Positions 1 through 64,000 of a DNA stretch of 64,000 nucleotides are shown piece after piece. Below the pieces are notes generated by a model, which was not told where the DNA came from, did not search any database, and saw nothing but the letters and a program-made list of their open reading frames with translations. The stretch comes from Basidiobolus meristosporus CBS 931.73 (lineage: Eukaryota > Fungi > Basidiobolomycota): assembly GCA_002104905.1 (NCBI GenBank), contig MCFE01000215.1:1-64000 (forward strand), written 5' to 3'. Position 1 is the first letter of the stretch. Each line of letters begins with the position of its first letter. The position numbers and the translations under genes were made by a program.

Positions 1-1140
1 ATTACCAGAGTCGTAAGCACCAGCTCCGTTGCCACTGTTCTCATCGCCTCTATTACCATTGCCATCTCCATTTCCATTACCGCCGTTGCCGTTTCCAGAG
101 TCGTAAGCACCGGCTCCATTACCACCGTTGCCATTGCCGTTACCGCCGTTTCCGTTACCACCATTGCCAGAGCCATATGCACCGGCTCCATTGCCTCCAT
201 TACCATTGCCATCTCCATTTCCTCCATTTCCATTACCGCCGTTACCGTTTCCAGAGTCGTAAGCACCGGTCCCGTTACCACCGTTGCCACTGCCATCACC
301 ATTGCCTCCATTGCCGTTACCACCATTTCCATTTCCACCATTACCAGAGTCGTAAGCACCAGCTCCGTTACCACCGTTCCCATCGCCTCCATTACCATTG
401 CCATCTCCATTTCCGTTACCGCCGTTGCCGTTTCCAGAGTCGTAAGCACCGGCTCCGTTACCACCGTTGCCATTACCATCACCATTGCCTCCATTGCCGT
501 TACCGCCGTTTCCGTTTCCACCATTGCCAGAGCCATATGCACCGGCTCCATTGCCTCCATTACTATTGTCATCTCCATCTCCTCCATTTCCATTACCGCC
601 GTTGCCGTTTCCAGAGTCGTAAGCACCGGCTCCGTTACCACCGTTGCCATTACCATCACCATTGCCTCCATTGCCGTTACCGCCGTTTCCGTTTCCACCA
701 TTGCCAGAGCCATATGCACCGGCTTCATTGCCTCCATTACTATTGTCATCTCCATCTCCTCCATTTCCATTACCGCCGTTGCCGTTTCCAGAGTCGTAAG
801 CACCGGCTCCGTTACCACCGTTGCCACTGCCATCACCATTGCCTCCATTGCCGTTACCGCCGCCTCCGTTATCACCATTTCCAGGGCCATAGGCACCGGC
901 CCCGTTGCCACTGCCATCACCATTGCCTCCATTTCCGTTTTCACCATTGCCAGAGTCATATGCACCGCCTCCGTTGCCACCGTTTCCATTGCCATCTCCG
1001 TTTCCTCTATTTCCATTACCGCCGTTGCCGTTTCCAGAGTCGTAAGCACCGGCCCCATTACCACCGTTGCCACTGCCATCACCATTGCCGTTACCGCCAC
1101 TTCCGTTATCAACATTTCCGGGGCCATAAGCGCCAGCTCC
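1..1140 (-). repeat. Coding tandem repeat array with a 177-bp higher-order unit
   Basis: GCCGTTTCCAGAGTCGTAAGCACCGGCTCC recurs at 427, 604 and 781 (period 177 bp = 59 aa). Shorter 3/9-nt GN subunits lie between the motifs. Confidence 0.9.
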
Positions 1141-1290
1141 GCTACCACCACTTTCATTCCCTCCGTCGAATAGATCGGTCACGTCGTAAGTTCCACCACT
1201 TCTTGCCTGTAGTCTTCTATCGAAAGCTGCGGCGTTGATTGCAGCCAAACCAGAGAGGAAGCACAAGAATCTGGGTGCGGAGAATTTCAT
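1..1290 (-). CDS. Secreted Gly/Asn-rich repeat protein (3'-partial, runs off the window edge)
   Basis: Manual minus-strand translation from ATG at 1290: MKFSAPRFLCFLSGLAAINAAAFDRRLQARSGGTYDVTDLFDGGNESGGSGAGAYGPGN..., then open to base 1 (430 codons). It has a signal-peptide-like N-terminus, a dibasic RR site, and about 14 GAGAY[DG][SP]G-type motifs separated by GN/GGN/GD runs. It is absent from the ORF track because it has no stop in the window. Confidence 0.88.
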   Translation of the reverse strand, partial: MKFSAPRFLCFLSGLAAINAAAFDRRLQARSGGTYDVTDLFDGGNESGGSGAGAYGPGNVDNGSGGNGNGDGSGNGGNGAGAYDSGNGNGGNGNRGNGDGNGNGGNGGGAYDSGNGENGNGGNGDGSGNGAGAYGPGNGDNGGGGNGNGGNGDGSGNGGNGAGAYDSGNGNGGNGNGGDGDDNSNGGNEAGAYGSGNGGNGNGGNGNGGNGDGNGNGGNGAGAYDSGNGNGGNGNGGDGDDNSNGGNGAGAYGSGNGGNGNGGNGNGGNGDGNGNGGNGAGAYDSGNGNGGNGNGDGNGNGGDGNGGNGAGAYDSGNGGNGNGGNGNGGNGDGSGNGGNGTGAYDSGNGNGGNGNGGNGDGNGNGGNGAGAYGSGNGGNGNGGNGNGNGGNGAGAYDSGNGNGGNGNGDGNGNRGDENSGNGAGAYDSGN

Positions 1291-2509
1291 TTTGTTGTTG
1301 AGAGAGATATGCTGCCAAGTGAGTGTCTTGATCAATTTATACTCACTTCGGAGGAAAGTATGGGGTACCCCACACCCTCCCTTACTGCTCCTTTTTCACT
1401 CCAGCGGTGTCTCAGTAAGCCAAGGCACATCTTGATGAATATGAAATCTGTCTATTGTGTGGACTCAACCTTATTCCCCCGCATTCTTCATACCTGCCTC
1501 CATGTACTTAGATGCATATTTCCCATTGTAACATGCTGCAGCAAATCTTCCGTTGACAGAAAGAAATCCCGCACGTGACCAATCTCAATACACACCCTAC
1601 CTAGATGGAGTGAAGTAGGAAAGGAACAGTTGTCCAACCGCATGTGCCACTGCTTGTTGTTAGGTTTGTTTACAAGGATCTTCTCGGCGAGTAAATATCG
1701 TATTATGTGTGATCCTTCTGCCATCAAAACTCAAACTCCACCGACACCCATTCAGCACACAACATAGAACACTCGCAAAGCAGCCTCATACAAAATCAAG
1801 CTCACCTCTCCCTCACCACTTGGATCACGTAACTACTAACAACAGCCCAAACCAGAAACTACAATCGGATTTCCCCTCAAGTAAGGGAAACCAGCTGTTT
1901 AAGAGCGTGATACATGTTTCAGGGTTAAATCATTTGCCTATTTTCAAGCCAAGAAGAGGTGCTCTCCTTCGTACGTTATCTTGATGAACACGTGTACTTA
2001 TACAAGGTGACGGTTGCTACCAGAGAGGACTCAATTCTAATTAACTGTGCCTGGAGGTTTGAAAGGTGGGAAGATGCTGGACACCATTCAAAATGTGGCG
2101 CCATCATTCAGACGATCCACGAGCTTGCTACCTCAAGAATGATTAACCAAATCTGGGAATTCTTTTGGCATGCAAAACGACTCGCTGGTCAACATTATTT
2201 ACTCAGATCTAGGGGCATTTTCAAGGAGCAATGCTTCGAGTGCTGACGTTCCTGGTGGTCGTCGATGGAGTGTACGCTTGGTCTTCATTTCTGTACTATG
2301 CATTCGCCACTTGCCCGATGGTAGGGATGCATAAGACCATGGTTCAACATACGCTAATCGATTTCCTAGAATATGTTACATAAACGTCACCACTTGACTA
2401 TTTCGTGTCGCTTCCATCGAACCAGATTGATCGGAACAAGGAGCATTTAATTCATGTATACGTGTATCAACATCATCAAATGACAAATAAAGGGGAGATG
2501 GTGGAGAGG

Positions 2510-2907
2510 CTACTGCACACTGTCTAGGATGTTGTCGGTCATGTCTCTGATCACCTTGAAGCTGATGGCGTACGAATAGAACTTGAACTTGAAGACGAAC
2601 TCCAGTGCAGCGTGCGCAGCCAGGATAAAGAGAATCAGCAGCTTGGGGAAGAATCTTTCCGACCGGGAGATCACCTTTTCATGCTTTGGCACATGAAAAA
2701 CCCCCGGAATAGATGGGTTATGGGTTTCAAACCCGGCAAGGCCAGGAAGGCCGTACAAACTTACCGGAAGTTCCAAACCCAGCACCCACTAGCAACCATC
2801 TCACGACTTCATTGGGGAGGATACAGACTACCTAGAGTTGGTGTTAGGCAGGCACTGTGTTTCCGGAATGAAGAGTCCTCTTACCAAGATGGGGATCCAG
2901 ATGGAAT
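2510..2907 (-). pseudogene. 3' remnant of a Yip1-domain (YIPF1/2, Yip5-like) membrane-trafficking gene
   Basis: Exons 2907-2885 (SIWIPIL), 2831-2765 (VVCILPNEVVRWLLVGAGFGTS) and about 2702-2510 (GFFMCQSM, then a 1-nt frameshift, KVISRSERFFPKLLILFILAAHAALEFVFKFKFYSY...). Intron 2884-2832 is GTAAG..CTAAC..TAG. The last acceptor lacks AG. The 5' part is replaced by Copia gag sequence at 2908. Confidence 0.65.
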
Positions 2908-3105
2908 GAGCCTTCCATATACATTATTTAAGGTCAAATCTTCAGTTCTAGACTCTAGGCCTAATACAAGGCCCCAAAACTTGTCTGCCAGGCTATTCAG
3001 GAGGGTAACTATCACATCCTGTTAATTAAATTTTTCATTTCTTCCCCTGGGAGTATCTTTGTAGTAAAGAATTTTCATCCAAGATGCATTTTCTTAGCAG
3101 CTGAC
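2908..3105 (-). mobile_element. Copia gag fragment with internal deletion
   Basis: Reverse complement matches gag of the intact element (about 57695-57950; DVIVTLLNSLADKF..LESRTEDLTLNNVYGRL), with about 60 bp missing. Confidence 0.8.
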
Positions 3106-3150
3106 TGCCTTGCATAGCCCTACTCTCCTGCCTTGGGTCTATTCATAACA

Positions 3151-4753
3151 AGGAGAACTTAGTTACTACTTAGGGATTAACTTCTCCATAGACAGAAGTA
3201 CCCAGACTATCACCCTAAGTCAGTCCAAGTATATTCAAGATATACTAAAGAAGTACCAAATGGAAGACTGTAAACCAGCAGCTATCCCAATGGAGACAAA
3301 CCTTAACTTGGTCAAAACTCAACCAAATCAAGAGAGCTTGGTGCCATCTGAAAGCCCTGACTTTCCTTATCAATCTATGGTCGGCAGTCTGATGTATATC
3401 ATGCTTGGAACACGTCCAGATATCTCATATTCAGTGGGAGTTGTCAGCCAACATAATCAGAACTATGGATCTGATCATATTACAGCAGTTGAGTGGATTT
3501 TTAGATACCTAAAAGGAACTGCTGATATCTGCTTAATATACACTTATAAGGACTCAGAAAAGAATCTTGTGGGATACTCTGATGCTGATTGGGGACAAAA
3601 TTTAGAAGACAGAAAATCCACCACAGGATACCCCTTTCTTTACTGTAAAGGAGCAATTTCATGGAATTCAAGAAAGCAACCAACTGTAGCACTTTCTACT
3701 ACAGAGGCAGAGTATATGGTAGCCTGTGAAGCTACAAAAGAAGCAATGTGGCTAAGAAATCTTTTTACAGACTTAGGCCTATGTCAAAAAACACCTATTA
3801 CTTTATTTCAAGATAATCAAGGATGTATACAATTAGGTAGAAATCCAACTTTTCATGCTAGAACCAAGCACATAGATATTAGACATCATTTCATACAAGA
3901 AGCTATAGAGAATAACTTAGTTAGCTTAGTTTACTGTCCTACAGATGAAATGATTGCAGACATATTTACCAAACCATTAGCTAGAGACAAGTTTGAATAT
4001 TTTAGGTCAAAATTAGGACTAGTCAGTATGAACATTTAGCTGAGTGGAAGTGTTGTAAAAACTTGTAATTCCACCTAAATATTCACCTAACTTAGTCACT
4101 TAGATCATCACCTTCAAATCCTAGAGAATACTGACCAAATTCCTTGTCGGGACTTACTTAGAATATTCTCACCAAAATACCAGGTACCCAGAACATGAAA
4201 ATTCTCAGAGTTGTCCAAACAGCCCCAAACTTTGCACGCATGTTCTTTGTGTTGCAATATTCTGAGGAGTATTGGAAGTGATGTGGAGAACTAGAGGATT
4301 TACATGTTATTCACTTGTAGATTTATTGATCAAAAGTATGGTATTTATACTTTTGATAAAGTAGAGGAAACAAACGTGTAGAGTTTGTTAAGGAAGGCCC
4401 CAAGAATATGTGTGCAAAGTTTGGGGTCTTTTGGACGACTTTGAGAAAAATAATAATCTGGGTACCTGACATTTTGGTGAAAATATTCTAAGTAAATCCC
4501 AACAAGAAATCTAGTCAGGACAGTATGCTAATCACAGAATAAGATCTATGTGACTAAGTTAGCATGAATATTTAGGTGACAATTCAATAATTACAACACT
4601 TTGGACCTTCCTTAACCTATTCTACGTGTTTGTAATGCCAAGACCAGGTAAAAGTATAAATACTACTTTTACATTCAATAAATCAGTAAGTGAAAACCAC
4701 AAAATCTAATTGTTCTCCCAATCACTTCCAATATCTCTAAGACTCTTACAACA
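3151..4753 (+). mobile_element. 5'-truncated Copia element: RT end/RNase H (3151-4039), PPT (4041-4050), 3' LTR (4051-4753, interrupted)
   Basis: Near-identical to 60451-61699. RNase H motifs GYSDADW, TEAEY, QDNQG, IADIFTK. LTR starts TGTTGTAA and ends TTACAACA. Confidence 0.95.
4250..4598 (-). mobile_element. Solo LTR (diverged member of the same LTR family) inserted in the 3' LTR above
   Basis: 349 bp, TGTTG..CAACA ends, perfect 5-bp TSD CTTTG at 4245-4249 and 4599-4603. Confidence 0.92.
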
Positions 4754-5404
4754 TAATCAAGGCCTGGAAGAGAACACACCACACTACACCTGGCTCCTGC
4801 TAGAGAACAATACTTGGAGATCCTGAAGTCAAGAAGTTTGCTCAATTTATTCTGCAGTCAGAAAAACCCAAGCTGGCCTACCTGAAGTACTTGACAGACC
4901 TTGGGCAGCAATATCTGAAGCAGCACACTCCCTTTATGATGAACATTAATCCTTATCATATTCCCCTCATTAATGTTGTTCACAAGTCATTCTTACCTCT
5001 CTTGCTACCCCCCTTCCCACTGAACAGTGTCTTGAGCACTGAAGAACTATCATCACTTCTTGTAAACTTGCCTACAAATTCCCCTCAGCTACACATTCTT
5101 GTATCAAAGCTACAATAGTAGTGCTGGCTTCTTTGTTTCAACTGAAATAAAGATTTCACCTGTTGGTGACTGTCTCCACCCTAACCAACTTAATAATTAC
5201 ATCATTTACTTCACTCTCCTATGAGCCTGAACTCTGGTGTACTCTGGGATACTACCTTAACTTTAGCTATGATTTATTGATTTTCAACATTGTGCTCATT
5301 AAGTAAATCTGCATTTTTAGCTAGCTTTTTTATTTGTAGTTAGACTTATCCAAAATCAAATAGAGATTTCACCTGCCTTGATGACTTCCACTCTCCCAAA
5401 GCTG

Positions 5405-5609
5405 GAAGGTCCCAAGAGCATATGTGCAAAGTTTGAGGTTGCTTCAATATTCTATTAAAATATTGTGAGCTGGGCATCTGATATTTTGGTGATAATATTC
5501 CAAGTAGATCCCAACAAGAAATCTGGTCAAAATTCCTTAAGATTTGTAGGTAATGATCCAAGTAACTAAGTTAGGGGAATATTTAGATGTAAATACTAAG
5601 TCTACAACA
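5405..5609 (-). mobile_element. Partial degenerate LTR
   Basis: Aligns by eye to the reverse complement of the first ~200 bp of the Copia LTR (GGAAGGTCCCAAGA..GTGCAAAGTTT..CTAAGTTAGG..CTACAACA). Confidence 0.8.
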
Positions 5610-6695
5610 AATACCTCTCTATTTTCACCTCACCCACAAGAACTTAAGCTTTATATCTTGGGTAATATTGCACTGAATCATTTTGAGTCACATAACTTAC
5701 TTAAGAGATTCAAAAACTCATTGCTGGCTTCTGTATTTCTCAACTATAGAAATTTGGGCCTATCAGGTAAAATAAAGATTTCTCAATAATGGTGACTCTC
5801 CACCTGTTTGGATTCTTCCTTAATGTATTTTCGCACTTTTGAAAGATAAGCAAACCTTCACAACCAACATATTATTGCGTTATAATTACATAATCTACTA
5901 GAAATATATCCCCCCCGAAATCCCCATAATATCATATGCCTTATAAACTTGAAGATTATAATGAAAATACTATAATCCCAGAAAGTCGTGTGTCAGAATG
6001 GTGGCCCATTGAACGCGTTGGGAGCTTATGGAGTTTTGTATAATTCGAAATATTTGGAGAATATTGTACCAAATCAAGTCGAATTCCATCTAAATCAATT
6101 TCAAGTGAAGAATGCCGCGTCTCGAAGTATGTGAATAATTCGCTGATATGCTAATTGTGTGAAACACGAATACTGTTTTAAATGTTTATTTACTACGGGT
6201 ATGCAAATATCCAGCTGGCTGGTATATTTTGTAGTTAGTTTTATACTAAATTCCAAATGAAGAGCTTACCAATCTTGATGACCTTCTCTCCGCTAACCAT
6301 ACATAGGTTAATCGATGACACTTCTGGCCATCGACATAACCTATAGGCTGGTGAAGCATGTATATCAAAATACTTTTTCGTTGTTGATACGAAAGCCACA
6401 ATTAGCAGAGCTGGAATCGGAGCTATACCTTTCATATTAAGATAGATGTGCTATATATGGGACGTTCGAAACATCCATATAGAGAAAGATACGATTTCGA
6501 TCTCCGCCTATAACCTAGCCCAATTCATTACCGAGACGGGATGCAGATTTTTATCCATAATGACCGTTCGGGAAATCAAATAGCAGGCCGTCCGGGACCA
6601 GAAACAAATAAAAATGAACGTTCAGCCCGCTTCATTTCCAACAAGTACAAGTTTTTCTAAGGCTTTAGACAAACTAACCCACTACCGTCTCCATA

Positions 6696-8194
6696 ATGTC
6701 TGAGGAAAACCGCAGAGCTAACGACTCGAGGGATATCGGGTATCCGCCATTTGCCATTTTTTGCACCTTGGTGGCTTGCATTGTAATGTTCTCCAGTGGT
6801 TTCACGACTTCCTCTACCAATATCAGTAAGTGAACTGAGCTGCAGTCTTGTCTGTGCGTTTTATTCATTATTCCTTTTGATTTCCAGCTTCCGACTCCAT
6901 TCTTAATTGTCCTGAAAACAACATGAAGTTGGATGGAAGATTCCCCCACTGTTTCAAAATGGGCAGTTGGTTGTGGGGTTTTGCCGTCGGTAATGCCGCT
7001 CTTGGTGGTATTTTCGGATGCATGTTGGCCGGCTACACTCAAGAGAAGTATGGTCGTCGCCTTTCTATGGTTGGAAACAATTTCTTCTTCGTCTTGGGTG
7101 GTCTTTTGATGGGCTTGTCCATCAACCCTGGAATGTGGATTTGCGGTCGTTTCTTGATTGGTTTCGCTTGCGGTCATGGTGCCGTCATCTTGCCCACTTA
7201 CATCGGTGAGGTCGCTCCCATCAAGACTCGTGGTACTTTCGGTACTTGCAATCAGTTCAACACTGTCATTGGTATCCTTGTGGTTGAATGCATGAGTTTG
7301 GGTATGGCCACCTCGGTCGGATGGAGAGTCTTGGTTGCCCTCGTTGGTGCCTTCGGTCTTGTTCAAGCCATTCTTATGCCCATGTGCGTCGAGACTCCTC
7401 GTTACCTTGTGTCCATGGGTAGAAACGATGAGGCCAAGGTCTCTTTGCAGAAGTTGAGAGGCAACTACGACATTGAAATTGAATTCGAAGAGATTCTTCA
7501 AGCTCGTGAGGCTGCCAAGATGCTCCCCAAGAACCTCAGCGTTGTTGAGATTATCAAGGACAAGCATTGCACTATTCCCTTCATTATTTGCCTCGGCCTT
7601 GGTGCTCTCCAGCAATGGTCCGGTATTAACGGTATTATGTACTACTGTACCTCAATTTTCGGTGAAATCTACCACGACAACGCCAAATACGTTACCGTCG
7701 GACTTATGGGTCTCAACGTTTTCATGACCATTGTTTCCGTCGTCCTCGTCGATCGCTCTGGTAGAAAGTTCCTTCTCCTTCTCTCCAGTGGTGGTTCCGC
7801 CATTTTCAACATTCTCATGTGCGTTGGTCTTCAAGTCAACAACCATGGTTTGACTGTTGCCTCTATCTTCATCTTCGTTGCCTTCTTCGCCGTCGGCCTT
7901 GGTCCAGTTCCTTTCCTCATCATGACTGAGTTGATGCCTACCAACGCCGTTTCCGGTACCACCAGTACTGCCCTCGCCATCAACTGGCTCTCCAACTTCG
8001 TCATTGGTCTCATTTTCCCTGCTGTTTCTGAAGCCATCAACGGATACATCTTCTTGATTTTCGCCGGCTGCTGCGCCGCCGGATTCTTTGGAATTCTCTT
8101 CTTCGTCAGAGAAACCAAGGGCAAGAGTATCGAGGAATTGACCTCCAGAAACAGAGGCGGCGAGGAGTTGAATGACCCTAAGAGAAAGAACTAG
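6696..8194 (+). CDS. MFS sugar porter (GLUT/HXT-like hexose transporter)
   Basis: Sugar-porter motifs YGRR, YIGEVAP..RG, ETPRYL, QQWSGIN, DRSGRK, GLGPVP, ETKGKSIEE. Exon 1 is 6696-6825; intron 6826-6887 (GTAAGT..CAG) joins in frame to the 6923 ORF. Confidence 0.93.
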
Positions 8195-10464
8195 ATCTCC
8201 TGATACATTGAATTAATATTGTTTAGATGTAACCCATTATGTGATTTCCGAATCCTAATATGTATAATTGCTTTGGTGATTTTAGAATAATGAGTCGAAA
8301 TAAAATCAATTTTGTAGATTAAGAAGTGTGCGAGCATATCAGTGAGCATTTCAATGGTGTTAAAGACTAATACATCGCAGGGAATGTCGATTATCTCCAT
8401 TGCACTCAATATGGAAATCTGTCGATCTAGCCGTTTTCCCAACATGGAGCCCTTGGCATTAGGAATCGTTTGAAATTAGCATAATGTCTCAGTAAGCCCC
8501 ACCAATACTGATCGATTCTGGCCGATTCATACAAACATGGGCTGTTACTTACTTGGCCTATTTCGTCCATCCAATATGCTCCTGAGTATCAGCTGCACCA
8601 TATAGGCAGTAAAACAAACAACCTTTTTAAGGAATTTCGATAACATCCCGTTAGGCTCTACAGAGGTCCCAATCCATCCAAACATGAGCTAAAAGTGACT
8701 TCGGGGTTTCTAATTGAGTCTATAATAGGTCTTTATCGGGATCAATATGTAAGCAAGCTTTACGTATATGGTGCTGTCAAGAATGGTATATCTTCTCAAG
8801 CGTCCAAGTAAATTACTTGATGTAGATATTTATCAGACAAGACCAATAGAGAGATGAGAAACAATCTTTAATTCGGGATTTGTGTTATCCATGCACAAAT
8901 ATCTTGACCAGCAATATAAGAAATCAGAAGTTAAAATTCATCTCTACACACAGGAGTTCTGCTATATATAGACAGCGCTGGATTTGCTGTATGGACAAAT
9001 CAAGTGATGCTTAAATAGTCTGCACTTGTTTCAGTGGCCACTAGTACTTGCATACAAATACGTACCAATCGCAACCTCGACTAATCACTGACTAATCACT
9101 TGGGACATTAGCGTTTGGTGCAGTATCATGCTAGCACCAAATGATAGCGGTGCACTCTTTAAACTCTGATCCTATTCTTCGGGATTGTACGAGTCGATAG
9201 GATTGGAGGATTTGTCAGCGGAATGCCGAGAAAGAGGGAACAAAATATGCAGATGGACATAGTTATTCCAGATCAGGCTTCTTTCCATCAGAACTACCGA
9301 TTCTTCCAAACGCGTTAGCTACTTGATTGTGGCGTATTCTCTTTTTCAAGCGCAAGATTGTATATTCTGCTAAAGTTTGTTATCGACTGCCCAAAGTAGA
9401 ATCGGAGTGGTACTAAGGGGTAGTAAGCACAAGAGCTGGAGCCCAGTCATACAATGAAAATGGGCATCAACCACTCCATTGATTTGTCGCTCATTTGACT
9501 ATTCGTAGATTGAACCTGTACCCTTTTGGTTCGGTACTCGCTTTGAGAATCTACTGCAGCCTATCAATTTCCAGTCGATCGATACGGGTACAATTAAGCT
9601 AATGTAGGACAGCTTAGGTGGTTGGATTCCTTATAGGTGCAACTGGGAGAGCTCGGTAAATGATCAAGCCATATCCAAGAAATATTCACTACATGGTAAG
9701 TGACTGAAGAAATAAATAATTGGCAAATAAGTTTTCGTAGGGTCAGGAAGCGGACGGGGACACATTACTTGGTATTACACCAGCTAAACACCAAGTGCAT
9801 GTAGTCTAGATCTCGGAAATAGTGCTCAAATTGGCTGTTTTCTACACGAGCTACATGCTGAAAACAATTAGCATATCCCTTAATTAAGAATTATTCTATT
9901 GGTAAGTCCGATTTTGGCTGAAAGTTAGTTTCCGATCCGAACAAATCAAAGTTTATCCAGAGTTTCGAGGCCGAGCGTAAGAACATGCCTATATTGGCTT
10001 ATCTTTCGCTACTCAGATGATCAAGAGAACAAGCAAGCAATTGGTTGTGGGGTATATCATTATAGTGCCGGATATTTGGTTCGGGGACAATGCGGTGATT
10101 TACGATCACTTCGATTCGATAGGATTTGCCCAATATTCTTCACACATGATAGAGTAACAGTCTGGTATCATACTTCTATTCTCCGTTCACGTCTTGTGCT
10201 TCACTCTTCCCTTCACATTACTATCCTCATACAAGTTTTCTGGGGATGCTCTTCTCTTTCGAACCCTCATTTTCAGATGTTTGGCTCCTCAAAATATTGT
10301 TTAAACCAACAATTGTGGAGATGTTGTGAAGGTAGTAGTAATTAACCAAATACAGTGTTTCTATCCTCCTCCCCATTTGATCTGGTGTATTTCGGCCACA
10401 CACAATTAACCATATATTTAGATATAGTGCTAATGGACTTCAGATTTTTAGTGACTTCAAGTAT

Positions 10465-10495
<31 letters not shown>
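10465..10495. repeat. (TAC)n microsatellite, about 10 units
   Basis: Directly visible. Confidence 0.95.
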
Positions 10496-10497
<2 letters not shown>

Positions 10498-11041
10498 GAG
10501 TTAGCTGAACCATAACTAAAAGGCTCCATTATTAGTACAAATATCCCTAGGATACTTCTCAACGTAGTTTAACTTTGTTTCTACAAAGTTTACATATAGT
10601 CCTTTTTTCAACTTAATATATCTACATAGAAAAATGCACAGCGTTCAAGTACTCCATATAACTTCTGGGCTACCACAAATACTTTCAATTTAATATGATC
10701 CTCTATATGCCCAGCTTTCTTTTGCCTGACCTTGCCATCACTATTGAGTTGCCCAATACAGATTATGATCAAGGTTTATTTACTATTGATCAAATACCCC
10801 ATCAGGACCTTTGATTACTGCCATGATCTACTCTCTAAGCGGATTCTGAGCTTTGAGATGCTTCTTTCATCAGCAACTGCTTTGTCTTGGCCATCAAACC
10901 TGAAAGCCCTTACATTCAGATATTCAAGCCCTTGATCAGTACTCAGAGATTTACCCACCGTATGGAGCAGAAACTTAGAATTACAACTTCCTAGGTCCAA
11001 TTTAACATTATTCTTAAGAGAAACATTAAAAATGGCAAATT

Positions 11042-11387
11042 TGCTGTAAAGTTTTGGAGTTGCTGAAAGTGATAGGGAGAATAAGTTCATTGGGTGGTTT
11101 TGACTTAAAGACCTAATAAATGTAAAGCAGTATTGATACTTTTGCATGGTCCTGACAGACAGACATGTAGAGTATATTTAGGAAAGGTCTCAAGAGCATT
11201 TGGGCAGGGTCAGGGGCTGATGGGACAACTTTTTGATTTTCATATTTCTGGGTACCTAATGTTCTGGTGAAAATGATTCAAGTAAATCCCTCCAAAGATT
11301 TTTTGCCAGAATTCTCTAAAATATGTAGACAGTGCTCTACATGACTAAGTTGAGTGAGTGTTTAGGTGTAATTACAAATTTATAACA
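11042..11387 (-). mobile_element. Old solo LTR of the Copia family
   Basis: 346 bp, degenerate ends TGCTGTAA..TATAACA, aligns to the reverse complement of the LTR. Flanks AAATT/AAATG are a 4/5 TSD match. Confidence 0.82.
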
Positions 11388-11727
11388 AAATGAAAATGTG
11401 TCCCCAAACAATCTTCAAATATTAATATTATACCATCATGGGAGGCATAACTTTGAAGTTAATATGGGGCAAGTCAATATATGATCTATTTTGTTCAATA
11501 CCAATATTTGCAGCATCATCTCTAACATCAGTTATGAAATGCAAGGTATATTCATAGTTAATAGAATGGAGGAAATCTTCATGCTGAGCCTTATAAGGTA
11601 AGATAATAATAATATCCATTTAGGCTGGTTTTGCAAACATCAATTTAACAGCCAAGTTTCTGGTGAAGGTATTGATTTTATTTATGACAATGATGTACAA
11701 AATGATTAATATACATGTCAGTCAATT

Positions 11728-12240
11728 CTAACAGTTGTAACAATACTGGGCATATTGGAACATGCTGCAACACTTCCCTCCACAGTTGTTTTGAACCGCC
11801 CATTGCCCTTTCTGGCAAACAAGGAAGTTTGATCCAGCGCAACCATATCTACCATTGACTAGGCAGTTTGCCCCTGGAGCCACTGTAGGATCTGGCTTAG
11901 AGGTACCTGTGGGTTTAGAGGTGGTTTTTGTGATAGTTGGCTTGGTGGTGGTTGTTGTAGTGGTTGGCTTGTTGGTGGTCTTTGAAGTGGCAGGCTTAGT
12001 AGTGGTAGGTTGGCTACCGCAACTAGGGCAGAATGCAGCATAGGCAGGAGAGTCACAACAGTTTCCAGAGCAGATGTTTTGTAGCAGCCAGTTACTGGTA
12101 GATGTTTCGCAAACGTAAAAATTTTTCCCCTCGCAATAGTAGGCAGCACCACTATTCTTGTTGCAAGTAGCCGATGGAGCACCCAAGACGGAGTTCAAGG
12201 AAGCGATGATGGTCCCAAGGATAATGTTGGTGAAATACAT
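11728..12240 (-). CDS. Secreted Cys-rich protein with two CBM19-like (putative chitin-binding) modules and a Thr/Lys/Pro linker
   Basis: Signal peptide, two modules C-x9-C-x-G-x2-F-x-V-C-x4/6-W-x2-Q-N-x-C-x-G-x-CC, and an O-glycosylation-type linker between them. Confidence 0.8.
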   Translation of the reverse strand: MYFTNIILGTIIASLNSVLGAPSATCNKNSGAAYYCEGKNFYVCETSTSNWLLQNICSGNCCDSPAYAAFCPSCGSQPTTTKPATSKTTNKPTTTTTTTKPTITKTTSKPTGTSKPDPTVAPGANCLVNGRYGCAGSNFLVCQKGQWAVQNNCGGKCCSMFQYAQYCYNC

Positions 12241-12953
12241 GTTGGGCGGGTAATGAATATTTGATATGCTTGGAAAGTTGTTGATAGATTAAACAGTTTT
12301 TATATCCTCTGGTCTAAGCCTACATTTTGGCACTATATATGGTACAACCAGAAAGAGCGCCGAAAACTTTCGTGAGTATTTTTAGATGGTAAAAATAGGT
12401 TGAACTTCACCAACACAGAGTTATACGAAATGTGATCCTACATTGAGCAACAAGGTGGCGTTAAAATATGCAAGATTACGTAGGCAAAAGGAAAGCGAAC
12501 AAGTGACAAATGTGGATCAAGTTGATTAGATTTTGCGTATTGAATTTTAATGCTACTGTCTGGTTTCATTCCCAGAATAATCCAGTAATCGGTTTCTTTC
12601 ACATGATAGCATTGTCCGTTCATGACAGGCATTTCAAGCACCAAGACTGACATTGGTATTTTGACAGCATTTTGCAGCTCCCATAAAATCAATATATACT
12701 TGCTACTTCTCTAATATTTCTGGCGTTTAACATCTCGGAATCCGACTTAGTGGCCTTTGTGAAATCGCTATCTAAAGGATTATGAACGTAATTGAAAAGT
12801 AGCACGGTATTTCGTTGCTCGTGAAATGCATTGCAAGGTTTCGCACCTGACTTTGCCAATTTCATATCTGGGAAAGGGAAAATACTACTTGACCTTCATG
12901 CCAGTGTAAGTGGCTGACTATCCATCTATGGCACAACGCGACTTCAATAAACG

Positions 12954-13184
12954 CGCGTAATGCCGCTTATTTACAAATTCCTTGGGCCATTGTAATCATG
13001 GAGAGGAATAAACCAAACATGAATGAACTGAATTTAAGAACCAATCGTATTTGACGCGTAAAGTCAATGCACCTTAGTATACAACATTTCAGCACACAGC
13101 TCTAGATTTCCTTATGGGGCATATCGCGTAAATATTCCAAAGCGCATTTACCTCGTTCAAATCTACCTTTCATGGCTCGCGTAA
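12954..13184 (+). promoter_or_regulatory. Cluster of four CGCGTAA motifs (MCB/SCB-like) in the divergent CBM19/thaumatin intergenic region
   Basis: CGCGTAA at 12954, 13055, 13125 and 13178 in AT-rich DNA. Confidence 0.45.
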
Positions 13185-13334
13185 TTTGATAGATAATTTT
13201 GGCAATAAGCTTGAAAGAAATTAGAAATGACAACAGAAGACGTCCCTATATTGAGACAGCGAGAAGGCAACCCAAAACAATCAAACTTTATAAGTATGAA
13301 GCGGTTTTTGAATATTACGATATTAGCTTCAAAT

Positions 13335-14114
13335 ATGTTATCTACAGTTGGAATTCTTGGCTCTTTCCTTGCTATCCTCGCCACTGTTCACTCGGCCCCA
13401 GTCGATGGTGGTGCAGATAGCTTGATCCATAACATTGTCTTCAAAAACCAATGCTCACATAATGTTTGGTTGGCATCATCAACTACTTGGGACAATACTC
13501 CCCTTCCTGCCCATGGAGGACTACTCACCCCTGGTGAAACATTCACCATTACGGTTGTAGATCAATGGCAAGGCCGCTTCTGGGGTCGAACGGAGTGCGA
13601 CTTTGAACACAAAAATATGACCACGAATACCGCCTGCAGCACTGGTGACTGCGGTTCAGGTGAAGAGTATTGCGGATACATCTCCGGTAGGCCGCCTGCT
13701 TCTCTAGCCGAGTTTACCTTCAACGGTTGGAACAATCTTGATTTCTACGATGTTTCACTGGTGGATGGGTACAACTTGCCTATCTCCATACAGCCTCACA
13801 CCAAGGTTCCCAATTGGGGCAACCCATACTCGTGTGGAAGTCCCACTGTTGAGAAGGACATCAATCTTATTTGCCCAGGGCCTCTTCAGATCCGTGATCA
13901 CGATGGCAATGTAGTTGGTTGCGAATCCGCATGTAGTGCCTTTGGATTGCCCCAATACTGCTGTTCTGGACCTGACAGCACACCCCAAACTTGTCATCCA
14001 AGCAAGTACTCCAAATTGTTCAAGTCTGCCTGTCCATTCTGCTATAGCTATGCGTATGATGATGCCACCTCCATATTTACTTGCCGTGGCGATTATACCG
14101 TCCAATTTTGTTAA
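13335..14114 (+). CDS. Thaumatin-like (PR-5 family) secreted protein
   Basis: Signal peptide from MLSTVG (ATG 13335), motifs GRFWGRTEC, SLAEFTF, DFYDVSLVDGYNLP, SYAYDD, and 16 Cys. Confidence 0.95.
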   Translation: MLSTVGILGSFLAILATVHSAPVDGGADSLIHNIVFKNQCSHNVWLASSTTWDNTPLPAHGGLLTPGETFTITVVDQWQGRFWGRTECDFEHKNMTTNTACSTGDCGSGEEYCGYISGRPPASLAEFTFNGWNNLDFYDVSLVDGYNLPISIQPHTKVPNWGNPYSCGSPTVEKDINLICPGPLQIRDHDGNVVGCESACSAFGLPQYCCSGPDSTPQTCHPSKYSKLFKSACPFCYSYAYDDATSIFTCRGDYTVQFC

Positions 14115-14611
14115 AAGCTCTACGAATTGTACATAGTTGATCTAATCTATAATAAACTAATCCCATAACTTTTAAATGTTGCGAGATGAATTTGGAGTTT
14201 GAACCTGCTACGTGTTAGTGTTAGTGTTAGTGCAAGTGCAACACACGAAAGCATCACTGGAGAAATCATTTGGCCTATGTAATAGCAAACAAAAGATCCA
14301 CAGTATTCTAGGTTAATCTAACATCCAGTCCGGTCGTCATTCTGATATGACCAATCGAACACACTTACTATTTATTCCTTGGAGATTCGAAGTGCAGGAT
14401 CAAAGAACCCTAAGAACAGGGTTGCGAGATGGATGTGAACAGGATCCGTAAATTTTGGCCATATGGCTCAGCTGGCCATTATCTTCCTGGGAATCAGGTC
14501 AATATTCTTGACCTATCATTTTCATCTCTTTGATGGCATCTATCGGACACATTCATTAAATATCATGAACGTTTAATAATTCCTAATTTACATTGGGACT
14601 AAAAAGTAAAG

Positions 14612-14684
14612 CGACCCAGGTGGGGGTCGAACCCACGACTTTCTCCTCCGGAGGGAGACACTCTTTCCACTGAGCTACAGGGCC
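14612..14684 (-). tRNA. tRNA-Arg(CCG)
   Basis: 73-nt cloverleaf GGCCCTG-TA-GCTCAGTGGAAAGAGT-G-TCTCC-CTCCGGA-GGAGA-AAGTC-GTGGG-TTCGACC-CCCAC-CTGGGTC-G, followed by an oligo-T terminator. Confidence 0.93.
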
Positions 14685-15835
14685 ATCGATAAGTGTACAT
14701 GAATCAAGAGTAATCAGACAGGAAGCGGATGGGTTATTCAGTAAGAATCGGAGATTCTCGGAGGGTTGAGGAACTATATAAGTCAATGCTTTATTCATAA
14801 TGTCTCAAAGGGCTTATGTAGAGATAGTTTCTGAAGGGGGGAGTTCCTATAATGTAGGGCAAGCTTCTGAAAGTAGTACCCGAGATGTATTAAATAACTT
14901 GGGTTATCATCGAGAGTGATTGATCGGCAGTGTGCAATTCCGAAGTGTTTGATCAACAGTGTTCAAGTGATCGGAAATGACCAGTTATGATGTAAATCGT
15001 AAGATGAAGGACAGCTCTACCCTATAAACGAATATGTATATGTGTGTTAAACGAAACCAAAAATATCGATCCTCCTGCAATTATATATGTATATATGGAG
15101 TATTCGATGTCAGGTAATTCACCTACATGGTTGAAAGCAGACTTTAAGCTCAGCCTTACAAAACCTTCAAGTCGCAAACAGTATTTTTGCAGCTTCGAGA
15201 TTCTATGTACTTCGTCTAGTCTCCCGATTTAGACTATAAATTTAAATCATTTAAGCCAACTTCAACTGGAGCTGGTTAAGGCTATAAATGATTGACAATG
15301 TTTGGCATATCTGAGTCGCAAGAGCATCCAAGCAATCAATGATAAGCCTTGAAATAAACACCCAAAACCATGTCGATACAGGCGAGTCTCTATTGCCAAT
15401 CAATACGAAAACAAGGGAGTTGGAGAACGGTGACAGTAGGGCCAAATGCATATTCTCACAACATCATAACAGTGGGTTCTTAGAAATCCAGAGTAAATGA
15501 ACAAAAGAAACAGTAAATCCGACTACGTATGCTTCACAGCAGCTTCTCAATATCGGCTGGAAAGCTTGGTGTTGAACTGAGAAATAAGATGAATTCTTTC
15601 AATACATGTTTAAACCAAGCCTTCAAATTCACGCAAAATTCATGTCATCTGACTGCATGATAGCAGCATTTGTGATATATATGATGCAGACAAGAGTGAG
15701 AGTAGCTACGGCATCAATCTCGAATAGGTCATTGAATTGAATGCTTCAGAGACTCGCATATTATCCCAGCTTCCTACAATCATACATTCGTATTATATAT
15801 TCTGGGCTATTTCCTGTTTTAAAACAGGAAAAAAT

Positions 15836-15907
15836 TGCCTACTGCCAGGATTGAACTGGCGACCTTCAGTTTACGAGACTGACGCGCTACCACTGCGCTA
15901 AGCAGGC
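15836..15907 (-). tRNA. tRNA-Thr(CGT)
   Basis: 72-nt cloverleaf GCCTGCT-TA-GCGCAGTGGTAGCGC-G-TCAGT-CTCGTAA-ACTGA-AGGTC-GCCAG-TTCAATC-CTGGC-AGTAGGC-A, followed by T6. Confidence 0.93.
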
Positions 15908-17324
15908 CGTTCTCATGAATGATATATTCTGGTCCGTCAAATATCCACAAGGGGCCTGTTTATTGCAAGTTATTTCTTTGTTCATTTATACTTCTGACAT
16001 GTTTGATAGTCATATTATTTTATCCTAAAGCAGTGCGACTTTGTTATTCTCCTTGAGTCGTGGTAGTGCTAAATTTGTGTGGTACTGTACCGTTATCTAG
16101 ATGCTTATATGGTGTTGTCTCAGATTATTCTTCATGTGATCCGTGCATGTTTCGTTTCTTAGCTTTGATCCGTGTTTATCTTTTAACATGAAACGAGTGG
16201 TGGAGAACAATATGAGAAGAGCGATAGCGATATTCCGTGGTTAAATAGAAATATCGATTTATTGTTATAACCTCTGAAGCAAAAGTTACAAGTGCACCGT
16301 TAGATGATATTTTGTAGTTAGTTCCCCAAATAAAGTGCATATGCGCCTGCATAGAATAAATCTAAGTAGCACAGTCCCTCACTCCTACGGGAATATAACA
16401 GCATTACTTTTGCGCACTAAAAGTCTCGGTTTTACCAACAACTTTAGGATGGTGCAAAATCCAGACCAGGAACCGATACTGTAGTAAAATTCACTGCCAA
16501 CTTGATTCATAAATCAAATGCATAACGCATATTAATAACTTGTATGTTGAATTAGGTTAGGCTTGCGTTGGAAACACTGATTCTCTGGAAATTGACATAG
16601 ACTTTTCTTATGATGTAAATAGGGATCATTATTCACTAGTGATTAAGGGTCGATTCATATGAATATTTTAAAATTGAACACTCTGATTCCACCACGTTTT
16701 CCAATGTAAGCAAAATCGTGAATGAAACACTAGATCCTGTTTCAATCTTGAGAAATTCTCACTAGCTTTTAGGTGCGCTGTAAAGCTAGTAAGCGCATAT
16801 TTTAACATCCTCTGGGGTTTCAAATCATTTTCAATACGCCGTAATAAGCAATCTTCGTTTCTCAAGTGCAATACTGAACAGTCAATAGCTTTCTTGTAAA
16901 CTCTAAGCAAGGGGGTAAATATGATTGAAAATGGGCAAAGTATATGGTTTTGAATTAGCTTCTGGATTATGTGCACCTATCATGACATGCAGCATTGGTG
17001 CGGCGTGCTTTCATGGAGATATTGAAGCTAGCGGTACATCCAATTGTGGATTGATAGACATTGATCTCCATCAAATAACCTTCTAATGCGTAATCTGAAC
17101 AAGTGATGCCCATGCTGAATTGTAACAATCGCATAGAGATAGGCTCTTCCTAAGCGAATGGCACGCATCAAGACAGCCTCCCTGCAAACCGATACATACT
17201 GAATCTAACAGTGAGTAGTGGCTAGGAAGAGCATTAATATAACAAGGTGATGTCGGTTTCCATGTGAATGAAGGGGTTTTATTCTTCAATCCTAAGACTT
17301 GGTGCTTTCAATAAAATCAACACT

Positions 17325-17580
17325 CTATTTGTCAGAGGTAGGAGCAGGGTTCATTCTACGTTTGCCACCAATGAGGTTGGTAACATTGACGAAACGACGG
17401 TTGTATTGAATTCTCTTCTTGGCGCGACCAGTCTTCTTCTTCTTCTTCTCTTGCTTTTCGACCTTAGGGCATTGGGACTTGACCTTACCGGCACGAGCGA
17501 GGGAACCGTGAACTTTACCCTATTTCACAAGGTGGGTTAGGCAATGGATGGATGCACATACGAAATGGACTAGTTACCAT
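17325..17580 (-). CDS. RPS30: 40S ribosomal protein eS30
   Basis: ATG (17580-17578), intron 17577-17520, exon 17519-17325: [44 protein letters not shown]... No FUBI moiety. Confidence 0.97.
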
Positions 17581-17849
17581 CTTGAACTGACTATAGATGA
17601 ATTGGAAAGAGGGAGCACCTGACGTCGGTCTTCACACTAATATTGTCGAATCATATATTCTGATTGGGCCACATTCGTTACTCTTCCCCGAGCCAATGGC
17701 CTTGGTGACAATATTGGTAGCCGATGCTATGAGGGGCAGTAGGCTTTTTTTTCAGCAAAAATGGAAAAAAAATTCGCAAGTCTAATAAAAATGTTGTCCA
17801 GCGTAGTTTGCTCCTTACGAAGCAACTTTGACTTCATCTCAGATTCGTC

Positions 17850-19133
17850 ATGTTGGTTACCATCCCTTCTTTCCTTTTGCCCACCCCTCCCAGCTCTTGG
17901 ACTGCTGGTGAGTCTAGCAAGGTTCACGCCAGTGTGTCAGCCCCTAGCAAGCGCACCTTGGAGCCTGTTGGTCGTCACTTCGTTGGTTTCGCCAGACGTA
18001 AGTTCCACGACCGTACCTACTCCGAAGACGAGCGTATCGAAAGTGCCAAGAACGCTGGTAACGACGATAACGATGAGGACTTGAGTGAAGACGAAGAGGA
18101 GTCTCGTGATCTTTTGGAAAGCGACCCTAAGGACTGGAAGGAGCAAGATCACTACGAAGTTCTCGGTATCACTAGACACCGTTACAAGGCCACTGAAGCT
18201 CAAATCATTAAGGCCCATCGTAAGAAGGTTCTTAAGCATCACCCTGACAAGAAGGCTGCTTCTGGTGACATGAATGACGATGCCTTCTTCAAGTGCATCC
18301 AAAAGGCCTTCGAAATCCTTATGGACCCCATCAAGCGTCGTCAATTCGATTCCGTCGACCCTGGACTTCCTGATCATGACATCCCATCCAAGTCTAAGGA
18401 CTTCTTCAAGTCCTTTGGCCCCATCTTCGAATTAGAGGCCCGTTTCTCCAACAAGCAACCTGTCCCAACCCTTGGTGATATGGACTCTGCCCGTGAGGAC
18501 GTTGAAGGTTTCTATGACTTCTGGTACAACTTCGACTCCTGGAGAACTTTCGAGTACCTCGATAAAGAATCCTCCGAAACCGCCGACAACCGTGATGACA
18601 AGCGTTACTACGAGAAGAAGAACAAGGCCGAACGTGCCCGTAGAAAGAAGGAAGACAATGCTCGTCTCCGTGAACTTGTTGATGCCGCTCTCAAGAGAGA
18701 TCCTCGTATCGCTAAGTTCAAGGAAGAAGAGAAGCAGAAGCGTTATGCCAAGCGTAATGCTCGTGAAGCTCAAGAGAAGGCTGCCGCCGAGGCCAAGAAG
18801 AAGGCCGAGGAGGAGGCTCTTATTGCTGCTCAAAAGGCCGAGGAAGAGGCCAAGTTGAAGTTGCAATCCGACAAGAAGGCCAAGGAGGCCCGTAAGAACG
18901 CCATCCGTAAGGAGAAGAAGACCATCAAGCGTTTGATGAAGGAGCACAACTACTTCTGTGCCGCTGAGCCATCCCCCGCTCAAGTTGATGAGCAGCTCAA
19001 CAAACTTGAGGCCCTCTTCGAGAAGCTCGCCGTTGACGACTTGGAAGTTGTTCGCAAGAAGTTCGAGGAAGCCGCCGCCAGTGGCTCCATCCAAGCTGCC
19101 TTCGATGAGGAGCTTTCCACCCGTGGTGTTTAA
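17850..19133 (+). CDS. ZUO1: Zuotin, ribosome-associated J-domain chaperone
   Basis: EPVGRHF N-terminus, J domain with HHPDK, zuotin homology domain (FYDFWYNFDSWRTFE), charged region, no SANT domains. Confidence 0.97.
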   Translation: MLVTIPSFLLPTPPSSWTAGESSKVHASVSAPSKRTLEPVGRHFVGFARRKFHDRTYSEDERIESAKNAGNDDNDEDLSEDEEESRDLLESDPKDWKEQDHYEVLGITRHRYKATEAQIIKAHRKKVLKHHPDKKAASGDMNDDAFFKCIQKAFEILMDPIKRRQFDSVDPGLPDHDIPSKSKDFFKSFGPIFELEARFSNKQPVPTLGDMDSAREDVEGFYDFWYNFDSWRTFEYLDKESSETADNRDDKRYYEKKNKAERARRKKEDNARLRELVDAALKRDPRIAKFKEEEKQKRYAKRNAREAQEKAAAEAKKKAEEEALIAAQKAEEEAKLKLQSDKKAKEARKNAIRKEKKTIKRLMKEHNYFCAAEPSPAQVDEQLNKLEALFEKLAVDDLEVVRKKFEEAAASGSIQAAFDEELSTRGV

Positions 19134-19360
19134 ATTGTCTCTTTGTACAAAGTAAATCAATAAATACTCGAGTGATTTAAACAGTTTCTATTATGCATTA
19201 ATTTAGAGGAGCCAAAAATAAACAAGCAAGGATTGTGAAGAGAACATAACTTATATCAAAATAAACTATATATACTCGAATGGAACTAGCAGGTTGAACA
19301 TACTGCTTTCCCGTAGTAGATGATAAAATATGTACAGTTCGCTCACTACCATCACTTTTC

Positions 19361-20095
19361 CTAATTTCCTTGGGGACTATTGTTTTCTGGGACATCCTGT
19401 TCGCTGGCTTTGTTCTTTTCTAATTCGGCTATCTCCGCTGCAGTAAGAAACCGTCCACCAGGGCCTCTTGGGCGACGCATGGCGTGTCGATGGCGCGATT
19501 CATGTAGATATGGCTAAGAGAAATGGTTACTCCTTGTGAGGAATTGAGTGCTGACCAGTGTTTCTGTACCTTTCTACTTCTTTGGATGCGAGTACGCTCT
19601 TCTAGTTTTGCACGTGCTGCTCTACGCTTTAGAATACGGTGATATTGCTTTGCGTTCACATAAAGTGGTTCATCTTCACCAGTAGATACAACCTCACTTG
19701 GCAGTGGAACTCGATACAGAGGGTTGACAACGGGAGAGCTGTTAGGTAGCATCTAGTGACACGATATAAGCAAAATCTCCTTCTAAACCAGGCGTTTTAT
19801 AGCTATCACTTACCAAGTTGTTGTAAGTTGTGTTATAATTTAGTTGCCTTGGAATGCTATATTGTGCACCAGCAACGGCTACTGCTTTCTGGGGATCGTT
19901 CTGACGCAGCTGGTTAGGCGTGGTTACGTAACTCCTCATGGTTGAAAGAATACATACCTGGGTTGGAAGTGGATCAGTCGACTGCTGCAACACTGTGGCG
20001 GCAGTCGCCTGAGGCAAGGCCACGCCGTAAGCAGTGAAATCCTGAACATATGGATTATGCAACAAGTGTGCTTGAGAATGGTGCTCTTCCATCAT
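19361..20095 (-). CDS. HAP2: CCAAT-binding factor subunit NF-YA/Hap2
   Basis: [24 protein letters not shown] plus spliced [25 protein letters not shown]. Three GT..AG introns; stop at 19361. Confidence 0.93.
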
Positions 20096-20544
20096 TGTGG
20101 TCTTTTCGACGGTACGGATAACAGAAAAATAAGGAAAGGTAACTTGTAATATATTTATTAGTTCAAATGCGATACTGAAATAGACGCGTGAAATTTTTAA
20201 CCTGAACGCGTTTAGATGTAAATTTCTGAGCGTGTTAATTAGTGCAAGTCAGCACACAGTGATTAAGAACACTCTATCCGGGTGTGAACTGTTCTTGAGG
20301 GAATTCTGGGGAATTGATTGATAAAGGGGACGTCATTTAAGAGTGATGTCAGGGAAACCGCAATTAACGTACTTGCCGATTATAGTCTACTGAATGATAC
20401 GCCGCAGCGAATTGTTTGCCGACTGGCTCGTAACAAATTTGCCGCGAAATTGGCTGCACCAAAGCGGCAGACAATGGATAAATTTTCTTGTGGACTCGGG
20501 TCAATGTCACAACAATCTGATATATTTCGTGATTTAGCGCACAC

Positions 20545-21213
20545 ATGTCACCAGTCCAACCACTCATGAGTCAACCAACCGAGCCCACCACCGCCCTGAA
20601 AGCGAACGAAAACGAGAAGCCGCTCCAGGAATTAAGAGAGGGCAGCGTCGATACGGTTGAAAGCAACTTTCGTTATCTTGGATATGCTGCTCGTTTAAGA
20701 ACACTCGCTACCGCGGGCTCCCGTTATTTGGCATATACTTCAGATGTTGGGGAAGCTTTTCGGCCTTTGGTGAATCCTGTGCTGGTGCGTAGTTGCTACG
20801 GAATTAGTTGGCTTTATATCGGGTTCGATGTTTTTTATGAAGGATACAAGGCCAAACTTGCCGGCAGTGACAATACCTCAGTTGGCCTGACCCTGGTGAA
20901 GCGATCTGTATTCCAGTCAATTGCTAGTATGGCCTTGCCAGCATTCACCATTCACTCAGTAGTGAAATACGCCAGCGGAATGGCCAAAAATATCAAGAAT
21001 CAAAAACTCAGAGTATGGACTCCTACTGCACTTGGCCTTGCGGTTGTTCCGTTCCTTCCTTACCTATTCGATCATGCGGTTGAGAAGGCAGTGGACTTTG
21101 TGTTCGAAGAAGCGGAAAAGAAGGTCACTGGTCACCAGGAAACACCTGCAATGTCCCCCAACGCGCCGACCAACACAACTAGAATCCTATCTGACGATAA
21201 GAAAAACGTTTAG
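20545..21213 (+). CDS. MTFP1: Mitochondrial fission process protein MTP18/MTFP1
   Basis: FRYLGYAARLR..RYLAYTSDVGEAFRP and FQSIASMALPAFTIH motifs. Confidence 0.9.
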   Translation: MSPVQPLMSQPTEPTTALKANENEKPLQELREGSVDTVESNFRYLGYAARLRTLATAGSRYLAYTSDVGEAFRPLVNPVLVRSCYGISWLYIGFDVFYEGYKAKLAGSDNTSVGLTLVKRSVFQSIASMALPAFTIHSVVKYASGMAKNIKNQKLRVWTPTALGLAVVPFLPYLFDHAVEKAVDFVFEEAEKKVTGHQETPAMSPNAPTNTTRILSDDKKNV

Positions 21214-21350
21214 TTCCTCCTGTAAATCATTAAACAACATTAATTGCAATACATTTTCTGTTGATCTGAGATATGGTTGATTGGGGACTATTTATTGATC
21301 ATTACACAGGAATACATATTAATTCAATCATTACACTACATATATATCGC

Positions 21351-21923
21351 TTAAATAAGAAGCACAACAAAACCACACAGGGCAAGAAGGCTCGAACCAA
21401 TGGTCACTCTCATACCAGAGTTATGTTTGTCATCGGTCTTAGTCGGCTCGTGGGTGCTGGATGGCTTCTCCTCAGCAGAATCGGTGCTAGAAGCGGTCTT
21501 TGAAGACTCGGTGGAACTGAGCGATTCGGTACTTTTTGTTGCTGAGGAAGATGTTGAATGGGCGGCTGATTCAGCAGTCGAATCAGAGCTACTTGGGGTT
21601 GAACTGGAAGCAGCAGCAGAAGATTCCTTATCATTCTTAGCGTAGAGACAATTAAGGTTGACTAAATTTTTTTGGGATTCTCCGGCAAGGCTAATCGTTG
21701 TATCCTCTTTGCAGAAATCAACGCAAGCCAACACCCTCTTTGATGTCGTGCACTCACAAGCGAAGTCGTTCGTAGCGCATGGTACGTACTGCGCATTGCG
21801 TACACATTGGTTATAAGTTTCAGCGGATATACAGGTTTCCAGAGTAGCTTTAGGAAGAACGCTGACAGTAGCAGTAGTCGAAGCAGCCAAGGCAGTCAAA
21901 GCAAAAATATTAGTGAACTTCAT
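21351..21923 (-). CDS. Predicted GPI-anchored cell-surface protein with a Cys-rich (CFEM-like) head and Ser/Thr stalk
   Basis: Signal peptide, Cys-rich N-domain, Ser/Thr/Glu stalk, and a small-residue site (NSG) followed by a hydrophobic C-terminus. Confidence 0.8.
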   Translation of the reverse strand: MKFTNIFALTALAASTTATVSVLPKATLETCISAETYNQCVRNAQYVPCATNDFACECTTSKRVLACVDFCKEDTTISLAGESQKNLVNLNCLYAKNDKESSAAASSSTPSSSDSTAESAAHSTSSSATKSTESLSSTESSKTASSTDSAEEKPSSTHEPTKTDDKHNSGMRVTIGSSLLALCGFVVLLI

Positions 21924-21931
21924 GATGATCA

Positions 21932-21949
21932 GTGTGTGTGTGTGTGTGT
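21932..21949. repeat. (GT)9 microsatellite just upstream of the GPI-protein ATG
   Basis: Directly visible. Confidence 0.9.
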
Positions 21950-22356
21950 TATACTACGTTGGAACCTTTTTTATATTGCAAAAGATCGAAGCTTCCATCG
22001 ACTACGCGCTTGTTCTCTCGAAGAAAAACACTATCTTTGCCATTCCAGTAAATAGTACTTGTGCCTAATTGGTCCTAACCTTTTGGGGCTCAAAATAGTT
22101 GATCGGAATATGGGTTCAGCCTTCCCATTTATGTTGAATACAACACATGCCTGGTTTGTTTACCAAGCAAGTGAATGTTATTTATAAATGTTCTATTTAG
22201 AATGCTGATTAACTAGTTGGTTAATTCGTCTCGACTTAACCATCCAGAGTTGACGTAATTTTGATCCTGCTGTTTGGGGGAGGAGGTGGATGCTAGAGTT
22301 TTGTTAGTGCTATTTGGACATTCTGTTTTCTACTCTCCCTGAAAGTTTACAATATC

Positions 22357-23032
22357 ATGTCTGACGAGGAAGGTGCTAGCAATAGTAAGTATATCTAGTT
22401 ACTAACTTTTGCCTGAGATAACCGGGAGCTCATTATTGTTTGTAAAGATGAGCTCATTTTGGCCGCGTGCAAAAACGACCATTTGGACATGTTGGAAGAT
22501 GTGTTAAACCAACCAGGCACATTCAACGTAAACCACGCCGATTCTTTAGGCAATACTGGACTTCACTACGCGTAAGCATTTCACTTGCACATCTAACCAT
22601 GTTGGCGCCTGATCCTGACTCTCAAATAGTGCGAAATTCGGTGCTCTTTCCTGTGTAGCCAGTCTGCTTCAACAGCCTGAAATTGAGGTGGATAAGCAGA
22701 ATCGCATCAGCTTTGACACTCCCTTACATATGGCTGTGACATACAAAGATGATCCCAGTGTCACTTTGGAGATGGTTCAATTGCTTATTGAGCACGATGC
22801 CGACCCAAGAATCCCCAACAAGCTGCGTCAAAAGCCTGTCGACATTGTTGATCGTGGCTTCCCAGAATTGCGCTCATTGCTACAACAAGCCGAGCTAGGC
22901 ATTAACATGGTACTTCCCCTGTTTTCTCCGAGAGACATGGCTGATTTCTAATGCTGGTTATTTACTTAGGGACAGGATGACATTGTGGGCGATGATTCCG
23001 ACTCAGACTCTGATGGCGAAATAAGCGAATAA
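22357..23032 (+). CDS. Small ankyrin-repeat protein with an acidic tail
   Basis: Four exons: MSDEEGASN / ELILAACKNDHLDML..DSLGNTGLHYA / ..DTPLHMAV..LLIEHDADP / acidic end, stop at 23030-23032. Confidence 0.82.
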
Positions 23033-23114
23033 ACAACGCATTCTTTATATATCCCACAAACATTATATATGTTTGATTGGTCAACAATAATAAACAGGTC
23101 TATAATACATGCAA

Positions 23115-25001
23115 TTATGGCAAGAGGGTGAAGTTCATGATCGAAAGTACTCGGTTGGCGAGATCTTCATCAGCAAAAGACCAAGTTACCAAGAGGGCAT
23201 CAGTTCTGGCATCGGCGGTTGGCCGTATCTCGATTGTTCTGATCTTGACGTGGAGCTCCGGTGTGGTTTCTACTTGTAGAGTATTGCCCAACGCTGCCAC
23301 CAGAGCCTCTTTGACCTTGTCCAAAGCGCGAAGGCTAGGGTCTTGGGTTACGTCCATGTCGGACGCGGTGTAGAGTTTGGATGGGTCGAAGACCTTGGTC
23401 AACTCAAAGAATAGCTGGTGAGAGTGCTCCTGTGCATTGTTGACAAATTCGTCGCGGCTTATCAATCGATCTGGCTTGCCTTTGTTATAGACAAGCACTC
23501 CCTGGATAGGCACTTTTTGCTTCGGCCGAAGCTGGCTGATGGCTGACTGACGCTCGACCGGATTGGAGGAGTTGAACAGATCAGTGGTCAAGGTGCGACT
23601 CATTTCAAGATGCTTCTTCATCAACTCCACGGATATATCCACTGTGGCCACGTTGTTGGTTTCGATAGTTAAGCTGGTGCCATTGGCTGGATAGTAGCAG
23701 GAGATATCGAATTCCTTGGTGATCTTCGTTTGCAAAAAGCCCATCTTGGATTTCTCTCCATGGACTAGGATGACATTCCTGGGCTCGCATTGTCGGATGA
23801 GTTGCATGATGCCTTTGGCGTCCGCATGAGCACTGAACGAGAGATTCTTTACTTGCAGATTTACATGGATAGTCGTGAAATTGTCCACTTCTATAACCTT
23901 TTGCCCGGCCAATACCTTGGCTCCAACGGTGCCGGCAACACAATAGCCGGGCAAAATGACCATGTTTTTCTCGAAAGGTGCCCACTTTTTGAAAACCTCC
24001 AGCGACGTCCCGATATGCAGCATACCCGGAGTGGCGAATAGAACCATCGGCCCTGGCTGGTCCATGTAGGAGCGCTCCCAAGGTTTGATGTGCTTGAAAT
24101 CAAACATGTTTCTCTGGGTAAAAGTGCTTTTGATCTTCTGGTTAGTCCAGTTGATGAACAGTTTGTAGTACTCATTTGCTCGCTCAGTCAAACCAGCAGA
24201 GAAATAAACAGGGACGTTCAGGCCCATACGTTCCCAGTACGTCTCGATCAAGATGCACAGCTCCTGCGCTCTGCCTAGTGCAAACACTGGGATAATCACA
24301 TTTCCCCCCTGAGAGACACAGTCATGCACTTTCTGAAGGAAATCTCGCTCTCGGGACCGCTTGGAATCACGAATGGTGGTCGCATAGGTGGTTTCAGTGA
24401 TCAAGATGTCTGGCCTGCATTTATCTATCCAGGCAGAGCCCAAGTGTCGATCGGGTGTCATGTTATAATCGCCGGTGTAGACCACAGACTGCTCACCAAC
24501 CCGCACATAGAACATGGCCGCGCCCAAAACATGCCCTGCGTAATATGGCTTGATCTCGAGCTCGTCATCCACGTAAGCTGTTTCGTGCAAATTCAACGCA
24601 ATAACCTTTTTCATGCAATCCTTGATCATTTGCGAGGTGAAAAAATTGGTCTCTCCCTTTCTTTCAACAGTGATCTTGCGATAATCTTCCAACAAAATGG
24701 GGCAGATGGCTTTAGTCGGGTGGGTCATGTAGATGGGGCCGTCGTAGCCACAGATGCCAGTAAAGTGAGGAAGAGCCCCGCAATGGTCCAAATGGAAATG
24801 ACTAATGATAACACAATCCAACGCTTCGGTGAACTTTCCGGTTTTTGATATGTAACTGAAGTCGGGAAACCTACGCTCATCGTTGTACCCCATATGCATT
24901 CCACAATCGAACATGATGTTTTTACCACCCATAGACAAGAGAATACAACTACGTCCAACATCTTGCCCAGCTCCCAGGGGAGTGATCTGTATCTTTGGCA
25001 T
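23115..25001 (-). CDS. INTS11: Integrator complex subunit 11 (CPSF73-like MBL/beta-CASP endonuclease)
   Basis: [64 protein letters not shown]. These signatures match INTS11 rather than CPSF73/Ysh1. Confidence 0.93.
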
Positions 25002-26184
25002 GTCTAGGTCAACTGTATATACCTAGGCTGAGTTGTCGAACAATATTAGTTGAATGAACCTCAAAAATCAGAGCGAAGAAAAAATAGCAGTTTGCTAATC
25101 TCAGCTGTAATATACCAGAATCATCCGTTTTAGAACGGCCAATGATTGTTTTAAAGCACGAGACTTGGAGGCGCATTGAAGATCTTACGTCACCTAAGCA
25201 CTGATGTTGCTGCTGGGCTTCTGACTTGATCATGGGATGGGTTGAGTTGCATCAATGGTATTACATTAACAACTTTCCAAATATGTGACTGGTATCATGC
25301 AAACATGGTCTCATCACTAAAAGATAGTCCGCTTCCACAGTTAGTTCATGACCTGTCTGCATATAAACCCGACTCTTTTCCCCCTAACCCCTCGCCTAGC
25401 GCTGCTCTAAGTTATATATTTCTCTCACCAGTATCAGCCCCACGTATTTATTTGTTTTTCGCCTCGTTTCCTGAACCACTATGGACAACGTTACTTTGAT
25501 ATGGTTCTTTTCCTGCACATTCTTGGGCTGGATAACAAGCTCCACTGGTAGCTACTATACATTTGATTGAGGTAATCCTTTTGCTCATTCAATCCTTATT
25601 AGGCTCTCGTTTGCTCTCCCCCACCTCCGATTCCTCGCTTTTACAAAACCAGCATTTGCATATATCCTGGTCTGACGATGACCTAGGTAGGTTGCACACC
25701 GTTACCAACCCCATTGCATGGCACAACCATTAAGCATGTTTCTGGTAAATTTCCTAGAACCTAGCGACCTTGTGGACATTATGTTAGTACATAGAGCCAA
25801 GAAGATCAGGAAAGCGACCAGGACGTTGCTTGCTTCTGGTGTTCCGGTTAGCCAAACAAAGTTCTCTACCTTTATATACCCGCAATTTGGCGTTGGTACC
25901 GATTACTATCTTGAGCTAAAGACGAGGAATTCTCGCGTAAAGCTGGTTAGCGGGCCGCTAACCATCAAGGCATGAGGTCCCTTTTGCAATTATGTAAACT
26001 AGTTCATTTGCACTCGCCGCTTTTCAATATGTTAGAATAGGCGGGTTGAATGGGTGCGCGCTGCCAAAATGGTCATGAATCGGTCAAAAAGGGCAACACC
26101 CACTCCATCCCACCATCCCATACCATGGGCAGATGTATGTAAATTACTGTACGATCAATTCGATAAATAAACAACCATCATACT

Positions 26185-27581
26185 TTATTCATTCACTGAG
26201 TTGTGATTGGTACGAGCCAGTTCAAGGAACTTCTCAAACTCAACTCGAACCTGCTCCGTCACCGCTTCAGCGATCCCTTCCAACCCTTCCGCATCATCCA
26301 TGACACCGGAGATGACCACTTTGTTGTCATAGCTTAGAATTCCCAGCCCCAACGAACCAGGACCTGGAGTGGGTGGGATGGCAATGTAACGGTCGATGGG
26401 TTTCCCTGAGAAGGAGATGCTTTTGCTGGGGCCCGGGACATTGGTCAGAATGGCATGGCATTTCGACATGAACCACTGTACTGGGAATTTGCACAGATAG
26501 TCATTCAGAAACGACAAAGGCGCGACTATCCAACGCACTGCCCATGGTTCGATGGATCGCTTCATCTTTTCCGAGCGGGAGTGTACCTGGTCGATCAGCT
26601 TCACGGGATCCGACGAGGTGATATCGATCGGGAAGAAAGCAATGCCGATCTCGTTCCCGGGGGAAAAATCGTCCGGCTTACGGAGACTCACAGGAACCAT
26701 GTACAGGAAGATCCGATCTTGTAGCATGTCCTTACCAAGAAGATGGTTCCGGAGGGCCAAATTGAGTATCGTGATCAACACGTCGTTTACGGTCGCATTG
26801 TATGTACGTCTGATGAACTTGATCTCCTCAAGCGAGATGTCATCCGACCAGTAGACCCTCTTCTTAACTGGCTTTCCGTGCGTTGGCTGTAATGATTTCC
26901 GCTGGAACACCGCAATCTGAGAGATCTGTACCACTTCCCAGAGTAGCATGTATATGAATCCCAGGATTCCCATGAGCACGTCTAGTACCCTGGCAAAATC
27001 CCCTCGGGGTTTTTGGTCCCCACGTGACTTGGAGCTGTATCGTAGCTCTGGCCCGGCGGAGGTGATGCTCAAGAGGCAGTGAATGAAGCCGATCCCGTCA
27101 CTGATGGTATGGTGTGCACGCACTAAGGAACGAAACGGAATGGTCAGCTCCCTTCATATTATCAAACCAACTTCCACTTACCTATGACTACACAGCCACC
27201 AGTTTCCAAGCCCTCAATGACGTGAGTTTGCCACATAGGCTTTTTGAGGTCGAACTCACGCGAGTATATCTTGGAAGCGAACTCGGTCACCTCTTTCTTG
27301 CCGGAATTCTCCAAGGTTACCCACTCGATGTGCTCCGAGAGCTCAAACTCTTTGTGATCAACCCAAACCTTTCTAAACCGAGATTCTTCTTGTACGACTT
27401 GACGGAACTTCGGGAACTGTTCTATCAAGTGTTGGTGTTGCTTCATCACTTGCTCCCTGTCCAGAGGCTCGGAGAATTCCCAGATGGACATGACCGTGGA
27501 AGGTCTTTGAGGCTCGTTGAGTTTCAGGTAAAGGTTGTCCATGCCATTTAGCACGGAGCTTTGGGATGCTTTTGTGTCCAT
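26185..27581 (-). CDS. Wax ester synthase / diacylglycerol acyltransferase (WS/DGAT)
   Basis: Catalytic HHTISDG motif, PMWQTHVIEGL, C-terminal TNVPGP. Intron 27181-27123 joins the two track ORFs. Confidence 0.9.
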
Positions 27582-27960
27582 GTTGAACTCACCTGTTCTC
27601 TTGTATCAGGGTCCACTAGCAGATAGAGTAGGTTTTATGCATAGCTAGCAAGGAATGCCAGAAGTGGCTCTCATGTGAAATTGCTAAATTTGTAGAAATC
27701 ACTGAGAAAATGGGATATAATAGTCGAGTATTGAGCCAATCATGATTTTGGAAAATGCAGCCACTGTATTCATTTATTTCGAGCGTGGATTCGGTGGGAA
27801 GGGGATCCAATGCAACCCAGGATTTCTGGCCGTCAAGTGACTTGGAAAATAAAGAAAGCCACCGTCTAAACCTCTTTGTGAAGATAGTGTGTATTGGTAA
27901 GGTTTGTGAATATTTTAACAGGGAGTAAGTCAAAGTTGATGAGAGCATTGGCCCGGCCAT

Positions 27961-28911
27961 TCACAGCAAACGGCCGCTTCTTCTGACCGATGATATATAG
28001 CAGCCCAAGTTGATCAACATCACTGCCACTGAACCCATATTATGTCTTGAGAATATGTGGTTCCATTGCTGTCGATTCGACAGATATTTGATGTGAAAAC
28101 GGAGTTGAATGAGTGATGCGAATGCAAAGGTCAAGAGGAGAATCTTCTGTGAGGACAAATCTTTCATACGAAATCCCATCAAAGCCAGGAATGTCCAGGG
28201 CATGTTCATTTTCCCCATGAATTTTGTGAGTAATAGTGTAGTTGGATTTAGCTGCTCTGAACCAAAGGGTAAGTGGGCGTGGGTTAGGAGAGTGGTGGCT
28301 CCAGATTTGGCAAGAGAGTAGCCAACGATCAAGTGCCAGCTGGCTGTTGCTAAGAAGGCGGTTTGGTTGGTTTTGAAGAGCACTAGAAACGCCTGCACTA
28401 GGTGGTTGGCCGAGTTCAAGAGTACCGATAGTCCATCATCAGTATGTTCTGAGGTAGAGGCAAGTGCTTCCGTTTTATTCTGTACAAGTTTGAGCTTTGT
28501 TCCGTTATCAAAACGCCCGTGGTGGTTGGTTCTATTATTACGAATAGAATGTCGAAGCCTCATACTTTGTGAGGTAGATACCGAATCAGTTGCTGATGCA
28601 TATCCCTCGAGGCTTGGTTCGTCAATTTCAGCATCTACTACTGAATGTGATTGTTCGCTTTTTGCAGATAGCGAATCGGCTTGAAATAATTCTATCTGGT
28701 GGGTTTCAATTTCCTGCGGCGTTTTAGGAATAGCGACCTCATCGTCGTCGCTCGCTTCAGGAGTGAAGGCAGCCTTCTCACCCTTGATCCAGCTTTGAGG
28801 GGAAGTAACTACTGAATAGGAAGGATTTTGGTTGCTGCCGAGTTGATGGACTGCGCTCAAAGGCTTCAATTGAAAACCTGGCTCTGGATCCTCGTACGAA
28901 GCAAATGACAT
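27961..28911 (-). CDS. Hypothetical protein: disordered acidic/Ser N-half and hydrophobic C-half
   Basis: 316-aa ATG-initiated ORF with several hydrophobic segments; no family recognised. Confidence 0.6.
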   Translation of the reverse strand: MSFASYEDPEPGFQLKPLSAVHQLGSNQNPSYSVVTSPQSWIKGEKAAFTPEASDDDEVAIPKTPQEIETHQIELFQADSLSAKSEQSHSVVDAEIDEPSLEGYASATDSVSTSQSMRLRHSIRNNRTNHHGRFDNGTKLKLVQNKTEALASTSEHTDDGLSVLLNSANHLVQAFLVLFKTNQTAFLATASWHLIVGYSLAKSGATTLLTHAHLPFGSEQLNPTTLLLTKFMGKMNMPWTFLALMGFRMKDLSSQKILLLTFAFASLIQLRFHIKYLSNRQQWNHIFSRHNMGSVAVMLINLGCYISSVRRSGRLL

Positions 28912-29604
28912 GACTATTAAATATGTTCAGGAAATAGAGAGAAGTGGACAAGTTGTATTCTAAGCGGAACGGAATTTAGGCCTATGGATGGTAGACAACC
29001 CGAGTCTACTCTAGTATGGGCAAGGGAATGCTAACTATTTTGGTCAAACACGTTCCACGCTTTCTTGTTGAGGAGATTCTCCTTTCCAATATGTATGGGA
29101 TGGTAACCGTTGGTACTGCTACGAACACTAATCAAATCAATTCTCATTGGGGGTTTTTTTCAACATTACTGATCTGATTTCGAAGGAACATGCCAATGTC
29201 CCAAGAAACATAGAAAACACTTGTGGCAATCACATGAAGTTCTCTCACATCGGGATCATGTGAATGATAGGGGATGTAACACAGCAAGGGTGCTCATGGG
29301 GGAAAATACGATCAATCCGTTGACCAACGATTAACCGGATCGATCGTGGTTGTTCTGGATATTTGGTGCAGCCAGCCCCAGATGTATATAGTAGAGATAG
29401 TAAATGATGGAGCTCTGGATTTCTATGTTAGTGCTCTGGATTGCCGCCTCACCAATGTGAAACATATGATTCTTCGCAGACCGGTCACGCGAGCATCACT
29501 CAATTAGTACAAATGAACTACATGAGGTAAGGCCACGCCCAGTGTATAAATTTCGGACTGGTCTGCATATTGCGCTCACAAAGCTATACTCAACAAACCG
29601 AATC

Positions 29605-29763
29605 ATGTTCACCTGGATTTCCCAAGCATTCCGCCGTACTGCCAACTCATCCCCCCAGAGCAAAAAAGCAGTGGTAGCGTCCCTCACCTTGACCGCAACA
29701 ACGCCGGCATACACCTCCCTTCACGACAAGCAGGAGGTTGTGGACACGTTACTTATCATGTAG
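29605..29763 (+). CDS. Candidate 52-aa microprotein A
   Basis: MFTWISQAFRR..HDKQEVVDTLLIM. Shares motifs with the ORF at 30128. Upstream GTATAAA at about 29546. Confidence 0.5.
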   Translation: MFTWISQAFRRTANSSPQSKKAVVASLTLTATTPAYTSLHDKQEVVDTLLIM

Positions 29764-29785
29764 TATCCTTCTGTATATATCAAGC

Positions 29786-29935
29786 ATGCTGTATAATATA
29801 TAAATGATATACTACGATAATAAACACTGTACAATTCTTTCCTTAAGCTCATCTCGCAAGCTGCGTAATGTATAAATGATATACTACGATAATAAACACT
29901 GTGCGATTCTTTCCTCAAGCTCGTAATTTCTGAAA
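29786..29935. repeat. Two-copy tandem duplication, period 72 bp
   Basis: TATAAATGATATACTACGATAATAAACACTGT at 29799 and 29871. Confidence 0.9.
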
Positions 29936-30127
29936 TCTATTTCGTAACAGAACCAAAAATGGTCCAGACAGGGCTAGATTTTGTAGTCTAGATACACCTG
30001 TGATGTGGGCACATCATCTTGGTCACTTACTCTAACAAGAACCCCTTCCTGTCTAGTTGTCCTTTGCTGATGCATTTAAAAAGAGCTCGCCCGGTTGGTT
30101 TTGGGGTCAACATACTGCATACATTCA

Positions 30128-30301
30128 ATGAACTCTTGGACCACCAACGTATTTCGCCGAGTCTTTGCCTCCACTAGAGGTAACCTCTCCAAGACCAAGG
30201 CCAAACCAAACCCTAGCCCCTCCGTTGCCCCAACAACCAACACTACTATCGACTCGGAGGAGAGACGCGAACTAGTCTACTCACTTCTGTCTGCCTTTTA
30301 A
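30128..30301 (+). CDS. Candidate 57-aa microprotein B
   Basis: MNSWTTNVFRR..EERRELVYSLLSAF. Same W4, F9-R10-R11 and C-terminal helix motif as A. Confidence 0.5.
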   Translation: MNSWTTNVFRRVFASTRGNLSKTKAKPNPSPSVAPTTNTTIDSEERRELVYSLLSAF

Positions 30302-31410
30302 AGTCGTATAATCTGAAGTTTGTAAATATTCACGCCGATGCTTTCCGCTGTTGTAAAAACCAATAATCCACCATGCGTGCTGAACAATAAACCAATCTAC
30401 TCCATTCTTAAACAATCATGATAAATCTGGGGTAACTCGCAAATTAACCTTTAACCGATCCCCACATGAATTGGCCATATAATGCATTTGATTCGGCAAG
30501 GATGCCATGACTCGTGCTTACTCTGAATGGAGATTCTTCCACGCACGAGGTACCTGCCAAGAGAAACCCCCGATGAAAAGGGATCCATTACTTTCTATTT
30601 CGTAGTTGACAAACCATCGTTCGGAGTGGAGCATCCATAAGAAGTTCCGCTTTCTTTCGAAAAGCAGCAGATGGGCCGTCTAGGTTGATTTGCCGTGAAT
30701 ACGTCCAGGTATTTCTATTTCGGCTGGTTTATTGTTGATATGTTTTATCCTCGCTTAATAAGCGGTTGGGAAGAATGCTCCACAATCTTATTTGAATGTA
30801 TATGAATCATCCTAATGACAAAAAGCTCAAGCATTGCCGCCCAATTCTACCTACACAACAACTGGCCTTGCATTTCCATATGTATGAGTGATACGGCCAA
30901 ATACGTACGAGTGTCTCTACACTTCACATCCACAGGTGCAACCAAGCGTAATAAGCAAGAAGAATAGAATAAATGCCAACCAAATAGGTGACGTCACGGT
31001 CAATGAAACCATTAGAGCATTTAAGCAATGTATAAAGCAAAACAATGATTATTCTGGGGAAGGTTCATCTGCGGCATTTTAAATCAAATGCCGATCAAGG
31101 GGATCACAAGGGCAGGAGAACAAAATCAAGGGAATCATAGTAAACAACCCACAAAAAATCAAAATACCCACCAAAACCTCCCAGAATCCGCGATTTTTTG
31201 GATTTTTTTTCGGACAGGTGAAGAGGGGAATGAATTGAGTTTGGGTCTAGATTCATCAGTGGTCCGATTTGGTCAAAATATTCTCACTTTTTGCATTTTC
31301 CCCAGTTATCTTTGAGGGAGACAAAGGTGTGCAAACGATAGCGAAGTGCATTTTTGGGGCCGTGAATTAGTTTATCGAGCCTACTCTCACCTCCAGCCCT
31401 AATATACTCT

Positions 31411-34400
31411 TTGACCAGTTCCCCCCTTTGCATATGTAAAATAATGTTCAGACAATTCCCTTCCACGAATACTGTTCATCGTACCGAAAGGTATTTGCCT
31501 AAACTTCTTTTCTTGGTCAACAAATGTCAAAGCAGGCCGCGCTTGTATCAACGGGCGTTTTCAAGCAAAACCCCTTGCCTATTCCCAGTAGAAACCTCCA
31601 TTAACAACGTCAGCTCCAACAAAACTCTACTTACCACTTTCAAAAACGCTCTTCTTCGCCAAGATGTGAACACTGCTTGGATCGTCTTCAACCAACTAGT
31701 GAAAATGAATGAGGAGCGTGCTATCACCTTCAACCAATATTCCGACCTTCTACACCTAATCAACAAGTCGGGCTTCGATCTCGCTAAAGGCTCGAAGATT
31801 ATCGAATACATGGAGAAGATCGGTGTACAATATAATTCTCAGTTGGGCTACACCCCCATAGCCTCCTTCTATGCAAACCATGGGAAGAGCTCCCAAGTAG
31901 AAACCATCCTTTCCGATATGCTGGCCCGGAAGGTGCAGGTGAACCAGGTGTTTTTCAATCATTTGATTGCCGCTGCGGGGAAGGTCAGCATCAATTCAGC
32001 GTTGCATTATTTGCAAAAGATGACCGAGATGGAGATCCCGCCGAATGTGGTATCTTACAACACGATTCTGTCGTGCTGTAAAAGTCACCGCAATACAGAG
32101 ATCCTCGAGGAGGTGCTCCGTAGCATGAAGGAGAGATCGATAGATTTCGACAAATACACATACAAGGCTTTGCTTGATATTTACGCCATGAACCGGGATA
32201 CCGCCAAGGTTTTGGATTTGTATCATGCTCTAGAGAAAAACGAACATCTTCTTTTCCACCCGCAGATCAGGCCGAAATTGATCGATGTATTGTCAAAGGC
32301 TGGTCAGACAAAGTCTTTGCAAAGCATGTATCAGCTGATGCTGGAGCATGAAGTTCGTGTAGATGCTGGCCTGTACAACGCACTGATTTCTGCTTATAGC
32401 TCGTCATCGCAGACAGACAAGGCGGTGAAGGTGATGCAAGACATGCTCAAGAAGGGTCTTCAGCCTCCTGCCAGAGCGTGTAACATGGTCATCCAGAGCT
32501 ACGTATCCAAAAAGGCCATCGGAAAGGCCAGCTCGTTTTTTCAACAGTTGAAGCAGGCCAAGGTCAAGCCAGATGCCACTGGCTACACTGCCATGATCAA
32601 TGGGTACATACAGGCTGGGGATTTTTCGAATGCTGAGCTGCTTGTTGCTGAGTTGACGAGTGATAATAAGCCGCCCAATGTGCTCACGTATGGTGCCCTG
32701 ATCGATGGCTATACAAAGCGCGGGAAGCTGTCTAATGCATTGGATTTACTTCAATCCATGAAGGATAGCAGCGTTACACCCAACACCTTTATTTACACGA
32801 GTTTGATCAACGCTTATATGAAGCAGTCCAAAGTCGACGAGGCCATGGACCTGCTTCGTGACATGCTTGCTATGGGCGTGCGGCCTAACACTGTTACCTA
32901 CAACGTCCTGATCAACGGAGTTCTTCGCATTTCCAAGCCTCAGAAAGCATTCGAGATATACAAGCAAATGGGTGCTGCAAACGTCGCTCCTAATTGTAGT
33001 ACCTTTACTGTGCTTCTGCAAGGTCTGGCCAGAGGGAAGAGGCTGGCTCTGATCCAAGATCTTCATCACGATATGATTCATGGCAACACAAAGCTGGACA
33101 AGATGGCTTATGATTCTCTGCTATCTGCCTACTCCTTTATCGGGCGAAAGGCCAACAAATCCCTGCTTCAAGCTTACGGTGATATGCAAAGTGCGGGCTT
33201 TACCCCCAACGCCCTAAACTGCAGCGTTCTCATCAAGTGTTTTGTCGAAGAACTCGAAGTAGACAAGGCGTTCGACGTATACCAAAGTATGGTCAAGTCA
33301 GGTTATGCACCCACTTCCTCGGACTGCAACGCACTCATCCAGAGTTGCGGCCACAATAATGGACTGGACAAAGCACTGGAGGTCTACAGTGCCATGATCA
33401 AGCAAGAGCACTCGCCAACCCCCTACACTTATGCTGTCCTGATTAGTATGTGCGCCAAGCACAGGCGTTTGTCTAAAGCCATGGAGTTCTATCAAAGTAT
33501 GCTGGATCGTGATATCAACCCTACCACTTTTGTGTACAACTCTCTTGTAAAAGTCTGCGCCAGCCACAACAATTCCGAGGAAATCGCGAAGCTGCTACAG
33601 AGCATGAAGCAACGCAACGTCTACCCGGATGTGGCAACCTATACACTGCTCATTGATCATTATGCCAAGAACTCCAACATGCCCAAGGCCCTTGAGATTT
33701 ACGACCAGATGTGCCAGACAGACATCGAGCCTAATACGATCACCCGAACTGTCCTAGCCAATGGGTTTTTGAAGAATAACCAAGCGGAGAAGGCGACCGA
33801 AATACTGGAGACGATGGTTTCTACTGGTGCCCGGCCTGATCTATATACCTACTCGAGTTTAATCAATGCATACTGCAAGAGCTCCAGGCTTGCAGAGGCC
33901 CTGCTGAAGTACCAAGACATGCTGGATGATGGATACCAACCAAACGCTGTTCTGCTGAACACGCTGATGGACAGCTTCGGCAAAAATCACGACCTAGAAC
34001 ATACACTAGCCATCTATAGAGACATGAAGTCGTGGGATATCGCGCCCACCGTCCAGACCTACAATATTCTAATGAACGCTCATCTTATCAACAACGACCC
34101 TGCAAAAGCACTCGAGTGGCACGATGCCATGGTTAAGAGCAACGTCCAGCCCAACCAGTTCACCATTGCTATTCTGATGAATTGTCACAACTACCAGGGC
34201 CAGCTCCAAGAGGTGTTCAACCTATGGAATGCGGAGAAGTCGAATCTCTTCCATCCGGACAGCCAACCTAGCGGGGCGATCTCTGTTTTGCTAGACGCGT
34301 GCGGCCATAATGACGACATCACGCGGCTGAGGTCCACCTGGGCAATGCTCAAGAAGGAGGGCTATCGTTTGACGTCGAACAACCTGGCCGCCTATGTGGA

Positions 34401-34632
34401 GGCGCTTTGCAGACTGGGCTGCCACGATGAAGCGTACGAGCAATTCGAATCGCAAATCCAAGAGCTCAACATCACCCCTGACATCAAACTATGCAGAACC
34501 ATCACTGCGGCATTCATTCAGGACCAAAGGACGGGCCAAGTCCGACGGATACGGGATTACTTGACGGCGGAATACCCACATCTGCTACAGGAGCTCACCC
34601 GTGACGAGTGGTTCCAAAAGCAACCCTTTTGA
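31411..34632 (+). CDS. Large pentatricopeptide-repeat (P-class PPR) protein, probably mitochondrial
   Basis: Intronless, roughly 20 or more tandem 35-aa motifs (PNxxTYxxLIxxY..G...A..L...M...G). Basic N-terminal presequence; likely ATG at 31444. Confidence 0.95.
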   Translation: MTSSPLCICKIMFRQFPSTNTVHRTERYLPKLLFLVNKCQSRPRLYQRAFSSKTPCLFPVETSINNVSSNKTLLTTFKNALLRQDVNTAWIVFNQLVKMNEERAITFNQYSDLLHLINKSGFDLAKGSKIIEYMEKIGVQYNSQLGYTPIASFYANHGKSSQVETILSDMLARKVQVNQVFFNHLIAAAGKVSINSALHYLQKMTEMEIPPNVVSYNTILSCCKSHRNTEILEEVLRSMKERSIDFDKYTYKALLDIYAMNRDTAKVLDLYHALEKNEHLLFHPQIRPKLIDVLSKAGQTKSLQSMYQLMLEHEVRVDAGLYNALISAYSSSSQTDKAVKVMQDMLKKGLQPPARACNMVIQSYVSKKAIGKASSFFQQLKQAKVKPDATGYTAMINGYIQAGDFSNAELLVAELTSDNKPPNVLTYGALIDGYTKRGKLSNALDLLQSMKDSSVTPNTFIYTSLINAYMKQSKVDEAMDLLRDMLAMGVRPNTVTYNVLINGVLRISKPQKAFEIYKQMGAANVAPNCSTFTVLLQGLARGKRLALIQDLHHDMIHGNTKLDKMAYDSLLSAYSFIGRKANKSLLQAYGDMQSAGFTPNALNCSVLIKCFVEELEVDKAFDVYQSMVKSGYAPTSSDCNALIQSCGHNNGLDKALEVYSAMIKQEHSPTPYTYAVLISMCAKHRRLSKAMEFYQSMLDRDINPTTFVYNSLVKVCASHNNSEEIAKLLQSMKQRNVYPDVATYTLLIDHYAKNSNMPKALEIYDQMCQTDIEPNTITRTVLANGFLKNNQAEKATEILETMVSTGARPDLYTYSSLINAYCKSSRLAEALLKYQDMLDDGYQPNAVLLNTLMDSFGKNHDLEHTLAIYRDMKSWDIAPTVQTYNILMNAHLINNDPAKALEWHDAMVKSNVQPNQFTIAILMNCHNYQGQLQEVFNLWNAEKSNLFHPDSQPSGAISVLLDACGHNDDITRLRSTWAMLKKEGYRLTSNNLAAYVEALCRLGCHDEAYEQFESQIQELNITPDIKLCRTITAAFIQDQRTGQVRRIRDYLTAEYPHLLQELTRDEWFQKQPF

Positions 34633-34889
34633 AGCGAGCCCTGTCCCCACCCCCGCGAACACACTCACACGTAACATCCAAAACATTTACTGCATAGAAA
34701 GCTTTTTCTTTTCATACTTGTATCATGTCCCTCCCATCTGCATCTCTGCCTTGACTTCCATTTCCATTGTGTAAAACCCATATAGATCATCTTTCATACT
34801 CCAAAGTAAAAATACAAAGTAATGATTTGTTATGCTGATGTTTTACTGAAAGCTCCGTTGTATGCATACATGTACATATAGAGGTCACT

Positions 34890-35338
34890 TCAACCATGTC
34901 GTTCGCGGGCGAGGTTGAAGAAATCCGTGTATCCCCCGATGAAGCGCAGAGTGGTCGAGCAGCCTTCGTAGATGAAGGGCGAAGTGCGATGTTCCTGTGA
35001 GCCGGGGATTTCCTATTGTGACAGAGAAAAGCTCAGCTGCTATTGGTGACCGAGCCTAATGGGACATGGTGGGTACCTTCTTAAGTTGCTGGATGCGTTC
35101 GCTCCATTGGGCTCTCTCCGTGGCCTTCACGTCCACCTGAACCTGGCTTGCGCGTTTTTTCACCAGGTCCCCGAGCTCAACTGCGTTGTGAAAGTAGGCG
35201 CATTCCAGGAAGCCCTCCTAAATATGCCAGTTAGTACGGCGAATCGGGCGAGGGGACAAACTGGCTAGTTACAATGTGGTAGCATATACGCTCCTTCGAA
35301 GCAGGAGCCGCGTCCGAGAACCAGTCATAGAACGCCAT
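34890..35338 (-). CDS. 109-aa glutaredoxin-fold protein resembling the N-terminal domain of MDH1B
   Basis: Three phase-0 exons (35338-35273, 35217-35077, 35012-34890): MAFYDW..YHIEGFLECAYFHNAVELGD..HRTSPFIYEG..FIGGYTDFF. Canonical splice sites; not in the ORF track. Confidence 0.75.
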
Positions 35339-35653
35339 CTGAGAAGATCCACCAGCAGAGTGCCGATCGAGCGAAATTTCTCTTCAACCACCGACAAATG
35401 CGGCGAATCCACGAGCTCCCCTAGATCCACCCTGATCCCGTCGGCCGAGGGGATTTTCTGGCTGGGGCTCCATCGAGGGAAAAATTTCCCGGCTATTTTG
35501 GAATCAGGACCCAACATCAACCTGATGGGCTCCGTTTACCCCAAAATTTCCTCGCCTCTGAAATAGTCCATCTCGCTGGTCTGTATCCGTTGTATCATAC
35601 CACCGTACAGCTTCTCTCTTCAAACAAGTCTAGATTCTTGGTGATCATTTACT

Positions 35654-35989
35654 ATGGCCGGACACAACGATCATTCCCTCATTCACGACCCAGCCATCGA
35701 CCGCTGGGCCACCATGCGTGAGACCACCTACCAACATTTCCGTTGGACCCGTCGTACCGTCTCCCTGTCGGTGCTCTACCTCGTCGCCATCCCAGTCGGA
35801 TTGACATACTTAGCTTACAAGACCCATGTAGGTGGACCGGAAACCACTAGATGAGGGGTGTTTCCCCCCCCCCACTCGCCTCGCTGTTCCCAACCACTAA
35901 CCCAACCTCCTCCATTTCAGGATAAGGACTTCGAAGGCAAAGGAAACGGCTTCACCTGGAGACGCGACGTCCCCGAAAAGAAGCAATAA
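35654..35989 (+). CDS. NDUFB4: NADH:ubiquinone oxidoreductase B15 subunit (NDUFB4-like)
   Basis: DPAIDRWATMRETTYQHFRWTRR plus one TM helix. Intron 35828-35920; 80 aa. Confidence 0.82.
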
Positions 35990-36439
35990 AGCGATGGGGG
36001 TGGAACGAGGCTCACCTGGAGAACATGTCCATCCTTACTGCTCCCAGATTGGATTTCACTAATGCATATCGTATGAATAAACACTAAACATTCTAAACGC
36101 TACACTATCCTTTTGCCCCAGTTCTATCCTTGGTTATCCAGATGCTGCGGGAACGATGGTAATCTATTCCGGATCCATATGGATAGATTGCGGGCGGAGA
36201 AGATGATATCATGAGGGAGGGGGGGGGGAAGGCTTGATTCGGACAGTCACACACCCGTGAAAATTTTCCACCCACAAACGCATATTGACCGTCTTCCCCC
36301 CCACCTGCCCAATCAGCGCCTCGCCGACCAAGAGGGATGAAAATTTTTCAATCACTGGCCACCTGCAGGTGGCATAAAAGTGGGATTCCGTCTGGAGAGG
36401 TGGAGTCGCTTGTTCCATCAACACCCAGTAACCCAGAAG

Positions 36440-37371
36440 ATGTTCGGTTTACGTGCATTCACCAAACCCGTCGGAAGACTGGTGGCTTTTCGCGCTGCTC
36501 GCTTAGTCGCACCCCAGCTCGCAGCCGCCTCCAGAATCGTTCGTGCCCAAGCGCCCAAGGCTATCACTGCCCTTACTGTAAGTTTCGCATGCTCCATCCT
36601 CTCCTGTCCTCTCCTCCTCACTCCCTCCCTCCCTCCCCCCACCTATCTCAGTGTGTCTGGGACTAACCTTTGTGACTTCTTGTGTAGGTTCAGGAACGTA
36701 GTTACTCCAGATTCCGCCCTGGAGACTGGAATTGCCCCAAGTGCAACACCCACAACTTCGCCTCCCGCTCTAGCTGTTTCCGTTGCGGCGAAGAGGCCGA
36801 GGGCAACCGTCAGGTGAACCCTGGGGACTGGCTCTGCCCTAGCTGCTCTTTCTACAACTTCGGGTTCAGAGAGAGCTGCAACCGTTGCGACGGACCCGCC
36901 CCCGAAGGCCACGTCCCCGCCCCACGCGAGTCCAACTTCTCCATGAAGCCCGGGGACTGGAAGTGTACGGACTGCGGGTTCGAGAACTTCGCCTCCCGTA
37001 CCGTGTGCTTCAAGTGCAACTGCCCTTCCCCCGTTGACCACCAACGCCATGACCACTCCGAGGGCGAGGTCCATTCCTCCGGCGCACCCGTCCTCCCCGG
37101 AGACTGGATGTGCCCATCCTGCTCCTTCCACAACTTCAGATCCAGATCTGCCTGCTTCAAATGCGATACCCCCAACCCATCCCCCGCCGACAGCCCACCA
37201 CAGTCGGACCTCTTCGAAGGTAGCTGGACTTGCCCATCATGCTCGTTCAACAACTTCAAATCCAGAACCTCCTGCTACAAATGCGACTCCCCCGCCCCCC
37301 GCCTCCGGAGACAGGGATCACTTCTAAATTCACAACATCGCATAGACCCCCGCCCCCGCCGCCTTTGGTAA
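36440..37371 (+). CDS. Protein with five RanBP2-type zinc fingers and a predicted mitochondrial presequence
   Basis: Exon 1 36440-36577 (Arg/Ala-rich, no acidic residues), intron 36578-36687 (GTAAGT..GACTAAC..TAG), then five W-x-C-x2-C-x3-N-F-x2-R-x2-C-x2-C fingers. The true stop may be at 37327 if one C in a homopolymer is an error. Confidence 0.85.
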
Positions 37372-37642
37372 ACCCATCGTCCAACGTATTCTCGTAGATC
37401 TCCCCTACCTCCCCTTCCCTCAATTCATCAATTGTTGCATTGTGATCTCGTTTTTTTGTGAAAATAAAATAATCCTTCGTTCTTCGCGAGGCCGAAAGGA
37501 TCAAAATCGGGTTTTCTATTCAACGGATGGGGGTGGGATACAAAAAATAAGGTGTGGCGTGGTGTGGTGTGGTGTGGTGTGTGCGCGCGTGCACGAGTGT
37601 ATATGTATGTATGTATATGGTGTTTTCTCTGGGCATGCGAGA

Positions 37643-40600
37643 TTAGGCCTGCCCGGCACTGCGAATGTCGTGTAGACTGTTGATCAACTCGTCGGCACCC
37701 GACTCTGTGGATAGCAGGATGCACCAGGTGAAGTGGGTGACCGGTTTGGGACTTTTGGTAGGCTCGATTTGGTCGATTGCCGGTTCACCAGAATCGTCCG
37801 GAAGGTCAGCGTTCACTTGGTCCGCTTTTTGTACATCTGCTACCGACTCCTCCTGGGCTTCGGGGTCAACCTCCTCCGCTTCAGTTTCCTTGATAACCCC
37901 AGGATGAGCGACGGTACTCGGCTCGTGGAAAGTGATCTTCACCAGCACTTCCCAACCAGTGGCGGTACAACCAGCGTTGGCTCCCTCTTTCTCTTTCCCG
38001 AGCATCATGTTCATCCCAGACTTCACCTTCTCAACGTGGGTGATCCATGAGGTTGGCGCCACCTCCACTCGTTTATATTGTTCTACCTGAGCGGCAACCG
38101 ATGGGGAATTCTTTCTTCGGCCCCACATCCCTTCTGATTTTTGGACGGTAGAGGAGTCTGACAACCCACTCACTGCATCGCTTCTGGCTGGGGGCCAGAC
38201 GTCGTGTCGTTCTTTGCACATATAAATATATTGCTCTGTGCCTATCATAGTAAACGCCTCGATATTGTAGTGTGATGGGTCCCCGGCGGCGGTTGTAGAA
38301 CCAGAACATGGCTCCATTAGGAGTGCCACCAGGTGATAGAGCTTAATGAAGTCGAAGGTAACTCGGTCCACAACCACTTCTTGACCGCTGGCTGGATCTA
38401 CCCCGGCCAGGTGATGGTTTGGAACATTGGACAGCTCGGGATTCACCTCGTGGATCAGCACCTGTTGGCGAATGTTCTTTACCGCCCCTTCAATATCATG
38501 GTTTACCAACTTCACTTTACCATCTTCCAAGTGAACCTCGTGGTCGTAACAGGTTTCCACCAGAATGTTCAAGAAATCCGAGCAAACTAACTTATCTCGG
38601 ATAAGGAATGTCAAAGAATTCGATGGCAAGAGAGGAGAGGCGCTTTTGCTGTTGGAGGAGGTAGAGTTCAGGTGAACGGTTAATGCCTGGCGATTGGGCC
38701 CCACGTCGATTCTTGCAATAGTCGGGATCGGGATGACATGAACCAACTTCAAATGTTTGGCGGGGTTATTTTCTATCGATGAGGTGGAAACAGGCAAAGG
38801 TATGTTTTGGGGGACCAGTAGATATATCGATTGGTTCGTTAGGCCGATATATATAGGCTTCTCGGTCGGCAGATTCTTTGGCATATTTTCGACACTCGAA
38901 GTCATCATTGACCACATCGAAGAATGTACAACTGGTGCTGGTGCTTGCGGTATGTAAGATGCCGGTATCCAGCTAATGATTTTTTCCGCATCATCATCAA
39001 TGATGTTCAGTTGAAAGTGCAGACGGATCGCATTTGTAAGCCGGCGATATGATGGCAATGACGGGGAAAACCCGGCCACTTTCTCCAATTTCTTCAGGTC
39101 CTCCATTTCATCGACCGTAGGTTGGATTTCTTGGCGTAATGTTGATGTGGCTTCAGTCACGACTTTCGACGACTTCGTATCACAGCGATTAGTTAGTCCA
39201 CCGAGTGGATTGACCAACCAAGAGTCAAAGAAACCTTGCTTGTGGCTATCCTGGGAGCCTATGTTTGTTACTTGCGAAGAGGATGTGTAAGCCCATGCGG
39301 GGGTCTCATTGGATTGGGCCGCTTCATTTTCTTCACGACCGAAGAATTCCACTAGAAACGTTCCTGAACACTCCGGGCATCTCTTCTCCTTCTCCCTCAC
39401 ATCACTTTCAGACTCTGACGATGCAGGCGAAAGACCAATACTGAGCTTTTTGACCCCGCGCCAATCCCGTTTGTCCCGAAGATCTTCAAGGTCCAAAAAC
39501 CCAACCCATGAACAATTCAGACACTTACCTTGTTTATAAGCCTCGTGTCCTTTCCCCTCCTCCCAGTTCTTTCGAACTATGTTCTCGAGCAGTGACTGGA
39601 GGTCTTTCTCTGCCTGAGCATCATCTGCGATATAATAATCACAAATGGTTGGATTATCGTAACGACGGTATTTGAACTCCAATCGAAAGACTGAGTGTTG
39701 CATGAGCTTTCCCACTCGTTTAGTTTCGACGCGTAAAAGCCCCTGGAACCCGCGTTGACACACGATTTCCAATGATTTAGGGTCAACCTCAACAAGCGAG
39801 GTGCTGGAAACAATTAGAATGCGATCTTCCGCCGGCACACGAATGAATCGCTTAGACCTAGTACGGCTGGAATACTCGACGACTTGAACCTTGTACTGAA
39901 TACCGTCAGGCAGTTTTTTGACTTCAGGTGGCGGATCAGACGTTGCCTTTTGTGGAGCTGATGATTCTACTGAGGGGCTAGTAGGTGTCGATGGAGTACT
40001 ATCAATAACCATCTCACTCTTCGTAGGTTCGATAGAAGGTGAATTCTGAAGAGAATCGTATAAAATGGACTCATTGCTATCAACAGACTCATTAGTGCTC
40101 GATGCAGGCTTGTTCATTGACACCAAAGTCAACATAGAGGGCAAAGAACCCACTACTAGCTTATCGTCTTTGGAATCATGTGTATCGACCACCATCTCCT
40201 TTTTTTCGAGCGTTTTTGGATGCTGTATCTCGCTATAGATCTTCAGCCAGGTGGATCCCGCCTCGTTGCGCAACGCCTCGATTTTCTTGCGAAAACTCTC
40301 ATTACCATGTGTTGCCGTTAATGCAGACATGGAAGAACGAACTGATGCTGGAGAACGACTGCGAGGAGATAAAGACTGACCGTCTTTGTGAAGTTGTCTA
40401 CCTCTGGTTGAGTTGTAAGGGTCGCTGTAACCTGTATGCATAGTATCCTCCAACTCGGCCAGACGATGAACAAAAAGCTTTTTATACCGTGTGGGCAATG
40501 GGGATTTGGGAACATTAGGCTTCTCAGCATTTGGCGATGGAAAATTAGTGATTGACTGGTGTAAGGCGTCTTCATCTACAAACTCCTCAGGCTCCTCAGA

Positions 40601-42057
40601 TATCGAAGTCACAGAAGTTCTTGGTGACCATAAAATGCTGTCAGTGGGATCTTCATCAGGATTGATATCCGCGACGCGCTTTCCGTAACGTCTATTTCTA
40701 ACATTCGGTCGATTTTTTCTCGTTTTTAGCACTGGCATCTCGGTGGGAGCGGAGTTTTCTGAAACGCCTTTGTATGTTGGTGCTTGGTTTACAGAAGGAT
40801 CGGTTCCTGTTACGAGCTGACGTTTTTCCAGGAATGATGGGCCTGTACCGTCCAGGAGGATGTCCAGCTCGTGAGCGAGAAATATCGAGAAGATCTCAGT
40901 CCGGTAACCAGACTAAGCTCGGTAAGATAAGTAACGAAATGCAGCTCCATCGCACAACTATATGAATTACATACCTTTAGGGTCAATGGATTCCCTTCGA
41001 TATACACTTCTTGAATTGAAGGCAACTCTGCAAGACGACCTACTTCACCAACATCGGAAACTTCATTCCCTCTGATGTCGATGATCGCCAAAGCCCACAG
41101 CTTATGTAATCCACAAAGATTCTCCAGCTTGTTGTGGCTAAGGTTCAGTACAGTAATATTTCCAAGTATCCGATCGACTCCAGTAAGATTAGAAATCATG
41201 TTGTGACTCAAATCGAGATTGCTCAGGCGAAATAGCTCAGTAAGCGCTGGAGGCACTGAGAGAAGCAAATTATAGGAAAGGTTCAGTGATTCGCAAGCAG
41301 TAATTGAGAGAATCGGCTCCACAGCCAAACTGGCTAGGTCATTGTGAGATAGGTCGATGGAATGGAGATTTGGCCAAGTAGCCTCGGGTCCAGCATAACC
41401 AATCGTCTCTAGAAATAAATCGTGGAGGTCTACAATCCCACCACGACATACGAAGTACTCCAGATTCTTGTAAAGAGCATCCCAATCAGTGAAATATCTT
41501 GGTGGTAATTTCTGCAGATCCAGATGAGTCAGATTCCCAAAAATCCCCAAGGATATCAGCAGCGGCGATGCATCTTGTTGGGCGTGCGAGTTTACTTTTG
41601 TGGAGCAAATCTTTAGGCGCTGTAGTTTTCGGAAGACGTGATATATATACTCTAGCTCGGCTTGGAAATGTAGCTTCGCGTCCAGTCCGGAATTCTCATT
41701 CTTTCTCCAACCGAAAAACGATAGAGTCGAGAAGGTAGAAGCGAGCGAGGAGAGAGAAGCTAGGGAGGAGACTGTCCTTATCGACTGGGCAGACGATACC
41801 GGAGTAAGCTGTGGCACACCGTTTATCAACAAGCCAAACTCCTCAAACTTGGCCAAGATAATGGAGAGCTTGGTTGGTTCAATGGTAAAAATTCGATTCT
41901 TTCGGCTGCTTTCCCGGTGCATATAGCCAAGAGTGAAAGCCGAAGAAAATGAAGAGGAATCGCCGTCTTCACTTGCTTTCTCGGAAGCACACAAGCGCCT
42001 TTCATTAGCTCGTAAATATTTTGCACAAGAAAGAACTATCTCTTCTGGGGAATACAT
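37643..42057 (-). CDS. Large LRR protein with a C-terminal Cys-pair and PH-like region (STK11IP/Nischarin-like)
   Basis: LRRs (LDLSHN, LNLSYN) in the 42057-40810 ORF. A GTATGT..TAG intron near 40975-40915 links in frame (SGYRTEIFSIF..DGTGPSFLEKRQL) to the 1031-aa ORF, which carries CLNC/CPEC. Confidence 0.72.
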
Positions 42058-42749
42058 TCGAAGAAGTATTATTCTCTCCCGTCAAGACGTGTTAAAGGCA
42101 ATATGACTAAATACAGAAAACCAGGTAAGTATTGCATTGACATAAACCTATGGGCTTGAAAACACTCACAATTCAAAACTGTGACCACAAACTAGGCCAA
42201 GTACTATATACAATTATACGATAAGAAGCTAGGTTGGCACAATAACAAAAGAGAACAATAATGGGCACAGAGCGCAACTTGCTCGGTGTCTCTGCATGCG
42301 ACACGTTGATTGGGGTACTTCAACTTCAATCAAGCTCATTAATAAATCCTTATATGTTCTACTCCACCGGATTTTATATGGCGTGTGGTAAAGTAAGATA
42401 TATTCTCCACTCTATATGGCAAGTTCACGCATTGCCCAACTGACAGAAAACCAATATCATTAGCATATATTCACCAACTGACCAGATTTCACGTGGTGAT
42501 TAAGGATGGCTTGACCAGCAACAAGAACCTCGAAATCATAGTACGAAAGGTGTAGTGGACACAGGAATGGACACAGGAATGGATTTGATTCGGTTTAATT
42601 CTGGCGAAATCAATGGTTGGAGGAGTAGGTGATACACGGAAATAGAGAAACGAGAATATATCGTTGAATATGATTTAAGTTACAAACAGTCTAGGAGATG
42701 TAAAATTCAATGCGATAGGTGGGAACACTCGGAAGATACAAGATTAAAT

Positions 42750-44516
42750 TTACAACTTGACGTTCTTACGAAGGTGTTGCTTGTAGGAAGCAATATCCCC
42801 GTTCCAAGGAGTAACCGATCCCTTCTCGCACACCCAGATGGCTTGGGCAACCTGGGAGATGAGTCGGAAATCGTGAGAAACGAGAACCACGCCACCGGAG
42901 AATTGGTTGATGGCATCAGCCAAGGAGTCAATGGACTCCATGTCTAAATGATTCGTAGGTTCGTCCAACAAAATGATATGGGGTTGGAGGAGAGCCAATT
43001 CGGCGAACACCAAACGAGTCTTGAGGCCATCAGACAAATGGGCAATAGGGGAGGTCTGGTGGGTACCAGTCAAACCATATCTACCAATTTGGGAGCGCCA
43101 GAAGTTAACATCCTTGCCGAGTTCATCACCAAACTTGTTGCGCATGTAGTCAATGGGACTAAGGTTCATGTCAAGTTGATCAGCGGAGTGCTGGTTGTAC
43201 TTGCCAATCTTCAAGTGGCCGTGGCGCTGGACACGACCGCTAATGGGCACGATTTCGGCATTCATCAACTTGAGAAGAGTGGATTTACCAGCACCATTAG
43301 GTCCGACCAGGGCAACGCGGGAATCCATATCAATACCCAACTCCAAGTTTCTGTACAAGCAGTTCTCTTCTTTGCCGTCATAAGAGAAGGACACTTCGTC
43401 GAAGGAGAGAACTGGAGGAGGAAGCTTGGGAACGTCGGTGAAGTTGAACTTGAATGGTGGTGGGGGTTCGACCTTCTCAATAAGGCCAGCAGCCTCCATT
43501 TTATCAATGATCTTCTGCTTACTCTTGGCCTGTCTGACCAAGTTAGCGTAGGTACCGGCAGAAGCAATGAACTTCTTGATGTGGGCAATTTCATCTTGCT
43601 GCTTGTAGTAGGCCTTCATTTGGTTGGCCTCCAATTCAGCCTTGGTCTTGATGAAAGTGTCGTAGTTACCACCGTAGTATGTAAGCTTACGTTGATGGGT
43701 GAGATGCATAACGTTGGTACAGACGTTGTTCAAGAAATCTTGAGAGTGGGAAACGACAACCAAGATACGGTCGTAAGTCTTGAGGTATTCTTCGAGCCAC
43801 ACACAGGCCTCCAAATCCAAATGGTTGGTAGGCTCATCGAGAAGGAGGAGAGTAGGACGAATGAAGAGCGCCTTGGCCAAGGCGACACGCATACGCCAGC
43901 CACCGGACATGTCCTTTGTCTTCTTGGCCATTTGTTCCTGGGTGAAACCAAGACCGTTGAGAAGGGTACAGGCACGAGTCTCGAAGGTAACGGGATCTAA
44001 GCTCTCGATACGCTCATAAATATCGTCAAGGATCGGGTTATCAGCAGCATCCTCGTCCATCAACAGCTCCTCGACTTGCTTCTCCAAACGCTTAACTTCG
44101 TCTTCAGCGTTCTTGATGACGGCCTCGACAGCGGAATACTCGCTAGGGGCAGCCTCCTCACTCAACAAGTAAATATCAACATGTGGAGGGATAGGAACTT
44201 CACGGTTGCCCAAAGCCTTAAGGAAGGTACTTTTACCGGATCCGTTGGCACCGATCAAACCGTATCTACGACCGAAGTTAAGTTCGATGGTGGCGTTAGA
44301 GACCAATTCTCTGCCATAGAAAGAAAGGGTGAACGATTCGATCTTAATATCACGAGAAGCGGGTTGGGAAGTGAGAACACCAGTGCAGGTTCTCTCTTCG
44401 CTCAATGCCAAATTTTCCATATCAAGGTCATCGACAGTGGCCTTGGGAGCAGCGGCCTTGGCCTTTGACTTAGCGGCTCTGGCAGCCAAACGCTTTTGCT
44501 TTGAAACGGAAGCCAT
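42750..44516 (-). CDS. ARB1: ABC-F protein ABCF2/Arb1
   Basis: Two ABC domains (GANGSGKST, GPNGAGKST, LLLDEPTNHLD) and no TM segments. Likely start is MASVSKQKR at 44516. Confidence 0.96.
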   Translation of the reverse strand: MASVSKQKRLAARAAKSKAKAAAPKATVDDLDMENLALSEERTCTGVLTSQPASRDIKIESFTLSFYGRELVSNATIELNFGRRYGLIGANGSGKSTFLKALGNREVPIPPHVDIYLLSEEAAPSEYSAVEAVIKNAEDEVKRLEKQVEELLMDEDAADNPILDDIYERIESLDPVTFETRACTLLNGLGFTQEQMAKKTKDMSGGWRMRVALAKALFIRPTLLLLDEPTNHLDLEACVWLEEYLKTYDRILVVVSHSQDFLNNVCTNVMHLTHQRKLTYYGGNYDTFIKTKAELEANQMKAYYKQQDEIAHIKKFIASAGTYANLVRQAKSKQKIIDKMEAAGLIEKVEPPPPFKFNFTDVPKLPPPVLSFDEVSFSYDGKEENCLYRNLELGIDMDSRVALVGPNGAGKSTLLKLMNAEIVPISGRVQRHGHLKIGKYNQHSADQLDMNLSPIDYMRNKFGDELGKDVNFWRSQIGRYGLTGTHQTSPIAHLSDGLKTRLVFAELALLQPHIILLDEPTNHLDMESIDSLADAINQFSGGVVLVSHDFRLISQVAQAIWVCEKGSVTPWNGDIASYKQHLRKNVKL

Positions 44517-45029
44517 GGTAATTCTTCGTGAGATGTGGCGGAGATAAGACCAAAGGTACCACACTTGCAGCTACCTCCGCCTAAATACCTGCGTGTGTAT
44601 TTTTTTTTCTTCATGGCCTCCAATCGCCAATGAGACCCCACCAAGTTTGTTGGGTAATTTCCTTTTTTTGCAACTGTGTTAATTTTTTTCTCTATAGATC
44701 CAATTGTCCCTTATGACATTAGCCAACAAGGGCGTCTGACATCATGTATTGGAGCAACTAATACTGGAATGCCCTGATTGTCTGCATATTTGATCTGATT
44801 CCTAAATCTAAGATAAAGGGGCAAATTGCATTGGGAGGAAGCTTCTCTCCTCATAAAGTGGGGCCCGGCTAACGTCCGATAGGGGCACGTGGCTGCCGCA
44901 GGCGATATACATGCTAAATATGTTCGCCTAGTAATTGAGCAATAATCAAGTTACATTACATGACAGAGAATCAAGTTACTCCCTACTGATTTATTTGCAA
45001 GTTGCATAACAAAATCACAATACATGAAT

Positions 45030-45797
45030 TTATTTATCAGCAATCTTCTTGGTACCACGAAGCAAACCGGTACGACGGGCAGCGATAAGACCGACCTTTT
45101 GACCAGCGGAGGAGTCGCGGGCGACAGTGGAAGCGTGACCGATGTGTTGGTGATTACCACCACCGTGAGGATGGTCAACGGGGTTCATGGCAACACCACG
45201 AGTCTTAGGCCAGCAGTTACGCTTGACTCTGTATTTGTGGTAGGCACGACCAGCCTTGAGCAAAGGTTTGTCGATACGACCACCACCGGCAACGATACCA
45301 ATGGTAGCACGGCAGGTGGATTGGATAACCTTCTTGGAACCGGAGGGGAGCTTGACTCTGGTCTTGCCATCATCATGGTTGTGGGAGATGATGGTAGCAT
45401 AGTTACCGGAGGCACGGGCAATGGCACCACGGTCACCAACAGACTCCTCAATGTTGCAAATGATGGTACCCTCGGGCATAGCAGAGAGAGGGAGAACGTT
45501 ACCAATAGTCAAAGCAGCCTTCTTACCGCAGTAGACGAATTGACCGGTGTACATTCCTTCAGTAGCGATGAAGGTTTGGGTGTGGGTCTTGTATCTGTAA
45601 GGGTCACGGAATTGAACCTTAGCAAGAGGGGCACCACGTCCAGGATCGTGGATGATTTCCTTGACGATACCACGAATGTAACCGTTACGCTCAGCGAAAT
45701 CCAAAGGACGAAGTTGAGCAGCACCCTTTCTAAGTCTAGTGTGAGACTTGAAGATACCTCCGGGACCTTTTCTCTGAGCACGGATAACACGACCCAT
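45030..45797 (-). CDS. RPL2: 60S ribosomal protein uL2 (L2/L8)
   Basis: [28 protein letters not shown]. There is an apparent 5' UTR intron (GTAAGT near 45894 to CTAG near 45810). Confidence 0.98.
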
Positions 45798-46515
45798 ATC
45801 TTAAATTACCTAGAAATTAATGACTGTCAGCTCAACCATGGCACGATGGATGGGGTGTAGTTGCTTTAGATTGTTGGATCTCTCGTGGACTTACCAATAT
45901 TAAGAATGGACGAAAGAAGAGGAGGTGTGGTGCCCTTGAACGGGTGATTTTGTGCTTTGGGATGATTTCAATTGCTGATTGGGTACGATGAGGATAGGGT
46001 TTATGACTCGGGATACTAGGCGAATGTGATTCTTGGAGATTGTTTATTCTAAGCAACTATTCCGGGACTATGCTTATTTTATGCTAGTTTCGTGGACTGG
46101 TGTCTAGAGACGATTCTTCGCTGGACTTACTGCTTGGCATAGACATGCCCTATCTCATGGCAATGTGAGACAGTTCTATTTGATGGTAACATGAATCATT
46201 GATATTAGTCAATGCAAAGCGCAAGGTGCTGATCAAGTTGTCTCCCATCGTCTGCATACTTCTTGTGACATTAATCGCATGGTTGACTATTTTGGCTAAT
46301 AGCCTACCAATAAAAGACCAAGTTGCTATCCATGTACAAATCAGGATCTCCCAAGGACTTTCAGGTGATATTTTTTTTCATCGGCAAGTATTGGATGAAT
46401 TAGGAATAATTTTCATTAAGCTAGTCTATATTTAGCAAGCAGTTGTCTGAGCATATATTTACCAGGTACCTCTTGTTCTGCCTTAACTCGGTGTGCTTGT
46501 TTTTTTTTACACATC

Positions 46516-47445
46516 ATGACCATAAGTCTTCCTCAGTCCCTACGTGTCGAGACTTGCAAGGACATCGGTGCTGAGAAGTTCAACAGACTTTACCGTCATA
46601 GACGCCCTGTTCTACTAAAAAACTTACTTCCTGAAGCCGTTGCTCCACTATGGAAACAAAAGACTTACCTAGCGCGGCAACTCCTAAAGAAGGAAGGGAA
46701 GCTGGAAGTTATGTACGCTCATGATCAGCAAAACTTTATGGACGACGTGGATTTTGTTGAGAAGGGTCTAGTCTCTGTTGACGACGTGTTGGATGTTATT
46801 TTGAATAACACTCTTCCCGAAGAGGATGCTGGTCATGGTAACGGGTCAAATAAGGGGGAGAATGCCAACTCAAGAAGGTTTTATCACCGCGCTCATCTCT
46901 CGGAAGCGATGCTCAACGACCTCGATATTCATACTATTCGTAATCGTTTGTTCGGGGAGCGAGCGGACGATTTTTCCTTTGCACCAGAATCCAAAAGCGA
47001 ATTGATTCGTCTGTGGGTGAGCACTGGTGGTAATATTACACCAATGCACTTTGATCGCTGCCACGGTCTCTTGCTCCAGGTTTACGGCCGCAAGCGGTTT
47101 GTCTTGATTCACCCTGACGATACATCATCAGTCTATCCATATGATGGTATCAATGGTCCTAGCCATGGGGCCAAAGTTCGTCGAATCGGGTACAGCTATG
47201 GTAGGGAACCGTTTTCCGAGAGCAATACTGTCCCTTTTGAGCTCGTAGAAGAAATACTTACCAGATTCCCAAAAATCACCGATGCTGATATTTACATTGT
47301 GGACTTGGAGCCGGGGGATGTTTTGTATACTCCACCTGGGTGCTGGCATGAGGTCACTTCGATGACCAACAGCATTTCTGTGACAGTTCCTTGGGACATG
47401 GCACCATTCGAACTTGACGATGTCCCCGTCAATATGGCTTTCTGA
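46516..47445 (+). CDS. JmjC (cupin-8, JMJD5/JMJD7-like) 2-oxoglutarate oxygenase
   Basis: LWVS..ITPMHFD..LLQVYGRKRF..LEPGDVLYTPPGCWHEV: an intact HxD...H iron triad. Confidence 0.9.
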   Translation: MTISLPQSLRVETCKDIGAEKFNRLYRHRRPVLLKNLLPEAVAPLWKQKTYLARQLLKKEGKLEVMYAHDQQNFMDDVDFVEKGLVSVDDVLDVILNNTLPEEDAGHGNGSNKGENANSRRFYHRAHLSEAMLNDLDIHTIRNRLFGERADDFSFAPESKSELIRLWVSTGGNITPMHFDRCHGLLLQVYGRKRFVLIHPDDTSSVYPYDGINGPSHGAKVRRIGYSYGREPFSESNTVPFELVEEILTRFPKITDADIYIVDLEPGDVLYTPPGCWHEVTSMTNSISVTVPWDMAPFELDDVPVNMAF

Positions 47446-47765
47446 TAGAATACTTAAACCACATTTAATTTTGAACTTATGTTAATTTATTGCCTATAGA
47501 CAACCACTGCTACTTTTGATCAAGTTGAATAAATAATCTAGAACCAATCATATGTCGGAGTATCGAGGATATTGTTATTTGTTTTGATATTTACAAGGAA
47601 TAACTCCCCGGATTAAAAAAAGCCTCTAGTGCTCATCACAATATTGGAGTCCAAGGCCGTCTCTCGCCTCGAATTTCGTTTTATTCCTCACTCCTACTAC
47701 ACCAACCAAACCGGGTCCAGAGCTTACGACCGAGTTCTTGAAGTACATATACACCATCTGCTATT

Positions 47766-50031
47766 ATGCTCGGGTCAACAGAGGGAACGGTACCGTGAAC
47801 GTTATTCAGTATTGCCCGCTACATATGCTAATATTTCTATATCGCCTCAGTTCGACGATTTTTTAGATTCACCTCGAAGAATTATGGAGGCTGTAGAGAT
47901 CCAGGCAACCCCTACTCCTGCCCCCAACATGAAGCCACTCATGAAAAGGAAGGCTTCTCAAAGCTCTATTTCCGAACCAGTTAATCCAAGAAATGTTCGT
48001 GCCAAGGCCGATTCCCGTACAACCACTGCTCTAAATAGCCGGACAACTGCTGCAGCAAGGCCTACTACCAGGGCCACCTCTTCCACTGCTGCTACCACAC
48101 GGAGAGCTGTGGCTACCGCCACTGTTAAGCCTGTTGCCGCAAAGGTTACTGAAAGGCTCACAAGACCCAGAGCAACCAACGTTGCAAGCACCAATGCTGC
48201 AGTGACCCGTAGAGCGGTTCCAGCCCGTGCTGCAACTAAACCTCCAGTGGGCACCACTCGTACCACTCGGAGTGCTTCCGCTCCACCTGTGTCCGATGAA
48301 CCTGAGGTTAAAAAAGAGAAACCGAAGGGGGCCAGAAGACCAGCATGGGACACTAAAGGTCGTCTTGAAGACATGGAGGAGCTAACAGGATTCTTAAAGG
48401 AGCAAATCCAACAATCCACTGATTCCATGACAACTATGCACAGCAAGCTATCCTCAAGCGAATCCAAGATCCAAGAATTAGAGGAGTTCCGCCGCGGCTT
48501 AGAGACCAGAGTTGAGGTCAAGGAAAAGGAGAACACCCAGATCAACCTGAAGGCAACTGAGTTGGAGTCTAAACTCGAATTGTTGGAACAAAAGAACCAG
48601 GATGAGTTGAGATTGCTCAAGTTGAAGCATGAGAATGAGTTGGAGGAGGTGGCTCGCCAGAAGGAAAGAATCTTGAGAGAAAAAGAAGACCTCACCAATG
48701 ATTTGACAAAGACGAAGGAGTTATTGAGGCAGCAAGAGGATGCTAATCTGCAGCTCAGAAATACCATCTCTTCACAATCAGCAAACTATCTCCAACTGGA
48801 GAGTGATCATCGCGCTGTCAAGAACAACCTCGAAACAACCGAAAGCACACTCAAGCAGAGAGAGGCACGGATTGCTGAGCTTGAGGCTCTGCTCACCGAA
48901 GCTAATCAGACTGTCACAACTATAGAAGGCAAGCTCCGAGATGAAGAGACCCAGAGACGTAAACTTCACAATACGATTCAGGAATTAAAAGGAAACATCC
49001 GAGTGTTCTGTAGAGTACGGCCACTGCTTGGGGCAGAGCTGTCAGACAGTATCTCCCATATTCACTTCCCTGATGACCAAAAGTCCATTGAGCTGAACCA
49101 GACACAAACCTCGGCTGATGGGTCGAAGACCACCTCGAAGACATTCCCATTCCAGTTCGACAAGGTGTTCCAGCCAACCGTTTCCCAGCCCGAGGTGTTT
49201 GGAGAGATCTCCCAACTGGTCCAGTCAGCCCTGGATGGCTATCCGGTTTGCATCTTTGCCTACGGACAAACCGGCAGCGGGAAAACCTTCACCATGGAGG
49301 GGCCCGACCACCCCAACAAGGAGAATATGGGGATGATCCCTCGTGCCGTGATGCAGATCTACGAAACCGCCACGGCCCTGGAAGAGAAGGGATGGAAATA
49401 CACCATGGAGGGGCAATTTGTGGAGATCTACAACGAAGCCATTCATGACCTGCTGGGCGCAGGTGAGGTCGGCAAGAAGCATGACATTCGCCATTTGCCC
49501 AATGGCAAAACCATTCTTACCGACGTGACCACCTTGATGCTCGACACGCCTGACAAGGTGTCCGAGCTAATGAAGAAGGCAGGCCAGAATCGCGCGGTTG
49601 CTGCGACCCAGTGCAACGATCGTTCGTCGCGTAGTCATTCAGTCTTCACACTCCGCCTCACGGGGAATAACACACTTACAGGCGAGGTATCCGAGGGAAT
49701 CTTGAACTTGATTGATCTTGCCGGTTCCGAAAGACTCTCATCCTCGAAAGCCACCGGAGATAGACTCAAGGAGACCCAGGCCATCAACAAGAGCTTAAGC
49801 TCCCTGGGCGATGTGATCTACGCGCTGGCCAACAAGGAAAGCCACATCCCGTACCGAAACTCCAAACTCACCTATCTGCTACAGAATTCGTTGGGCGGAA
49901 ACTCCAAGACCCTGATGTTCGTCAACATCAGCCCGCTGCCGTCCAACTTCGGGGAAACCCTATGCTCGCTGCGATTTGCCACCAAGGTGAATAACTGCCA
50001 AATCGGCACCGCCCGCAAAGTTGTCAAATAA
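47766..50031 (+). CDS. KAR3: Kinesin-14 (Kar3/KlpA/Ncd type), C-terminal motor
   Basis: Basic tail, coiled coil, ELKGNIRVFCRVRP, AYGQTGSGKT, SSRSH, DLAGSER. Probable exon 1 at 47766-47789 followed by a short intron; alternative ATG at 47884. Confidence 0.93.
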
Positions 50032-50145
50032 TCTGGACCACTGCTTCTCCCCTTTTGCTTGTAAAAATACTTCGATTAAAGAAATAGACTTTCTTCCAAC
50101 TGATTTATTGTGAATGTGGTGGTCTAAGTGGGTGATGGGTGGGGT

Positions 50146-51476
50146 TTAGCTGGCGGAGATGGCCCCGATCTGCATCACCAGATCCAACACTTGCAAATGC
50201 TCGTCGCTACCGTCCACCATGCATTTGTCAACGTCGCTTAGTACCAACGACATCTTGGCTTTCTGTAATGAGGTGAAGCGGAGATCCTCCACGATGGCCT
50301 CGTGCAGCTGCATGAGAATCTGTGTGCCAGAGTACCCGCTCCAGATGACCTCCTTCACCGTCTGGCTAATCTCGTCGTAGGAGTTGCTGCGTATACTCGA
50401 CATTAAGGATTGGATCACTTGGTTGGGAATGACCTAGACCAGACGCTGAGTTAGTATCTCGCAACGAATGAAGGGGCAGTTGGAAAGGGAGTTACTCCAG
50501 CAATCTCCTGGAAATGCTCATCGACGATCTCGGTGTTTTTGTGTAGACGGTGGGCACTTTGCAGATACATGATGGCTCTGCGTAAATCCCCGTTCGATAC
50601 TCTGACAAGGGTGTCCACCGCCTGAACAAGGGTGAGTATGGTGCTTGCGAAGCGTTCTGTGGAACAGGCCTACCTCCTTGGTGCATTGAATCCCCTCCTG
50701 CTGGCATACGAAGTTGATTCTCTCAACGCTAGACTCCATGGCTAACGGCTTGAAGCGGAACTTCGCGCATCTGGAGGCCAGCGGCTCGATGATACGACTG
50801 ACGTAGTTACAGATGAGACAGAATCGGGTGATCTTCGAGTAGGTCTCCATGGTTCTTCGAAGCGCTGCTTGCGCGTCGGTGGTCATGGAGTCTGCTTCGT
50901 CCAATATAATCAATTTGTATGGCGGGCACGGGTATCCCGGGACGCTTTGCGTCACTGCGGTTCTCGCGAAGTTCTTCACTTTTTCCCGAACGATCCCGAT
51001 TCCTCGCTCGTCTGATGCGTTCAGCTCCAAAACCCGAGACTTCACTAGCTCAGGCCTGTACATGGCTCGGTTAGGAAAAGTCCGTCACACGAAGAACCCG
51101 GTGGTTACATACCCGTAAAGCTCCCTTGCCAGGGCTAGAATGGTGGAGGTCTTACCGGTACCTGGGGGACCGTAAAAGAGCAGGTGAGGTAGCTAGAAGA
51201 AGCAGGGTTTGGTTTAGTACGTGTGTGTTGGAACGACCATTCAACAACCCGTGCCCACATTGTGAGATTCCAAGGTACGCTTCAGCACGTTGACGGTCTC
51301 CTCCTGAGACGATATATCGTCCATCTTTTTGGGCCGACTAGAAGGGAATGGAGGGATCAGCGGGGGAATCCTCAGTACACAAACATCGGGGCTTACTATT
51401 TCTCCACCCATGGCTTGGATTCGGCGTCCTTGCTCGCTTGCTTCGCAGCGGCACCTGTTTTTTGGAAGAAACTCAT
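50146..51476 (-). CDS. RFC2: Replication factor C small subunit (yeast Rfc2 / human RFC4 type)
   Basis: Multi-exon: PW|[46 protein letters not shown]. Confidence 0.93.
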
Positions 51477-51769
51477 GGAGAAAAATGACTTGGGCGGTGC
51501 GGGCCTAGGGCTATCTAGGGGCCAGAATAATACAAAACAATCCAGTCAACACTAAACACTCAACATCCATCAGTAAATTTACGTCAACCAATGCCTAAGG
51601 GCTAGCTAGCCGATGCTCGGCAAGTGGGAATCCCAGCAAAACAATGGAGGTCACCTGACCTGACGGAATTTTCAGATTGGTGGAAGAATTTGAGGGATCT
51701 GAGGACTGATAAAAAGAGAAATTCGTGGATAGGACTCTCTCTTTCATCCATTTCATATCCTAATTCAAC

Positions 51770-52285
51770 ATGGGTAAGTGGCTTTTTCGTTTGATGGATG
51801 CGACCGACGCCGCCGCAGGATATCCGAACTAACCATCCAATCTGATTCCAGGTAAGGGTAAGCCTAGAGGTCTTCAAGCCGCTCGCAAGCTTCGCAACCA
51901 CCGTCGCGAAGAACGTTGGGCCGACAAACAATACAAGAAGCGTGCCCTCGGTACCGCTTTCAAGTCTTCCCCCTTCGGTGGATCCTCCCACGCCAAGGGA
52001 ATCGTTTTGGAAAAGATTGGTGTTGAAGCCAAGCAACCTAACTCCGCTATTCGTAAGTGCGTTCGTGTCCAGCTTATCAAGAACGGAAAGAAGATCACCG
52101 CCTTCGTTCCCAACGATGGTTGTTTGAACTTCGTCGAGGAGAACGACGAAGTCCTCATCTCCGGTTTCGGTCGTAAGGGTCGTGCCGTCGGTGATATTCC
52201 TGGTGTTCGTTTCAAGGTTGTCAAGGTTTCCGGTGTCTCTCTTCTCGCCTTGTACAAGGAGAAGAAGGAGAAGCCTAGATCTTAA
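51770..52285 (+). CDS. RPS23: 40S ribosomal protein uS12
   Basis: ATGG / intron 51774-51851 / [32 protein letters not shown]. Confidence 0.97.
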
Positions 52286-52379
52286 ATCTTCTCACTCCAC
52301 GTTTTCTTCATCAAACGCTTTGACGAAATAAAATGCTATTTGAATACACTCTGTTTATTATTCTATGTTGTTGATGACC

Positions 52380-52610
52380 CTAGTTGAGCTCCTCAATGAG
52401 AGGCTTCTTTTTTTCCACATTCATCTCCGAAATGAGTGGCTTCTTGGTTTCCGCATTGGGCTCCGCGTTCATCTCCTCGACGAGTGGCTTCTCTGTTTCC
52501 ACATTCATCTCTTCGACGAGTGGCTTCTTTGTCTCCACATTCATCTCTTCAATGAGAGGCTTCTGTGTCTCCACATTCATCTCCTCAATGAGAGGCTTCT
52601 TTGTTTCCTC
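52380..52610 (-). repeat. 36-bp coding tandem repeat giving six KPL[IV][ES]E[ML]N motifs at the SHQ1 C-terminus
   Basis: CCACATTCATCTC at 52499, 52535 and 52571 (period 36), with further degenerate copies up to the stop. Confidence 0.9.
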
Positions 52611-54574
52611 GGTATCTACTTTGGGTTCTGCAATCAGCTCCTCAACTTCCTCCGAGGCCATGGGATCCTCGACGTCTTGTTGGGTGGGCTGGGACTCCAC
52701 CTCATACTCGACCATCCCTTCTTCTGCAGCAACCAGGGCAATTTCCTCCAGTTCCTCCAGACACCATCCGATTTCCTTCTTCGTCAAGGTGAAATGATGA
52801 AGTTCATGGGCCAAGGAGCGTAGTACCTTGTCACTAATAACAATCAAACTTAGCAGGCTGAAAGGATGTAGGAGGGTGCGAACGCATACCTTGCACTTTG
52901 GACCCATATACAGTAATCATCCAGGTACAGTTTGGAGTAGATGTAGTAGATGTCATGATGGTCAAACAAATCCTTCAACTCCAGGAGGACCTTCAAGATG
53001 GCTCGCTTTCCGAGCTTGAGAATGACATACACATCCTGCATCACCTTCTCAGAGAGCTTCCAGTTTCTATACAAAGGATAGGCCAGCGACCGGCGGAAAC
53101 TGGCCACCAACACCTCCCGGATGGTGGAGAATTCCTAACTCTCGGTTAGCTGAGGCTGCTGAGGCTAGATATCAGTGAAGGTTACCTCCAAACACGAGAG
53201 CGTGGAGCTTAATTTTCCAATGATCCAGCAGGACTCGACATTGTTATCGCCCTCGTTGGCTCTATGGTTGTAGCTGTAGGCAAACAATAGATCAATGATC
53301 CCGAGGTAGGTCGCTTTCTCGTTCTCAAGAAGATCTTGGATGGGTTAGTTAGGTCAAGGTTCCAAGGTCGATGTAGAGCAAGTGGGCCTACATTCTCTGT
53401 TGGGCAAGTTGCGCATTTGCCCTTGCTCCTTTTCATTGAACTGAAGAGGCTCGGTGATTCTCATCCGATCCAACTCTTCCGAGATGGTTGGCTGGCTATC
53501 TAGATGCCAAGAAACCGTCAGGCCAGAGCTCAGCGTGTGACTAGATATGTCGACGTACCTTTTTCCTTGGTATCCTTCTGCATCTTCTTGAGCTCGTTGT
53601 ACCACTTGGTCTTGTACTTCAGCAGGTACTTGATATCCGCCTCATTCACTTTATCTCCTCTGTCGAAGTAACAAACCATTATTATCGTCGTCAACACCAA
53701 CATCGACTGCTCTACGTACATGTAGTAATCCTCATCGAACTTGTCGTCCTCACAATCTATCCTCTCGCGTCTACGAATCTCCATGGAGCAATTCTCGGGC
53801 TCCAGCAGGTCGTTGATTTCATTCGCTGTCTCATGAACATGTGTGAAGAACTCCGAATACGCTTTGTTGAAGCCGTAAGGAAACTTCGTTATCGCAACCT
53901 ACAGTAGAGCGTGGTCAATACAAACCCAGTCATCTAACCATCTAAGCGACTTCACTAACAGGTTGTGCTAACTCCTGGGGAAGTGACCAGTCAAAGTCCG
54001 GTCCTGGAGAAGGGGTTCAAGTATTAGTCAAAGGTGCCTTCAACCTCGCATACGCTCCGAAACAAACCTTCTTCGTTCGATTGGACCATTTCGGATCTCT
54101 CTTCTATGACTTCGATTAGTCCCTTCTTCTGAGGCTCTTCGGTAGTGCCTGGCTTATTGTTCGCTATCAGTTTGGTGAGGAGGTCGAGGTCAGGGAATTC
54201 TTCTCCTGGGGTTTCCTTGGGGATCTTGACCGTGATATCACCACTGCTGATGTCATACGCAGCGGTGGAGCGCTCATCTTCGACCAAAGCTCCTGGGAAA
54301 TTCAACCTTTCATGAAAGAACCATGTGAGGGGAGCAAATCGAGGGGACTCGACTATCGCGCTGACCGATTACCTCAGGAAATACGGGTGAACATAGAAGC
54401 GAAACTCTCGGCCTGCAACGTGGAAATCAACCTCTTGAGTCTAAGAATGACCGTTAGTACTTTCGTCTTGGAGCCCGGTGGAGTAGAAAGAAGACGCACC
54501 TTGATGTGCGGCGCGTGGATCACAATCTCCACGAAATCCGCATCTTGCGAAACCCTAAACACTGGAGTGATCAT
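52380..54574 (-). CDS. SHQ1: H/ACA snoRNP assembly factor Shq1
   Basis: MITPVFRVSQD CS domain, IPKETPGEEFPDLDLLTKL, KYPYGFN, YLGIIDLLFAY, LYSKLYLDDYC. Multi-exon. Confidence 0.92.
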
Positions 54575-55323
54575 GGCGGACTAACGGCTCAGCTGGGTTG
54601 CTTTCCTGACTGTTCATTGCTTTGTGACGTGCTTGATTGGATTTTCTTTCCAGGTTGAATCGATTTTTTTTCCATTCCATTAGTGAGGTTTGTGGAATCC
54701 CACCCGCTACACCTGATTGGAAAGATGATTGTATATCAGAGGGTGTATATCCCCTATGAAATATCTCAAAGTTGGAATTCATTGGACTTCTAGCTGGGAT
54801 TCTGATGGTATTTTGCTAGGATTCAGCTGGTGTTTCTGCTCCAAATTTTCAGTTGCAATATTTGGTGGAAGTAATGGGCAGCTGATTAACAAATTTGATA
54901 TGAACTCTAGTTGGCCTAGTCTTCCCCTGGAAAGGGTGTCTGCCTGTCTGCTGTTAAGCTAGTATCTGAGATATTGAGAGTTGTCACTTTTGGGAAGGTT
55001 GGAATTCAGCTGATATTGTGATGGTATTCTGCTGGCCTTTTGTTATTTTTTTTAGGGATCACAAGTATACTGCTCTGTTGGTCAACCTACCTTCTATGCC
55101 TTGTTGTGCCAGATAGTTCCCCATTGCCAGAGTGCAGATTTCAACATATAAATATGGGACATAACTTCCTTACACTACAATATTCTCACATGGTAAAGAC
55201 ATTTGGATCTTTGGACAATTTTAAATGACTTATCCATTCTATTTTCAAACTATTCTGCAACACCTTCAGAGTTTTAGGGAACCAAAAGTATGTGGGCTAA
55301 ACATAGAATAAAGGCACATAAGG

Positions 55324-55821
55324 CTAGATAAGCTTCTTCATGGTTGTGGATTTCTGCTGCCAAGATCCAGGGTCAATTCTCATTATGTTAGATCTCCTAA
55401 CTGGAGTAATATATTCTGATCTGGCAATGGTAGGATTTGCTTCTGTATCTGGCAGTATTAGGTATGCATCTTCTTCATTAGTGGCATCAGGTTGCTGGCC
55501 AATGATCTCAATGGCTTCTGGATCTGAAAGCACCCCAAGTGCAATGTCCCTGCTCTTGATCAGCTTCTGAGTTTTGCCATCATATGCTCTATCCCCTTTA
55601 GTATCTTCCCAAAATCCAAGAAAGCTCCTTTTCCTACTTTTTAGTCTCAACATTGAGTGTTTTCTGTCAGGGATGTGAATGTAAATATCACTGCCAAAGA
55701 TCCAGAAGTGCTGGTGGTCAGGATTTTTGCCTGCAAATGCTCCACTGGGTGTAGATTTGCCTAGTGCAGCTGTTGGGCATATATTCTTGATGCAAACTGT
55801 AGTAGTAACAGATTCAGCCAA
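55324..55821 (-). mobile_element. Degenerate Copia integrase C-terminal fragment (different, older family)
   Basis: PDHQHFWIFGSDIYIHIPDRK..KSRKRSFLGF..KG.RAYD..KLIKSRD is a decayed version of the Copia integrase SH3-like motif. Confidence 0.7.
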
Positions 55822-57363
55822 AACCTATGGTCCATTATTATGTAGCATAAATCCCTCCATTTTAGCTATTGTCCTATTTGCAGATTCTGTTGTAAGAGTC
55901 TTGGAGATATTGGAAGTGATTGGGAGAACAAGTAGATTAGGTGGTTTACACTCAATGATTATTGAATGTAAAAGTAGTATTTATACTTTTACATGGTCTT
56001 GGCATTACAAACACATAGAATAGTTACAGAAGGTCTCAAGAGCATGTGTTCAAAGGTTGGGGCTGTTTGGACACCTTTGAGAATTTTCATGTTCTAGGTA
56101 CCTGGTGTTTTGGTAAAAGTATTCTAAGTAAATCCCAACAAGGAGTTTGGTCAGTATACTGTAGGATTCAAAGGTAATGATCTAAGTGACTAAGTTAGGT
56201 GAATATTTGGGTGGAATTACAAGTTTTTACTACACTCCCACTCAGCTAAATGCTCATATTGACTAGTCCTAATTTGACCCAATATATTCAATCTTGTCTC
56301 TAGCAAATGGTTTGGTAAATATGTCAGCAATCATTTCATCTGAAGGACAGTAAACTAAGCTAACTAAGTTATTCCCTATAGCTTCACATATGAAATGATG
56401 TCTAATATCTATGTGCTTAGTTCTAGCATGAAAAGTTGGATTTCTACCTAATTGTATACATCCTTGATTATCTTGAAATAAAGTAATAGGCATTTTTTGA
56501 TATGGGCCTAAATCTGAGAAAAGCTTTCTTAGCCATATTGCTTCTTTTGTAGCTTCACAGGCTGCCATCTACTCTGCCTGTGTGGTAGAAAGTGCTATGG
56601 TTGGTTGCTTTCTTGAATTCCATGAAATTGCTCCTTGACAGTAAAGAAAGGTGTATCCTGTGGTGGATCTTCTGTCTTCCAAATTTTGTTCCCAATCAGC
56701 ATAAGAGTATCCCACAAGGTCTTGTTCTGAGTCCTTATAAGTGTATCTTAGGCAGATATCAGCAGTTCCTTTTAGGTATCTAAAAATCTGCATAACTGCT
56801 GCAATATGATCAGATCCATAGTTCCAATTATGTTGGCTGACAACTCCTACTGAATATGAGATATCTGGACGTGTTGCAAGCATGATATACATCAGACTGC
56901 TGGCCATAGATTGATAAGGAAAGTCAGGGCTTTCAGATGGCACCAAGTTCTCTTGATTTGGTTGAGTTTTGACCAAGTTAAAGTTTGTCTCCATTGGGGT
57001 AGCTGCCAGTTTATGTTGTAAAAATTCGTATTTTCCACCTAAATATTCACCTAACTTAGTCACTTAGATCATCACCTTCAAATCCTAGAGAATACTGACC
57101 AAATTCCTTGTCGGGATTTACTTAGAATATTTTCACCAAAATACCAGGTACCCAGAACATGAAAATTCTCAAAGTTGTCCAAACAGCCCCAAACTTTGCA
57201 CACATGTTCTTGGGACCTTCCTTAACCTATTCTACGTGTTTGTAATGCCAAGACCATGTAAAAGTATAAATACTACTTTTACATTCAATAAATCATTAAG
57301 TGAAAACCACATAATCTACTTGTTCTCCCAATCACTTCCAATATCTCCAAGACTCTTACAACA

Positions 57364-57375
57364 GGTTATGAGCCC
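57364..57375 (+). promoter_or_regulatory. Primer-binding site GGTTATGAGCCC (complement of the initiator tRNA-Met anticodon arm)
   Basis: Immediately after the 5' LTR; repeated at 62163-62174 in the third copy. Confidence 0.88.
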
Positions 57376-57394
57376 CGAGCTGTCACTCTCTGCA

Positions 57395-60300
57395 ATGTCT
57401 ACTACTGCTATTACTGGAATTTTTCCCTCTGCTGAAAAGTTGGATGGATCTAACTACCAAGTGTGGAAGGTGAAGATGAAGATGCTGCTACAAGAAAGAG
57501 GCCTTTGGGATATTGTCATGGGAGAAGAATGCCCTCCTAAAAACGTGGGAGAGGAAGCCTTAAAGTACCAGAAGAAAGAACAAAGTGCCTTTAACTGCAT
57601 TTGCCTTAATGTCAAGGACAAATTGCTAATTCAATGCTCAAGAGCAAAAACGGCAAAGAATGCCTGGAAGGCATTAGAAGACACCTACCAGTCATGTTCA
57701 GCTGCCAAGAAAATGTATCTGAGAAGAAAATTCTTTACTACAAAGATGCTGCCAGGAGAAGAAATGAAAAATCTAATTAACAGAATTACCCTGCTGGTAG
57801 ATGAGATGGAATCTGTGGGCGTACCAACTACTGATGAGGATGTGATAGTTACCATCCTGAATAGCCTGACAGACGAGTTTCAGGGCCTTGTATCAGCCCT
57901 AGAGTCCAGAACTGAAGATTTGACCTTAAATTACGTATATGGAAGGCTCCTGGATGAAGAATTAAGAAAATCAAGCGCTAATAAGAAGGAAGAAGAAAAT
58001 GCTTTAATAAGCAATGATAGCCAACAAAGGAGATACCCAAGACCCTACAAAGGCAACAGCAACCTGTTTTGTAGCTACTGCAAAAGGAAAGGACACACAT
58101 CAGACCGGTGTCTCAAAAAGAAAGATAATCAGCAAAAGAAGCCTGAATATGGAAATGCTGCAACAACTGAAGATAGACTATTCATATCTGCACTAAATAT
58201 GACCACAAACAAGGATTCTCAGACGTGGTATATTGACTCTGGAGCTTCTCAACACTTTACACACCAAAAAGAACTTTTTACCCAATATCAAGAAATTCCA
58301 ATTAAGAAGGTTTTCATGGGTGACGATAGAACACTTGATGCAGTGGGAGAAGGAACTATCCAAGTAAACCTTAGAAGCAGTGAAGGAAGCCATACACTGA
58401 CCTTTAAAGAAGTACTCTATGTACCAGAAATAGCCAAGAACCTACTCTCTGTAAGCAAGGCCACAGCAGAAGGACTCAGTCTCAGTTTTGACAATTCTGG
58501 ATGCAGGATCACTGATCAAAATGGTGCCCATATTGCTTCGGGCATCAGAGATCAGAATCTATACAAGTTGACTTATATTCCATCATATTTGGAAGCCAAT
58601 ATAAGTAACTTAAATGAAGAAACACCAATGCTTTGGCACAGGAGATTTGGACACATCAATTTTGATTATTTGCGTAAAATGATCAAAGATCAGCTAATTT
58701 CTGGAGTGAAAATTGATCCCCCAGCTAATTTGGAGCACTGTGAAGCCTGCATATATGGGAAACAAGCCAGACAACCGTTCAAGAGCTCTGGGTTAATCAA
58801 AACTAAGAAAAAATTAGATCTAATTCACTCAGATCTGTGTGGACCTATGCAAAATTTATCCTTAGGCGGGATGAAGTATTTAATCACTTTTATTGATGAT
58901 TATACAAGATACACATGGGTCTACTTCATGGAGAGAAAGGAAGAAGCTCTGTCTAAGCTCAGGGAGTTTAAAGCCATGGTGGAGAGAGAAACTGGTGAAA
59001 AAATCAAGAAAATACGCTCTGACAATGGTGGAGAATATACCTCAAAACTCTTCATCCACTTCTGCAAAATTCATGGGATAAAGCAAGAGACTACTGTACC
59101 ATACTCCCCACAGCAAAATGGAGTAGCAGAACGAGCTAACAGATCAATAATTGATATGGCAAGATCTATGATCCATGATCAAAAATTATCCTATGATTTT
59201 TGGGCGGAATCAGTTGCCACTGCTGTATACCTTAAAAATAGGAGTTATAACAGAATACTTCGTGATTCTACTCCATTTGAAGCATGGTATGGATACAGAC
59301 CAAGTGCAGAACATCTAAGAATATTTGGGTGTACAGCATATGCCAAAAAACTGGCCGGAAATCAGTCAAAATTTGAGCCAAAAAGTGTAAAATGCATATT
59401 TTTGGGCTACTGCAATGAGAGTAAGGCATACAGACTCTACAATACCGAAGCAAAGAAGCTTATCAAGTCCAGGGATGTGTTGTTTGATGAAAATTCAAAA
59501 TTTTCACAAAAAATGACATCAGATGATGACGAAAATTTGATCTCAAGTCCACCAATTGTCAGGATTGAATCAGAGCAAAACAATGAAAATTTTTTCACTC
59601 CAGAGGACTCTACAACCGTGGTTCAGCCAGAATCAGTGCCCAGGAATATCCCAGAAGTGATCATTCCAGTATCAAATGCCCGGAGATCCAATTGGACAAG
59701 AAATAGCCCAAATTACTATATCAATGAGGGTACAAACTTAGCCTATGCCTATTCAGTCCATGTTGATGAACCCCAGACTGTAAAAGAGGCCCTAAATAGC
59801 CCTCAGACAAAGTTTTGGAGATCTGCAATGACTGAGGAATATCAGGCACTGATGGAAAATCAAACTTGGGACTTAGTCAAATTACCAATCAACCGAAAAT
59901 CAATTGGATGCAGATGGGTCTTCAAGACAAAATACAAGGCTGATGGTACAATTGAAAGATACAAAGCAAGACTTGTAGCCAAAGGATACTCTCAAACAAA
60001 AGGACTTGACTATACTGAGACCTTTGCACCGGTAGCCAAGTTTAATTCCATCAGATTAATATTGGCTATTGCAGCCAAATATAAGTTTTTTATTCATCAA
60101 ATGGATGTAAAAACTGCATTTTTGAATGGAGAACTTGATGAGGACGTGTATATGGACCAGCCTGATGGGTTTGTTGACCAAGATAACCCCCATTTGGTCT
60201 GCAAGCTTAAAAAGTCACTATATGGTCTCAAACAATCACCAAGAGCCTGGAATTGCAAGATAGATTCTTATTTGGAATCTTTGAGTTTCAAAAGGAGTAA

Positions 60301-61339
60301 TGCTGACTATAGTATATACTATAAGCCAGATAGAGCAAATCCAGTTCTATTAGCTCTATATGTGGATGATCTTATTATAGCCGCCAATAACCTAGAAACA
60401 TTGGAAGAGACTAAATCCAGCCTATCTAAGGAGTTCAAGATGTCCGATCTAGGAGAACTTAGTTACTACTTAGGGATTAAGTTCTCCATAGACAGAAGTA
60501 CCCAGACTATTACCCTAAGCCAATCCAAGTATATTCAAGATATACTAAAGAAGTACAAAATGGAAGACTGTAAACCGGCAGCTACCCCAATGGAGACAAA
60601 CCTTAACTTGGTCAAAACTCAACCAAATCAAGAGAGCTTGGTGCCATCTGAAAGCCCTGACTTTCCTTATCAATCTATGGTCGGCAGTCTGATGTATATC
60701 ATGCTTGGAACACGTCCAGATATCTCATATTCAGTGGGAGTTGTCAGCCAACATAATCAGAATTATGGATCTGATCATATTGCAGCAGTTAAGCGGATTT
60801 TTAGATACCTAAAAGGAACTGCTGATATCTGCTTAAGATACACTTATAAGGATTCAGAACAGGATCTTGTGGGATACTCTGATGCTGATTGGGGACAAAA
60901 TTTAGAAGACAGAAGATCCACCACAGGATACACCTTTCTTTACTGTAAAGGAGCAATTTCATGGAATTCAAGAAAGCAACCAACCGTAGCACTTTCTACT
61001 ACAGAGGCAGAGTATATGGCAGCCTGTGAAGCTACAAAAGAAGCAATGTGGTTAAGAAAGCTCTTTACAGATTTAGGCCTATGTCAAAAAACGCCTATTA
61101 CTTTATTTCAAGATAATCAAGGATGTATACAATTAGGTAGAAATCCAACTTTTCATGCTAGAACCAAGCACATAGATATTAGACATCATTTCATACGTGA
61201 AGCTATAGAGAATAACTTAGTTAGCTTAGTTTACTGTCCTACAGATGAAATGATTGCAGACATATTTACCAAACCATTAGCTAGAGACAAGTTTGAATAT
61301 CTTAGGTCAAAATTAGGACTAGTCAGTATGAACATTTAG
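57395..61339 (+). CDS. Copia Gag-Pol polyprotein (single frame)
   Basis: Zn knuckle CSYCKRKGHTSDRC, protease DSGA, LWHRRFGH, integrase HSDLCGP/DNGGEY/GVAER, RT QMDVKTAFLNG/YVDD, RNase H. Likely start is MSTTAIT at 57395. Confidence 0.96.
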   Translation: MSTTAITGIFPSAEKLDGSNYQVWKVKMKMLLQERGLWDIVMGEECPPKNVGEEALKYQKKEQSAFNCICLNVKDKLLIQCSRAKTAKNAWKALEDTYQSCSAAKKMYLRRKFFTTKMLPGEEMKNLINRITLLVDEMESVGVPTTDEDVIVTILNSLTDEFQGLVSALESRTEDLTLNYVYGRLLDEELRKSSANKKEEENALISNDSQQRRYPRPYKGNSNLFCSYCKRKGHTSDRCLKKKDNQQKKPEYGNAATTEDRLFISALNMTTNKDSQTWYIDSGASQHFTHQKELFTQYQEIPIKKVFMGDDRTLDAVGEGTIQVNLRSSEGSHTLTFKEVLYVPEIAKNLLSVSKATAEGLSLSFDNSGCRITDQNGAHIASGIRDQNLYKLTYIPSYLEANISNLNEETPMLWHRRFGHINFDYLRKMIKDQLISGVKIDPPANLEHCEACIYGKQARQPFKSSGLIKTKKKLDLIHSDLCGPMQNLSLGGMKYLITFIDDYTRYTWVYFMERKEEALSKLREFKAMVERETGEKIKKIRSDNGGEYTSKLFIHFCKIHGIKQETTVPYSPQQNGVAERANRSIIDMARSMIHDQKLSYDFWAESVATAVYLKNRSYNRILRDSTPFEAWYGYRPSAEHLRIFGCTAYAKKLAGNQSKFEPKSVKCIFLGYCNESKAYRLYNTEAKKLIKSRDVLFDENSKFSQKMTSDDDENLISSPPIVRIESEQNNENFFTPEDSTTVVQPESVPRNIPEVIIPVSNARRSNWTRNSPNYYINEGTNLAYAYSVHVDEPQTVKEALNSPQTKFWRSAMTEEYQALMENQTWDLVKLPINRKSIGCRWVFKTKYKADGTIERYKARLVAKGYSQTKGLDYTETFAPVAKFNSIRLILAIAAKYKFFIHQMDVKTAFLNGELDEDVYMDQPDGFVDQDNPHLVCKLKKSLYGLKQSPRAWNCKIDSYLESLSFKRSNADYSIYYKPDRANPVLLALYVDDLIIAANNLETLEETKSSLSKEFKMSDLGELSYYLGIKFSIDRSTQTITLSQSKYIQDILKKYKMEDCKPAATPMETNLNLVKTQPNQESLVPSESPDFPYQSMVGSLMYIMLGTRPDISYSVGVVSQHNQNYGSDHIAAVKRIFRYLKGTADICLRYTYKDSEQDLVGYSDADWGQNLEDRRSTTGYTFLYCKGAISWNSRKQPTVALSTTEAEYMAACEATKEAMWLRKLFTDLGLCQKTPITLFQDNQGCIQLGRNPTFHARTKHIDIRHHFIREAIENNLVSLVYCPTDEMIADIFTKPLARDKFEYLRSKLGLVSMNI

Positions 61340-61815
61340 CTGAGTGGGAGTGTTGTAAAAATTCGTATTTCCACCTAAATATTCACCTAACTTAGTCACT
61401 TAGATCATCACCTTCAAATCCTAGAGAATACTGACCAAATTCCTTGTCGGGATTTACTTAGAATATTTTCACCAAAATACCAGGTACCCAGAACATGAAA
61501 ATTCTCAAAGTTGTCCAAACAGCCCCAAACTTTGCACACATGTTCTTGGGACCTTCCTTAACCTATTCTACGTGTTTGTAATGCCAAGACCATGTAAAAG
61601 TATAAATACTACTTTTACATTCAATAAATCATTAAGTGAAAACCACATAATCTACTTGTTCTCCCAATCACTTCCAATATCTCCAAGACTCTTACAACAG
61701 ATTTACAGTCTTCCATTTGGTACTTTATTTAGTATATCTTTAATATACTTGGATTGCTTAGTGAGTGATAGTCTGAGTACTTCTGTCTATGGAGAACTTA
61801 ATACTAACTAGTAAC

Positions 61816-64000
61816 TGTTGTAAAAACTTGTAATTATCACCTAAATATTCACCTAACTTAGTCACTTAGATCATTACCTTCAATCCTAGAGAATACTGAC
61901 CAAATTCCTTGTTGGGATTTACTTAGAATATTTTCACCAAAATACCAGGTACCCAGAACATGAAAATTCTCAAAGTGTCCAAACAGCCCCAAACTTTGCA
62001 CACATGCTCTTGGGACCTTCCTTAACCTATTCTACGTGTTTGTTATGCCAAGACCATGTAAAAGTATAAATACTACTTTTACATTCAATAAATCATTAAG
62101 TGAAACCACATAATCTACTTGTTCTCCCAATCACTTCCAATATCTCCAAGACTCTTACAACAGGTTATGAGCCCCAAGCTGTCACTCTCTGCAATGTCTA
62201 CTACTGCTATTACTGGAATTTTCCCTCTGCTGAAAAGTTGGATGGATCTAACTACCAAGTGTGGAAGGTGAAGATGAAGATGCTGCTACAAGAAAGAGGC
62301 CTTTGGGATATTGTCATGGGAGAAGAATGCCCTCCTAAAAACGTGGGAGAGGAAGCCTTAAAGTACCAGAAGAAAGAACAAAGTGCCTTTAACTGCATTT
62401 GCCTTAATGTCAAGGACAAATTGCTAATTCAATGCTCAAGAGCAAAAATGGCAAAGAATGCCTGGAAGGCATTAGAAGACACCTACCAGTCATGTTCAGC
62501 TGCTAAGAAAATGTATCTGAGACAAAAATTCTTTACTACAAAGATGCTGCCAGGAGAAGAAATGAAAAATCTAATTAACAGAATTACCCTGCTGGTAGAT
62601 GAGATGGAATCTGTGGGCGTACCAACTACTGATGAGGATGTGATAGTTACCATCCTGAATAGCCTGACAGACAGGTTTCAGGGCCTTGTATCAGCCCTAG
62701 AGTCCAGAACTGAAGATTTGACCTTAATTACATATATGGAAGGCTCCTGGATGAAGAATTAAGAAAATCAAGCGCCAATAAGAAGGAAGAAGAAAATGCT
62801 TAATAAGCAATGATAACCAACAAAGGAGGTACCCAAGACCCTACAAAGGCAACAGCAACCTGTTTTGCAACTACTGCAAAAGGAAAGGACACACATCAGA
62901 CCAGTGTCTCAAAAAGAGAGATAATCAGCAAAAGAAGCCTGAATATGGAAATGCTGCAACAACTGAAGATAGACTATTCATATCTGCACTAAATATGACC
63001 ACAAACAAGGATTCTCAGACGTGGTATATTGACTCTGGAGCATCTCAACACTTTACACACCAAAAAGAACTTTTTACCCAATATCAAGAAATTCCAATTA
63101 AGAAGGTTTTCATGGGTGACAATAGAACACTTGATGCAGTGGGAGAAGGAACTATCCAAGTAAACCTTAGAAGCAGTGAAGGAAGCCATACACTGACCTT
63201 TAAAGAAGTACTCTATGTACCAGAAATAGCCAAGAACCTACTATCTGTAAGCAAGGCCACAGCAGAAGGACTCAGTTTCAGTTTTGACAATTCTGGATGC
63301 AGGATCACTGATCAAAATGGTGCTCATATTGCTTTGGGTATCAGAGATCAGAATCTATACAAGTTGACTTATATTCCATCATATCTGGAAGCCAATATAA
63401 GTAACTTAAATGAAGAAACACCAATGCTTTGGCACAGGAGATTTGGGCACATCAATTTTGATTATTTGCGTAAAATGATCAAAGATCAGCTAATTTCTGG
63501 AGTGAAAATTGAATCTCCCAGCTAATTTGGAGCACTGTGAAGCCTGCATATATGGGAAACAAGCCAGACAACCATTCAAGAGCTCTGGGTTAATCAAAAC
63601 TAAGAAAAAATTAGATCTAATTCACTCAGATCTGTGTGGACCTATGCAAAATATATCCTTAGGCAGGATGAAGTATTTAATCACTTTATTGATGATTATA
63701 CAAGATACACATGGGTCTACTTCATGGAGAGAAAGGAAAGAAGCTCTGTCTAAGTTCAGGGAGCTTAAAGCCATGGTAGAGAGAGAAACTGGTGAAAAAA
63801 TCAAGAAAATAGCTCTGACAATGGTGGAGAATATACCTCAAAACTCTTCATCCACTTCTGCAAAATTCATGAGATAAAGCAAGAGACTACTGTACCATAC
63901 TCCCCACAGCAAAATGGAGTAGCAGAACATGCTAACAGATCAACAATTGATATGGCAAGATCTATGATCCATGATCAAAATTATCCTATGATTTTCAGGC
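61816..64000 (+). mobile_element. Third Copia copy (5' LTR 61816-62162, PBS, frameshifted gag-protease-integrase), runs off the window
   Basis: High identity to 57014-59200 but broken into several ORFs. Inserted into the antisense copy immediately after GTAAC (61811-61815). Confidence 0.93.

Follow-up and report, generated by a model that had tools for sequence, protein, structure and literature searches.

An unannotated Basidiobolus meristosporus gene for a glycine/asparagine repeat protein with regularly spaced tyrosines, and its plausible role as a surface material

The 64,000-nucleotide window examined here (positions 1 to 64,000, forward strand, of contig MCFE01000215.1 from the frog-gut fungus Basidiobolus meristosporus CBS 931.73) opens on some 1,290 nucleotides that are mostly repeat, and they raise the question of whether such a stretch is a gene at all and, if it is, what manner of protein it encodes. 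A preliminary description, made from the letters, had seen in it a hidden gene for a secreted, silk/resilin-like protein rich in Gly, Asn and Tyr. Our analyses showed that the gene is real and that its family is restricted to the genus and has no described relatives; silk and resilin are analogies, and a function as a material is no more than plausible. The question has a wider relevance, in that secreted Gly-rich repeat polymers with spaced Tyr residues underlie both animal elastomers and the reinforcement of plant walls, and we know of no such protein material described for zygomycete fungi. Nor, to our knowledge, are the molecules known that lie behind the firing of Basidiobolus spores and the stickiness of the secondary spores, for which a gene family confined to the genus, broken by assemblers and skipped by annotators, is a concrete candidate. 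The features of the locus are collected in Table 1.

Table 1. Features of the repeat gene and its upstream region, in window coordinates.
Feature	Residues	Position	Strand	Remarks
Coding sequence		1..1290	minus	430 codons; 5' end complete, 3' end cut at the window edge
TATA-like box TATAAAT		1335..1341	minus	-51 to -45 of the ATG; consensus match only
Predicted signal peptide	1-22	1225..1290	minus	K2 and R7, then hydrophobic core (residues 8-18) and small residues at -3/-1
Non-repetitive N-terminal box	23-44 (22 aa)	1159..1224	minus	Aligned with the B. ranarum relative
RR dipeptide	25-26	1213..1218	minus	Kex2 site proposed in the preliminary description
Gly/Asn repeat array	45-430 (386 aa)	1..1158	minus	14 tandem units of 23-31 aa each
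Two adjoining 177-nt (59-aa) super-units	169-227 and 228-286	433..786	minus	1 nt apart

Translated from the ATG at 1290-1288 to window position 1, the minus strand gives 430 codons with zero stops, and this ATG, which lies in the context AACAAAATG, is the first in-frame one past an upstream stop. Length of this kind is little proof of coding, because more than one other frame through the repeat is almost without stops, and there is a plus-strand ORF as well (177-1238, 353 codons, with a His/Arg/Cys-rich product). The case for the gene is instead carried by the way in which the copies of the repeat differ from each other. Repeat units of the same length were compared pairwise and, as the pairs are not independent of one another, the argument is a qualitative one: in the proposed frame, the differences between units were distributed 38/55/102 over codon positions 1/2/3, and there were 80 synonymous versus 79 non-synonymous codon differences, compared to 8/149 and 10/134 in the other two sense frames. 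Even within the Tyr motif, the codons vary synonymously, with Ala written as GCT, GCA or GCC, Tyr as TAT or TAC, Gly as GGA, GGC or GGT, and Asn as AAT or AAC. Because the copies differ mainly at its third codon positions, the minus-strand frame is coding, and the earlier assignment of the gene to that strand is borne out by the 430-codon open frame and the codon-position test together. The plus-strand ORF was rejected as a gene, since its ratio of synonymous to non-synonymous differences (37/120) marks it as the antisense shadow of the repeat. The minus-strand frame is a genuine, unannotated gene of B. meristosporus.

The public annotation has no call for this gene, and the searches were in accord. 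A HMMER scan of 1.84 billion representative proteins produced 5 matches with a top score of 43 bits; a self-match would have scored in the hundreds of bits and, as there was none, the gene must be unannotated. A word index of proteins, queried with all 430 aa and again with residues 1-62, had no match among the proteins of 236-752 aa that it covers, a blank that is not an artefact of composition filtering, since a phmmer control recovered the protein and copies of it with 30-50% of residues mutated, and not its shuffles. The gene had been described as hidden, and its product is indeed absent from public protein sets in both the word-index and the HMMER searches. The preliminary description had also recognised neither an enzyme nor a binding domain in what is visible of the protein, which agrees with the lack of any Pfam family in the visible 430 residues and of any match among PDB sequences. 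The ESM Atlas likewise had no match, and a scan of JGI metagenomes, with alignment of the N-termini, gave 313 pattern matches and 0 confirmed ones.

Four of the five HMMER matches are similar in composition only (a bacterial beta-helix repeat protein, a Rhodotorula NG-string protein and two junk repeats) and were rejected as relatives. The fifth and sole true relative, KAK9709718.1 (K7432_008854), is a partial “hypothetical protein” of 96 aa from Basidiobolus ranarum. The two proteins share 51% identity over 41 aa by BLASTP (E 1e-13) and 62% across residues 1-51 by phmmer, along with the layout of the signal peptide and the box that follows it, whose pattern R-x-L-x-A-R-x-x-G-x-Y-D-V-x-D-x-F-x-G-G is kept in both. 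After the box, K7432_008854 has a YGxGN motif and then GAYD[S/T]GNG on Gly/Asn spacers, in the same order as in the B. meristosporus protein. Its differences, at an N-terminal identity of 51-62%, are spacers richer in Gly, an RQ in place of RR, and an end cut off at that of its contig, so that it has no C-terminus. That both copies are cut at sequence ends is to be expected, because such repeats break assemblies. The family is, as known so far, restricted to the genus Basidiobolus, and its conservation is judged from this one partial relative.

The start of the protein is signal-peptide-like, with Kyte-Doolittle windows above 2 and an AAA at residues 20-22, after which cleavage would be expected from the residue pattern. 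A signal peptide had been part of the preliminary description, and the same layout in B. ranarum speaks for it. The RR that follows had been suggested as a possible Kex2-type site, a claim that fared less well: the dipeptide is present, but with RQ at this place in the sole relative it is not conserved, and the feature that is kept there is R-x-L-x-A-R.

Downstream of the box, the sequence is a true tandem repeat, beyond anything attributable to chance. Each unit closes with [G/E]xGAY[D/G][S/P]GN. The count of Tyr motifs, put at about 14 beforehand, is exactly 14 in the visible part: 13 of these conform to G[AGT]GAY[DG][SP]G and the other is EAGAYGSG, they follow each other at 23-31 residues, and G-A-Y-x-x-G-N is unchanged in every one. 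The earlier estimate of more than 370 residues, mostly Gly and Asn, also held, with 386 aa that are 48.2% Gly and 25.6% Asn, followed by Asp (7.5%), Ala (6.7%), Ser (5.7%) and Tyr (3.6%). The array draws on 11 types of amino acid only, among them Pro at 0.5%, and has no aliphatic hydrophobic residue other than one Val and no aromatic residue other than Tyr. Tandem Repeats Finder reported a period of 84 nt in 10.8 copies and one of 177 nt in 4.4 copies with 88% matches. As the two adjoining 177-nt super-units differ by 1 nucleotide, the array has undergone a recent tandem duplication or expansion; a second copy of the gene was not found in the window by tblastn. On a finer scale, NGGNG, GNGGN and GNGNG occur more often than any other pentapeptide, and the 179 steps from one Gly to the next are of length 2 in 118 cases, 1 in 40 and 3 in 8.

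What such a chain would do in solution can be judged in part from its composition. The visible mature part has 37 acidic versus 5 basic residues, a pI of 4.05, a GRAVY of -1.35, 3 N-x-S/T sequons and 90 Asn-Gly dipeptides, and the net charge of the protein is about -32. The visible protein is predicted to be intrinsically disordered, in keeping with an AlphaFold model that had a mean pLDDT of 32 and no secondary structure, though a model of a single sequence without an alignment is weak evidence. A polyglycine-II or collagen-like design was rejected, as the Gly spacing is mostly 2 rather than 3, and silk-like beta-crystals are disfavoured by the charge, by the many places where GG interrupts the alternation and by the lack of a hydrophobic face. 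Asn-Gly is the most deamidation-prone dipeptide and rearranges to Asp/isoAsp in hours to days (PMC11659308). With Asn-Gly so dense, either the protein is short-lived in use or it functions in part through becoming more acidic with time. Two properties of the chain weigh against its being a material: Tyr, at 3.6%, is sparse next to known adhesives, and the high negative charge opposes self-association unless it is screened, e.g., by Ca2+.

The comparison with silk and resilin with which the analysis started holds for composition and architecture only; it is not matched in sequence, and the 0.5% Pro and the lack of (GA)n blocks tell against anything closer. The heavy-chain fibroin of Bombyx has GAGAGS/GAGAGY blocks, and the GAGAY of the Basidiobolus protein resembles the ends of the GAGAGY blocks. 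However, each unit has a single GAGAY and no (GA)n run, Gly/Asn makes up the remainder in place of Gly/Ala/Ser, and no homology was found. Crystalline (GAGAGS)n/(GA)n blocks of the fibroin kind are absent from an array with 6.7% Ala and NGGNG, GNGGN and GNGNG as its top pentapeptides. Resilin is an elastomer in which disordered, Gly-rich chains, with a Tyr in each repeat, are cross-linked through dityrosine (PMC7794388). Insect pro-resilin (Drosophila CG15920, with the repeats GGRPSDSYGAPGGGN and GYSGGRPGGQDLG) likewise consists of Gly-rich tandem repeats with one Tyr per short unit beside Asp, Ser or Gly, and it is secreted and disordered, as the Basidiobolus protein is predicted to be. The two are not homologous: Pro is 0.5% in the Basidiobolus protein and 2 of the 15 residues in a resilin unit, and the Basidiobolus units are twice as long, have 26% Asn and are far more acidic. 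No resilin or other arthropod protein was matched among the 1.84 billion representatives, nor in Pfam or the PDB. A chitin-binding (R&R) domain was not found by Pfam in the 430 visible residues, the C-terminal part being outside the window.

Other precedents come from plants, fungi and molluscs. Tyr-containing glycine-rich wall proteins of plants form peroxidase-dependent networks (PMC5302738), and those of class I, e.g., bean GRP1.8, likewise have a signal peptide and then a Gly-dominated array with scattered Tyr. In the plant proteins the repeat is GGX/GGGX, Gly can reach 70% and Asn is scarce, whereas the Basidiobolus array is acidic, with 48% Gly and 26% Asn in a G-x/GG pattern. As the HMMER scan matched no plant protein, the gene was not assigned to the class I family, and the likeness is one of analogy only. 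Among fungi, the Glomeromycotina have lineage-restricted, secreted tandem-repeat IDPs that are Gly/Pro- or Gly/Asn-rich and hard to assemble and annotate; an elastic or amyloid role as surface material has been proposed for these AGL/IDP proteins (PMC8786786). These belong to another phylum and have no detectable homology with the Basidiobolus protein, and as described they are short, often GPI-anchored and without a regular Tyr motif (PMC8786786). The NG-repeat of molluscan nacrein/N66 is likewise an acidic Gly/Asn/Asp low-complexity stretch of a secreted protein, and Ca2+ is bound by the stretch itself (PMC6599672). It has a period of 3 rather than 2, sits inside a carbonic anhydrase and has no Tyr motif; membership of that group was rejected on the Gly spacing of the array (2 in 118 steps versus 3 in 8) and on Pfam, which found no carbonic anhydrase domain. 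Because they have a design principle in common with the Basidiobolus protein, without homology, resilin, the plant GRPs and the Glomeromycotina IDPs serve as precedents.

The reading that we favour, and hold tentatively at somewhat less than an even chance, is that the protein is a disordered, polyanionic polymer of the extracellular matrix or wall, in which Tyr residues are cross-link or sticker points of an elastic or sticky network. Its signal peptide would direct it into the secretory pathway and out of the cell. The Gly/Asn stretches might then act as hydrated, flexible spacers, i.e., entropic springs, and the conserved GAY(D/G)(S/P)GN knots, with one Tyr per 23-31 residues, could provide regular points of cross-linking or sticking, either by oxidative (dityrosine-type) linkage or by non-covalent contacts. 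The outcome would be an extracellular network, such as an elastic or sticky gel of the wall or spore surface. We infer secretion, disorder, cross-linking and a material role alike for the repeat protein. Rauscher et al. in 2006 reportedly drew up a rule by which Gly/Pro content separates elastomers from amyloid, and by that rule a sequence so nearly free of Pro would lie close to the elastomer zone or beneath it, which counts against the reading. There are two candidate sites for such a network: the tip of the capilliconidia, which in Basidiobolaceae bears adhesive material (PMC13370150), and the wall of the discharge apparatus, the pressurised conidiophore from which Basidiobolus launches its conidia (PMC2528943). 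Should the protein turn out to be a true material, the protein elastomers and adhesives known so far would gain a further design, free of Pro and rich in Asn, and it would be seen how much of the surface biology peculiar to single lineages low-complexity sequence conceals.

Among the alternatives, the one to which we give most weight, though it is not likely, is that the array serves a larger wall protein only as its flexible stalk or spacer, the real function belonging to a C-terminal module beyond the window, be it an enzyme, a GPI anchor or a Cys-rich domain. The C-terminus does fall outside the window, a Rhodotorula secreted protein (P0002) has an NG string ahead of a Cys-rich tail, and the Gly/Asn-rich surface proteins of Glomeromycotina are often GPI-anchored (PMC8786786). 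A passive linker, however, needs less order than is present in at least 386 residues with a regular, invariant Tyr motif, and K7432_008854 of B. ranarum has the motif as well. The Tyr motif also bears on a further and unlikely possibility, that the protein has no covalent cross-links and forms a polyanionic hydrogel or a cation-binding mucilage, binding water and Ca2+ in the manner of the nacrein/N66 NG-repeat. A mucilage of this sort might hydrate spores and hyphae or buffer cations in gut and dung, its charge rising over time by Asn-Gly deamidation. The excess of 37 acidic over 5 basic residues, the pI of 4.05 and the 90 Asn-Gly dipeptides would all suit it, as would the binding of calcium by the Gly-Xaa-Asn domain of nacrein/N66, in which Xaa is Asp, Asn or Glu (PMC6599672), and the conversion of Asn-Gly to Asp/isoAsp within hours to days (PMC11659308). 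It would, though, leave the invariant Tyr motif without a role, and the Gly spacing is mostly 2 as opposed to the 3 of Gly-Xaa-Asn. We also know of no mineralisation in Basidiobolus. If the protein proves to be only a linker or a mucilage, it would be an ordinary low-complexity wall protein.

The remaining explanations are weaker. A silk-like or functional-amyloid beta-sheet, in which alternating Gly-x strands with Asn ladders would stack into fibrils, seems improbable: Gly alternates in 118 of the 179 Gly-to-Gly steps, as it does in (GA)n silk, and GN-rich sequences have been linked to amyloid properties (PMC8786786), but a chain of 48% Gly that GG often interrupts, that has a net charge of about -32 and that lacks a hydrophobic face is poorly suited to sheets, (GA)n runs are absent beyond the single GAGAY, and the AlphaFold model had no strands. 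It is very improbable that the locus is non-functional, i.e., an expanding minisatellite next to transposon debris with a chance open frame, or a pseudogene broken downstream. A truncated copia copy 2 kb away, the absence of the gene from public annotation, the nearly stop-free state of other repeat frames and the virtual identity of the two super-units, which implies an unstable array, all speak for this. Against these stand the third-position bias, which is specific to the minus-strand frame, the intact start with its TATA box and signal peptide, and the conservation of the N-terminus and the Tyr motif in a second species. Hardly credible, lastly, is a Kex2-processed precursor that releases many small peptides, for although a single RR does follow the signal peptide, it is RQ in the B. 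ranarum relative, and between the units there are zero dibasic sites, the further basic residues being the single R95 and R414. The protein was accordingly rejected as a KEP, which has a dibasic KR/RR between every unit, on account of its lone RR at residues 25-26.

A bolder version of the favoured reading, a polymer network with Tyr cross-link or sticker points, can be put forward as a speculation that is quite unlikely to hold in full: that Basidiobolus has invented a rubber or glue of its own, made of oxidatively cross-linked Gly/Asn polymers with Tyr knots, in which the deamidation of Asn-Gly, at some 90 sites per 400 residues, acts as a clock that alters the charge, swelling and stickiness of the released material over hours to days. 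Were it true, the elastic wall of the conidiophore or the tip of the capilliconidia would owe its mechanical properties to Gly/Asn/Tyr polymers, and the fungus would have arrived by convergence at an elastomer or adhesive of the resilin kind, the first whose ageing is programmed.

The surroundings of the gene have their own features. A truncated copia insertion lies 2 kb from it and, along with its having been skipped by public annotation, this is a point against our main reading. The neighbouring gene is that of a sugar transporter, in two exons (window 6696-6803 and 6902-8191), both of which are 100% identical to ORX94038.1 of the same strain, B. meristosporus CBS 931.73, on a 126,471-bp scaffold; this identity settles the species and bears out the fungal origin given to the repeat gene beforehand. 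Five further copies of this transporter, with at least 88% identity, are present on other scaffolds of CBS 931.73, and the genome, as this multi-copy transporter shows, contains many recent duplicates.

Five further copies of the monosaccharide transporter, at 88-97% identity, occur on other Basidiobolus meristosporus CBS 931.73 scaffolds and are a sign of extensive recent duplication. The pentatricopeptide protein is, judged by its sequence, plant-like to a degree unusual in a fungus, and the thaumatin-family protein is probably secreted. The best-known sources of the wax-ester synthase/DGAT family, whose C-terminal domain is found in another ORF, are bacteria and plants.

Features in the window
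Feature	Coordinates	Strand	Remarks
His/Arg/Cys-rich ORF, 353 codons	177-1238	+	antisense to repeat gene
5'-truncated copia copy, 259-aa ORF	3260-4039	+	
Monosaccharide transporter, two exons	6696-8191	+	identical to ORX94038.1
Thaumatin-family (PR-5-like) ORF, 295 aa	13227-14114	+	
ORF with WS_DGAT_C domain	26185-27123	-	
PPR ORF, intronless, ~1070 aa	31411-34632	+	17 strong PPR_2 repeats, Pfam E 3e-140
Copia-type polyprotein	57236-61339	+	gag, integrase, RVT_2, RNase H tail

The ORF antisense to the Gly/Asn/Tyr repeat gene was rejected as a gene, the codon-position test, i.e., where differences between repeat units fall in each frame, revealing it to be no more than the repeat's shadow. The truncated copia copy, which begins just 2 kb away from where the repeat gene starts, has 95% amino acid identity to residues 1109-1367 of the apparently intact, 1367-aa copia polyprotein, and beyond this copy AT-rich, LTR-like debris extends as far as ~6000.
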